DNA of 64,000 nt, from the NCBI GenBank assembly GCA_000182565.2, contig KQ257457.1; one strand, written 5' to 3'. The stretch is from Spizellomyces punctatus DAOM BR117 (taxonomy: Eukaryota). The position numbers and the translations under genes are program-made. This document shows positions 1 through 64,000 of the stretch, piece after piece. The notes beneath the pieces are model-generated. The model worked only from the letters and a program-made list of their open reading frames with translations, was not told the origin of the DNA and did no database searches. The stretch's first letter is position 1. Each line of letters opens with the position of its first letter.

Positions 1-244
1 GACATAAGCAGATCATAAGCCAGGGGGCGACGCACAATTTTCGGACAGCCCTTCCTGCAGGGCAACCGCTTTTTGCAAGGGGACGGACCTTGCGCGCGGG
101 CTTGTTTTTTCGCTGTCGATTTGAGTTTGCCAAACGACCATTGTCGTTTCTTTCCCGCCCTTGTCTAGTTTTTTGGTGGAAATCCGTGTGTTTTGAATAA
201 ATAATCGGCGGGCTTCTCCTTTGTCCTCCTTATCCTTTCGAACC

Positions 245-784
245 ATGGAAGGCCCACACGTGCCCCTCAAACCCCGTAAATCCATATCCTTCCCAATTTT
301 GACCTCGTCGTCGGCTCCTTCCGCACCGATGCCCCCGCCACGTTCAGGACGTAAAGGATTCCTACGGTCTTTTGCGTCCTTGCTGGATTTAAGGCCCTTC
401 AAACATGTTGGAGTTGCCTCAGCGCCGTCACCACAACCACCCGCTGGAGCGCCGCCACCGTTACCCCCGAAAGAACACCCTCCCAAACATCGCCTCCGCA
501 CCATGCTCAGCACGCCCATGCTCAATAAATTTCGTTCCCCCAAACCCGCCCCTACGCACCATATAGACCCGTCGCCTCCAATCCGCACCAAAATGTCGCT
601 TGACCTGGATCGCCGAATGGCGTGGAAAGTACTACGAGATGTACCAATGATTGAGACAGTACAGGAAACTGAGGAGGAAGATGAAGAATTGCCGGATTTT
701 GAAGACATGATTCGAGGAGATGCGACTATCAAGGTTTGTTTAACGCCAGAAGAGTTGGATGGTGTACCTGTGGCTGCCTGTTGA
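245..784 (+). CDS. Hypothetical Pro-rich protein, 179 aa, single exon
   Basis: ATG at 245 in ACCATGG context, open to TGA at 782-784. Pro-rich N-terminus; acidic C-terminus ending FEDMIRGDATIKVCLTPEEL. No family recognised. Confidence 0.6.
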   Translation: MEGPHVPLKPRKSISFPILTSSSAPSAPMPPPRSGRKGFLRSFASLLDLRPFKHVGVASAPSPQPPAGAPPPLPPKEHPPKHRLRTMLSTPMLNKFRSPKPAPTHHIDPSPPIRTKMSLDLDRRMAWKVLRDVPMIETVQETEEEDEELPDFEDMIRGDATIKVCLTPEELDGVPVAAC

Positions 785-1277
785 ATAGTCATGGCATACG
801 CTGTTGGTTGTAAATTGGACGAGGACGGGTACATATCCATTATCAAACAACCAGATGGATATTGTGAAACCTCGAGAAAGAGTCTGGGGACGTAATATGG
901 TGGAAGGTGTTGCAAACCTCTGCTGAGAGCTTGCATGCACTCATCGTCTTGATGGACGGGATACCCGCGATACGTACCATTTTTATGACACTACTTGTTA
1001 GATCTGTTTAATGTATGATGATTAGACATTGATTAGAGTATGTAGAAATCCGTTTTGTAGTTTTTTAGTGGTATAATTGTTGGTAATGTTTTAATAAGTC
1101 GTCGTAGTTGTCTTGACCTTTGTCCATCGTCGTCGTTTCTCCAGCAGTTCTACACGTGACTTTGAGCCGTGATGGCTTAGTAGACAAAGGGAATTGCTTT
1201 GACAAGCGCGGAGTCGACGTTTGGTTTTTTGTTTTGCGAACGTTCGGCATTCGTTTTCCATGCATTCCAGTCGCACC

Positions 1278-2278
1278 ATGCCGCGCGTGAAGCGCCTTGT
1301 GCTCACTCTCTACCGGTTCCTTCACCGACATCGTCTCCCACTCCTTCTCGCCGTCTTCCTTCCCCCGCTCCTCCTCTACCCTCTTCTTGTGAGCGCACGA
1401 GGCAGTCCCGCACTCGTTCCGCATGAGCTACGCACGGCGCAACGGCCGTTACTGGTGGTTGCGCATCCTGATGACGAGTGTTTGTTTTTTTCGCCAACAA
1501 TGAATGCGTTGGGTGGTGTAAAGGGGATTTTGGTGCTTTCCACTGGTATGTTTGTGTTTGGTGTTTTGCTTTTTGCTGTAGTTGTGGGTGCTGATATTTT
1601 TCTGCGCTTTGGTAGGAAATAATTATGGAATTGGGGATACCCGACGACGAGAGTTGATGGGGAGTTGTCGAGAGCTGGGTGTGGATGAGCAGCATTGTAC
1701 CGTGTTGGATTTACCGTACGTTGATTTGGTTTATCTGTGATTTTCGGTTTTCTTTGTTGAGCTCATGTCATGTATTGTTGCAAGTGATATTCAAGATAAT
1801 CCACGGGAATGGTGGCCCGCTGATCGGGTTCTTGAAATTGTTACGGAGCATGTTAAAAAGACGAATGCAGATGTGGTGAGTGCAAATGTCCTTTCTGTCC
1901 TCATCTCCTTTGCCATATCTGATATTTTCATAGATTGTCACATTCGATTCAGGCGGCACGTCGGGGCACCTTAACCACCGCTCCGTTCACCGTGCCCTCC
2001 TAAAATCCCCAATCCCAACTTACAGCACAACCACAATTCCCCTCCTCCGAAAATACAGCTCCATCCTCGACGTGACCCTGACCTCTCTCTCTTTCCTTCC
2101 CAATCTCCTCTTTAACAAACCCGTTACGCACCGCGCATTCTTTGTGAATGGTTGGAACGATTACTTGGCTGCACGACGGGCGTTTGGGAGCCATGCGAGT
2201 CAATTGAGCTGGGATAGGCATATTTATATGATTTTGGGACGTTACATGTTTTTGAATGATTTAGTCAAGATTGCATAG
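1278..2278 (+). CDS. GPI12: GlcNAc-phosphatidylinositol de-N-acetylase (PIG-L family), multi-exon
   Basis: N-terminal TM segment; motifs VVAHPDDECLFFSPT, LSTG|NNYG, TFDSGGTSGHLNH, AFGSHASQLSW; joined through GT-AG introns (first 1547-1615). Confidence 0.9.
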
Positions 2279-3119
2279 AGTAGGGGGTTGGGATTCAGGA
2301 GATGGCTTTGCGGCGCATTCTTGAGTCAATGCATTATGTCGATGGGAATGGATTCTAGTCGAGTAGAACAGTTCTCCATCACCTATTTATAAATTTCAGA
2401 AAATAAGGAAAGAATGCGAGTAGTCGCGGTCATGGCTCTCTGGGGCATTGAACCTCAACTGAATCTTCTGTATCCAAGCCTTGAGTAAACTGCAATGGTA
2501 TAAACCTCGTATCGCAGCTTACCTGTTCAACTCAAATTCCATCATTGCATTCAAAAAAAAAAGATCCGCCATAGTAGTTCAGTGGGAGTGTGAACGTCTG
2601 TCCAACCTTTTCAAAGGTGCACTATGCCTATTGACCGCTGAGTCTCAATGCAACACGATGAATCATATCGTATGAATCGCTCGTCGCGATTCGAAAGGAT
2701 GATAAACATTTGGAAAATCCATGTCAAGCACAACGAATATAAAAGAACGTTCTGATGAAATGTGGTACTTCCCATTGCATCTAAATGTATTAGATTACAC
2801 AAATGACTGCTTGTAAAATTCAATACGATCTGCATCTATCGGTTTGCTTGCAAGACGTGCCAATGTTCAAAATTCCCCAATGCATCCTAAAAGGAGATCA
2901 ACCGTATTCGCTCCATTGTCCTTCAACTGAACCTCTTACCCAAAGTGTAGTAAGTTTGGGAGTATGATGATCATGTCGATCAGCTCAAAACGACACTATC
3001 GAGATTGAGACATTTAATGCGATACAGAAGGGTAGTGCTAGCTTAAAGTTCGCTGATGCCTATCCTTCCCGGTAATTATGTTAAGGAGGAAGCATCACAG
3101 GTGCTTGGGGGCTACGTAG

Positions 3120-3490
3120 GGATTCTTGAATTTCCATTTGCAAAGACTATTCTGCTCGGTCTACTAGGTTTTATTTTGAAAAATTAAAAAGATAAACAAA
3201 AAGGGACCAGTGGGTCCAGCGGCGTCATATTGGGATCAACCGATGAACCACTGGGGGGCCAATTTAACTCTCGAAAGAGATTTTGGTTATTCACGTCGCG
3301 GGTTTACCATCGCAGGATGGAACTAGCGTGAGCTAGCAGCCCGCGCTTTGTGGAGATCGAACTCAGTCCCTTTCGGGAACTGAGAACGAGCGCATTACCC
3401 CATAAGCTATCCCCACAAAGTCAAAACAAGCTGCTTTTCAAAAAACTTGAGTATTCGCAAACCGCTTCCGAGGCTTTTAGTTTTGTTTAT
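3120..3490 (-). repeat. Inverted copy of the ~310-bp repeat unit, with part of a further spacer
   Basis: Reverse complement aligns by eye to 4860-5170 and 5370-5690, including the spacer AAAACTAAAA..GCGGTTTGC..TCAAGT. Confidence 0.85.
3198..3422 (-). ncRNA. Putative Pol III structured RNA, copy A (tRNA-derived head, hairpin body, oligo-T end)
   Basis: Minus strand: CTTTGTGGGGA-TAGCTTATGGGG (A-box)...GAGTTCGATCTCC (B-box)-ACAAAG at 3346-3420, then CGCGGG..CCCGCG, CCATC-CTGC-GATGG, CCAGTGG..CCACTGG-TCCC-TTTTT. Homologous to copies B and C. Confidence 0.55.
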
Positions 3491-4922
3491 TTTCAAGTGG
3501 GTTGATTGTGCAGTCTGGACTTTGATGCTCTCACGATATGCCCCAACAGAAGTGTGTTTGCTCAACATTTCCAATGTGTGGATGAACAACCTTTGGGCAT
3601 TTCGCCTTACCTGTTCGTCTCAAGATTAGAGCGTCAAGTCCTATGCATAGCTAGCACCCAAATTAAAAAGGCTCTTTTGATGTGCAAGATAGGTTCTGTG
3701 ATGCGTGACTCCAAATGAACCTCTTTGCGTGATATTTCACAAACGTCTCTTGGACCTGCTTGTACGTGTATTCATAGAATCCGTTCCTCAAGTCCATTTG
3801 AAGAGCATGAACATTATACACATGTTGAGGTCATGCGGAATGCAACTTGGAAAGTCTCCACATTACAACTGAATCTCAGTGCGTTCACTCAACTCTATTA
3901 TAACCAGTGAAGAAACGACGCTGATGGTCGTCCCACCATGTGAGGAGCTATAAACCTACGTAAACAATGTATCTCGTCGTACGGGACGGATGCAAAGTAA
4001 GTCTATCCAGGTTGGTGAAATTGTATCGAAACTGATCATGTGTAGCTGCCACATCTTGTGGAATCCTTGTCGATTGTGTGTTTTATTGCGCCAACCGCTG
4101 TTGTAAAAGACTATAAAGGCTACATGTACTGTGGAGTGGAGGGAATAAATGTCGAGTAGAAAACGTCCACGCTGCTACTATTATGTGTTTTGATTGCTTG
4201 GCGACTGGTTGGTGAAAAGGTATTTGTAGATGGAATTAGAAAGCTCATCTAACAGTGCCTATCCGGCTCGTTATACGATCAATGCCTGTAATGACCCACG
4301 TGCTATAATGAAATCTTTCTCTCTGCTTCCCAGTAGGACTCATTGAGCGCACTGATATCCAACCGTCTTCTCCACGAAGATCATCATGATGTTGAAATAC
4401 CGGAATAAACAAAGGAAGCGCATGAAGAGCCGCCATAAACAAAACGCCGTACGTTTGTATCCACTAATGCCGATTATACAAGAGCTCTGAGAACATGGGT
4501 CGATGATGGCGTTATGTATGTATCCTGCATATTACCATATCTCTCCAGTCATGCGCACGGATAAAGAGCTCGCATTATTGGCTTTCGGCCTCTGCCATGT
4601 TCTCACGCGTTTCTGGCCTACGTCAGTTGTGTCCCATGTTCTGTGTCTCAACCAAATAGACTATTCATCGCCTTAATGCCATTTTATCGTGATGTTGCAT
4701 TATTTTCAGCGCAAGTACGTGTCATAAGAAGGGATTCGACCAGAAATCCCGTTTTTTTGACTTTTCAAATTTCTCGGCGTGCCCCCCAGTGATCCATCGG
4801 AATATTGGTGGCCGGTGGACCCACTGGTCTCTTTTTGTTTATGTTTGTATTTTCTTTTTAAAAACTAAAACATCGGAAGCAATTTTGCAATCCTTCAAGT
4901 TTTTCAAGGGGCAAATGGCTTT

Positions 4923-5152
4923 GACTTTGTGGGGATAGCGTATGGGACAATGCGCTCGTTCTCAGTCGCGAAAGGGGCCCAGTTCGATCTCCACAAAGCG
5001 CGGCTGCTAGGTACTGGGTACTAGCATCCATCATTGGATGGACTGACTCGCGACGCTGGGTTTAACCCGGCGTGCACCCCCCCCCCCCCAATAAATGTGG
5101 TTCGACGGCGCCGTCGCAACAAAAATGTGATGGTGCTGTTGACCCCACTTTT
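4923..5152 (+). ncRNA. Putative Pol III structured RNA, copy B (partly decayed)
   Basis: Head 4925-4998; TCCATC-ATTG-GATGGA; ACGCTGGG-TTTAA-CCCGGCGT; expanded poly-C; T-rich end. The inner head hairpin is disrupted. Confidence 0.45.
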
Positions 5153-5437
5153 GTTCATCTTTTTTATTTTTTGAAACCTAAAGTGTTAAAAGCGGTTTGC
5201 TAACCAAATCCTTCAAGTGCTTCAAAAACTGAAAACTGGGTGTGTCTATAGTATCAAAATGTAGACTCCTGTCCGCAGATTAATGTGACCGGGTAGAAAT
5301 ATCGGTGGGACGCTGGTGGACCCAATGGTCTCTTTTGTTTATCTTTGTATTTTTTTATTTTTTTTTTTTTTGAAAACTAAAGCGTTAGATGCGGTTTGTC
5401 AATCCTTCTTCAAGTCCTCAAAAAACCAGTTGGTTCT

Positions 5438-5649
5438 GACTTTGTGGAGATAGCTTATGGGGTAAAGCGTTCGTTCTCGGTCCCGAAAGGGACTGAGTTC
5501 GATCTCCACCATGCGCGGAATATAGTTTCCATCAATAGATGGCGTAACCGCGACGCTGAGCTTGTTCAACAACTCGGGTCCCGAACCCGTACGGACAAAG
5601 CTCGGCGTGCCCCCCAGTGTCGCCTTGGTGACTTTACTGGTCCCGTTTT
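5438..5649 (+). ncRNA. Putative Pol III structured RNA, copy C
   Basis: GTGGAGA/TCTCCAC acceptor-like stem, GCTT-ATGGGGTA-AAGC D-arm, GTTCGATC B-box; body hairpins intact; ends CTGGTCCC-GTTTT. Confidence 0.55.
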
Positions 5650-5898
5650 GGTTTTCTTTTTATTTTTTGTAAACTAAAACGCTGGAGATTGTTTATAATT
5701 GCTCGTCCCCACAAGGTTGTAAACCTGAATTTGCAACCAACGAGATATCTTTTTCTTATATTCATCATGGAGAACATTATGAAGCATTTTCAATTTACAT
5801 GGAGTAGAATATAGAGAGATTCTCAATTAACAGTAATATCTAATCTGCGTGGAAGGTTGAAACGAATCGAACAAAAAACCTTGTCTCTATGTCACTCT

Positions 5899-6615
5899 CT
5901 ATCCATACCAGCCTTCATCCACTCCGCCACAGTTTGCGACAGCCCTCCCAATCTCTTCCCAGTATCCCGGAAAAGCATCATAAGGATTCGGCATCGGATC
6001 GTCTGTCAGGAATATCCACTGATACCCGTCCGCCACGACATCTCGGATGACATTGTCGAGCTCCTCTTTGGACCATGTAGGCGTGGAATGCAGAATCAGA
6101 CCACATGATGAGGATTGAGCGGGTGGACGGAATTGAGTCCACTCTTTGTAGTTGTTTTCACAGACTATACAGATGGTGCTAATGTCTGGAAGCAGGTAGA
6201 CAGGGTTGGGAGGTGTACCCGGGTTGATCACCACCACGCCGTCATCCCATAGTTCGCTCGCAAAAGCTTTGTAGGCCCTGTATACGTCGCTTTCCTTTAC
6301 TCCCGTTGAGCACTCATCCAGAAATACTCCATCCACATCCCACAAAGCCCATTGTTTTATATCCGCCCGCACATCAGACGTATCCCGCTTCCCCCATGCT
6401 GTCGAGACATAGCCGATGAGTATGGCGTTGGGATACCTCCGCAGTTGCGTAAGCGCGGCTGCGTAGTTTGTGTCAAGAGCAGTGCCTGGACCGCTGCAGG
6501 GATTTATGATGAGTATGTGCGGGATATTTGGGTTGGTTTTAAGTGAGACGTAGACGGGGTTCCAGGCAGTTGGTGTAGGGTAAATATAGAGAGGAAAGAT
6601 GAGACCGAGCGGCAT
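5899..6615 (-). CDS. Spherulin-4 / Sph3-like protein (GH135 family), intronless
   Basis: PLYIYP...W, IINPCSGPG, LIGYVSTAWG, VDGVFLDE, VVINPGT, NPYDAFPGYWE are characteristic of spherulation-specific family 4. Confidence 0.85.
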   Translation of the reverse strand: MPLGLIFPLYIYPTPTAWNPVYVSLKTNPNIPHILIINPCSGPGTALDTNYAAALTQLRRYPNAILIGYVSTAWGKRDTSDVRADIKQWALWDVDGVFLDECSTGVKESDVYRAYKAFASELWDDGVVVINPGTPPNPVYLLPDISTICIVCENNYKEWTQFRPPAQSSSCGLILHSTPTWSKEELDNVIRDVVADGYQWIFLTDDPMPNPYDAFPGYWEEIGRAVANCGGVDEGWYG

Positions 6616-7413
6616 GGTTTAGATCGACGGTTGGAAATTTAGTAGTTGATAGGCTCCCGCTATGCAAGACGAAATAATCAAGTCAAACGCTTAAAAGTGA
6701 ATACCAAACAATATTGGTTGTCTCCCGAATGTGTGTATCGTCCAGCAGTGTTGAACAATGATTTGAAGCCCCTAACCTGCTCACAAGACGATCCATGTCA
6801 AGTTGCAGCAGCTCACTTTCCGATTTTCATTAACCATGACTTTTTGTGCAGCCGTGGGCCGCCGGAACAGGTTCCGACATTGATACTATTGGCAAATACC
6901 CAACGATGAGGGGATGATCCTTTGGATTTGTTTGTTGATATCAACTCCATCCATCAAGCCATAATGATGGCTGGCAACGTATCGCAAATGACATGTATAA
7001 ACCTCAAAACTTTCAACGTGGCTGTTAACGCTATGGCAGTAAACTCTTGTCTATACAGTCGACAGCATCCAGATGCAATCACAAAATAAAACGTCCAAGA
7101 AAAAACTCCGCCCAACTTAAAGTGGATTACGCAATCAAATGCAAATTTCGTCCGTTGATGACTCACAAACTCGACCTTCAAAGCGATCCTCAAAATCGCC
7201 CTGCAAGCGTTTATTGTTCCTTTTGGCTTTTCTTCGGAGGTTTTTTGTTTTTGTGTGTTTGTCGTGATATGAGGGTTCAGGGTTTGTGGGTGTGCCATGC
7301 TTTCATCAAGGAATATCTCCGAACTACGGAGTGATTCCACTTCACACAAAGGAAGCCTAGATATTCGACCCCCAAATTGTGAGTTTCTTGGCCTTTTTTT
7401 TTCTTTGTTTTGC

Positions 7414-9885
7414 ATGACCGACAACCTTGGTTTGTCTGAGCTGACCTCTGGCGTATTGTGTTCTTCTATTTTGAACCCCAATTGAATAGTTTCCGACGCT
7501 CGTTCTACAAAGTCTTTACCTTACGCTGCACGCTCCTCTGGTATGTCGCCACTGGGTCACTGAGCCAAAAATTCCCTTCTTAACCACGTCTTCACGTCTT
7601 TTTTTGGACAGACTCTTTGAGTCTCAACGACGCCATGGGCATCGGCGACCTCATAACAGCCAAATGTCCTCTGGTACCCAACCACATTCGCCTCTTCCAC
7701 TCCATTTATCCCGTCCGCGGCAAGAAAATCATACCAAAATCGAATGAATTCAGTCGATTGGTGTTTTATCTTCGATCCAAACCCCACAAGGTGTTCAAAG
7801 TAGGACCCCTTCTGGCGGCGCATAACAAAAGTGATATACGGCATCGTCGTTGGGGGTAAGTATTGGCGGATGTGAACTCAATTAGGATGATGGCTCATGG
7901 TGTTGTCCAGGCATGTACAGATTAACTTGCAGCTGGCGCGGACGCTCATTGAAGAGTGTCATTCCTTGATTGCGATAGTCGGTCCAGCGGCACTTAGTGT
8001 CATCTATTCCATTCTGACATCAACAAACCAGTTGATGGAGGACGCTACGACCGTGGTACGTTTATCACATTGTTTACAAAGCCATGCATCTCGGTCCTCA
8101 GTTTCACGATTCTTACCCACACAATCACTCTTTGTATTCAATAGTTTAGGGAGTTCTGCCAGCACTATATGTACCAACCCAACTGCCTTCCCAAAGCCCC
8201 CATGCACAACTACCTATTTGATTTGATCATGCACTTTAGCGGCATGTGCCTATTAAAGGACAATGATGAAGGTTTTGTCTACACGTACGTTTTCGAGTGA
8301 CCTCAAACTCGTTGTGCGCAATCTCTGACATCTCGTTTAGATCCCGCACTTGCGGTCTCGCGGCGCTGGAAGCCGTGATCCATTCCAAAGGCTTTGTAGC
8401 GCACCCCCGCTTGAGAGATAACCCCGAAATCGATGGCACAACCATCAAAGGAGGCCCAGAGTACGTGAGGATGATGATGCACGCCATACTGGCCAACATC
8501 AACGATCCAACAAAAATACCAACGGACCCGTAGGTTATAATTTTGCCCGATTTATATGCTGGCGTCTGTGTGAACTTATTGGTCCTTTTGTTTAGTAACA
8601 CCATTACCGAACGCACCGAGAACGACTTTTCAGATCCCGAACAAGTTGCAGGACGTTGTCTAACGCATCTATTCAGTCTAATGGATCTAGAATCCCTCCC
8701 TGTTTTCTTGGCGCCGATCGTAAAGTGAGTCAGCGTCTACTCTGCTATCGAAACTTGACATACTCATGAAACCATCCCTAGCATTGTTGATTTCAAGCGT
8801 CCATCCAAAGAGTACGCTGTCAACGTTTTCCGAACTATTACCACCTGCACACGAGTGAGTCCTTTTCGATTTCGCACTTTAGTTACCTTTTTTAACATTC
8901 GTAACAGCCTGAATACCGGCACGGGATCCTCAAACACTTTACAGACGTCATCAAACAACCTGATGCACACCAAGCCCGTCTTCTTTGTGACCCCTCGGTC
9001 AAAGAAACCATGTTTGAAATCATTTGCACCCTCATGGAGCTCGGGTGTGCGACGGGTGGCATGTCGTTTTTGGAGCTCTGTGAAGCTCTTTTGGAACAGT
9101 TGCATGCGACGAGAGGAGTGGAGAATGCACAAGGGTTGCAGGATGCTGTTATGAAGTGTTTTGGTATGTTTTGTGTGAATTGCTTTATATGTGATGTTTC
9201 ATCTAATGTCAATCTTGACTCGATAGCAATTTTGGTAAAGAAAGTCGCTCATCCGCACCAACTTGCTGAAATGCAGCCCTTCTTGGTGAGCAAGCTGGGT
9301 ATCAGCACTGCAGAAGCCAAGCAAGTCATCGAGCTACTACGGGCGGGAGAAGCGCTACAAGAAGCGAAATTGATTTTGATGCAAGAAACGGTGAAGACGC
9401 CTACGCTTACTTCCACGTCGAGTCCTACTGAGAGCGAGGCGTCAGCCGGGGAGGCTAAAGAGCCTGAAAATGTCAAGGCAACCGGCGAAAAGAAATTTGG
9501 GGAAAGGCTCGTCGTATGTCTTTCAGAGATTTCTGCTTATCATGATACTCTCTGTGCTCACTTTGAATGTGGTCGTTTAGATACCAGGACAAAAACCTCC
9601 CTCCATTCATTCAATGGACGAAAAGCGGGAGCGACATCGTACAGTTCAGCTGGAAGAGCTTATGGCTGGTAAGCACCTTTATTGTTGGAGAAATCGCTTT
9701 GTAATGAGAAAGCTCATGTTATTTTGGCATTCCCAGCCGCATACGGATGGTCCACTCCAACGAAATCGGGGAGTGTCTTGGATCTCCACCAGGAGGCATT
9801 GGATATTGCCACCAGTGCAGAGTATGCGGAGGTGGACACGGACGAGCTCTTGGCGTCCATTACTCCAGAAAGTCTGGGGATGTAA
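7414..9885 (+). CDS. EFR3: EFR3-like helical-repeat protein, multi-exon (start approximate)
   Basis: HIRLFHSIYP...NEFSRLVFYLRSKPHKVFKVG...DIRHRRWG|HVQINLQLARTLIEECH and RTCGLAALEAVI resemble the EFR3 N-terminal region; GT-AG introns link the ORF pieces. Confidence 0.65.
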
Positions 9886-10165
9886 TAAAACGACAAGGGC
9901 TCGTTCCTAGTGGGGTTGTCGTGGGCTGTATCGGAAGATCTTGGAGACGCTTTTTTTTTTTACCGAATGTACTTAATTTCTTTATAAAGACGTCGCCGTA
10001 TGATGATGGTACTGGATCGTATCGAATCTGTAAATGTCCTTGATCATCTTTTGACTTGCGAGACACCCTTGGTACGTCTTCTCCTGGACGAGTGGTCAGA
10101 CTAAACCCAATAGAAACCACTTATTGTATGACGCGGTATATATTATCTCTACCCAACTCTCAGCA

Positions 10166-10575
10166 TCAAAGTCCCTCGACTGCACTAGCATTCCTCTCCA
10201 ACTCTTCCTTTGCCCTACGTTTCTCCAATTTCCTCATTCGGCGCTGATAACTACACCCCAGAAAAAAAAGTCAACAAACATACTCCATCGGTTGTGCTCC
10301 CCAAAAAAAACCAAAAGAAAAACCTACTCATCATATTGGCACTTCATCCACGCTACACGTTCTTGCTCGCATTTCCAGGGAAGGTAATAGTTCTCTGTCC
10401 GGCACTTGTTGAGTTCGGGAAGGAGGTGGGAGCAGTAGTCTCGCCATGCAAGGGGAATTTGGGTTTTTGAGAGCTCTTCTTGAGAAATGTACATTTCTAT
10501 AATGTCGGGGTGTTGGTTAGTCTTGTGTGCATATGTTCGATGGTGAACAGAGGCGTCCAGGTGTGGGGCCAACAT
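10166..10575 (-). CDS. NDUFB7: Complex I subunit B18, 2 exons
   Basis: IPLAWRDYCSHLLPELNKCR...PWKCEQERVAWMKCQYD|YQRRMRKL, twin CX9C motif; intron about 10251-10328; stop at 10166-10168. Confidence 0.9.
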
Positions 10576-11350
10576 CACAACAGCTCCGCCCAATGTCACA
10601 ACCCTTCATCCACCATCCCCTCTTCTCCCGACCACACAATACACCTACTGGGCGGCGCCGTATCATCCACGTCGTGGTTCGTCATGTTTTCTGCGCTTGT
10701 TGATATCGGGTTTTTACCGAGAATGAGTTCCAGATGCTGCACCCCACGCAAAGGGTCTATTTCAAAGTTAACCCAGCGCTTTGTCCGCGTTCCCCTCCCG
10801 TTCGTTCAGTTGTTGGCATGGCAATTGCGCGCCACGACACGTGATGAGATCTGCGTTGGAAGGCAAAGTATTATCATGAACTTTCATTAGGTGTCGTACT
10901 TGGAGAGTGCATTAGGGTTTTCTGGCTTTCCAATGTGTTTTCCGAGGGTAAGTATGTCATATTGTAGTGCATCTTGTTGATTGCACTTCTCAAGAAACTC
11001 TGTGGAAGCGAGTTTACAAAAGTTTATTCTCTTTTTTTCAAAAGCATATTCTCGCGAAAGTGTCACTGGTCTGCGGATACATCTGCAATGCAAATGCATC
11101 TGTAGTGCATCTGCAAAGTAGCTACTATCTTGGCAAGCTGAAATGAAAAAGGTTGCTGCTGTGCTGTGGTTGGAAAACCGCAGGTTGGAGGCAAATGATC
11201 GTCTGCTGCCATAAGCCTGGATCAAGTGCATTCGACTGTGGCGAGTCCGCAGCAACTTGAGCGGTGACTCATTTCCAAGACGCACCTCCAACTTTCCGAC
11301 CCTCCGACTCTTATTCATTGTGAAATGATTTTGGGATAGCACTCTGAAAC

Positions 11351-12426
11351 ATGGTATGTTTTTTTTGTGGATTTCTGGTGGAATGGTTATGATCTAGAAT
11401 ATTAATATGGTGTTCCAATAGGCAACAATTAAATTAGGAAGTCTACTTATACGAACATTGGCCAAGCCTCTGGCAAATTCTATCAAAAACCAGGTGTGCA
11501 ATGAGGTTTCTTTATCTTGCAAGTAGAAGGGATCAAAACAGTACATATGGCTCTAAAACATGTCTCTTTTATCGCTCTTTGAAAGGCAAAGGTATATAAC
11601 GCGTTCAGCGAAGATCAGTACTGACCTAGGGGAAAACTGAATGCATACCTCGTCTTTACAAAATGCGGTAGACACATCCGAGATTCAAGGAATTTTGCAT
11701 GGACGTGGCCCAAGTAGGTTTCTCTAAATGGATGCTTTGTATCTCCTTCAGCAACTGAATCTGTGCGGTTTGTCACGTTAGAGAACGCATCAATGGGAGC
11801 AAGGGATCAAGATGCGGTATGTGCAATCGATCAACCTTGTTTATTTTACTTTAACAGAAGTTGTCATGCGCCCCATTTAGCTTTCTCGGCTACAAATCCG
11901 AACCAATCCGACCCCTCAATGATGCCCGAGCAGTCGAACTCGGCGCCAACTTTATGAGTGAAAGCGTCATCTTCTCGGTGGCCGTCTTAACAATACGTTG
12001 GTTGCAATCCTTACGCATCTACGCCTTTTCCAAAGTGCTAATTCTGCATTGATAGTTGGGGAAGCTTACCGATCGAGTCGAAAAACAACTCAGCGTCGGC
12101 TAAACGTCGACGAAGCCCTTGAACAGCTCCAAATCGAAACCCAACAGACTCAAGAAACCATCACCCAAATGCAAGAAAATATACAAAAACTCACTACACA
12201 GGTGGAGATTCTAACTGTTGAGAATCGACGGCTGGAACGGGGGCTCGATCTCGTTGCAAAGGCTCTGAATGTCAGAATTGAAAAGGAGGAGGCTGCGAAG
12301 CAAAGAGGGGGCTGGTGGAATGGGTGGTGGAGCAATGGGAATGGAAATGGAAAACCGGATCAGAATGGAACTGTGAATGCAAAGGCGGGTGAGGGCGGGA
12401 GAAGCGTACAATCAACCCAATCATGA
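11351..12426 (+). CDS. OPA3: OPA3-like mitochondrial protein, multi-exon with microexons
   Basis: Spliced: M|ATIKLGSLLIRTLAKPLANSIKNQ|AK|THPRFKEFC...IRPLNDARAVELGANFMSE, then a coiled coil. Confidence 0.9.
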
Positions 12427-13153
12427 CGATTCCCCCTTCACATTACTATCCTTAATCAGAGACCTCTTGTTAGATGGGTTGTTTAGAGACTGATTGCTTT
12501 CCTCTTTTGGAAGTTCTTGCTATATATATCATCAAACGATAGATCCATGACCTCTTTAACTAACTGTGACGTTCGAATGGAGACACGCTTGAGGATTAAA
12601 ACATCCTGATAACATCCAGCTCCCGAGTTATGCTCAGAGTCGACTATTGCACATTTAGCGAATGCAAATGTGGAGAGTTCAGTACATTTTCAGTTGTCCA
12701 TTTGTCCATTGGCAGTCACCTTTTACAGTGGACTAAATTTGATTTATAGTTGTTAGGCAGATCCATAAAGGCTTGTGAATGTTGATGTCCATTTGTGCAT
12801 AGTTGCACCCAGGGGTGCCGACAATCACGTGTTTTCCAGGCAAGGGCATCTGTGCAGACGAGGGAGAAACTTACGAAGAAAACTGTCAAAAGTGCTATAC
12901 ACGTCAACTCGGCTCTCCTGGCGCACAAACCATTTCGTGTTGCTGACCAGCACAACATTATATTTGCTTTCAACATCTTTACAAAAAACTATCAACATAT
13001 GGATATGACAACACCAAACATGAGTATTGCTGATTACATAGACAGAAAATCCTCAATGGGAATCGAGGTAGGAGATCTACATGATAACGATAGTGTCAAA
13101 AACTGTTTACAAGCATTGCTTGCATCATAGAATGTTATACGTGGGAAAGGGCT

Positions 13154-14298
13154 CTAAATGAAAAAGGCGGCGATACTGGCGGCAGCAGCACCCAGTACGC
13201 TCAGAATGGAGGCGACGGGTGCTGCTGCACCGCTAATGGCGCCCGATCCCGTCTTTGAACCGTTCGAGTTACTTCCGCTGGAGCCCTTCTGACCCGTGCC
13301 AGTTCCGGTTCCTGTTCCGGTTCCAGTGCCTTTACCGTCTGGTGAAGCAGGCTTGGGAGCGTCCTTGACGGCTGTCTGCGAGCGAGCAAGAGCACTAGCA
13401 GGCCAGTATTTCACAGGCTGGTTCTTGTCATCGTAGCACTCAACGGTAACGGATTCAATCTGCGAGACAGCTTCATTGGTCTTTGTCCAGTCGACTTTAC
13501 CGCCGGCCCATTCGCTGTCGGATTGCCAGATGGAGAATTGGAACATGGAGGGTGTGGTAGGGAACCATTGCTCGCCTGGGGGAACGGCCTTTGACTTTGC
13601 GGTCTCTCCGGCAGGAGTTGCAGTGCGGACTGGGACACCGTCGATGGCGAAACTGTGCAAAACGCGCGTTAATATTCAGACATTAAATCTCAAATCTTTT
13701 AATTGCAAATTACATACGTGATGCCTGTGGATTTCCAGTCGATCGTGTATTCGTGGAACTTTGTAATGTCTGTCACGTTGTGGACGCCCCCGTGGACTTG
13801 GAACTCAACAATAGCCTTGTAAAAGACGTTGGACTGAATGCTGTTGGCATCACCGCCGACCGCTTCCCAATCAATCTCATCACCGCGCTCTGACATGGAG
13901 ATGAAGGTTGTCACGACACCGGGAACGGCAGCGGCCGTCATTTTGGCCGTCACCTTTCCGTATTTGATCCATTGAGCAAGAGATCCCTTTGTAATGTCGG
14001 CGGGAGCGCTAATGTTTGCTGGTTTGGTGAGGGCCAAGGTTGCAACATTGTTGGCTATGCGAAAGTTCTTTTGTCCACCGTTCTGGATGACAAAGTCGTA
14101 TTTCGAGTAGTCAAAGTTGTCTGGTACTCCGACATGAGGTGTGGCATCAAAGACGCGGTCCTTGTTGGCAAACGTGTATGTTCCCGAGAGACAGTATCCG
14201 TCGTTCTTGTCGGGGTTTCCGGTGGGCAAAGTGACGGCGGAAACCGACGTGGCAGCAGCGAGAAGCGAAACGGCAATGGCTGATTTTCGACCCATTTC
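13154..14298 (-). CDS. GPI-anchored GH16 (Crh-like) cell-wall transglycosylase, 2 exons
   Basis: Signal peptide; GVVTTF..GDEIDWE catalytic motif; FHEYTIDW; PTTPSMFQFSIW; G/T/S-rich linker and hydrophobic C-terminus; TATAAAA at ~14442-14448 on the minus strand. Confidence 0.88.
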
Positions 14299-14813
14299 TG
14301 TATAATCTAAATGTCTCTCTGCAAAGTCTAAAAACAAACGTCTAAAAAACCAAGTCTATGAAGATAATCGACGACGACGACGACGACAAACGACGATGGG
14401 CAATGCTCTAAATCCTAAAAGCTGAAATCCCAACCCATCCTTTTTATACCCTCCCCCCAATTCACCTGCGTGGGAAAAAAGCGGCCGCGGTGTAGCGCAT
14501 TGGAAAATGTCGACGAGTGGCGATGCAGTGGGACAAGATGACTGTGCCGCTGCAATAAACCCATAAAAGGAGAGGATTGCTTGCGATGAGAATATTTTTT
14601 TCGTGCCGCCCATAAAGAATTTGCAAGTAAATTTTAAATGTTGGCCGCTTTTTGTGGTCCCCGATCGTCTCATGTGGTAAGCACTGCCAAGCCACATACA
14701 CGTGCTAGTTGTTGCCATGACATTGTCATTTAACTGTATTTGGGTATTATGACTCATGCCCGTCTTGAGCAACTCTTTCCAACGGTTCGTCGTGTTGGTT
14801 TCGTTTGTCGTTG

Positions 14814-16085
14814 ATGATGCTTCCTGCCATTGTTCGTCCCATGTTCTCGCGGCCCCTTGCAAAGGGTATCCGTCCAACTCGCGCATTCTCCTCCACGTCG
14901 GTTGCATTCAGTTCGTATCTGTTTGTTTACTTTTGCAACAATTCACTGTAAAAACTCATCGTCACTCTTTGTTGTAGGTCAAACCAACTATGAATTCATC
15001 CTGACAGAGACAAAGGGCCGTGTTGGAATTGTCACTCTCAACCGCCGAAAGGCCTTGAACGCTCTCTCCACGCCGCTCATGACCGAATTGAACGCGGCTT
15101 TGAAAGTCTTTGACAAGGACGAAAACATTGGTGCCATGGTCATCACGGGCAGTGAAAAGGCATTTGCTGGTGCGCGTCTGGGTGCCCTTGGTTAGGGTAC
15201 GGCTTCTTCAACTCATATTCTCTGTGTTTTAGCGGGTGCGGATATCAAGGAAATGAGCAAATTGAACTTTGTGGACAACTTTAAAAACAACTTTATTGAA
15301 GACTGGACTGGTGTCACAAAGATCCGCAAGCCCATTATTGCGGCTGTCAATGGATTTGCTGTAGGGTTTCCGCTATGATTGAACCTGCAACTCATACGAG
15401 CTCATGCTGACCGCCTTTTTTTGATTTTCAGTTGGGTGGTGGATGCGAGCTGGCCATGATGGTATGGTGTTGTCAAGCCTTGTTTCCTGTTTGGCACAAT
15501 TCACTCAATGGCCTTTCAATTAGTGCGACATTATCTACGCTGGCGAAGGAGCGACATTTGGCCAACCTGAAATCAAGCTCGGTATTATTCCCGGTGCCGG
15601 TGGTACACAGCGTCTCACCCAAGCCGTTGGCAAAGCCAAGGCCATGCACCTTAATTTGACCGGCGATTTCATTTCGGCTGCCGAGGCCGAGAAGGCTGGA
15701 TTGGTAGCAAAGATATACCCTGCTGATCAACTTGTCGCGGAGGCCATCAAGAATGCTGAAAAGATTGCCTCGTACTCTCTTCCGAGTGTATTGATGGCCA
15801 AGGAACTTGTGAACAAGTGTAAGTGAACCTCATCGAGTACGTTCCTGTAGAATGTGTGCTAATGCGTTTGTGACATGTAGCATTCGAGCTCCCATTGTCG
15901 GAAGGTTTGCATCTCGAACGGAGATTGTTCCACAGCTTGTTTGCAACGGTAACGTACACTTGTCAACATTCATTTTCTGACACCATGTAGCGACTCACAC
16001 ACCTTTGATGAAATTTTAGGAGGACCAAAAGGAGGGTATGAACGCTTTTGCCGAAAAGCGTGCCCCCAATTTCAAGCACAAATAA
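14814..16085 (+). CDS. ECHS1: Mitochondrial short-chain enoyl-CoA hydratase, multi-exon
   Basis: Arg-rich presequence; [57 protein letters not shown]. Confidence 0.93.
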
Positions 16086-16148
16086 ATACCAACCAGTCTA
16101 TGGGCATACTTTGCTCTTTTCACTATAATAAACAAGAGTATTTTCATC

Positions 16149-17465
16149 TCACTTTAAACTTGATGGATTCAGGATTGCACTCCTTTGCTTCACAATATCA
16201 AAATCCTGACAGCGCACCGGTTTTTCATAAAACCTCAACCGATTCCAATCCTCTAAATTGAGCTCCAGAGACCCCATCGTCAACCTAGGGGCATCCGGAC
16301 CGTTTGCAAACGGATCGTCCGAAATATGGGGATATGGTATGGATATAGTATCCATTTCCAAATTCTTTGGTTTGAATTCCTCTGCATTCATTTTGGTGTC
16401 CCGTGCATCCAGCCACGCCTGGCTCACACTTTTTTTGGCCCGCGGTATCCCTTTTGAAGCAGGTTCAGGACCAGACGTGGTGCTCATGATGGGTTCACTG
16501 GCGGCCTGTTCCATCCTTGCAATTTGATCTGATTGGGTCCGAGATTTGCTGTGTTGGTGAACCCAATGGGTATTGATTGGTGTAAGGTTGTTGTATTGTG
16601 TTGTATTACGGTCAATGTTCAGTGACTAAACAGGTGCCGGTATTAGCTTTACGCTCAACATCTCTTCAACCCAAACCATCTTACCTGAGCAGTTACCCGA
16701 GTTTGCACCCTTCTCACGGCTTCCCTATCCTTGATCATCAACTCAGCCACAGCTTGTACAGGATCAAATCTATCTTGTTTAACTTTATCGATTCTATTTT
16801 GAATGAATTTTGAAGAATTTGCAGTCGGTCTATCCAAATTCGTCGGCACAATGTTTGGTTGCGTGATTGGTATTTGACGATCCTCCGTCTTGCGCCTAAG
16901 GTGGTAGTCTTTCGGACGCATGAGCTTTGGATTGGATGGCGGGAGAGCAAGTTTAAGACGGAGATGAGGGTCTACGATTAGGCTGGGATCCAGTGGAGGA
17001 GTCCGGGCTGGTTTAATGGATTTCGTTTCTTCATCTGGATGGGGAACAGGAATGGGCGGCTTTTGAGGGGTGATATCTTCCTCATTTACGATGGGATCTT
17101 CTTCCTCCTCTTTGTGGGAAAACCCACGGGAAGGCTGCCGACTATCTTCATAATGGTCAGTTCTCGGTTACGAGTGTCTTGTTGGTCCACAGGTGATGTT
17201 ACCTCACATACTCCTTGTAACCTTCCTCCACCAGCGTACTACTTTCTAGAACGTGTGGATACGCCACCGGTTGGGGTGGGTCCTTGTTCACGGCGTGTTC
17301 CTCCTCCAGATCATTTCGACTGTGCGGTTTGGTAGCAAGAGAAGTCTTCGAATGTGCAGGGATGGAGACAGGGATGCCACTCGTTGCATGGCGGGTCTGA
17401 ACAGATTTTCGCTTGAGGGTTTTTGGATGTGTTGAAGTATTTGTGGGGATGAACGTTAAAGTCAT
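16149..17465 (-). CDS. Hypothetical protein, multi-exon (boundaries approximate)
   Basis: Chain of same-strand ORFs (17199-17549, 16655-16921, 16149-16514) separated by intron-like segments; no family recognised. Confidence 0.5.
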
Positions 17466-17617
17466 TGTAATCGTCCTTTCTGGTGATTTGGAGAAGGAAA
17501 GCAACCAAACGCCAGGTGAAAAGCGCGTTGGGATATCCCAATCTGCCAAGCCACATCATCATGGAGGTTTGGATTAGATGACAGAAACCTTTAGACTTTA
17601 GATCCCTCGCCCACAGA

Positions 17618-18286
17618 ATGCCTCCATTAAAACCCCTCCTCCGTCTTAACCGCCCACGGGTCGCCTTTCCCAATGCACACCTCCCTCACCGAACATTCCT
17701 CACTGCACCTCCCTCAACCCACCACGAAAAACATCATCTCGGTTATACTCCCAAACAGCTCTACGCACTTGTATCCAACATCAACTCCTACCATCTCTTT
17801 GTACCGTGGTGTGCACACTCGCAAGTCCTTTCACACAAGAAACTCAATGGAAAAGATGTTTTGAAAGCAGAGTTGGGCGTTGGGTTTAGGGCTTTTAGTG
17901 AAAACTATGTCAGTGAGGTTACGTGTGTTCCATATGAGCGGGTCCAGGTTAGTTTGTCCCTCCCGCATCTCCCTCAAAGGAAATTAGAAATACTAAAGCG
18001 AAATGCGACAATGGTTTAGGCTGTAGCCTCAAACTCGACCCTCTTCCGTACGCTTATTACAACCTGGAAATTCGCACCAGGGACACCAACCAACACAACC
18101 CCAGATTCCCCAACGACCCTTGTAGATTTTTCTATTGCCTTTCAATTTAAAAGCCCGCTGTATGCCCATCTATCGAACCTATTTTTTGAAGAGGTTAGTA
18201 AAGTCATGGTGGGGGCTTTTGAGGAGCGAGCGAGAAAGGTTTATGGGCCTCCGGCGATAGTTCGACGGGTGGGAGACAGGCGGTAG
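17618..18286 (+). CDS. COQ10: Coenzyme Q-binding START-domain protein, 2 exons
   Basis: GYTPKQLYALVSNINSYHLFVPWC, AELGVGF, LFRTLITTWKF, FEEVSKVMVGAFEERARKVYG. Confidence 0.9.
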
Positions 18287-18488
18287 ATGAGTGGTTCGCC
18301 GCACTTGGCAATATAGAGAACATAGGATTAGATCGTAGTGATTAATCTACATTTGATATTCATTAGCGTTAATTTACTGACTGTCCCGGAATCTTACTGA
18401 AAAATAAACAAATTGTAAGAGTTCACACACTCTGTATAAATGTCACCTCTATAAAAAAAAACGTACAAACGCGTATCTACATTCCATC

Positions 18489-21027
18489 CTACAACTTTTG
18501 CAGCCCTTCAATAACCTCCGCCAATTTTTTCTTGTAGTCTAAAAGTTTGTCCACGACCACTTTCACTACCTCAGCGTCCGCCTTCTCTGTCTTTAGTTTC
18601 CTCACTTCATCACCCGCAAGCTTTATCTGCTCCTCCAACTCCACAATCTCCGGTGTCTTGACTACCCCCGCTGGCGCCTCGCTAAGCCCTGCCGCAGCAG
18701 CCTTGGCTTTCGCTGCCTTTCTTTTCGACGTCTTTGAAACACCGGCGTCGCTATCTGCCTGGTTGCCCCCGTACTTTCTGCGCCATTCATCTGCCTTTTC
18801 GGGTTTGATGATCGAAAAGAGATACTCTGCCTCTCCAATGACATGTCCTGCTTCAATGTCTTTCCCTGACCATGTATCCGTAATTTTGCGTGTGGGGAGC
18901 CGAAGTTGTTTGAAGATGCTTTCAGAGGTTGTGGGCATGTAGGGGTAAATGAGTGCTGCGATGAGATAGGCCAGGTTGGCCGCGACGCTAATGACCGTGT
19001 CGCATCGTTCACGTGCGTTGGCGAAAAGCTTGTTGTCGATGCGATTGTCTTGAAGGTAGAGGTTTCCGCGTGCAGAGATATCCATAGCCAGTTTGAGACC
19101 TAGCCGGAGCTTCACGCCTTCGAGAGCTTCGTTGTACTGTTTCAACAGCCCGTTGACGTCATCGATCAGTTTTGCTTCTACTTCGTCCGTGACAGAATAA
19201 GATGGAATCGTCCGTTCGTACTTTGCGTTCAAAAACTTCACAACTCGATTGACAAAGTTGCCAAGGTTGGCCAACAGCTCGTTGTTATTGCAAGCAACAA
19301 ATCCGCTCCAGGTGAATTGCGAGTCTCCGGTTTCAGGTCGGTTGGAAAGAAGGTAGTACCGCCATACAGCAACTGAGACGCCGACTTCCACTACATGATT
19401 GCCAAAAACGCCAATGCCCCGAGATTTTGAGAATTTGCCGCCTTCATATTGCAGATATTCTAACATGATCTAGGTATCAGTATCCGACGTTTTTAAGCCA
19501 TGCGATGGACATTCTACCAACATACCTGTCGTGTTAATGTGATGCAAAAGAGTCCAATCCTCCCCGGTACCCAATAGCGTTGACGGAAACACTACGGTAT
19601 GGAACGGTACATTATCCTTGCCCATGAACTGGAAAAGCTCAACGTGCTCAGGATTCTTCCACCATTTCTCCCAGTCGTCTGTGTAATTAGCCGTAATGGA
19701 TGGGTATCTACGAATCATGTGTCAAATTCCTATCATGAACGAAACTTTGATTGATATGCCAAGCATACCCGATGCAAGCGTCAAACCACACGTAAAACAC
19801 CTTCTCTCTGAACCCATCCTTGGGAACCGGAACTCCCCACTTGAGGTCACGGGTAATACAGCGTTCTTTTAGCCCTTCCTTAAGCCACGCCTTTGTGATG
19901 TTGATTGTGTTTTGCGACCACAGTCCTAAAGGCGAGTATCGATATAAAGCAGTTTCAGGGTTCTTGCAATGCACAATCTACGTACCATGCACGCTAGACT
20001 TCTCTACCCACTTTTCAAGTTCAGCTTGCGACTTGCCCAAATCCAAGAAGATATGTGCCGTTTCTCTCGGTACAGGCGTCGTTTTGTCAAGTTTGCAGTG
20101 CGGGTTGATCAATTCGGTCGGATCCAGAAGCTTTCCACACTCGTCGCATTGATCACCGCGGGCATCCTATGTACATGTAAGCGCACATGTAAACGCAAGT
20201 TCGAGAAGAATCTCGAAAACAGTCAATCTGACGAACCTTGTATTTGCAGTTTGGGCAAGTTCCTTCAACAAACCGATCTGCCAGGAATCTGTACAGTAAA
20301 CCAGTTCAGAATCATATCCACCAATTTTTGCAATACTTTTAACCTACGAATTGTGATGATTGCAGTACAACTGCGTCATGGTTCTCTCCACCGTTAGGCC
20401 CTTTACGTCAATAGCATTGAAAATCTTTTGTGTGATCCTGAACAGGAGAAATCAGTCCATGTAATTCTTTGGCATAATTCAAGGAGAGCGGTATTTACTG
20501 TGTATGCTTTTCGGTAGGCGTCCGTCCAAAGTAGTCAAAGTCACACGAGAACCACTCGTAGGTCTTTTTATGTATTGTGTGATATTTATCGCAGAGCTCT
20601 TGGCAGGACACACCCTCCTCCAAAGCCTTTGTCTCTGTCGCTGTTCCGTACTCGTCCGTTCCGCAAATGTAGAGTGTGTTATAACCCCGCAGTCGACAGT
20701 ATCTGGCATGACAAATGAGCAATGGTAATGAAAGTGAGCAAGCATTATAAAGCCCTACCGTGCAAACACATCGGCACTGAGAACGCAGCCGATAATGTTG
20801 CCCAAGTGGGGCACGTTATTCACATAAGGTAGCGCGCTGGTGATGAGGACATTGCGCTGGTCGGGTTTGGGCAACCTGGAAGATACTAAGTATGAATAAA
20901 ATGAAACCACATATAATCTCTTGCACAGAGCAACTTACACGAGACTTTCATGGTGCTTGAGTTCAATGGTAACGTCGTTGTTCACCCTTGGCAGCGGCCC
21001 GCCATCCTTCACCCCGTCAGTACTCAT
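18489..21027 (-). CDS. MES1: Cytosolic methionyl-tRNA synthetase with C-terminal WHEP-like domain, multi-exon
   Basis: [38 protein letters not shown] zinc knuckle, [23 protein letters not shown]. Confidence 0.95.
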
Positions 21028-21091
21028 GATCGTTGGCCAAAAACTGAGGAATCTCAAACAACAAACAAGTGCCCAAAAGTCAAAACCTCAG

Positions 21092-21124
21092 TCACGTGAT
21101 CAGTATGAGTCACATCTTGAGTCA
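21092..21124. promoter_or_regulatory. Bidirectional MES1/TRP5 promoter: E-box TCACGTGA plus two TGAGTCA (Gcn4/CpcA-type) sites
   Basis: TCACGTGA 21092-21099; TGAGTCA 21106-21112 and 21118-21124, inside a 251-bp divergent intergenic region. Confidence 0.65.
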
Positions 21125-21278
21125 AGGGAATCATCGCTGATCCTTTTGGAAACGTTCAACCTTTTTCGGTGGGGACATTTTCTGTTTGTTTTCCGCAAGA
21201 TTGGGCACTTTTTATTACTTTGAGCAGTGAAACGAGAAGCGGGGTTATTGCATTTAAGGATTTCCAACGAGTAACAAA

Positions 21279-24200
21279 ATGTCAAAATATTTGAGAAGCA
21301 CGTTCATTGAGGCGAACAAAGAAGGTAAACAATGATCATTTGTGCCTTGTGTTCTGCCGATGTGGACCGAGAAAGGGGGCATTTTGTGCATACATGCTGG
21401 CTGCGCCGACAATTAGCATTCTGCCCGGATTTCGCTCGGTGAGTCTGGGTAAAGTCAGAGATCTGACTAGCATTCGCTTCACTCCCGTTCTAGGTCGTCC
21501 CGCATTTGTCGCCTATGTCACTGCAGGCTACCCAGAGGTGACGGATACGGTCGACGTCCTCTTGGGTCTGCAAGAAGGTGGTGCGGACATTATCGAACTA
21601 GGTATGGCCTACATGTGGTCAATAGGTTCCTGGTCAACCGCTTATTCGTTTCAATAGGCGTACCATTCTCCGATCCCATGGCCGATGGACCAACAATCCA
21701 AGAGTCGAGTTTCGTAAGTTGTGAGATCCTGGGATTCTATTCTGTCCAGTAGACATTGATCCCCATTTTCAATCCCTACCAGGTTGCCCTCAACAACGGT
21801 GTGGATATTCTGCAATGTTTGAAATACGTTGAGCAAGCCCGATCAAGAGGGCTCCGGGTGCCGGTTGTTTTCATGGGATATTACAATCCCTTCTTAATTT
21901 ATGGAGAGAAGAAGCTGATGCAAGACTGCGTTCGTGCTGGAGTGAATGGTTTCATTGTTGTGGATCTACCCCCCGAAGAGGCCGTGCGGTTCCGAGATCT
22001 TTGCACTGAATATGGGTACGGCCTTTTATTGCCTAATTTGTGTACAAAAATGCTCATGTGCGATCCGTACCTACTTAGTTTGAGCTATGTCCCTCTAATT
22101 GCCCCATCAACCACCGACAACCGCATTCAGCTCTTGGCGCGTGTTGCTGACAGTTTCATTTACGTTGTCAGTACGCTGGGGGTCACGGGAGCGCGCGACT
22201 CGGTCAGTGTAGAGCTGCCCAATCTGTTGCAGCGAATCAAAAAGTACACGTCTTTGCCTCTCGCTGTTGGCTTTGGTGTTGCGACACCTGAGCACTTTCG
22301 CGAAGTCGGTGCACAAGCAGAGGGCGTCGTTATAGGGTCAAAGATTATCTCCACACTCAAGCAGTCGGGTTGGTGCATATATATTAGTTGCGTGTTTGGC
22401 CGAATTACAGACTAAAAGGCTGGCGTCGATTACAGAAAAGGGCCACCGTGGACATAGTGTACGGGAGTTTGCCTCCAACATTACCGGACGGACCGTACTG
22501 AGACCAGGTAAAATTTCCAGTTGCTGTCCGAAACCGCTCTGATGACTTCGACTAATGAATGCCGCAATCTTGTAGAAGAACCAAAAGAAGCACCAGAGAA
22601 CGGGGCCGCACCAACTAACGGATTGGAAAAGCCTGCTGTCACGGTATATCATCCTAAATGATCTGTATATAACTTGTACTCTTTTTAACGGGGCGCTCTA
22701 TTGTAGGCTACGCCGCACGCGATTGCAGCTCGATTTGGTGATTTTGGCGGTCAGTACGCCCCTGAGGCACTTGTAGATTGCTTGGATGAGATCGAACAGG
22801 TAATAATTACCGACCGCACATTACGCTGATAAGAACGTGATGCCAACAGGATACCTCTCCTTCTCAGGCCTTCGTTGAAGCGAAAAATGACCCCGCTTTC
22901 TGGGATGAGTTCAGGTCACATTACTCCTACATGGGCCGTCCCTCACCATTACACGTCGCAGAGCGTCTTACGGCTGATGCAGGTGCGTTTATTTCTTGTA
23001 ACATTCGATGGAAAGATCGATTGACACCAATTCTCTGTTTAGGTGGCGCGCGCATCTGGTTGAAGCGAGAGGACTTGAACCACACTGGTTCACACAAAAT
23101 CAACAATGCAATGGGACAAGTCCTACTCGCCAAGCGCTTGGGAAAGAAGCGCATCATTGCCGAGACTGGAGCTGGACAACATGGTGTGGCGACCGCTACG
23201 GTTTGCGCCAAGTTTGGACTGGATTGCACGGTTTATATGGGAGCAGAGGACGTACGAAGACAGGCGTTGAACGTATTCCGTATGAAACTGTTGGGTGCCA
23301 AAGTCGTTGCCGTTGATTCAGGTACATTATGATTTACTGTAAATGTGCACACACAGCTACTCATTCTGTGTCGACTAGGATCACGTACTCTGAAGGACGC
23401 CATCAACGAAGCCTTGCGCGACTGGGTGACAAACGTGAAGACTACACATTACCTGATTGGGTCCGCCATTGGTCCTCACCCCTTCCCGACCATCGTGCGT
23501 GAATTCCAATCTGTTATCGGTCGGGAATCCCGTGCCGAACTGCTGGCTATGCGTTCCAAGCTCCCTGATGCTGTCATTGCTTGTGTTGGAGGTGGATCAA
23601 ACGCCATTGGCATGTTCCACCCTTTTGTTGACGATAAGTCAGTCCGTATTATTGGTGTCGAGGCTGGAGGAGACGGTAAGATTCTCATCTTTGAATTTCT
23701 GTATTCTTTTTCGCCATTGTTAAATCAGTATCACTCAATCGTAGGTGTGGAAACCGGCCGTCATTCAGCCACCCTTGCTGCCGGTAAGCCTGGTGTCCTG
23801 CACGGTACGCGGACATATCTGATCCAGGATGCCAACGGGCAGATTATCGAAACCCACAGCATTAGCGCGGTTAGTATCGTTGCGGATGTGATCATCTTTT
23901 GATGATGGATCGTTAGCTAACAAGGCAGATTCATGCCAATAGGGATTAGATTACCCTGGTGTCGGTCCTGAGCATGCTTGGTTGAAGGACACCAATCGCG
24001 CCGAATACGTCGCTGCCACTGATGCGCAGGCTATGATAGGTTTCAGGAAGCTCTCTCAACTAGAGGGTGAGCAAACAAAAGTTTGTTAACTGACCCGCTA
24101 CCTGGTTGCTGATGCTGGTGGTTTATAGGAATTATACCGGCATTGGAATCGTCTCATGCTATCTATCAGGCAATTGAGGTCGCCAAGAGTCTACCCAAGG

Positions 24201-24420
24201 ACAAGGATATTATTGTCTGCTTGAGTGGACGTGGAGACAAGGATGTCTTGTCCGTTGCTGAGGCACTACCAAAGTTGGGTCCCAAAATTGGCTGGTGCGT
24301 GTACTTTTTCTTCCATAAATTATCCAAATTGTACGTTCAGCTCACCCTGTTTGATCTTGTCCCAGGGATCTGCGATTTGAGGGAGGACATGGCGCCATGA
24401 AACCAAAGGAAGAAGCCTAA
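21279..24420 (+). CDS. TRP5: Tryptophan synthase, fused alpha+beta, multi-exon
   Basis: Alpha: [32 protein letters not shown]. Beta: [54 protein letters not shown]. Confidence 0.97.
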
Positions 24421-24568
24421 AGTTCTCAAGTACCCTCAGAATCTGCAATTTGTAAAACTGGTCACGTTCACACATTTAGAGAGAGTATCATATTTACTAT
24501 TCCACTATTCACATCGTTCATGTACAAAATGGCCGTATGGCCATACCTCTTCTCTATGGCTGGGAGTA

Positions 24569-27500
24569 TCATCTTCCAGTGCTGTAATACTAATCCAGTA
24601 TGAATGTAAGGGGAATAGAGGGTTGTGTACCTCATGTCAAACTTACTTCATTGAAACTTAGTCGGACGCTTAGAGCTCGGAGTGTCTCATCAGCATGCTC
24701 CGCCAACAGTTCCATAAAATTTGACAGCTCCTCCTACCAAAGGCAATATGCTTTAAAAAGCAACCCGATGTGGTGCGCTGCCTGCTTGAGAACATACCCG
24801 GAATCGCTCAGCACCACGGTTCAATTCCGCCCGTATATTCTCTAAAGATTCCGTCCCGTCCTCCTCAGGTAATAAGTCTCCGTCCGCATGTATGTGGGAA
24901 ATATCAAAACTTCGCTACAAATTTCACCATCCAACAACCTGTCAACTTTCAAAGACGCTAAACAAACAAATATTTGGACCAACCTCCCGAAAGTCCAGAT
25001 TCGCTCTCTGTTCTTGTCGAGCGAGCGCAGTCCCATACTTGTGTAAACGCTCCTATAAGAAATCCAGACCGTCAATATTATTGCCTTAAATTGAGACTTT
25101 TCTTTCTAATTAGCCATTCACCTGTGCCTCCCGAAACTCCAAGATCACATCAACAATCTTGAACAACGTTGGCGGCTCATCCTAATAAAAACGACACTTA
25201 GCTTGCATAAACACAAAAATATTCAGCGCGCCTACTACCTTGTGCTTTCGAGCTCCCAGCATGCTTTTAGATATGATGGTGTTGAGGTATCGTAGGTACC
25301 CCCGAATAAGGAGATCCATGTCCGGTTTGCTCGCAATCAGAGTCTTCAGCTCGTCCCATGAACACTCCAAGACCTTGCAAGTACGATCAATTAAGCAAAC
25401 TTACAAAGCCACCAAATGGAAACAAGANNNNNNNNNNNNNNNNNNNNNNNNNNNNNNNNNNNNNNNNNNNNNNNNNNNNNNNNNNNNNNNNNNNNNNNNN
25501 NNNNNNNNNNNNNNNNNNNNNNNNNNNAATTCCAGCACTTGCAGACGTACTTGGCGAGTGTCGAAGATTCTGCGCTAATCTCATCCGTGGCTTCCAGGTA
25601 GATGACAACGCATGCTCCACGCGCTTCATCTTCCACAGAAAGTTGGATATCTTCTTGCACAGGTGCATTGCGGTGTTATTGATGACAGTATTAATGGGAG
25701 ATTGCAGTTGGTAGACGAGCGTGAAGACATCCCATCCAATGTCTCCAGGTGAACTCTGCACGGATAACAGGTCATCCATGGCTCTTGTAACGATTACACT
25801 CGTGTGTATCAAATCCATACCTGCAACATCCGGACATCGAGCCGTGAGGTTATATCTGGGTCGTCATACTGAGCGTTCGACATTCGAATCCCTGTTTCGA
25901 GAGAGGATGCTAGATTGTGCCGGAAGAGGGTATTTGCTGGCTTTGTGAGAGCGACGCTGCATACCGACGCGTTAGTTTCGATGACTGCACAGCACTGAAA
26001 ACATCCGTGTGAGCTCACCCGATCTCATCGACAACATATTGGATAAGGTCGCCTTGTCCCAGGAAGAGGTATTTCCTGATCGCCTCCAAGTGCTCCATAA
26101 GCTTATATTTTGTCAACAAGCTGTCGATGACTTTCTGCGTCGTCGCTGTGTAGGCTTTATTGATCATATCCCGGAGCGTGTGGTAATTGCCGTATTCAAA
26201 TCCTTGATCGAAGATTTAGAAGGGTGAAGAGCGTGTGTTAAGCTACATAAGCGTACCTTGGGCATTTTGTCCCTGCTGGCTACTCATGATCACATACTCG
26301 CTATCCCCACATTGACTTCGCAAGAAATTCAGGTTCTTGCCTATCATGAATATCTACGTTACGGTAAGCCAGGATCGAAAAAAAAAGAAAATGGATAATG
26401 GAAATCATTGAGACGCACCTTCTTGGCGACCATTGGCTCAATGAAAGACGGTATCATGTTTTCTCTCATACTGTACGAGACCTCCCAAAAGTCTTCTTCT
26501 TTGCCAACGGGATGCCCAACAATAAAGAATTCGTCGAAAGGATCGTCAAGCTGTCCTTCATATATCCACAGTTTGAGCATATTGTAAAAAGGTTTGCAGA
26601 CCTGTCGCATGGCACAGACTCAACCGTTAATGGAAACTAATAGGATAGTAGCTCTCTGCCCGCCTTACGTCAGACATCAAGTGATGAATAAATTGCTGAA
26701 TGAAGGGATCGCCATGATGAACATAGTCATGAAGTGTCGCCAAAAGCTCTCCACCCCGATCATCTATTGTCAAATCGTGTGTTCAGCATACGTAGCCATA
26801 TCGGAGAACAAGATACCCCAACTTACCGATACACAGATCCACCAAAACCCCCATGACCCGCAATCGTTGCAACGGATCCTGTGTCCATACGTATAACCGC
26901 TTTAAAGTCAAGGATGGACGGGAAGCAGATTTTTCATCATCTGATGGTGTTATTTGGGCTTGCAGGATTGCAATGAGTCGATAGTAGTCTGTCATTTCTC
27001 GCTGTATCGCTGAGCAGAAGCTCTGACAAATAGATAAGCAACCAATTGATAGTGTGCGAGGCGAGAAGCAAAAAATACCTGAGCCATTAGCCCTATACCA
27101 GCATGATTTGTTTGAAACTTCAAAAAAGAAGTTATTCTTCTGTAGAGCCATCCAAGTTCGGTCAAGCGGTGGAGAAGTTCACGAAGAGGTTGCGAGATTT
27201 GAACCTGTAAAACCGCCACACTTAGCACACTAGACAACGTGAATTGTTCACCAGCACCATCTTACTTTCTCGTCAATAACGTATGTTTCAGTAGAGTCAT
27301 TGTATTTAATGTATCGCCCGTCTATACCCTGAAAAACGTAGACAATGTCTTGGAGCCATTCTGACTCCAAAACGGTGTTTGAATCTACCAAGGTACAGCG
27401 GTACAAATATGAGTCTGTGTCAATATATACAAGTGTGAGGCATTTGAGCACCCTCACCAGTCCTCCAAGTTTTGAGATATTGCGTATTCTCAGCAAGCCC

Positions 27501-28439
27501 GGGCGGAGGATGTCGTGATGAAGCATCGGATGGCCCATCGTAAGCAGTGGTCTTCCGACAACTATCAGATTTTTCCGATCCCGCATCGGGAATGCTTTCG
27601 AGACCAATGGAAAATAATGTGGAATCCTCATGCTTTGGCAGATTTGTTAACACTAATGTCATTGATCAGCATAAAATGGATCACCAACCTGGTCCGGACC
27701 TGGCAGCCGATTGGCTTGCTCGCTCACCGCTAGCAGAAAGTAGACGCATGCCCATTTGTTCTTCAGTGCGGACTACACAAAAGCTATTTATCAAGTTTGC
27801 TCAGATGCCAAAGACTATGACATTTGCATATACTTTTGTTGTGAGTTTTTGAAAGAGATTGGAAAATTGCATGGCTTTATCCATCGATTTATCGCGCCGT
27901 ATTACTGCGAAAGAGTAGCGGAGTTGAATTCTGCAGTCCTCCAAAGTACATTCTATACTCAGAGCGTCAGTGACATACGTCTTCGTTTAATCGTGTCGGC
28001 AAGGGCAGTGTCATCCGGAAGCACCGCAGCCTCCATACGACTAAGGACAGGTAAGAGGCATCCATGAGTGGCAGTATAATCCACTTTTTACCTACCTACG
28101 CAAAATACGCATACTATATTGGAACGCTCTTTCCAGCTGAAGTTTTCGTCGTTGTGATCCTTGAAGCATGGAAGGATCGGTAAGTGATATGGCCCGTGGT
28201 AAGACAGAGAGACTCTCTACCCAGTCCCCACCTTCTCCTCCCCCAGGGGCTGCACCGGCTTGATTGAAAAAGCGTTCTACGAGAAGGTACATTGTGTGTG
28301 AAATGCTCGCTGGTGTGGTTGAGTCGTGTCGGGTAGGAGGTGAAATGGCATCCGAAGATTGCACAGGATGCATTGACTCAGAGGCCGTGCTGGCGGACGG
28401 TCCGCGAACGTAGAGCCCTTCGCCTAACATATCGTTCAT
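24569..28439 (-). CDS. GCP3: Gamma-tubulin complex component 3 (Spc98), multi-exon, spans the assembly gap; start approximate
   Basis: DIVYVFQGIDGRYI, LLHRLTELGWLY, SLTLKRLYVW, WIYEGQLDDPFDEFFI, IGKNLNFLR, YLFLGQGD, GWDVFTLVY, VLECSWDEL, LSFNEYY. Confidence 0.88.
25428..25527. other. Assembly gap (100 N)
   Basis: Run of N inside the GCP3 gene. Confidence 1.
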
Positions 28440-28802
28440 GAGCGGCCCTGGCTCCTCAGGTCGGTCTAGATGTTTCGGAGAGATCTTGGGTTTTTGTTTG
28501 ACAGAAACGATCCGCGCGTTCCGTCTGCTCACTCGGACTTTTTGTAATGATTCTTTAAATGGCTTTATTGCTTCCGTCCTGCATTTTTCCAAACCTATTT
28601 ACTTTGGGCTTGCAAGCTCTTCATCAGTTGAAGGATGCAGCGTTATTATTGCCTTCTACATAAGAAGCGCATGTGGAATATTTCAGAATCATGTATTTAC
28701 TTCTTCTACATATTTACACTGTCAACTGACAAATATAACCACGCCTGCAAGTGTGAGCCATCCTTCTTCTTCTAATCAAGGCAAAAGCCATCATAAAAGT
28801 AT

Positions 28803-30080
28803 CTATATTGGGTTTTCAGCGGCGGGAAAGTCTTTAATTGTATCATCGTCACTCGTTACGGAATGTACACTGTTTCTTGACGCAGTCTCCCGCTGGTCAT
28901 TGGATATCGATGGAATTTCTCCGAAAGCGCTGAATCCGCTACCTCTCTGAGCCATCTCTGGTTCTAACAGTATGACTGTTTGGGGCGTAGCAATGTCTAT
29001 CTTTTCTGGTCTCTGCAACGTCGGAGGCGATGTAAAATCGATTGTGATCGTGCGCTCATTGGAAGTAGTACGTTCAGGAGGGATCGGCGAGGGAATTGTG
29101 GGAGACTCGCCCAAGTTGTTTTCTTCTTTGGCTTCCGTTGCTGAACTGATGGTTGGACTTGCTGGCAAGCGGAACAGCGATTTGCTCTTTCGAAGGAACG
29201 CCATTGGAGCAAAGGACCGTCCTGACGCTGCAGGTTCGGGCTTTTGAATTAATGGCGCTCCATCACTCTCCAATGCACCACTGCTACCACCCCTCGTATC
29301 TGAGCCACTATTCAAAGTTTCATCCGAATCATTATCCAAAACCGGAACAGGTCGAACCATATTTGCAGCGTCCGTGCCAGTAAAGTCTTTCACCAGTTGC
29401 TGTTTCGATAATCTTTTTCGCCGGTACATTAGTCCGGCAACGCCTAGTGCAGCACCTAGTATTGTGAATATAGGTACTACAATTTTCACAGTCCGCTCCT
29501 TTGATTCAGCTGCGGGACTTTTCGACATGATGGACATTTCTGACATGGTTGCATAGTCACCAGACGTTGATCTAGGTGGCGGTGGACGGGTGTTTATGGA
29601 TGGAGCTGGTCTTGTGGTTGGCAAGCTTGCATCCGTCGAAATGGACGTTGGAGTCTCCTCATACGTCGTACTCATAGGTGATGGGATATTTATTGTATTT
29701 ATTGTACTGATTGTGATATCAGGAGGCGGTGGTGGGAATGATTGAACTATCGGGGTAAACGTAGGTAACTCTGTTGTCGTCGATACTTCTGTGAATGTCT
29801 CCACAGTGAATATTGGGTCTGGTGTCGGCGGATTGGTGATGGAGCTCGGCACTTGTTGGCCTTTAGCCTTGCCCTTGGGTGCCTTTTCCGGTTTCGGCGG
29901 CTTTGGCTGTTTCGGCTCTTTTGGCGCTTTTGGAGGTTTGCCGGTATCTTCGGCACCGTTGCCAGTATCCTCGCCTTGGTCATCCTCGCCTCCGCCGCCC
30001 TCGTCCTGAGGTACTGGTGAGGATCTCACGACGATGAGGGATAAAAGGAGGAACAAGAGTATGTAGTAGGCCCTTCTCAT
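28803..30080 (-). CDS. Single-pass membrane protein with Pro/Thr-rich (mucin-like) ectodomain, intronless
   Basis: Signal peptide MRRAYYILLFLLLSLIVVRS; P/T/S-rich stalk; TM IVVPIFTILGAALGVAGLMY followed by RRKR; disordered cytoplasmic tail. Confidence 0.75.
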   Translation of the reverse strand: MRRAYYILLFLLLSLIVVRSSPVPQDEGGGGEDDQGEDTGNGAEDTGKPPKAPKEPKQPKPPKPEKAPKGKAKGQQVPSSITNPPTPDPIFTVETFTEVSTTTELPTFTPIVQSFPPPPPDITISTINTINIPSPMSTTYEETPTSISTDASLPTTRPAPSINTRPPPPRSTSGDYATMSEMSIMSKSPAAESKERTVKIVVPIFTILGAALGVAGLMYRRKRLSKQQLVKDFTGTDAANMVRPVPVLDNDSDETLNSGSDTRGGSSGALESDGAPLIQKPEPAASGRSFAPMAFLRKSKSLFRLPASPTISSATEAKEENNLGESPTIPSPIPPERTTSNERTITIDFTSPPTLQRPEKIDIATPQTVILLEPEMAQRGSGFSAFGEIPSISNDQRETASRNSVHSVTSDDDTIKDFPAAENPI

Positions 30081-31032
30081 CCTGGTGGTCAACTACAAAA
30101 GTTACTTGGGTAGAAAATTCCAGGAAGATGTTTGCCTGTTGTTTTCCCTTTAACCTTTTCATGTCTTGCCATCTTGTCATCTTTTTTCTTTCTGCACTGC
30201 AAGCGCCAATTGAAATGATAATCACCGTGTTCATTTCACCCCCCAGCCAAACTTCAAACAATTTCCAGATTTTAACAGGCGCGCTTCTTTACTCGAAACA
30301 AAACAAAAAGAATAAGACCTTGGGGAAATTGCTAAAGGCCTTTGAGTGGTTTTACCATTAGAGTGTGTGTTGCAAGTCAAACAGCGGTTTGCATTTCTTG
30401 CAGTGGAGTTTTCTTTTGCTTTTCAATAGCTGCACGTTTTACCAATAGCAAAGGTTACAAGTTGTGTGGAGGGGCATAACGCCAATTAATTATGTGCAAG
30501 GCTGCTAGCAATTGGAACGAGGCTTTATTGTATGGTGGAATGGCATTTCCATCGAAAAGTAGTTTACCTTGAACATTCCTTTGTTTCTTCTGGTCATTGC
30601 AACTGATGGCAATGCTTTGCGCATGCTACCGTGGTAGATACGGAACTCGTTGTTGCATAGTCTTTTGGTCAGAACTCAAAACTGTTTTGACGCAAGACCT
30701 AAAGGACTAATCTTTTCAATTGCAATCTATCCCGCCTTCCAAGAACTCTTGACTCTTCAATAACCCAATTCCCTTTCAGCACATTGTCCATATGAGAGCC
30801 TTATGTGCCTTTTCTCTCGTTGAGAACCCCTAGTTTTGCCAATGCTCTCCAGCTGCTCGTTCAAAAAACAAAAAAGAAAGGCTTCAAACGTCGTCGTCGT
30901 CGTCAGTCGTCGTGTCGTGTCGCGTCGCGTCTCACGGAAGAATGATCTGGCCTCATCCCCACCTTCCTTGCTGCTGTGGTCAGAGTTGACATGAAGTGTA
31001 CGTGACAAACCTCACTTGAACGAGTCATTATC

Positions 31033-33610
31033 ATGTACTTACCTCGCTTCATTATGGGAAATGCAGTACTAGTATCCTTCCAGTTTTGTCTTGCGCTAGG
31101 CATACTTGCCTGGGTTCTGCCAGTAGCCATCAGTGCCAATGGCGCTCAAATCGTTCTTGGCACGGAACCTATTGAACAAACGGCGAAACATGGCTCGGCC
31201 AAAAAGTTTCTCAAACGTGTCAACAAACGACTAGACGTCCTCTCTGCAGAGACTTCGGAAGCAGCCTGGGCCTACGAAACCAATATTACCGACCACAATT
31301 CGGATCTTGCCACAGAAGCTCAGCTGAAAATGAACAAGGTAGTGTCGCATCAGTGAACGATAAAATGTGGCGACAATTGATAGTGTTCAATACAGGCGTT
31401 GATGAAGATCATCGCAGATTCTTCAGGCTACAAAGGCAAATCAAAGTCGGAAAAGCGGCAACTTCATCTCATCAAGCTCTTGGGAGGAATGCCTGATAGC
31501 AAAGATGATCAAAAGGAATTGGCAGATTTGCAGGCAGAGATGACCAAGATCTATAGTACAGCAAAATACCTAGGCGCTCCACTTGATCCGAACCTCACTG
31601 ATACGTTGGCCACCTCTCGTGACTATGATGTTCTATTGAGCACTTATATTGGTAATGATGAGATATTGTTATATTTGACTGCAATGGTGCTGATGATAGC
31701 CCGTTCTTTAAAAACATCCAGGCTGGAGAAACGTCACCGGCCCGTTCATCAAACCCTTGTACGAGAAGTTTGTGACTCTGTCCAACCAAGGCGCCCACGA
31801 CAATGGATATGATGATGCAGGCGCTCTATGGTATGTTTTGGCATAGGTGAAAAGTAGTCGAGCTGAATACACCCCGTCTCTGATATCACCATTCAGGCGC
31901 GCAGGATATGATATGAGCTCAGAAGATTTCACCGAATTGATCGAAAAGGTGTGGAATCAGGTCCTCCCGCTTTACGAACAGCTTCACTGCTATGTCCGTG
32001 CAAAGTTGGCTGAAAAATATGGAAAAGATCGTGTGGAGCTTGAAGACGGATTCATGCCAGCACATTTGTTAGGTAGGAGGAGGGAAGCAACGAATGCTTG
32101 CCGTCCCAAAACTAACGTAACATCCGCCATGGTGACCATAGGAAACATGTGGAGCCAGGTCAGCATGAACTCTCTCGGAGACTTGTTGACTTTACTTATT
32201 GATGTATATCGTGCCACTTGCAGGACTGGAGCCACATTTACGACCTCTTGATTCCGTACACCGATGTTCTGCCAATAGGTATATTGCAAATGTATTAAGC
32301 GGAAACGGATGATTGTGTCCTCATTGACAAATTGTTGTCCAGACGTTACTCCTGAACTGGTCAAGCAGGGCTACGATGCTTACTCCATGCATCGGCTCTC
32401 TGAAAGCTTTTATAAATCCCTCGGATATGACCGTATGTTCCTTAATTCCTCGATTGTATGCCCTAATTAAAGTGTCTTTTGATAGCACTCCCACAAACAT
32501 TTTGGACGAAAAGCATGTTAACACGTCCCGCTGACCGCGAGGTGGTGTGTCATGCAAGGTGAATGTCCGACATACTTGACGCTGGCTCTGCGATAGTGCT
32601 GATTCATCCCACTTAGTGCCTGGGATTTTGGCAACGACGATCTGCGAATCAAAATGTGCACGACGGTGACTCAGGAGGATCTCCTTACAATTCATCATGA
32701 ACAAGGTAACAATGCAAGTCATGAGGTTTTTTTATTCTGTATGATAGAGTGACATAACCTCTATATTTTTCCAAAGGTCATCTCTACTACGACCATCATT
32801 ATCGCAAACAACCCGCCCTTTATCGCGATGCGGCTGCCGACTTCTTTCACGAGGTTTGTTCTCCCACTATGTCTGATTTTAACAACATCGCTTGCATTTA
32901 CTTTCAAACTATCAGGCCATTGGCGATACCATGGAGCTCTCGGTTGTGGTACCTCAACATCTGAAGGAAATTGGGTTAATCAAGGGCGACATCAAAGACT
33001 CTCCTGAGCAGACAATCAACGCTCAACTTGCAGTCGCTCTGACCAAGATTGCCGTTCTCCCTTGGGTTTACTTGGTCGATCAATGGTTTGTACACGTAGC
33101 TCTGTGGAACCATGTCATGATACAGCTTTAAATCCTTACATTGTGTTCAGGCGCTGGAAGGTCTTTAGCGGAGAAGTGAAACCAGAGGACTATCAAACGG
33201 CTTGGATCAAACTCGTCGAGAAATATCAAGGACTCAAACGCCCGTATCCTTCCACTCCCGATGACTTTGATCCCGGTGCAAAGTTCCACATTCCCGCCAA
33301 CGTGCCATACATTAGATACTTTGGAGCAGCTCTTATCCAGTTTCAATTTCACGCCGCCCTCTGCAAGACCGCTGGGCATGAAGGCCCTCTGCACACATGC
33401 TCCATATATGGGAACAAAAAGGCTGGCAAGCAGTTTGCTAAAATGCTCAGCCTGGGTCGGTCCAAAACTTGGCAGGAGGCACTCAGGACTGCTTCTCGCG
33501 GGGAATTTGACACGCTTGACGGTGGGCCTATCCTAGAGTACTTTACGCCTCTAAGGGAGTGGTTGGAAAAGCAGAATGAAGGGAGAACATGTGGATGGAA
33601 AAAGGATTGA
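31033..33610 (+). CDS. Angiotensin-converting enzyme-like peptidyl-dipeptidase (peptidase M2), secreted, single domain, multi-exon
   Basis: Signal peptide; [56 protein letters not shown] (HEXXH), [36 protein letters not shown]. Confidence 0.93.
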
Positions 33611-33797
33611 AGATTTTGTTCATTCATTTCAACTGTCAAACGTAGGCAGAAGAATACATTTGTCTGCAGTATTGAAATTGCCTGTACCCTATCATATTAT
33701 ATCTGTTTTGCGATATACAAGATTTTTTTATGCTGAGAAATGAATGTTAAGAATACTATTTACAGGTGGGCGCACCAAGTTAAATACCGTCACTTCT

Positions 33798-36700
33798 CTA
33801 CCGCTTGCCACGCTCAAGCAACTCGTTCACCACGGGTTCCAAATCCGGCCACCTGGTTTTCACAGTAGTTTGCACTTTTGAAACCAAATGGGGAGCATTG
33901 GCTTTCATAAGCTTCTCCATGATCGTTCGTATCGTCTTTGGTGTTGGTCGTGCCGGGTACCCCTGCCTGTCCATGAGGGTAAACACTTTGACGCTACCGA
34001 ATAAATCACCACAGCGCATCAAAGCTTCTATGTAGGAATTGCACATGTTTTCTGTAGGCCAATGCTTCCATCGCCAAGGTTGCAATGCTGACTTTTCGCT
34101 AGAGTTTTCTACAGGCGTGGACTCTAGTGTTGATGCTTCACCCTCCACTGCGTTCCGCTCCCCTTGGGTGTCCCGCATGCTCAAAACCTCCTTCCACACA
34201 TTCCGAACATTAACTACACCCAACGCCCTATCTCCGCTCCATTTCCCTTTACCAGCGACATTGCCCGCGAGATCAATGAAGCAACATACAGTCGCTTCAT
34301 TAACAAGTTCGTCTGCGCTCCTTGTCCGTGGTCGTCGTGTGAGAAAGCCCACTTTGGGCCCGACCCACTCTGTACCCTTTGTAGCCCAATCCCACAAGAT
34401 ACCCGCTTCCTCGACCCATTCCGCTTTTAGGCATATCTTCATTGCTGTGCCCACTGTCACATCATCCACTTTTGGGGCAGCGATTCGGGAGAGGAACGAC
34501 ATTGCCGCAAGATGGTTGCCTTTCATGCAGTGAGCGTTAGCCAGCATATGAAGGAGTTGCGTATCTGGAGAATTTGGCAAGCGAGCCATCAATGGCGAGA
34601 TTGCTGTTGATGCCCGAGACATGGGCCGCTTCAAAGACTGTGATGGTCTGTTTTTTTTCACAGATAGCGTGGCTTCAATCATGGCCTTTTCGGCGCCACT
34701 TAGATCATCAGCGGTAATATAAGCGGCTACAAGATGTCGCCATGTCACTTGGTCTGGATCCATGCCGTCGACTGTCATACGGTCCATCCACTTTCGCGCC
34801 TGATCCACTTTTCCGCTTGACGCAAAAACTTTCATGACCGAGTGATGAAACAGCATAGAGGGTCTGAGATCGCTCGAACGCAAAGTTTCGTTCAACACTT
34901 GCATCAAGGCAGGTTCATCGTCTGCCTTTCCAAACGCCGCAATCAGGTTGATGAATGTTGCTTCTGTAGGCTTCAAGCCCACTGCTAACATGTTCTTCCA
35001 TCGCTTCTGTGCCAGTTTGGCATCACCAGCCATGGCGGCATGTTCGATTAAGAGGTTATGGGTATGCGCGGTGGGGGTTAATTTGTGGGAAGAAAAACTG
35101 GCCATCCAACGATCGACCTCACGATCCGGAAATGGAACCTGTTGCGATTTCAGGGAAGATGATAATAGGGTATTGAAGGTCACCGCATCAGGCGTCGTTT
35201 TCCCTTCCACCTCCATCTCTTCATACTTTTGACAGCACCGCCAATATTCACCGACTTCTTTCCAACCGGCCAAAATGATATTCCAATCGAGTGTATCCAT
35301 TGTCTGATTGCCTTTGCGAATTACGCCCTCGCATTTCTCAGGCTCGCCCAACTTTGCGTATGTGCGCGCTACCGTTCGTCGCCAGACAACGTCAGTATCG
35401 ATACCCTCTTTCTCCATCTCCTGCTTCAGCTTTTCAACATCCCCAATACTTTCACAAGTAGCTAAAAGGGCGGTATATGTAACCAAATCTGGCTTCAGCC
35501 CCGCTTTTGCCATGGACGTCAGGGCTAGCTTGGCGCCCTTCACATCACCTTTCTTTCCTAATCCAGCAATAAGGTCATTGTATGCCCACGTATCGGGTTT
35601 GGTATTGGCTTCAAGAACGGATCCCAGCTGATCCAAGACCGACAAAGCATCCTGAGGTTTTCCTGCTTCAACGTATGCTTTCACGACCAAGTTTTGCACA
35701 ATGACATCGGGTACGACCCCAGCCGCTACGATGCGGCACACCAGATCAAGGACAGACGCAAATTCGCCGCGTTTAGCCAGTTCAGTCATTAAATCGACGT
35801 AAAATGATTCCGATAATTCTATGCCCATCTTCATTGTTCTATCGAGCAACAAGAACCCAGTCTCCATATGGCCAAACTTGATAGCTTCAATAATTGCTCG
35901 CGACATTGCGGTGTAACAATTCGCACGTCCGAGCTCGATTATTCTGAAACATGCTGACTCTGCTTTTTCGGGCAATCCCTGGCGTGCATACAGAATGGCA
36001 AGGCTCTCGTACATGCCGGCATCTACTTTATCACCCGCATCCAAAAGAACCTGTTCAGCTTCCATCTGCATCCCCGCAGAACAAAGTGCGCTAATCACAC
36101 GGCCGCGTTGGGCAATGGGTATACACGGATCCCTCTCCTTGAGGTGTGTGTACGCCTTCCAGACGCCCGCACCGTCCTGAGCGGATGTCATGCATTCGAG
36201 AGCAATTGCAAATACTTTCTGCAAAAGACGTTGAGTTTCATCGGTTTTGCCTGGAAAGCGAGCCACATCGTCTAAGCAGCGATTGAGAAAGCCCAAAGGC
36301 CACTTCATTTGATGCGAACCAAATATTGCTTGGTATACTGTGAGTGAGATTACGACGCCGTGTGCTGTTAGCACATCGTACCAACTAGAAAATGACACGG
36401 CATCCCTCCTTGCATAAGCATACATCAACAACTTTGCAGCTCCTTCGGCAGTCGGTAGACGCGGCGCTTGTCCAATAACCTTCCCAACTAATTTTGATCC
36501 CAGAGTGCCATCAAATTCTCTCAAGATGTTGAATACAAAGCGCCACGCGGCATGCTCTGGCGTTATCCTCTTCGACACGGCATCATCTAATACCCATTCA
36601 AAGTCCGCAATTTTGTCGCTGATTTGGTTCAGACCTTTTGCCATTTGTACTACTATATCCTCCTGGAATGACATACCCTCCAACACCGATGTCCTGTATA

Positions 36701-38837
36701 TCTTGAGCGCTGACATCAAGTCTCCGCAACCGAGAAGACCTGCGACCAGCCCAGCCGTTGTCGGATATTTAATCAATCTTCGTGCTCCAAAAGATTCCTT
36801 CGCACGGAGGGAGACTTCATGGGCAGCTAGCCAGCAACGAGCTGCATCCGTGAAGCGCATATCCCGACAGAGGCCATCCACAGCAACGTCTATCGCTTTG
36901 AATGCGTCTGTTACTTCGTCCCGACATATCGCAGCGACAAGATCAACAACTTCATCAAATTGTTTACCGGCAAGCGCAACTTCCACTCTCAGGCGCAACG
37001 TGATAGCTGTTGGGCTTAAGCCGGCCGAGTCCATGATATGAAGTGTATCAATAGCTTCCGAGACGAGCCCAGCCCGCATATAGCCTTGTATCAGCGCATT
37101 GTAGCATGCCACATCCGGTTTAATGCCACTGCTACGCATTCTATCCCACACCTCCTGTAATCCATGAATATCGGCCATTCGTGCGTAAGCGCCGAGAATG
37201 GGACTATACGTAGCGGCAACCGGGGCTAAAGCAAGCGTCGGAAGGGAATTGAACAGGCGGAGTGCTTGAGGAAATGTGGTGGGTGACTTTGCAAGGGCCG
37301 ATATACGCCGGTTGGCGATCAATATATCCGTCAACATTGTGGGGGCAGGACTCAGGGTCGTCACAACCACAGGGTCCTGCACGCTCTCTTTCAGTTTCTT
37401 CGGGGAAATATCATATGTATCCTGTGATTTTCCAGTTGGAATAAGTTCACCCACAAGGCCTCCACATGGTTGGCTCTCAAGAAGAGCTGGCCCGCTTGTT
37501 GCGCTTTCCCGGTTGCGGGTCATCTCCCGCCAGACGTGCTCCAGTGTGGAATCAACCATGCAATCATGCTCAATCATAAGCTGATGCATGGCGGGTACCG
37601 CAGTAAGAGCATCGCGATTCAGAAGCTCTGTTATGGCAACGCGATAGAAACTACCGGGGTCATCTTCAACGATTTTACGTTCTTGTGAGAGCTTTAACCA
37701 TTTTTTTACTCTCCCTAGGTCCCTTTTCGAGCAAGCTAGTCGGATCATAGCTAGAAGCACCTTTGCTGTTGGTTGTCCACCATTGTGCAGAAGCTCATTG
37801 TACCATCTCTCCGCTAGTTCATTCTGACCTTGCTTGGCAGAAGCCTCGACAAATCGCTCATAAATCCAGAGAGGAGGTTTATGACCGGCATTTACCATCG
37901 CATGGTAGTGAGTTTCTGCTCGCTCCACATCCTCATTCCGCAAAAAACCTGCTATAATAGTCCGGTACGTGGTTTCATCAGGTGTGATCCCCTCCTCAGT
38001 CATTCTGCCAAGCATGCGCATCGATGCGTCTGTTTGCCCCGCCCGTATAAAGCATTTTACCAGTATGTTATAGGTCAAGGCATCCGGAACTATTCCATCT
38101 TCTTCCATCCTCTGCATTACCAGAGAGATCTCTTCAGTGGCACCGGATTCCAAGTTTGCGGCCAAACCAGCCAGAATAGTGTTGTACGTGACTTTGTCGG
38201 GATGAATACCTATTTCACGCATTCTCGCAATTCCGTTTCTCAATCCTTCAATGTTCCCCTTTCGAGCAAAATCAGAAAGCAGGAGATTATACGTGACAAC
38301 GTTCGGTTGAATTCCCCGCAATTCCATTTCACCCAAAACTGAACGAACGGCCTCCTGGTGACTCAGCTCTACGTATGCTAGAATAAGATGATTATAGTCC
38401 TGCTGATCCATCGGTAAGGACAGTCGTCGCATGTCGGCTGTCAAACGAAGGGTGACCAGCGCAACACGGCGTCGAGATTCCGTTCTCCGCACACATGCGA
38501 GCAGTCTGCGAATCAGGTAAGGAGTAACTCTCGTAGAGCCCACGGGGCTTTCAATAATTCTCCTATAACTGGCCAAAGCCCCCCTAGTGTCGCCGTTTTG
38601 GATCTCATGGTTAAGTTTGCGAAGAAAGCGACGGGTGCCGGCTGCGTCCTGTAACGCAGGTGCTACCGGAGGGCTTGACGTAATGGAAGCAAGAGACGCT
38701 CTAGGCCTAGACGGAAGTCTTAATATGGATGCACGATAGCGCAATATGCAGGGTTTGAATAGACGGATGCAAAAAGTCATGAAGAACGGGCATCTTTGAA
38801 GAGATCTACAGCGACGAGCCACGGTTGAAGGAAGCAT
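33798..38837 (-). CDS. Large pentatricopeptide-repeat (PPR) protein, 1679 aa, intronless, probably mitochondrial
   Basis: Repeated 35-aa motifs (PNVVTYNLLL, PDKVTYNTIL, PDALTYNILV, PDVACYNALI, PDLVTYTALL) in three clusters; Arg-rich N-terminus. Confidence 0.92.
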   Translation of the reverse strand: MLPSTVARRCRSLQRCPFFMTFCIRLFKPCILRYRASILRLPSRPRASLASITSSPPVAPALQDAAGTRRFLRKLNHEIQNGDTRGALASYRRIIESPVGSTRVTPYLIRRLLACVRRTESRRRVALVTLRLTADMRRLSLPMDQQDYNHLILAYVELSHQEAVRSVLGEMELRGIQPNVVTYNLLLSDFARKGNIEGLRNGIARMREIGIHPDKVTYNTILAGLAANLESGATEEISLVMQRMEEDGIVPDALTYNILVKCFIRAGQTDASMRMLGRMTEEGITPDETTYRTIIAGFLRNEDVERAETHYHAMVNAGHKPPLWIYERFVEASAKQGQNELAERWYNELLHNGGQPTAKVLLAMIRLACSKRDLGRVKKWLKLSQERKIVEDDPGSFYRVAITELLNRDALTAVPAMHQLMIEHDCMVDSTLEHVWREMTRNRESATSGPALLESQPCGGLVGELIPTGKSQDTYDISPKKLKESVQDPVVVTTLSPAPTMLTDILIANRRISALAKSPTTFPQALRLFNSLPTLALAPVAATYSPILGAYARMADIHGLQEVWDRMRSSGIKPDVACYNALIQGYMRAGLVSEAIDTLHIMDSAGLSPTAITLRLRVEVALAGKQFDEVVDLVAAICRDEVTDAFKAIDVAVDGLCRDMRFTDAARCWLAAHEVSLRAKESFGARRLIKYPTTAGLVAGLLGCGDLMSALKIYRTSVLEGMSFQEDIVVQMAKGLNQISDKIADFEWVLDDAVSKRITPEHAAWRFVFNILREFDGTLGSKLVGKVIGQAPRLPTAEGAAKLLMYAYARRDAVSFSSWYDVLTAHGVVISLTVYQAIFGSHQMKWPLGFLNRCLDDVARFPGKTDETQRLLQKVFAIALECMTSAQDGAGVWKAYTHLKERDPCIPIAQRGRVISALCSAGMQMEAEQVLLDAGDKVDAGMYESLAILYARQGLPEKAESACFRIIELGRANCYTAMSRAIIEAIKFGHMETGFLLLDRTMKMGIELSESFYVDLMTELAKRGEFASVLDLVCRIVAAGVVPDVIVQNLVVKAYVEAGKPQDALSVLDQLGSVLEANTKPDTWAYNDLIAGLGKKGDVKGAKLALTSMAKAGLKPDLVTYTALLATCESIGDVEKLKQEMEKEGIDTDVVWRRTVARTYAKLGEPEKCEGVIRKGNQTMDTLDWNIILAGWKEVGEYWRCCQKYEEMEVEGKTTPDAVTFNTLLSSSLKSQQVPFPDREVDRWMASFSSHKLTPTAHTHNLLIEHAAMAGDAKLAQKRWKNMLAVGLKPTEATFINLIAAFGKADDEPALMQVLNETLRSSDLRPSMLFHHSVMKVFASSGKVDQARKWMDRMTVDGMDPDQVTWRHLVAAYITADDLSGAEKAMIEATLSVKKNRPSQSLKRPMSRASTAISPLMARLPNSPDTQLLHMLANAHCMKGNHLAAMSFLSRIAAPKVDDVTVGTAMKICLKAEWVEEAGILWDWATKGTEWVGPKVGFLTRRPRTRSADELVNEATVCCFIDLAGNVAGKGKWSGDRALGVVNVRNVWKEVLSMRDTQGERNAVEGEASTLESTPVENSSEKSALQPWRWKHWPTENMCNSYIEALMRCGDLFGSVKVFTLMDRQGYPARPTPKTIRTIMEKLMKANAPHLVSKVQTTVKTRWPDLEPVVNELLERGKR

Positions 38838-39023
38838 CCTTCGGTTCCATCCAAGTCAGAATCTAATATTAGTCATCGTCGGAGTTTTCGCTGTTAACCC
38901 TTGGTAACAGCTCCAGGCTTTCAGGATCTCCGGTCCTTCCCTGCGCCCTCAATCCTTTGTTGGGCAATTTCAAACATTTCACCTTGGTCTGGTACATATT
39001 TCATTGCCTTGGAAGGTACCAAG

Positions 39024-42000
39024 ATGATCGTCAAGGCACGGTACCATCACTTTATATCTTGTCCATCGTCAAGTATAAGGCTAACCATCTTGTCGTTTTC
39101 ATACAGGATAGAACTCTCTATGTCAAGCTTTTAGAAGCAAAGCACCTCTATCCTGAGAAATCTCGTAAGTCCCTTGCATGATTGCAGTTTCACAATGAAA
39201 ATAAGTCGGCAACGCCTAATATAGCTTGAACTAGGTCACACGGGCACATACTGCACTGTCGTTGTTGAGGGAGGAGAAGACCGCCGGACACCTACTGTCT
39301 ATCATGATCCCAGTCCATTCTTTGGAGAAGAGCTTACATTTGGAGATCAGCTCCCAGCGGAGATATGGAGAATCACACTCGGGGTCTGGCAGGACACTGG
39401 TCATCAACCTGGTGGTTCAGGAGCCAAGACAACAGATAAATTGTTGGGAAAGGTTATCTTTCCGCGGGAGCTTCTTGAGGATGGGCGATTTGAAGAAGAG
39501 CAGGTTAGATGGGATCTCAATGCTTTCTCATATCAAACGTGGTCTGAGCGCGAATGTAGTGGTATCGTCTTATGCCGCCTGATCTAGATAATACGATCTA
39601 CGGAGAAGTCCTCATAGGAGTCCGATATGTTGCTGACGATGCTGATCGAAAGTCGAATCGGTTAATCGTCACTGTGCATGAAGCTAGGAATCTCAGCCCT
39701 GGACCTGGAGGTAACTGCCCGCTATCGTGGTGTCAAGTGCCGCCATCCGGGATTGTATATGTACCGATTGTTTTCTCTCGAATAGGAACCCGAGATAGTC
39801 ATGTTATATGTCATCTTCTTCCGGATCCTGAAGCACAGACTACTGAAAAAACGCAATGCATCAAAGATTCCCTTAACCCCGTTTTCCACGAGGATCTCAC
39901 CTTGTATGTATAGCTTCACCGGTGGGACCCCTCACAACTTCACAGATATAACCGCTAAGCTCTGTTTTGTTAGTCAAATGAAAAGTCTCCATCCCAACCA
40001 GGAGCTCCATGTATCCTTATGGGATACGAGATCCGTCGACTCCTTCCTGGGGCATCTGTCGATTCCGCTGGGTGATCTGGATGTAGGGGACCACATAGAG
40101 GCGCGATGGAGAGGCCTCCTGCCACGACCAGGTATGTGTTCCGTATAACCGGGAGAAAGGTGCTAGTCAAGGCTAATATCGGCGTCCGGACTAATCCTTA
40201 AGCCTACTATGCGAAGCACAATCCACAAAAAGAAAAAAGTACGCAACACAATGACGAAAAACTCTAGAAAGTACCTACTTGACATTTGAATTCCGTTTTC
40301 CATTGTAGGGAGATCAGAGTCCGAAATTGCCCTCAGCAGAGCAAAACACTTTTTGCAAAGCATGCAGTCAACTATCAAAGGTCTGAGGAATTCACTAAAG
40401 CCGCTCCTGCAGGTTGTCAATCTGATTTTAATTCGTACTGCAGAGTTCACCCGGCTCAAACGACCACACAAGCTCATTGAGACGAAATTTGGCTCAACCA
40501 TCTCATTTTGTGGCCATTGTGGACTGGCTTTAATGTCACGTCGAACCCATTATCAGTGTTCCAACTGGTACGTGACAAAACTTCTATCCCAAAAGTATTG
40601 GATGCCGTTATCTCACGGTATCGTACAGCAAGTTCAGCTGCCATGGCCGGTGCTCCAGATTCACGGCTAACGATTGCGGGGAGGTCGGTGAGTTCAGGAA
40701 CGTAATTATTGTGCTCACTTCCTGCATTTACTCATGCTTTCACTACTTTAGGCGCTGTGCGACTGAAAATCAAGTATTCTGTAAGTTCTATCTAGTCCGT
40801 TTGGTCTAATTGAGCTAACTATAGCTGATTGTTGGCACCAGGTCAGCACCATATTGCCGCTGGAGAAATACCGGCCATTCTTGGATCTTTTAGCAGAGGA
40901 TCGATACCGGGTGGCCCACCTTTTCGGAAAAGTCAGTAAGGACAGGGAGGAAGCTGCGTGGCCTTTCATCAAGTTGATGGAGGCGGATCTGGCAACAAAG
41001 CCCTTTCTTTTTGCCATAATATCGGCTGAAATTGAAGACACTAGTACGTTATTGGGCAGATGAATGGCCCCACTGTCACAACTTTTACTAACCATCTGCA
41101 ACTCTGCTTGAAGATGATCCGAATACTTTGTTCCGCGGCAACAGCATGGCTTCGAAGGTAAGCAAAGAAAGCTGACGCGAAGGAGTGGCAGCGGGACAGC
41201 ACTTTCTATGGCTTGAAGCAGGCTCCAAGCCTTCCTGAAGTACATTGAATTAATTTCGCTTCCTTCTGATAGGCCGTGGACGTATATATGCGATATATCG
41301 GAAGAGCATATTTGAAGAATACTTTAGGAGATATCATAAAGAGCATCGTCAGCAAGAAGTTACATTGCGAGGTAGTTTCTGATCAGGATGTATTACAGCA
41401 AGATATGCGTCATTTATTAATTTTTTTCCTACGTAGCTCGACCCAATGAAGGCTGATAAGGCCGATGATTTGGAACGTAGTCGAAAGACGTTGATGGAAT
41501 GGAATCAAAAGATCTTGAACGCGATTTACGATACTCGATTCGCACTCCCGGCGTGAGTACTCTGTCTCATGTTACCTGCTCGTAGCGAGCGCATAAATGA
41601 TATTTGTACGGATCTGCCCATTTTTCGTCGTATGGAGTCCATTGCGGCCAATATTTGCGCACGTTCAGCAGCAAGTGAGATGGAAGTTTCCCAATGACCC
41701 AATCGTGCGCTACACTTCGGTCAGCGGTTTCATATTTCTTCGGTTCTTTGCTCCGGCAATTCTCGGTCCACGACTCTTCGAGCTGATCGATGGTGTGATA
41801 CGTTCGCTTACCACTATTCCGCGACTGAGTGAGATATCTTACTATTATCCAAACTCTGCACAGAATACATCGACCCTAGGACGAGCAGAACTCTGACTCT
41901 TCTGGCTAAGACTTTGCAGAACTTGGCCAATCTAGTGCCATTCGGTGACAAAGAGCCGTATATGAAGGTACGAAAAAATCGGGATCCTGAGGCAGTCCTC

Positions 42001-44356
42001 AGAAGTTTTGTCATTTGGCTGGTGATTAATCACCGTTCCAGGATATGAATATTTTCATCGAGGAGAACATCGACAAGATGAAACGATACATTGATGGAAT
42101 TGCGGTAAGCGCTGGTCTCTTTTGAGCTATGTTATGTTATTCAATTTAACATAATCCGGATATAGGCAAAAGAATCAGTGCAACCTAATACACTATCATT
42201 TCATCACGTTCGTTACGAGACTGCCCGTGAAGCTGGTAATGTTTTTCGTTGTTTGACTGGACAATGTGCTGTACTACCGGAATTTTCAGCGCTAATGTGA
42301 GAGTTTTCCATAGCACGTCTGTTCAACTTGTATGTAAGAGCAGCCCCCGCTATCCTCCAAGATATGAGGGTGAGTTATTCCACCTTCCCCTGCGATATCG
42401 ACGCCTGTAACATTATCAATGTGCAAACGAATTTTACAGGAGAAGGATGCTTCTGTAGTTCGTAAGCTAGCAAAGGTTTTGACAATGCTGACAATTGAAA
42501 CAACTGCGAGAGACGGAATCGATCGAAATCCTTTCTCCTTCCCAACGTAAGCAGCCTGAGAATTAGTTTTGTGACTGGAAAGAGTTAATCGAGAAGCCAT
42601 TTTATACAAAGATTGAAAAGGTCATATGCCAAGCTTCTGAATATGCGGATAGATATGGAAGACAGCAAGGGGGTGCAGCGAGCGACTGAAATGCCCTTTC
42701 AAAGCTTCGACGCTTCTAAATGGACACTGCATCATCTTACATCCGAACCCAGTACACCCACGCTCACTCAAATCATAGGAAGCGTCGAGGATGAACAGCA
42801 CTATTCGAGTACTGAAACGCTTGCGCCCCACAAGAAAGGCCAGCGGGCGGCGGTGGACATGAGACCACCTGGGACGGCATTACCAGCATTACCAAGGAAT
42901 CGGGGCAGTACAGAAAAGTTAAGGTTGGGCGACGAAGAAAATGCGCGACAGAGACCCCCAGCTTTGGAACTTCATTCCGCTAACGCTCCCAGTACCACAC
43001 GACCACCGCCCCGATCGACACCAACCACAATCACTCCTTCAAGCGCAACGTTTGCTTCTCACTTGGAGGATTTAGATCTCACATTGGAACGATTAACCCC
43101 GTTGGTGACGAATGCAAGTGAAAGCTGCGAACCTGAGACAACCGACGCGGGAGCCTTGGCGGTGCCTGTCACACCGTCATCAAATGCTCAGGCACCGATA
43201 CCGGAAGCTATAGATCCTAATGCATCCAGAAAATCCAGTTTGGCCACTACTATTGAGACTACCCTGTCGAGTGCCTATTCCTCTGCCCATTCCTCCGTTG
43301 CTCGTCGTAACCCTCGATCCCGTTCCTCTGTCCCCACTCTGACAGGCATAACGGCGCCTGGGCAACCAAAAATTGACAGCTTGGCTATTATGGCACTGCT
43401 GTCAAACGCTCGAGATGTTGCCATCCAGCAATCTGAGCAGACCCTTGCAACACAGGGTGAGTGTGTTGCATGCAAGAAAAACGTGATCGGTAACGACTAT
43501 AAGCGCGTGAATGGGCAACTTTGGCATACGGAGCACTTTACCTGTGCAAAATGCGGTGTGCTGATAGCTAACGAGAAGGACGCTAAAATGTTCAAAGGTG
43601 CCCCTTATTGTCCGGCGCATGAGGTAGGTGTTGGGTACCCTCTTGATCACTGAGAGTTACCTTTCTGACTTTTATCATTGACCCTGATTGCAGATTAAAC
43701 CATGTGCAACATGTGGAGAGGGAATAGCGGATCTTACAACTCCAATGGTTTCCGTTCTTGGCAAAACTTATCATCCTGATTGTTTCGTTTGCGCTGCGTG
43801 TGGTTGTCCAGTCAAGGAAGGGTTTGTTGCATTTGCAGGACATCCATTCTGTCGAGAGGATTACTACCGACAAGCTGACCTCATGTGCGGTGTCTGCGGG
43901 GATACGATACCCAATGGTATGTAGTGTCCGTAGTATATTGTACAGTTAATTAGCCTCTTATTGAAGACGTCCATCTAGCATACGTTGAGATTGCAGGTCG
44001 CAAATACCATGTTGACTGCAAGCGATGTGATGTAGGTCGATTGTATTGGTTTTCTGACAATTTCTCCAGCTAATGCGGATCTATCCTAGCGGTGTGAGCT
44101 ACCGCTCGCCAACAAGCCGTACTTTATCCTGGAAGATAACGTCTATTGCAACAGTCACATGCATGAAATGCTGAAATGCAAAGGATGCGGGGAGATTGCG
44201 ACAGGGAATACAGGGCAGATAGTTCGTCTATCATCAAACCAGACTTATCACCCTGGCTGTTTCCGCTGTACAGATTGTGGACGGGCATTAGGATCTGGGT
44301 TTTATGAGTTCCGGGGGAACCCAAAATGTTATGTGTGCTATTTAGGATCATTTTAG
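39024..44356 (+). CDS. Ras GTPase-activating protein with C2-C2-C1-RasGAP-4xLIM architecture, multi-exon (start approximate)
   Basis: C2 ([28 protein letters not shown]); C1 ([29 protein letters not shown]); GAP ([34 protein letters not shown]); four CxxC..HxxC/H LIM units. Confidence 0.88.
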
Positions 44357-44495
44357 TGCAATTAGAATATTATTATTGTATCATTGTAAACCTGGTCCTC
44401 AAGATCTGATAGTGTATTGGCATTTGGTTCTTTAACGTTTACTTGGGCTTATGAAAATACACCAGATAAATATCATCAACCCCTTGATTCACGTC

Positions 44496-44568
44496 GGGCC
44501 TATGGCCCAATGGATAAGGCGCCTGACTACGGATCAGGAGATTCCAGGTTCGAATCCTGGTAGGCTCG
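44496..44568 (+). tRNA. tRNA-Arg(ACG), intronless
   Basis: Cloverleaf: GGGCCTA/TAGGCTC, CCTGA-CTACGGA-TCAGG, CCAGG-TTCGAAT-CCTGG; T-run terminator at ~44590. Confidence 0.97.
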
Positions 44569-45029
44569 TTCTGTGGACAGACTGAATCCTTTTTTTCAGC
44601 AGAACAAACGATCACTAGAAACACAGTGGGCATCCGTTATAGTAGAATACAGCGTTTAAGAGGTTGTAGGATGAAATGCCTTATATTGTCCCAAAGCAAA
44701 GGATACACTCTGGATGGTTAGTTTTACAGCTTGCTGGCCTGCAATTGTCGTTGTTCAACAGCAGGCGATTGAAAAATAGCGAAAGGACATGGTCTGTGAT
44801 AAAACTAACCTTGAATTGATTTTCAAAGTACCGCAGCCGACTACCTTCACTAACAAGATTCCGATAGATCCACAAACATTTACTACCATGCTGTGACGGG
44901 GATTATCTTTTGGTGGGTATTTCATTCGGATGCTGTTCTAGCACGGACGCAAAGTACAATAGCGGAAAAGTATTTGAGAGTAGATATCTATATAGATAAC
45001 AACATGGTAATAGAGTCGAATAAATACTA

Positions 45030-45506
45030 CTAGAATGGCCAGAGCGACCCAACCCATGACTTTGGTCTCTTGACTGGGCGCCCTTCAACGAGTTGGTCCT
45101 CCGCTGACAGATTTGCTTTCGGCTTTTGATGGTTCTCTTCCCATTCTTCGTCGTCTTGTCTCAATCTCTTTTGCCCGACGCTGGAAGCTTGTTTCTCCTG
45201 CTGGACAGATGCCGCCTGCCCTTCCAGCTTCAACACCCGTTCCTCCAGTTCTGCAATGCGTTTACTGGCACGCTCATTGACCTGTTCAATCATCTCGTTC
45301 AAGTCTTCAACTGCCATAATGACTGTTTTCACGTCCTCGCGTACGGCGGCAATGTCCTTGCTGTTGTTATTGACATTATTGTTGCTGTCTAGTTCAAGCA
45401 CTTTGTCTGTCATCGTCGGGGTTACTGGGCTCATTGGTAGGTCAGTAGACGATAGCGTGGGAGTTGCTCGAACTTTGAGGTCCTGCACGCGTCTTCTTTC
45501 GGGCAT
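45030..45506 (-). CDS. Hypothetical coiled-coil protein, 158 aa
   Basis: Single ORF with heptad pattern and basic clusters KRLR and PVKRPK. Confidence 0.65.
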   Translation of the reverse strand: MPERRRVQDLKVRATPTLSSTDLPMSPVTPTMTDKVLELDSNNNVNNNSKDIAAVREDVKTVIMAVEDLNEMIEQVNERASKRIAELEERVLKLEGQAASVQQEKQASSVGQKRLRQDDEEWEENHQKPKANLSAEDQLVEGRPVKRPKSWVGSLWPF

Positions 45507-45835
45507 TTTTCGATATGAAAAAAAAACGGATGATGGAAATGTTCGAATATGTTGGAAGATCCACTTGTTCTATTGCCCTTTTAAATGATAGCTTGGGATC
45601 GGTTAAAACTGCTTCTAGAATTGCATATAGACGATGAAGCTTCTAGATGTGCTTAATCCCCGCCCTGTGATGCAAAGAACCCTGAGGATAGCGTGCATTG
45701 CCACGGGTATGGGCGGCATATTAACATGTTATTTTCGATGCCCAAGACAGATGACTGATACTGCCGTTTTATGGCTGGCTTCACTCATAACTGACAAACT
45801 GAACTGCACCATTACTCATTTTTGCCTTTTCATCT

Positions 45836-46657
45836 ATGCAACGCAATCCCTACAGGTCTGCTGCTAGCAGCTCTAGCATTGACGAGTTGGAAGAGTACGA
45901 AGAGACCAGCTTATATCCAGTCGACAAGACGCCGGCCGAAGCACCACTAATAAAAGTTACAACAAATCCCGAACGGGTCCGCAAGAGTAAAGAAAGCGAA
46001 AGCACAAGTTCTGCGTCCCCGCAAACAGCCAAGGCTCCGGCCGTTACCTCTGCCAATCACTTGGAAGAGGTCCAAGAGGCGATCAGCAAAACGCAGGCAA
46101 TGTTAAAAAGTGAGACGGCCGCTATTCTCGCACAGGTGCTCAGGCTTCAAGCGCAACAGGCCATCTCCACATGCAAAAATCAGGAACCAACCATTGAGGA
46201 TGAGAGGACAAGAGGCAAATCAAACGATAACCGTAGACTTGTCTCTACATCAAATATCGTTGACCAACCCAATGAGCCTTGGCTGGATGCCCGAACGGCA
46301 TTTGAGCAGCTACAGAATATCATTGGACAAGAGGCAACGACTGTTCAAACTCGGCTGGCCCAGATGCAAATATCGCACCTAGAAGCTAATGCTGCTAGAA
46401 ATGAGAGTGTTGTCAGGGAATTACAAAGAAGGGTAGACGCAACAAGGACTGAAGTAAAATGCTTAAAGCGTAAACTGGAAGGACTAAATGAAGAGGTTCA
46501 TGACACCAAGCGGAGAAAATTGGATCGAATACGAAAGACGACGAATGTTCTTCTACATATCCCCGTCTATGCAACCTTCTTTTATACGATGTACAGAGCG
46601 CTAGGAGGAGATATGGACGTAGATGCTATACGGGCGCATGTGTCATCATATCTTTAA
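45836..46657 (+). CDS. Hypothetical coiled-coil protein with NLS-like motif and C-terminal hydrophobic segment, 273 aa
   Basis: Single ORF; KRKLE..KRRKL followed by VLLHIPVYATFFYTMY. Confidence 0.7.
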   Translation: MQRNPYRSAASSSSIDELEEYEETSLYPVDKTPAEAPLIKVTTNPERVRKSKESESTSSASPQTAKAPAVTSANHLEEVQEAISKTQAMLKSETAAILAQVLRLQAQQAISTCKNQEPTIEDERTRGKSNDNRRLVSTSNIVDQPNEPWLDARTAFEQLQNIIGQEATTVQTRLAQMQISHLEANAARNESVVRELQRRVDATRTEVKCLKRKLEGLNEEVHDTKRRKLDRIRKTTNVLLHIPVYATFFYTMYRALGGDMDVDAIRAHVSSYL

Positions 46658-46819
46658 CTGTTAATAGAAGGCAAAGTATGGGAACTATTCATATCACTTC
46701 ATATTCTGGCCACGCACGCTTTATGCAGATTATATTCTAGACATACACACATATTCATGTTGATACAGTTTATATTCTGGACAAACACACTATTCACTTT
46801 GATATACAATAGGTGCATA

Positions 46820-48898
46820 TTAATCGGCTGACGATGCCACACTATTGGAAATTGGAGACAGTTGTCCCTCTACCCCTACGGCCTGGACCTTGTAAAGGTA
46901 GCGTTCCCCGTTGGGCAATGTAGCATCGGTCCATAGTGTCCCTACTGTCACCAATCGGTTTATCGATTTACGATCTAAAACTCCCGTAGCGAGTGGTGCT
47001 GTTTCATTGAATTCTGTTCCGAAAGCCGTGCGGAAAATTCTGTACGAAGCAGCCCAAGCACTTCCTCGCCATATTAATCGACCACCATTCGCAGTAAACA
47101 AGACCGGTGCTTGGGGCGTTATATGAGGCATGCTCGATGGACAGCCCTGAATAGCCAATGCTCGGGAGCGAAGGGCTGGAATGACGCTCTGCTCCTCTGG
47201 TCCGAACTTATCTGTGGTGTCTGCGGGAAAGCCAGGGACATGATACGACACGATCTCGTAGGTATTGCTGGTGTCATTTTTTCCTTCTGAATGAACGTAA
47301 AAGCCGCCAAATGAAGTATGTCCCCTTTCAAAGTACAGAGGATCAGCACTATTATAGCAGTGCGGCGGAAGACGTTTCGATTACCTCAAGCTCCAAATGA
47401 GAGCGCCTGTAACATTCACGTTGCTGACAGTCTCATCCATTATTTCATTGTACGTCCCGGGATCGGTGAGACCAAATTCGCCCGAAATGAAAGCTTTGCC
47501 ATATGATGCTGCCAATGCAGCCTCCTTGCGCATGTTCTGGCGATCGTTGATCCCGTAATAATGGTTACCGAGGATGTCAATGTTTTGATCTTGAAGCGCT
47601 AGCCAGCGACTGGAGCCTCCAATCGTGCCATCAAGCACTAGCGTGTTGGGCGCAAGAGTTTTGATATGACCAGCAATGTCAGAGCGCCAATCTGCTGGTG
47701 GTGGTGGATTTGTCCAGCCCCCGAGTTCGTTCCCGAATTCCCATGCAAGAATGGTGGGATCATCACCGTACCTGCGATTCCCCAGAACTCCTTAGCTGTT
47801 TACATGGTAGCAAAATTCAATTATCACCACATACCGAATGCCAGTAACTGTATTGATACGACTGAGCACGTCCGTTATAAAATCCTTGAAGTCCTGCCTG
47901 AGCGTAGCGTTTGTGAAAAAGGCTTCCTTTGGCTGATTTCTAAGCTCCGCAAAAGCGCCGTAGCTGCCGTAGAACCATTTTTCACCGGTATTGTATTCAG
48001 TTATCTAAATGACACAAGTTCGCAGTCAGAACAATTCCGAGTGTATTTAATCAAGCGGCCAAATACTCACGTCATTGTTAATGAAAGGTATTATCAATCT
48101 TACGCCGTTTCTCCGGGCTGCCGCTATCGCATTGTCAACGCCAACAAAAGCTTCTTCGTTGTATGTACGCAGACTTATAATGTGATAGCCAACGGAAAAT
48201 GTGTATGTACGTGCGACGCGACCACCAAGGCCGGCAATGGACTGCATAAGATCATCTTGCTCAAAGGGATCCGGCACCTCCCGTCCCGAATTTGGCCTGT
48301 CTCCAGTCATGAGAAGGCTGGGTGTGTTGGCACTCACGAATCGGAACGGCTGGTCGCCATCGTACAGGTTATTGCCTCGTCGGGTGATGAAGTTGAATGT
48401 TGTTGAGGGTATACAAGTCGGCGTACTCGATGGGACACTAGATTGAAGTGTCGAAGTTGAAGCGATCGTTGCCGTGGCTGTAGGCTTAATATCGTCATCA
48501 TCGCAAGGCTCATCTTCTGGAGTTTTGGTAGCAGAATAAGGTAGAGTGCTAGTCGTCCGACTGGAATGGGAAGAGCTCGAATGTTCATACTCATGGCATT
48601 CCCCTGCAGGTCAGAGAATTGGGATGAGAACGCAAAGGAATATCGAGGAAGAGCCAAAACCGCTTACCCCAGGTTCTACGACAGTGCTTATTGGCCCACC
48701 AGTGGGACCACTTATTCCAATGACGGTGCCATAGCGAGCCTTTACCTAGGATTTACGAGCATGTGGTTAATTATACAGACGGAATGAGACAAGGAACGGA
48801 ACTTGGCACATACTCGGGAGAGGACTTGCATTGCTGCTTGAGTTGAAGAAAATAAGACATAGAGTCAACGTAATGAGGCAGAATACTCTGCGTGACAT
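46820..48898 (-). CDS. Secreted GH5 glycoside hydrolase (beta-mannanase-like), multi-exon
   Basis: Signal peptide; S/T linker; FRFVSANTP, VARTYTFSV, LIIPFINN, LAWEFGNEL (acid/base), HYY, ISGEFG (nucleophile), GALIWSLR; C-terminal beta domain WRGSAWAASY. Confidence 0.87.
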
Positions 48899-49557
48899 TT
48901 TCTTGCGAGTCTTGTATCTTGAAAAAGGCAGAGAAATCGTTCTGGCGCACTGGGGGGAAACAGGACAGCCCGACCCATTTTTAACACAGTGTAAATGGTG
49001 TCTGATGACATGGCGGTGAAGGAGAAGACCTTCCCAGCGTAAACTCACTTTTGTTCTGTTGCAAGTCTCCTGATGGAAGCTGCTTCGATAGATGACCGCG
49101 AGTGTGATATCGTAAGCATTCTGGGAAATTCCGACAAGGCGCGTTTCTCATGGTAAAAACCTTAAATGAAGCGTCAAAACGCAACGTGGAGTGCGATCCG
49201 ATGCAGGCAGAACCAATTCCACTGCCCACCAAGGTTTGCATTGTATTGTGCGAGAGTGAAATTCAACTAAACATGCACACTCTTTGCGCTTCACGACGCT
49301 TGGCTTGGAGGCAGGGCTATGGTCAGTGACCCCTCAGCCCCCATTAGGAGCACCCTGCGGTCGATGACTTTGGACCGGCATTGCATCACACACGGAGCTC
49401 TTTCACTTGTCTGTCATCCTGCCAATGCCGTTCATGGCCATATTAAATACGTCTAAACATGTACTGCCTTCCCAAGGTTGGGATTTTACCACGCTCTCTA
49501 TGTTGCGACGAATGTTACAGCCCATTTCTACAGCTTTGCTACAATTTGAATGCAATA

Positions 49558-50408
49558 TTAAAGTAACTTCAAATGTCCAGTGACAGTGTCCACGGCCTGG
49601 ATTGGAGCTATGGAATAGAGGGTTCTCAATGCATACCCCGATTACACCCATGGATTCAAATGGCTTGTTACCTGGTCCGATCGCCAGTACCGTACGGCTC
49701 CCTTCGGGAATTTGTGTCCGTCCTGCATCCTCGATATACTCGGCAACAAGGCCAGCCTTGCGTGCCAACGCATGGAGGTGCAGACTGGTTTTTCAGGTCA
49801 GGTGAGCATCCATCACCCATGAGAGGAAGGGAATTATATACGCTGAACTCACAGTTCTTTCTCAGACGAGCATTTCAGTGCCACCTTTGCCGCGCCGTAC
49901 TTTTCCCACTTTCGTAATACATCGGGCGCTTTGTATTGCGCGGTCTGCACGGCCGCCACCGCCGCATGACAACACTTGTGGTGAACGCATGAAAGGATGC
50001 ACATGTGGTCAAGAGTTTGACAGCCATTATCGGTATGACGTACACTGCTCACCTGGGCAGCGATTTTTCCTTTTCCCATTCCCAAGTCTGTTCTCACAAC
50101 TAGCACCATCTTGTGTGCCCGCAACGAGTCGCTATCTTCATCGGTATCACTTTCACTATCATCTTGATATGATCTGGGACTTGCCAAAGAAGGTGAAAGA
50201 GGTGCAGGTGCCTGAACAGTTGAGGTTAGAGAAATGTTTTGGCGGATGTCGGCCAACATTTCACGCCAGACACCTTTTGTCGTCGCCCTTGCCACCAGCG
50301 TTGTACTGTTAAGCCAACGAAAACTCCAAAGGTCCCTGCAGAGAAAACATGGAGAACCGAATAGTGCCGTGTTGCCAAAGTATTGTAAATGTCCACGATG
50401 CTCTCCAT
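49558..50408 (-). CDS. PTH2: Peptidyl-tRNA hydrolase 2, multi-exon
   Basis: N-terminal TM; KMVLVVRTDLGMGKGKIAAQ|CCHA, DAGRTQI, TVLAIGPG, VTGHLKLL*. Confidence 0.93.
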
Positions 50409-50459
50409 GTTGCTTCGAAAAGCCTAATGCGAAGCGCTTCAAAGATGACCATTTCCTGA

Positions 50460-50478
50460 ATGAGTCATTATGACTCAT
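50460..50478. promoter_or_regulatory. Tandem perfect Gcn4/CpcA/AP-1 sites ATGAGTCAT-T-ATGACTCAT in the PTH2/RPA3 divergent promoter
   Basis: Two 9-bp consensus sites forming a 19-bp palindrome, 52 bp upstream of the PTH2 ATG. Confidence 0.65.
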
Positions 50479-50549
50479 GTATCCGAAGGACTGAACTCGC
50501 TGAAGAGCTGAGTTTTGTCCAAACCATCCACACCGAGATCAGCAGCATC

Positions 50550-51245
50550 ATGGAGGTCCAACCGCGCGTTAATTCGGTATGTCTACAGTTGGCGAAACTC
50601 AGGCCCATCTAACAGCTGATATCTCGGAATCACACAGGCTGTAATACCTAAATGCCAAGGAAGAGTTGTGAGACTGGTGGGCAAGATGCTGGCGGTATGT
50701 CGCAGACAAGTTTTCAATTGTCCAGCCTTGATGAGCCTTTGCACCTGCTGGTGGACCACTGTGATAACGATTAGCATATCTTTTTCCCATTAGATGAACC
50801 CGGCCACTGGAGAGGCTCTGATCGAAGCATGTGATCGAGGACAGGTTACGGTACTGGTATCACAGGTCTGTATGCGTGCAGCATAGATAGTTTGGCAAAC
50901 CGCTATCATATGCCAATTGCTCACATCATCTGCGTGATTAAAAAGGGATCATCACTGGCCCAGAGTACCGGATCTGTAGTGGAAGTAATAGTAAGTTGGC
51001 AATTGTGATTGACCCATCCTATGCAACATTTTTAACTCTGTTGGATAGGGACGAGTTCAACCGAATTCGGTGATAGGGGAGATTAATTCGACGCAATTTG
51101 ATGAGAAATGGGGTAAGGTTGTTTTCTGTCTGACTATGTCAGTTGGTTGTGACCCCAGGATTTCTCTTTGACAGATCCCGAAGCATACAATAAGATGGTC
51201 TTGGCCACTATGGAATTTGATCATATCTTTGGATGGTGGAACTAA
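50550..51245 (+). CDS. RPA3: Replication protein A 14-kDa subunit, 6 short exons (absent from the ORF track)
   Basis: Spliced: MEVQPRVNS|AVIPKCQGRVVRLVGKMLA|MNPATGEALIEACDRGQVTVLVSQ|GSSLAQSTGSVVEVI|GRVQPNSVIGEINSTQFDEKW|DPEAYNKMV..HIFGWWN*. PRVN, VRLVGK, VEVIG and D..AYN match RPA14/Ssb3. Confidence 0.85.
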
Positions 51246-52190
51246 CGGATGTTCTCGGATCTTGTATATCTTGTAAAAAAATACACAATACAGCTTGCAG
51301 TATCTTAGTGTGCAGGTGGCAGAAAATGTCACTAGGGACAAATTCTCCCTCCAACCCACTACAGCCGGTTCTAATTTACAATTAGTCAGTCTGTCCAACC
51401 CTTCATAACCTATCCTGCAAACGAGTCCCACCCGTATCCTAACTCGCTACAGGTTCCAGCCTGGGTTGAACTGGGGTACGTGCAAAGTAGCACGATTCCA
51501 CTAACTAACTACCACTAGGCCCAATTACACATGCAATATATTATGGTTGTTTCTAACCAGGTAACTAAGCCCACCACCACGAGAGAAAATCCTACTAGGC
51601 CTTTGATTCCGAAATTCTTGAGTCGGAGGATGTTCAGATACTAGTAAAATCAGAATAATTAGACTGGATAATCCGCATGGGAAAAGCCCATCAAGATGTA
51701 CCTGCGATCGTAGCAATATAGTAGTAGCAGCGTTTGCAAGGGTTTGTGTTGTATTTGTCAGGAGGGCGAGGTCCTCGGCACCACCACATCTGTATTCTCA
51801 TGATTCGACCGACAGTCGCGATGAGAAGAGTTGCACAGATGCTTGCGAGTCGAGGATGGGTAAGAGGAAAGAGGGAAGAGACAGCAAAAGGCCCCCCTTT
51901 TATAGACCTTTGACATGCACCTCACCGCAGTTTAAAAAAACATTACATGCCAATCTGAGCGATAGATGGGGGTTCTGATTATGCGATATGACTAACCGGA
52001 TTAATCCGGATAATAATGAGTTCTAGTGCCATTTTCAATCACCTCCACACTAAAATCAGACGTAATCGCAGGAGCATACGATGCAGTTGTCATAGCAACA
52101 AGCATGACGGAGTGTCAATCTCAAGAGATCTTAACTTCTGGAATTTAAGTACAGTCGCATCATCCTTTGGGGTCGCCGGGGTATGGGACA

Positions 52191-54667
52191 ATGGCAAAAC
52201 CCGTGAAAGCGCAAGTTTCAAGCCTTAGTTTCCAAGGATTTCGAAGGGCGTGCTAATTATGTTGTACTTTTAGTCTGGTTATTGGAGCGTTGAACGGAAA
52301 CTTCAAGCAAGCTTTGATAAAGATTAATGGAATTAACGCTAAGCACGGCCCCTTTGACCTGCTTCTTTGTGTGGGGGATTTCTTTGGTGCGGATGAGACG
52401 GACAACGCAGCGGTAAAAGAGCTGCTGGAAGGCGATATATCAGGTGAGGACAATCCCGGACTCGCCGACCCCGCAAAGCTTATCCCTAAGACTCGGAAAA
52501 GTGCCAGTGCCCACGTACATTATTGCTGGTCGCCATACCCTTCCAAAGCCTGTGCTCGAAGCCGTGGAGAACAATGGCGGGGAAATTTGTAACAACTTGG
52601 TTTTCTTGGGTAAAAGCGACTGGATTTGGAGGTTTTGAAGGAAAAGCACTAAAAGTTGGATACCGCTTTCAGGCAACAGTGGAGTGATGACCACGGTTCA
52701 GGGATTGAAGATAGCGTACTTGAGTGGTACATACGATGCAAAGTCTTACCCAAGCGGAGTAGATCAAGCACCAGATCAGACAGCGATGCACTATACAGAG
52801 ACGACTGTCCGGTCATTGAGCAGCTCAGGGACTGGATCCGTGCATGGTTCTACTGGTGTCGATATTTTCATTACCACTGAATGGGCTGAGGGGATTACCC
52901 AAGGATCTGCGGCAGCCTCAAAACTTCCAGAAGGAACAGATCCAAGAAGCTCAAAACCTGTTGCCGACCTTGCCGTGGCATTGCAGCCACGATACCACTT
53001 TGCAGGATCAGCGGGGGTGTTCTTTGAGCGTGAACCATACAGTAACAGGGGTTCGGCTGGGCATGTGACTAGATTCATCGGGCTTGGCGAGTTTGGAGCC
53101 GCAAACAAACAGCGGGTACGTACACGAGCCGCAAATATCTTCGAAGCGCGAATGATCTTTCTTATGGTAATTTGTTGTAGTGGTTCTATGCAATGAACAT
53201 CGTGCCGTTGTCCCAAATGGAAAGCTCGCAGTTGAATGTAAAACCCCCGAATACAACCACATGTCCGTTACCATTCGGCAATACATCTAAAAAGCGGGCG
53301 CTGGATGAGGTATGGTCCAATCCTGCTTACCTCGCAAATTATTTAATGTTTATGGTGTCGAACTATTGCAATGCCTTTTACAGGTTCCGGACAGTTTCTT
53401 TTTCAATAATGCGGGAGCGCGGGGAGGCCAGAAACGACAGGCCAATGGTCGACGTAAGTATGCGACCGAGCGCGACGCGAGAAACAAGTTTCTGGTCTTG
53501 CTCATCTATTTATATTTCAGCACCACCACGTAAATACGTATGCCATCGATGCCAGCAGCCAGGCCATTGGCTGGAGGATTGTCCTGTCAATCCTAAAGAA
53601 CTCACTCGAACGCCGCCTGAAAAATATGTCTGTCGCTTGTGCAATGTTCCCGGGCATTATATTAACGACTGTCCCCATGCTGATCGAAACCTGCGAGGAC
53701 CCAAAGCCACAGATACGATATTAAACCGCGATGGTATGTTAATACTTTAACATTTACAAAACAGGGCGCATTCTCACCCCCTGACTCTTTCAGCCGGGCA
53801 ATGTTGGTTTTGCTTGTCAAATCCAGCATTGGAAAAGCAGTTGATTGTTTCGATTGGTTCCGAGGTGTACTTGACACTCGCAAAGGGGGGTTTGGTGGAT
53901 TGGGGTGGACATATGCTGGTTGTGCCGATAGCACATTATACAAGCATGCGTCAAATGCAGACGCTGGACGGAGCGGAAGGTGCCACAGCGCAGGCGGCGT
54001 TGGCGGAAATGGAGAAATTCAAATCTGCATTGCGGGATATGTATACCGCTCGAGGAGATATAATGGTTTGCTTTGAAATTTTTGGTGGCGGTGGAAATGC
54101 GGATGTGATGCGCATGCAGCATATGCACTTGCAGGTACGCTCTCGCTTGTGTCCAGTTATTGGATCTTTCCCTTGACGTTATCATCATGATGAACAGCTC
54201 GTGCCATTACCGGCGGATTTGTTACCGGATCTGGAAAAGGTATTCCTTGAAGAGGCTGCTGCGGAGGGCTTGGAGGTTGTACAAGATGGACGTCTACCGG
54301 ATGCAGTTACCGCACCCTACTGTCGCGTAGAAATTCCAGCAACTGAACAAACGCGCGTATTTGTATTTCGTCCATCTGCAGCAAAGGTGGAAGAAGTGAG
54401 GAAGCTGACTCTGGAAGCTGCGCAGGGTGGCAGACGTCCACCTCGTGTAATGAACTTGCAGTTTGGAAGGTAACGTTAAGAGTCGTGTCTCGGGCATCGT
54501 CTCTGTCGAAACATCCTTAATGAATCAAAATGTTGCGTGTTTTCAGAAAAGTGTTATCAACACTGCTTGGCAAGCCCGATCGTATTAATTGGAAGAACTG
54601 TATTTTACCGGAAACAGAAGAGCAAAGGCTAACAGAAGAGATGCGAAGACTAGTAAAATTAGGCTGA
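52191..54667 (+). CDS. CWF19L1: CWF19-like protein 1 (Drn1/mug161 family) with two zinc knuckles, multi-exon
   Basis: KHGPFDLLLCVGDFF, LQPRYHFAG, FFEREPY, TRFIGL, CWFCLSNP, LTLAKGGL, HMHLQ, NLQFGR; two YVC..C..PGH...DCP knuckles. Confidence 0.9.
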
Positions 54668-54879
54668 TTCATAATTATCATCTTACAAGGCGGGTATAAA
54701 AACTAGCGTAACATGTACAAAGGCAACGTCTAAGAGTGTTTTGCCTGCCCATCTGCAAAACACCGCGGCTGATAATGGCTGAAGGAATAATGTATCGGAA
54801 TAATAGGTGGAGGGAACAAGAGGTGATCCGCCTCAGAGCGATGGGCCACCTCCTCTGCGACAGACAAATAATGCTGCCT

Positions 54880-55479
54880 TTAAGGCTCGGGTACACCCAT
54901 GTTTCCCTTTCGCAGATGCGTTTCCAGTCCGTCCTTGAACCCCTGCTCCACCGCCTTTGCTTCCTCAACCAGCTTTTCGACAATGGTTTCCAAACCTTGT
55001 CGTCCGCGAGCAGCGTTTTTATGGAATGAATTGACCGCGCTCTCTTCCACCAGTTTAGCTCCGTAGCTCAACACTCCCATTGCGCTCACGGCCGCCTGTT
55101 GCGTAAAAACTGTCTTCCCTTCTGGATGTTCTGGGTCCGCTTTGTACTCGCACTTCTCCTCCAAGTTTATGAACGATCGCATGCTTAGGTTTGTCGATAT
55201 CGCTGTATATGTCTGCGATCGGGGGTCCAGATAGGAGATCTCTCTAAAGTAGGCCACTTCTGGGATGGGAAGGATACGACGTAGGAGGGCTGGTGCAGAT
55301 TGTTTGCAACAGAGAAGACGTTCGGTTGTGAGAATGCCCGTTTCTGGATCTACAGACCGATCGAGCACGTCCACGGAGAGGACGTGTGAGGAGTATTGGT
55401 TTGGATACTTTTGCCAATTTGCTAGCGTGAGGGTGCACCAAGGATGGGCAAAGAGGTATTCGGTTTCAAAGAGCTTCAT
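54880..55479 (-). CDS. PRELI/MSF1 (Ups2-like) mitochondrial lipid-transfer protein, intronless
   Basis: MKLF..F.HPW..LT.ANWQKYPN..SHVLSVDVLDRSVDPETGILTTERLL; F..NAARGRQGLE. Confidence 0.9.
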   Translation of the reverse strand: MKLFETEYLFAHPWCTLTLANWQKYPNQYSSHVLSVDVLDRSVDPETGILTTERLLCCKQSAPALLRRILPIPEVAYFREISYLDPRSQTYTAISTNLSMRSFINLEEKCEYKADPEHPEGKTVFTQQAAVSAMGVLSYGAKLVEESAVNSFHKNAARGRQGLETIVEKLVEEAKAVEQGFKDGLETHLRKGNMGVPEP

Positions 55480-55850
55480 TTTCAGCGACGACGGCGGGAA
55501 ACACGCTAGTAGGGGATGAGGACAATCGGTACTTGCAGGCACGTCTTACAATGGAGAACTAGCTCTACGCGGCAACGTCTTCAACGCACGGAAGTAACTT
55601 GCTTTTCGTTGGCAGCTCGTCGTCCTTTTGACAGTCTCCGTCGCCACCGCACAGAAAGTTGCTCTTTTTTTGGGAGCAAATCGTTTTTCCCGATTTTTTC
55701 CATGCAGCTTGTTGCTATAGCAATTCACGTGATTGTCGATCACACGCGACTTGGATTACGTTATGGCGCGAAAGTTGGAACGTCAGAATAATTCAACGCA
55801 GTTTTACGGAACGCACCTCACCTAGTTTTACCACCACGTTTTGAATAACC

Positions 55851-56181
55851 ATGAGCCAAGCAGCGTTTTCCAACAAGGAGTTTCACGCCGCCCCCGAACG
55901 TAAAAAGTTTACTGAAAGGGTGGACTACGAGAAACCTTCTCGTGAAATCCTCGAAGAACTTCATCATGGCCCCATTTTGGCGAGCACTGTCGGTATTACG
56001 GCCGAAGTTGTTCAGAGCCCTAGGGACCAAGCAAACTCAAGGAGTGACTCCATGACTAGCCTGTTTGGCGATCACGGAGGTGAGTTCTGATAATAGCTCA
56101 GTATTACGGTCGGAACGTTGGCTGTCTCTCATAATTCGTACACGATCAGATGCGACTACTCGTGCCAAGAACAGTTGGTAG
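55851..56181 (+). CDS. Small hypothetical protein (~87 aa), 2 exons
   Basis: ACCATG start; GTGAGT donor at ~56080 and CAG acceptor at ~56149 give ...DHGG|DATTRAKNSW*. Confidence 0.5.
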
Positions 56182-56378
56182 TTATTGGCTGAATTTGTTC
56201 AGATATTTTGAATTTCTTGTGCAATTTGTATAGTAGGAGCATCATTGGTACAAAATATCGTGCTCGTTATTGATCGAGCTATGCTCACCTCACTTGAGAT
56301 ACTTTTACTGGACGACTAACTACGACAATCTAGCTAGTAAAAGATAATTTCAAAGAACCAATTGCCAATGTCCTTGCG

Positions 56379-58994
56379 TCAAATTAATGGTGCCGCGCAC
56401 CCATCACCTCTAGGATCCGATCCCCCAGCCCACATTTTATTCAATCTTCGTTCTATAATCTGCCCTCGTCCAAACATGGCCCTCTCACGGCCAGAAAGCA
56501 CCTTTACATTATGTCCCATGTGTTTCAGTTGCTCTACAACGTCATCATCGATGCCTTCCTCAATGAAAACAAACCCATTTTCTGGTGCGATACAGATCCT
56601 TCGCGCATCCAATGCACTCTGAGGGCTCATTTTGTGATGAAGAAGGTTCAAGAGAACTTGCACGTGTCCTTGGGGTTGCATAAAGCCACCTGTAATAAGC
56701 TGTGTGAGAAAGTGTTCCAAGCATTAGTCTTCATGGACGACTCTAACCCATAACCCCATAGCAGTAGAGAAGTTCCTGCGTCCCTGGCATGGTAACCATC
56801 GCTGGACTGTAATTGCAAATCATTATTACTCAACCAATCCTTATGACGCTGATTTCGTGGCTCTCACATGATGGTATGATATGGCCTTTTACCAGGTGCC
56901 ACGACATTTGCGGATGCCGGATCCAGGGAAAATCCACAGCCGCGACTTTGGAGAGCCACCCCAGTCCCTTTACCAACAATTCCCTGCAAATAGGTGATTT
57001 GACAGCGTTAGAGCGGACACCTCCTGAGATAGAGTTCCCTTCATGCCTCTCACCGTTCCGCAGGAGTAATATAGTGAGTTCTAGTATGAGAGTGTATCAA
57101 TGATCACAGCACCGGGCCATTTCCAGTACGGAAGACTTCACTTACAATGAAACTGCAGGCATTTCCCTCCTCATCGACAACGGAGAAGCTGAAAATAGAA
57201 ATTTAGACAACTAGAGAAGAGAAGTTATCATGAGCTATACTGACTACACAGTATCTGAAGAATGTTTTGGTGATCCGTGCTTCACATCTACAGCTGCCTT
57301 GGTAGGATCAAAGATGAGAGAACGCTCTTCCAGATATTCCTATCAGTCGACAGTTCAATTTGTCAGCTCTGCGGCCCTTCTTGGCAGTACAAATGCACTA
57401 AACACCTTTCTCAGAAGCCCTTCGACAGGAACCGACGTAACATCTGAAGAATAACAGAGCATATATCATAAGTCCAGGTCCTCTTTCAGTTACACACTAA
57501 CACAGTAATCACCTGGATCCGCCACATGGAATTGCCCATCAGCGAAGCCCATTCGTAAAGCTTCAATGACAATGTGGAGATATTCAGCAGAGTTGTGGCG
57601 CAAATGAGAAAGGTTCTTGATCCGCCCTTTCCTTTCCAAGGCGTCGATGATACCCAAAGCCAAAAGGGCAACAATCCTACGGCCAAAAACAAGATGTTTG
57701 CCGTGTCATGTCATGGCAGCGTCAAAGAAATGCGACATACCCTTGCCCGTTGGGCGGATGCTCATGAACTGTCACGCCTTGGTAGTCTATCGAAATAGGG
57801 TCTGTTGGAGTACTTGTGTGTTGCTCAAGGTCCTCAAGGGTTAGCACACCACCTGCCAATCCAGCTTAGAATTGGCAAAAAGGAACATGAATGGGTTTGA
57901 TGACCCTACCGGCCGCTTGTACCGCTTCCACAAGAGACTCTGCAATGCGACCCGAATAGAAACCGCTTTTACCAACCGTGGCCAACTGTCGAAAAGTTCT
58001 AGTACTAAACTTTAGTAACAGACGCTCTGCCACTTGCGACATCTAGTAACTTACTCGGCCAACTCTGGTAGTCTCATAAGGTCTCCTTCTCGAGGAGCTT
58101 TTCCATTCAGCAATAGCTCCCCACCATTTGGAGACGCGGTTTTAAGCTTCTTTTCTGATGTGCTCCACAGATGAGCCGCCACATCCGACACCGGAAACCC
58201 ATTGTCGGCTAGCGATATTGCTGGTTCGAGAATATCCGACATTGTGAGTTTCCCGGAACCAAAGAGATCTATTGTATCTATCCACCCAGCTGCCGCGCCT
58301 GGAACAGTGACCTATAACAAATTGAGTCGGTCTTCTCGACGAAATCCCCGAGCTGTGATCAGCAGTAAACAGTCTCTTACGGCGAAAGGATGGGTAGGAG
58401 GGATAACATCCTTAATGCCTTTGTTTTTAACTAGCTCGAGTGTTAGACCCACCGGGGCACGACCCGAACCATTCAGCTGCGCAGTATGTTAATTTTTAAA
58501 AGATCTTGGGAATGCCTGGATCTGACATACCCCTTTTACGGCTTTTGTTTTCGCGTCATAATATAAGCAGAAGCAATCACCGCCAATGCCCGTAGAAGTT
58601 GGCTCTGAATGGGGCGTCTACTTAAGCATATGATAAAGAAGCAGCGTCAATATTTTTGCCCACCTGTTACATTCATGCATGCCGCTACCTAAAAATGCGC
58701 ATAACATGGTCAGTGGAAAGTAAGTGGACTCCATCAGAAATTGAGTCCATGAACGGACCGCAACAGCTGCATCTGCAGCGTTTCCTCCTGATAAATAATA
58801 GTCAAAAAAGGCTCGGTTGCAGCTATTGCCAAACGTGTAAACATACCTCTCGCCAAAATGCCGAGTCCGGCTTGTACAGCTAGAGGCTGGGTGGCAGCCA
58901 CCATAGCCTTCCGACTATACACTACCGACCTGCGAGAGTTGAACTCCCAAGGCTCGTGCGTAATAACCTCTGTGGCAATCTGCGGAGCAGCCAT
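56379..58994 (-). CDS. Gamma-glutamyltransferase (YwrD-like Ntn hydrolase), multi-exon
   Basis: [45 protein letters not shown] (catalytic Thr), [26 protein letters not shown]. Confidence 0.92.
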
Positions 58995-59161
58995 CGTTCA
59001 AATCGTACTTGAGCTCATCGTTGGAACCTTCTGCCCGATCAGCGATGGGCTGGCGGAATCTGCGCCACATTGCTGTGCCACTTACGAGAAGTGCTGATTC
59101 AATCGCAATGTTGCTTCCGTTTTGTGTCTACCTGATTTTCTTCACCAGCAAGACAATAACG

Positions 59162-60274
59162 ATGAAGTCCGCGAAATGGATAGATATCAAGGACGATGAC
59201 GGATATGATTTGGAGGTATGCAAAACTGGTGGAATTTCTTTTATGTATCAGTGTTGCTCATTGCGTGTAAATAGCACTTTGTGCTTCCAACCCACTATGA
59301 AAAAGATCTGCAGAGGGTGCTTGTACCTTACGGACTCATTCGAGACAGGGTCTCGAAATTAGCTCAAATGATTGCTGCAGAGTGTGAAAATCCCTTGGTA
59401 GCTTGTTGCGTCCTCAAGGTACATATGTCTGTGTCTGGTCCCATCCCATTCTTTGGTTTCTCAAGGCCGATCACTCTATTTCAGGGAGCGCACGGATTTT
59501 TTGCTCACTTGATGGAAGATCTCAAAAAGCAAAAGAATAGACGAGGGGAATCCAGTACGTCATTCTTTCCCTTTCTTGCTACCATATGCATTATAGTGAT
59601 GAAATTTTAGTCCCCCTTCGACTGGAATTTATCAAGGTGAAAAGCTACGAGAATGATCAATCTACCGGCAACGTCACCATATCCCTATCTGAGGAGGACA
59701 TGCAGGCCTTTAAGGGGAAGGATCTATTGATAGTTGAAGACATTGTGGATACAGGTACGAAATAGAGGTGACAGCTCTCTGCGGCTGACATTAACCAGTC
59801 GCTTTCTTGGCTTAACAGGGAAAACGATGGTCGCACTCATAGAACGATTGAAGCAGTATAACCCTGCCAGCATTCGAGTTGTGAGCCTCCTGCTAAAGAA
59901 GACCGATCGAAGTAACAAATATGTGTACGTTAATGACCAAATTTCTCGATTGACATGTGTGCAGAAGGAAACTGAATTTAAGAATCTTCTGTGTCCACTA
60001 GTCCGGACTATGTTGGATTTGCCATACCAGATCTCTTTGTTGTTGGGTAAGTGTGAATTAGCAGGTAAAATTGTTTTAGTGAATATACCAACACCACCCT
60101 CCTGTCAATCTTGCATGGATATAGTTACTGCGTAAGTTTGAAGGTTTGTTTCTTCGAAAGGTAAAATATGCTCAGATTGCCTCCCATATGCAGCTGGATT
60201 ATAATGAACATTTCCGAGATCTTGATCATATTGCCGTAATATCTGATCATGGGAAGACAGCCTACGCGGAATAG
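59162..60274 (+). CDS. HPRT: Hypoxanthine-guanine phosphoribosyltransferase, multi-exon
   Basis: DDDGYDLEHFVLPTHY, CVLKG, KSYENDQSTG, LLIVEDIVDTGKTM, FVVGYCLDYNEHFRDLDHI. Confidence 0.94.
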
Positions 60275-60598
60275 AAGCGGATGCATGTATTAAGGATAAT
60301 CAAATGAATCATCACTTTTTAAATAGATAAATAGTCTTGTTTACGGTGCCATGTCAATGTGCAAAGGCGAAAAACAGTGTTCGATGATTTCTGTTCGCGT
60401 CAAAGCAGGAGTTAAAAATAACAATGACTGTCATCACACTGCCCCAAATATCAGGGCATTCCTTATTAGTGGCGTATACCCTATTTTGACAGATCGCTTT
60501 TCGATAAATCCGCCCTCCTCGTGCGTGTTCCTGTTGAGAAACAGGTCGTGCTGATAGAAATCTCAAAGTGCATTCATACCCGTTAAGCTACTGCAACG

Positions 60599-62760
60599 AT
60601 GAGTGGTCTAAGTGAACGTGAAAAGAAAAAGCGTGACGAGCAGAATGTTAAAATCTTGCAAGAACTTTTGGCTTTGCCCGAGAATCAGGCGTGTGCTGAC
60701 TGTGGAGAAAGAGGTGAGGTTGGGGGGGAGGATGGATGAACGCGACATGAGCGTGTCGTACTGGAGCAAACGTTTTGAGATGGCAATGAAGCGACTAACG
60801 GAAGGTTTCGATGTAATGCAGGACCCCGCTGGGCGTCGTCCAACCTGGGAGTCTTTCTATGTACGTATGGCCAATCTTTGAGAACTGTGTAATGTCACAA
60901 CTTTCTGCTCACCGTACAACTGGTCGTTTTGTGCAGGCATCCGCTGTGGAGGATTGCATCGAAAACTGGGTACTCACATCTCCAAAATCAAATCGGTTAC
61001 CCTCGATTCATGGACTCCTGAGCAGATTCAGGTGGGTGCTGCATAATGTACCAGGAATGGCCCAAGTATCTGACACGGCTGCGTATTCAGGTCATGAGAG
61101 ACTGGGGAAATAAGAAAGCCAATGAAAGGTTTCTTGCTGGTGGAGGCCCGGTTGTACCATCCCACAGTGATTACGACATGGAAATGTACATTCGCAACAA
61201 GTACGAGAAAAGGACGTTTGAGAGTCCTGGCGGAGCGGTACGTAGCAAACAGTCAAGAGAAAGAACATAAAAACCGTCTCTCAAACTTCTACAACCTTTT
61301 CGTTACCAGGCTCGTATCCAAGATGCCAACCTCGCCAGAGATGCCACTGTCTATGCCGCCCAATTGCGTACCCTAGCTGGCATGGGATTCCACGACCAAG
61401 CCCGCAACATTGTGGCATTGAAGCGTTCGAATGGCAACATTGACTCTGCCGTCGAATTGATAGTGTCTCTGCAGAGAGGAGACGGGGGACAGAGCAGTGC
61501 AGCTGGCGGATCTAAGAATGCAAGCAGGTCGGGTACGCCGGGACCGTCGTCAGTACGTGACACCGTTCACAACCAGGCGAGAAACGCCGTTCAAGCCGCT
61601 CTTATATCTCTTCAAGCCATGGGCTTCAACAATGAGGAAGAGAACCTTCAAGCCCTCAGAGCTACCAATGGACAGTTGGATGCTGCCGCCAACATGCTAC
61701 TAGATGCAAGGAACAGGAGAATGTCACAACAGATAAGTGCAAGCGCTCAGCCGCCGGCCCTTCCACCCAGAAACGAATCTATAGCCGCCAATCCCAACTT
61801 TGTGCTTGAACCGCCCACATCTGCGAACCGAGGAAACAGGGTACAAAGACAACAGGTAGCTGGGCAACAACAACAGCAACAACCTTCACAGCCATCCCAA
61901 TCTCAAAATGATCCATTCGGAGGGTTTGGAGGCGATTTGTTCAGTGCTCCCCAACAGCAAGTCGCTCCACAGCAACAACAGCAACTGCAGCAACCTTCCA
62001 ACCCTCTAACCGACCTCTTTGGCGCCCCAGAACCCTTTCAACAGCCACAAGCTCCCCAAGCCCAAGCCCAAGCACCATCCCGAGCTGCTCCTGCAAAAGA
62101 ATCGATCATGTCCCTCTTTAATACTCCCAACCCTCATCAACCTGCTCTGGGCTTCCAAAACCCAAATATGGGAATGCAATACTTCAACCAGGCGGGTGGT
62201 GGCGGTTTCCCCCAACATCAACAACAAATGTTCCCTCAGCACCAGCAGCAAATGTTTGGCCACCAACAGTTCCAGCCTCAAATGATGGGCATGCAAAATT
62301 TGGGAATGGGAGGCATGCAAAGGCCGGGAATGAATGGGATGCCGCAGCAGGCATATTCCAATGTGAACAACCCGTTTTCTGCATCTCAGCAGCAGCTGCC
62401 ACAACAGCAACAGCAGCCGACATATGTGTACGGATCCAGGCCGAGTAATGTAAGTCTATATCTGCTTCGTTATGTACTTCTTCTGAGGCTATTATTAACG
62501 TATGCATATTCATATAGCCTTTCGGAGCTACTCAACCGGGTATGTTCACCACCTCGGCTGCCACCGTGCCACGGGCGCTCGACGTAGGTCTAGGTTCGGG
62601 AGGATTTGGTGGCTTCCAGCAGGCTCCGGACCAACAAGCTCAGGTTGCATCTAAACCGGATCCGTTCGCGGATTTGGGTCCCTCCTTTGGTGGGGCTGCG
62701 AGACCTCAGCAGCAGCAACAGCAGCAGCGACAGGTTTCTCAGCAGAACATGCTCTTTTAA
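60599..62760 (+). CDS. ArfGAP with two UBA domains and Q/P-rich tail (Gts1/SMAP-like), multi-exon
   Basis: [53 protein letters not shown]; two L..MGF UBA motifs; NPF/DPF motifs. Confidence 0.9.
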
Positions 62761-63097
62761 AGAAAGGATATAAACAAGGTTGGGTTGGTGTGTGGGTCAA
62801 TTGTTTTTCATGGAATTATACAGTTCGGGTTGATACAGGAATAATGTGCGACTCCGTAGCCCGTTTGTAAGCGTCCGATAAAACATATATTTGTCATTGT
62901 GAATGCGTATAAACGTGCCCTGGCCATGTTAAGTTGCAGCCAAGCAACCATTGTATATCGAATGTCCCCAACCCACCAATCCCATTCCAGCAACCTGCCA
63001 AAGCGAAAGGACTACTTCCTAGCTACTTGCACATCGATTAGTATAATAAAATGCACCCAACCCTCTAAAAAATTGTCCCAAAATACATATGACAGTT

Positions 63098-64000
63098 TCA
63101 CTTCTTTCGTGTCAAAACTGCTTCCGTTAGTTGTATCAAGGCCGTCTGAGCGTTGCTAGGTGGTAGCGCTGAGATTGCCTCAATCGCTTGTTGACAGTAC
63201 GACTCGGCCAATGCTCGTGTTCGGGAAAGGCCATCGCTTTGCAACACCAAAGATAATGCCTGTGCAACAGCGCACAACAAATTAGCTCAGGTTCAGGACG
63301 ATCTGACAGAAACGGACTCTCATACCTTTTCAACGTCCCCCTCGTTTCCAAAATTACGCTCAATCAAGGGATGAAGGTCTTCAAACTGTTCTGCAGCGTA
63401 CAAGACTGGTGCTGTTGCTAGGCCCAATTTGAGATCCGCATTGACTGGCTTGCCAAATTCGTCCGCTGATACCGTAAAATCGAGCATGTCATCGACCAAT
63501 TGAAACGCAAGTCCCAGATTCTTTCCATAACTGTATGCTGCATCGACGATCTCCGGTCGGCAGCCCCCTAATACCGCCGCAGCTTGACAACTTTTTGCAA
63601 TCAAACTCGCCGTCTTCAAGTAAGTCTTTTCGATATAGTATTGAAACTTTCCGTTAAGTGTATCATTGTCGGACGCCTTCAACATGCCTTTTGCGTGATA
63701 CAACCAGCCCTTCTCCTCATTCAAAGCAGAGTTCCGCAATTGCATGAATTCGCCCTCAACCAAATTTGAAATCACAGTTGCCAAGAGCTCCACCACCTCG
63801 ACATTTCGTAAACGTGCCAATGCTACAGATGCTCGTGCTAGTAAAAAGTCCCCAGCTAAAATAGCCATTTTATTTCCGAATTCCGCATTCGCAGAGGATT
63901 GTGCTCTTCGTGTCATGGCCAGATCAATGACGTCGTCATGTAGGAGGGACGCGGTATGTATCATCTCAGTGATCTCTGCAAGGCGCCTTTGTGTGGGAAG
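63098..64000 (-). CDS. COQ1: Polyprenyl (ubiquinone side-chain) diphosphate synthase, 5' end outside the window
   Basis: EMIHTASLLHDDVID (first Asp-rich motif), AILAGDFLL, KTASL, FQLVDDMLD (second motif), DLKLGLATAP, VLTRKK*. Confidence 0.93.

Follow-up and report, generated by a model that had tools for sequence, protein, structure and literature searches.

A PIG-L-like gene and a Spherulin4 gene converge on a gap of 3.6 kb, which was filled by an array of five related units, lying between positions 3122 and 5705 of the window (the whole stretch of DNA analysed, 64 kb in length). The window comes from a chytrid, one of its ORFs being 100% identical to a Spizellomyces punctatus protein. Of the units, A (minus strand), B and C (both plus strand) were near-complete, whereas U1 and U3 were truncated. 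The succession of spacer, tRNA-like head, body and T-rich tail is given in Table 1. A repeat of about 310 bp with three near-complete copies had been described in an earlier note, and blastn, nhmmer profiles and the helix table all bore it out. The unit extents proposed there were too short, because a spacer belongs to each unit. One of its two supposed 3′ fragments, at 4773 (U1), was indeed 5′-truncated, whereas the other turned out to be a whole decayed unit (U3). A partial spacer that followed unit A as well had been missed in that first reading.

Table 1. Coordinates of the array and of its flanking genes, with the basis for each assignment.
Feature	Position	Strand	Basis or content
PIG-L-like gene	3′ end ~2278	plus	
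Partial second spacer beyond A	3122–3179	minus	spacer likeness by eye; homology with C reaches 3168
A, T-rich tail	3180–3204	minus	three sense T5 runs, at 3202, 3190 and 3183
A, body	3205–3344	minus	fold −83.5 kcal/mol, z −3.6; helix table
A, tRNA-like head	3345–3420	minus	helix table, fold; 89% identical to B and C heads
A, upstream spacer	3421–3486	minus	aligned with B and C spacers; 67–75% identity vs 55–57% for shuffles
U1, 5′-truncated	4773–4857	plus	nhmmer E = 1.3e-22; helix P4 intact
B, spacer	4858–4924	plus	alignment, nhmmer, identity comparison
B, head	4925–4999	plus	closing stem P1 11/11 pairs; GAAA hairpin H2 degraded, 3/9 mismatched
B, body	5000–5148	plus	fold −99.3 kcal/mol, z −4.7; helix table
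B, T-rich tail	5149–5171	plus	T4, T6, T6
U3, decayed	5172–5370	plus	spacer nhmmer E = 3.9e-6; tail profile E = 6.4e-16
U3, spacer	5172–5232		
U3, unrecognisable head	5233–5297		
U3, 3′ hairpin remnant	5298–5332		
U3, T-rich tail	5333–5370		
C, spacer	5371–5439	plus	alignment, nhmmer, identity comparison
C, head, best tRNA-like copy	5440–5514	plus	Rfam tRNA 21 bits; H2 9/9 pairs
C, body	5515–5645	plus	fold −84.9 kcal/mol, z −4.2; helix table
C, T-rich tail and start of next spacer	5646–5705	plus	T4, T4, T5, T6 within 5646–5668; C–A homology reaches 5680 (blastn), the stretch on to about 5705 judged by eye
Spherulin4 gene	5899–6618	minus	

The blastn search suggested in the earlier note was run on the window with A, B and C as queries and showed clustering only, all matches being confined to 3160–5690. 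With nhmmer --max, a spacer-plus-head profile recovered A at 3341–3485 (minus), B at 4859–5003 and C at 5371–5518 with E-values from 1e-46 to 8e-47, and an extra spacer at 5172–5246. A profile of the 3′ hairpin and tail matched five sites (3168–3260, 4779–4871, 5083–5183, 5290–5383 and 5607–5680; E-values from 5.5e-13 to 7.9e-23). These E-values place the unit matches beyond chance. The remaining ~61 kb of the window gave no further family match with E < 0.7 with these profiles. A metagenome scan with the head pattern returned 0 matches, and the 14 contigs picked up by a head/body junction pattern (51–74% G+C) were alike only around the pattern, the longest alignment being 47 nt at 81%; none of them was a family member. 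The literature on Spizellomyces or chytrid SINEs, Pol III and non-coding RNA yielded no such family, the supplementary repeat tables of PMC5364385 being a place where it might be listed as an unclassified repeat. The repeat family is real, low-copy, of Pol III type and hitherto undescribed.

Head A had a closing stem of 11 bp, a D-arm-like hairpin and a GAAA hairpin of 9 bp, and carried A- and B-box-like motifs. In the body of A, a CGCGG/CCGCG domain containing a CTAGC hairpin and CCATC-CTGC-GATGG was followed by a UUCG hairpin and by a terminal CCAGTG...CACTGG hairpin. In the body of B, an 8-bp hairpin and CCATC-ATTG-GATGG lay within a CGCGG/TCGCG domain; its other elements were a short P3 hairpin, a C13 tract and a terminal stem of 4+17 bp with many G.U pairs. 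In the body of C, CCATC-AATA-GATGG lay within a CGCGG/CCGCG domain, accompanied by a long P3 arm and a CCAGTG...TACTGG hairpin. Truncated unit U1 contained the 3′ strand of helix P3, the terminal hairpin and the T-rich tail, and shared an exact 19-nt match with C (5601–5619). With 51–53% identity, the “head” of U3 was no closer to the real heads than shuffled sequence. Both U1 and U3 are dead.

Conservation was unequal along the unit. Identity among A, B and C was 81–89% in the heads, 63–75% in the spacers and 60–62% in the bodies, compared with 54–58% for shuffles, the bodies being near the random level. As judged from these alignments, the data support a constraint that is uneven between the parts, in the direction proposed by the first reading. 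The head and a small number of helix-closing motifs may have been the main targets of selection or gene conversion, and the head would then combine a promoter and a structural module.

The predicted folding of the three units was strong, none of 200 shuffles being as stable. When 2500–6129 was covered with 32 sliding 220-nt segments, eight had z ≤ −2 for one or both strands, and each of these overlapped a unit. The sense fold was more stable than the antisense fold in B (−99.3 vs −78.1 kcal/mol), in C (−84.9 vs −72.7 kcal/mol) and in all three heads. The body of A was the exception, with the antisense (−50.5 kcal/mol) slightly better than the sense (−45.8 kcal/mol). The antisense strands of A and of the heads also folded better than shuffles.

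The earlier note had reported stems kept while their loops diverged. This was correct for the CCATC-loop-GATGG hairpin, with its three different loops. The surrounding CGCGG..CCGCG helix was found in A and C, and its B version was altered, the partner being TCGCG with one G.U pair. The compensatory pair proposed between ACGCTGGG/CCCGGCGT in B and ACGCTGAG/CTCGGCGT in C was a true G–C to A–U double change, and the announced contrast in arm length was confirmed with spans of 21 nt in B and 56 nt in C. This helix, P3, also showed a conserved U.G and was absent in A. The terminal CCAGTG...YACTGG hairpin (P4) existed as described, spanning 48 nt in A, 27 nt in C and 42 nt in the 4773 fragment, and was replaced in B by the 4+17-bp stem. 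In P1, H2, P2 and P4, G.U alternated with A–U or G–C, the changes being mostly compatible with pairing on the sense strand. In the main paralogue seen in the sequencing reads, one H2 pair of A was changed on either side (3377, 3368), and the neighbouring pair 3378–3367 became a wobble. Several helices were broken, with mismatches in H2 of head B and at 2 of the 11 pairs of P1 in head C, where one of the nine H2 pairs was G.U. The idea of selection on RNA structure thus stood in part: uneven constraint, G.U-compatible sense changes and the stronger sense folds of B and C argue for it, and the broken helices against it. Three copies are too few for significant covariation. The suggestion that the variable loops are guide-like found no support; those of the conserved hairpin were just 4 nt long, and genomic complements of the variable segments were absent elsewhere in the window at blastn E ≤ 0.01.

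The A box has a TRGCNNAGTGG-like consensus and lies near the 5′ end, and a B box is expected 30–60 nt downstream of it. The A-box-like motif TAGCTTATGGGG was present at 3398 on the minus strand (A) and at 5451 (C), and B departed from it at two letters. The B-box-like motif AGTTCGATCTCC was found, as claimed, in all three heads (3352 minus, 4981 and 5496), about 46 nt past the A box, and these were its sole three occurrences in the window. It has two mismatches to the consensus GGTTCGANNCC and for this reason was outside the nine window matches within one mismatch of it. A motif search of the window showed that the A- and B-box-like motifs were restricted to the heads. The oligo-T end was upheld: the head and body of all three units, with bodies of 131–149 nt, were devoid of runs of T4 or longer, and three to four runs of T4–T6 were stacked directly after the last hairpin, in a terminator layout. 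The genuine tRNA-Arg gene of the window (44,495–44,569, ARAGORN) also ended in a T7 run.

The heads behaved differently from tRNA genes. The Rfam tRNA model (RF00005) matched head C with 21 bits (E = 0.4, 5444–5510), under the gathering threshold of 29 bits, and heads A and B had no match at E ≤ 10, even in 100-nt searches. The tRNA-Arg was the only tRNA predicted by ARAGORN in the window, with none in the heads. The predicted head fold was a three-way junction lacking the T stem of the cloverleaf. A selenocysteine or class-II tRNA fold was also considered, and no T stem could be drawn by eye. The similarity of the antisense strand of head C to a retrotransposon primer-binding site was just a short coincidence. 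To call a type-2 Pol III unit “established” was therefore an overstatement, as the B box is two mismatches off and the heads fail the tRNA model. As a layout, the units do agree with Pol III transcription from an internal promoter.

In agreement with the earlier note, which had recognised no 5S, SRP, U6, RNase P/MRP or ribozyme core, Rfam 15 gave no match at gathering scores in 3100–5750, nor did its Y, vault and snoRNA models. Apart from the weak tRNA match of head C, the matches at E ≤ 10 (CRISPR-DR46, CrcZ, mir-877 and RFPL3-AS1_2) scored far under their thresholds and were attributed to chance. A likeness to the SRP Alu domain was without Rfam support, and no convincing C/D or H/ACA snoRNA boxes were seen by eye in the bodies.

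The RNA run X15 was strongly 3′-biased, the depth on Spherulin4 being 54 near its 3′ end and less than 1 about 400 nt further in, so that RNAs without poly(A) should be under-sampled. The reads covering head A were assigned to the sense direction, since they lay on the same strand as those of the minus-strand neighbour Spherulin4. About 90% of them carried paralogue variants (133 of 160, 149 of 159, 162 of 173 and 150 of 158), leaving at most about 8 of 158 for head A itself. Sense depth was 0 over the body of A (bin 3161–3271), RNA depth was 0–0.3 over B, and sense depth was 1.4–2.1 over C, with paralogue variants in 3 of 8 and 5 of 6 reads at two sites. The RNA contig run X19 had no contig on the stretch, and a search for sequencing runs containing it listed six entries with part of it, all DNA-like and from one sample, and none of RNA. 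Judged by the single 3′-biased run X15, the local copies are hardly transcribed, most being silent or decaying. A ChIP run without stated target (X16) showed 56 reads at 3399, compared with a local level of about 2–6, and 30 of 34 reads at 3390 carried the variant, indicating that the paralogue is ChIP-enriched. Run X17, a DNA run with flat, input-like coverage, had the variants in 9 of 43, 9 of 40, 8 of 33 and 10 of 46 reads. Paralogue reads also mapped to 3129–3149, in DNA and RNA runs alike. Paralogues thus exist elsewhere, and at least one is transcribed in the sense direction; its signal could equally be a Pol II or read-through transcript. Non-matching sequence was found at the start of 448 of 498 X15 reads (about 90%). 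As this was general, the loose ends at 3405–3412 were technical and did not represent paralogue sequence.

The order spacer-element-spacer applied to all units, even to copy A, which is isolated and inverted. A-rich, simple-repeat or LINE-derived 3′ tails were absent, the sense ends being T-rich and followed by the conserved spacer. Neither copy-specific target-site duplications nor dispersed sites were found in the window for the five units, and an apparent duplication around A was simply the next spacer. Terminal inverted repeats, as expected of a MITE or foldback element, were not found at the unit ends; the inverted repeats of the window were whole units (A versus B or C) or low-complexity T/A palindromes. 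Spacers on both sides of every unit, together with the lack of poly(A) tail, target-site duplication and terminal inverted repeat, argue that the units spread as DNA, and the preference expressed in the earlier note for DNA-level amplification over SINE retroposition was justified.

We propose, with middling confidence, that the array belongs to a low-copy, type-2-like Pol III family which multiplied at the DNA level, through segmental duplications both tandem and inverted, and includes structurally intact (A, C), impaired (B) and dead (U1, U3) members. TFIIIC would bind the head of about 75 nt at its A- and B-box-like motifs, and Pol III would initiate a few nucleotides 5′ of this head. In A, the T6 and T4 runs of the spacer imply that transcription should begin downstream of them. 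The polymerase would read through the body, free of T4 runs, and stop at the stacked T runs beyond the terminal hairpin, producing an RNA of about 215–235 nt. The head of this RNA would form the three-way junction and not a cloverleaf, with the 11-bp closing stem, the D-arm-like hairpin and the 9-bp GAAA-capped hairpin. Its body would be a series of hairpin domains in which the closing helices are kept and the interiors are quickly replaced. It is Pol III that we infer as the polymerase, together with these transcript ends and any function that the family RNA may have.

The array might instead be a working cluster of structured non-coding RNA genes, in which A, C and perhaps B would each encode a stable Pol III transcript that has its own role. 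Such a product could be a structured component of an RNP, or a tRNA-like leader with hairpins processed to small RNAs in the manner of the TMERs, and the variable hairpin interiors would confer copy specificity. Such genes would account for heads and helix-closing motifs kept although neutral-looking sequence is near saturation, for the sense-biased wobble changes and the double changes, for the strong fold z-scores and the clean terminator layout, and for the expression and ChIP enrichment of one paralogue. They also have architectural precedents, namely the TMERs (PMC4337559) and the Yarrowia tRNA-Trp-RUF70 and yeast RPR1 and snR52 leaders (PMC2566860). The near-zero RNA reads of the local copies (in a library of unsuitable type), the decayed U1 and U3 in the same array, the broken head hairpin of B and the non-uniform P3 and P4 hairpins are difficult to reconcile with it, and we consider it rather unlikely.

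It is also conceivable that the units are chytrid-specific cellular Pol III composite genes. A conserved three-way-junction leader, no longer a tRNA, would provide fast-evolving hairpin cassettes with their promoter and might also guide processing, in a cellular counterpart of the TMERs. Each copy would yield either a precursor of small RNAs or a structured RNA specific to that copy. Tandem duplication of the DNA would create new members, while older ones degenerate where they lie. We hold this to be distinctly improbable.

A third possibility would be a DNA-level element for which the RNA is irrelevant, either a decaying satellite or segmental duplication with heads homogenised by gene conversion, or TFIIIC chromatin sites between convergent genes. 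The filling of the gap between the two gene 3′ ends, the dead units and the barely detected local transcripts would be in line with this, and the antisense folds of A and of the heads are better than shuffles, as DNA palindromes would be. The sense-specific stability of B and C rests on G.U pairs, however, which are meaningless in DNA. Moreover, the placement of T runs after the three units and not inside them is a feature of transcription, and sense transcripts of one family member were seen. We regard an irrelevant RNA as quite improbable. Finally, an ordinary tRNA-derived SINE copied by LINE enzymes and inserted repeatedly at one place would agree with the tRNA-like head and its boxes, the paralogues elsewhere and the 5′-truncated copies (U1, U3) common in retroposition, but is very unlikely given the T-rich sense ends, a 60–70-nt upstream spacer that is co-duplicated and also present after the units, which no target-site duplication explains, the confinement of all five units to 2.6 kb, the few paralogues at least 85% alike (a variant share of about 22% in X17) and the <0.01% of this species' genome attributed to SINEs in a published RepeatModeler survey (PMC5364385).

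If the preferred reading of a DNA-spread, Pol III-type family is true, a constrained tRNA-like promoter associated with shifting hairpin bodies would show the birth of Pol III genes out of tRNA-like sequence, and their death. In early-diverging fungi we know of almost no catalogued non-coding RNA genes other than the universal ones. Spizellomyces punctatus is transformable in the laboratory, which makes the functional question testable. Non-functional RNAs would reduce the array to an ordinary small repeat family, relevant to annotation alone.

Several known systems resemble the array in part. In 5S rDNA-type arrays, a short gene, a T-rich terminator and a spacer are repeated head-to-tail, and the gene-proximal parts are more alike. 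The present units have the same layout, with no Rfam 5S match, and the approximately five units are far more diverged than those of arrays in concerted evolution. The tRNA-derived SINEs share with the family a head with A- and B-box-like motifs, an unrelated body, diverged or truncated copies, and one or few active copies among silent ones. They differ from it by the A-rich or LINE-like tail and the target-site duplications that are lacking here, where the spacer was co-copied and the few copies form one block. The TMERs of murine gammaherpesvirus 68 (PMC4337559) are likewise clustered Pol III units with a non-aminoacylated tRNA-like element, stem-loops and T-run terminators. They are viral and carry uniform pre-miRNA stem-loops with proven small RNAs, whereas the hairpins described here are heterogeneous in length and shape, and the likeness is one of architecture only. 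The leader or dicistronic Pol III genes covered by PMC2566860 (the RPR1, snR52 and ZOD1 leaders of S. cerevisiae, and the tRNA-5S and tRNA-Trp-RUF70 genes of Yarrowia lipolytica) also belong to fungal hosts; in them, a tRNA or tRNA-like 5′ module supplies the A and B boxes for a downstream RNA that has no promoter and ends at a T run. By anatomy alone, the units have this leader-type layout, including the single terminator. Unlike these genes, they have a leader that fails the tRNA model and a downstream part that matches no known RNA, and they form a tandem array with dead members. If their RNAs are functional, the units would join, as a cellular case, the few leader-driven Pol III composite genes.

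The repeat family is real, as are its amplification at the DNA level and its Pol III-like layout, and the motifs quoted in the earlier note were all found in place. With the near-complete units A, B and C as blastn queries, matches in the window were confined to positions 3160–5690. Profile searches of the 64-kb window were run in nhmmer with all filters off. A spacer-plus-head profile matched each of the three units with an E-value of ~1e-46 and detected a fourth spacer (E=3.9e-6); a profile of the 3' hairpin and tail matched five places (E 5.5e-13 to 7.9e-23). No further copies appeared in the 64 kb, no other match having an E-value <0.7. The earlier description had to be revised in its details. 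The plus-strand array comprised four units in the order U1 (5'-truncated), B, U3 and C. U3, taken there for a mere 3' fragment, retained an intact spacer and tail, and its "head" showed identity at the level of shuffled sequences. A partial spacer also followed the inverted copy A. Just upstream of U1, a GGGATT...AATCCC hairpin with T7 behind it escaped the nhmmer family profiles; it may be what is left of another unit decayed past recognition.

Features of the repeat array and of the surrounding window.
Feature	Position	Strand	Remark
PIG-L-like gene	3' end ~2278	+	array neighbour, 3' end facing the array
Partial spacer following unit A	3122–3179		
RNA reads antisense to unit A tail	3122–3200	+	depth 4–9
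Hairpin and T7	4731–4758	+	just upstream of U1
U1	4773–4857	+	truncated unit
C13 homopolymer	5077–5089	+	inside unit B body
Terminal 17-bp stem of unit B	5098–5144	+	six G.U pairs (pairing by eye)
U3	5172–5370	+	decayed unit
Fourth spacer	5172–5246		
Spherulin4 gene	5899–6618	-	array neighbour on the other side, 3' end facing the array
Methionyl-tRNA synthetase ORF	18489–19469	-	C-terminus
Assembly gap	25428–25527		100 Ns
PPR reading frame	33798–38855	-	uninterrupted, 1685 aa, many PPR and TPR-like repeats
tRNA-Arg(ACG) gene	44495–44569	+	genuine; Rfam 62.8 bits, perfect B box
Tandem repeat of 40 nt	46726–46804	+	2 copies, 85% matching

The array lies inside a 3.6-kb stretch without convincing ORFs, in a gene-dense eukaryotic window where Pfam recognised PPR, LIM, UBA and Spherulin4 proteins and the C-terminus of a methionyl-tRNA synthetase. 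The synthetase ORF was 100% identical to a protein of Spizellomyces punctatus DAOM BR117 (NCBI), and its next-best matches were in other Spizellomycetales (65–72%), which makes the host a chytrid fungus, one that is non-pathogenic and amenable to transformation. The PPR protein is unusually long for a fungus.

An intact unit consists of a spacer of 66–70 nt, a head of 74–76 nt, a body of 131–149 nt and a T-rich tail. In all three MFE folds the head formed a three-way junction, not a cloverleaf, with a predicted 11-bp closing stem, a D-arm-like hairpin carrying an A-box-like motif (differing at two letters in B from the A box of the earlier note) and a 9-bp GAAA-capped hairpin whose 3' strand runs into a B-box-like motif. 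The first domain of the body is a CGCGG/YCGCG helix around a variable hairpin and the invariant CCATC-N4-GATGG. A second helix, ACGCTGRG/CYCGGCGT, is confined to B (span 21 nt) and C (span 56 nt). The terminal CCAGTG/YACTGG hairpin, which spans 27–48 nt, is replaced in B by a 4+17-bp stem. The 3' arm of this stem differs from the perfect complement of its 5' arm, by eye, only by sense-strand C-to-T changes at CpG, which could be due to strand-biased deamination or to selection tolerating wobble pairs. T runs of four or more were absent from the head and body of A, B and C, and three to four runs of T4–T6 directly followed the last hairpin of each; the genuine tRNA-Arg gene of the window likewise ends in a T7 run, starting ~22 nt downstream. 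The DNA reads of run X17 were heterogeneous at the C13 tract of B (insertion in 5/27, deletion in 6/32, C>G at 5071 and 5075), reflecting either tract instability or sequencing error.

Reads of four runs were mapped over positions 3050–6350. Run X15 is RNA, 3'-biased and sense-stranded, with first mates on the minus strand over the minus-strand Spherulin4 gene, where the depth fell from 54 near the 3' end to <1 some 400 nt deeper into the gene. The depth was 0–0.3 on B and 1.4–2.1 on C, where 3/8 and 5/6 reads were variant at two sites; expression of the local copies in this sample is weak at best. Head A reached a depth of 35–45 in the sense direction. Most of these reads were variant (133/160 at position 3367, 149/159 at 3368, 162/173 at 3377 and 150/158 at 3390), and 17–19 reads formed a second class with other changes, indicating that they come from paralogues elsewhere. 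The changes of the main paralogue fall in the GAAA-capped hairpin, where pair 3377/3368 is altered on both sides and the adjoining pair 3378–3367 becomes a wobble. The same variants were carried by 9/43 to 10/46 reads of X17, a flat, input-like DNA run, so closely similar paralogues must be few. In the ChIP run X16, whose target was not identified, the depth was 56 at 3399 against ~2–6 nearby, and 30/34 reads were variant at 3390. These data show that the family exists outside the array, with at least one member sense-transcribed and chromatin-marked. The paralogue signal could also reflect Pol II transcription or read-through. The plus-strand RNA reads antisense to the tail of A probably arose because oligo-dT primed on its A-rich complement. 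At four of five sites between 3129 and 3149, 26/27 to 28/29 of them carried paralogue variants (12/14 at 3129), which were found in ~28–45% of the DNA reads; the flank past the tail of A is therefore also duplicated elsewhere, and the other copy is transcribed.

We favour, at about an even chance, a low-copy family of Pol III type whose local members are mostly silent or decaying. Transcription of the units by Pol III would yield discrete RNAs of ~215–235 nt with U runs at the 3' end. A cluster of working non-coding RNAs is a distinctly less probable reading; the near-empty B and C are weak evidence in this respect since a 3'-biased library under-samples RNAs lacking poly(A). We consider an element existing only as DNA improbable. 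The interest of the locus would be considerably greater if discrete RNAs or small-RNA products were found.

The MFE values of A, B and C were -83.5, -99.3 and -84.9 kcal/mol, with z-scores of -3.6, -4.7 and -4.2, and none of 200 shuffles folded as well. When 32 windows of 220 nt were folded over 2500–6129 on both strands, z was <= -2 in eight, all overlapping units, and from -1.6 to +1.7 in the others. The antisense strands of B and C reached only -78.1 and -72.7 kcal/mol, and all three heads were clearly more stable in sense; the body of A showed the opposite trend (sense -45.8, antisense -50.5 kcal/mol). G.U pairs, meaningless in duplex DNA, account for the asymmetry. The copies also differ by exchanges that keep pairing. 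In the closing stem, G.U in A and B is A-U in C; in the GAAA hairpin, A-U in A is G.U in C; in CGCGG/YCGCG, G-C in A and C is G.U in B; in CCAGTG/YACTGG, G-C in A and U1 is G.U in C. In the ACGCTGRG/CYCGGCGT helix a G-C pair is exchanged for A-U by changes at both positions, and a U.G is retained. Broken pairs occur in the GAAA hairpin of B (3/9 mismatched) and in the closing stem of C (2/11). With three copies, this evidence for RNA structure is suggestive and not statistical.

Identity, computed over the longer sequence, was 81–89% for heads (shuffles 57–58%), 63–75% for spacers and 60–62% for bodies (shuffles 54–57% for both). Plain DNA duplication predicts an even decay of all parts, so the head is either constrained or being homogenised; in the bodies little beyond the helix-closing motifs is kept. 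An ordinary SINE is very improbable: on the sense strand the units end in T-rich rather than A-rich sequence, and a spacer stands both before and after every unit, the lone inverted copy A included. All inverted repeats at the locus proved to be either T/A low-complexity stretches or entire units facing opposite ways, and a MITE was rejected on that account. Tandem and segmental DNA duplication fits these features, and the earlier preference for DNA-level amplification over retroposition is upheld. A RepeatModeler survey of S. punctatus gives 3.7% repeats and <0.01% SINEs (PMC5364385).

At gathering scores Rfam returned only the genuine tRNA of the window, in agreement with the earlier note, which recognised no 5S, SRP, U6, RNase P/MRP or ribozyme core. 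At E <=10, head C gave a tRNA match of 21 bits, against a threshold of 29, and heads A and B none; ARAGORN called no tRNA at any of the three heads. The head announced as tRNA-derived can thus fairly be called tRNA-like, not a tRNA. The comparison covered Rfam, ARAGORN and the literature, in which searches yielded no published description of the family. The architecture, a 5' A/B-box module followed by an RNA without its own promoter and by a T run, has fungal precedents in the leaders of RPR1, snR52 and ZOD1 and in the Yarrowia tRNA-5S and tRNA-Trp-RUF70 genes (PMC2566860). Murine gammaherpesvirus 68, with its clustered TMERs, provides a further precedent for this arrangement (PMC4337559).
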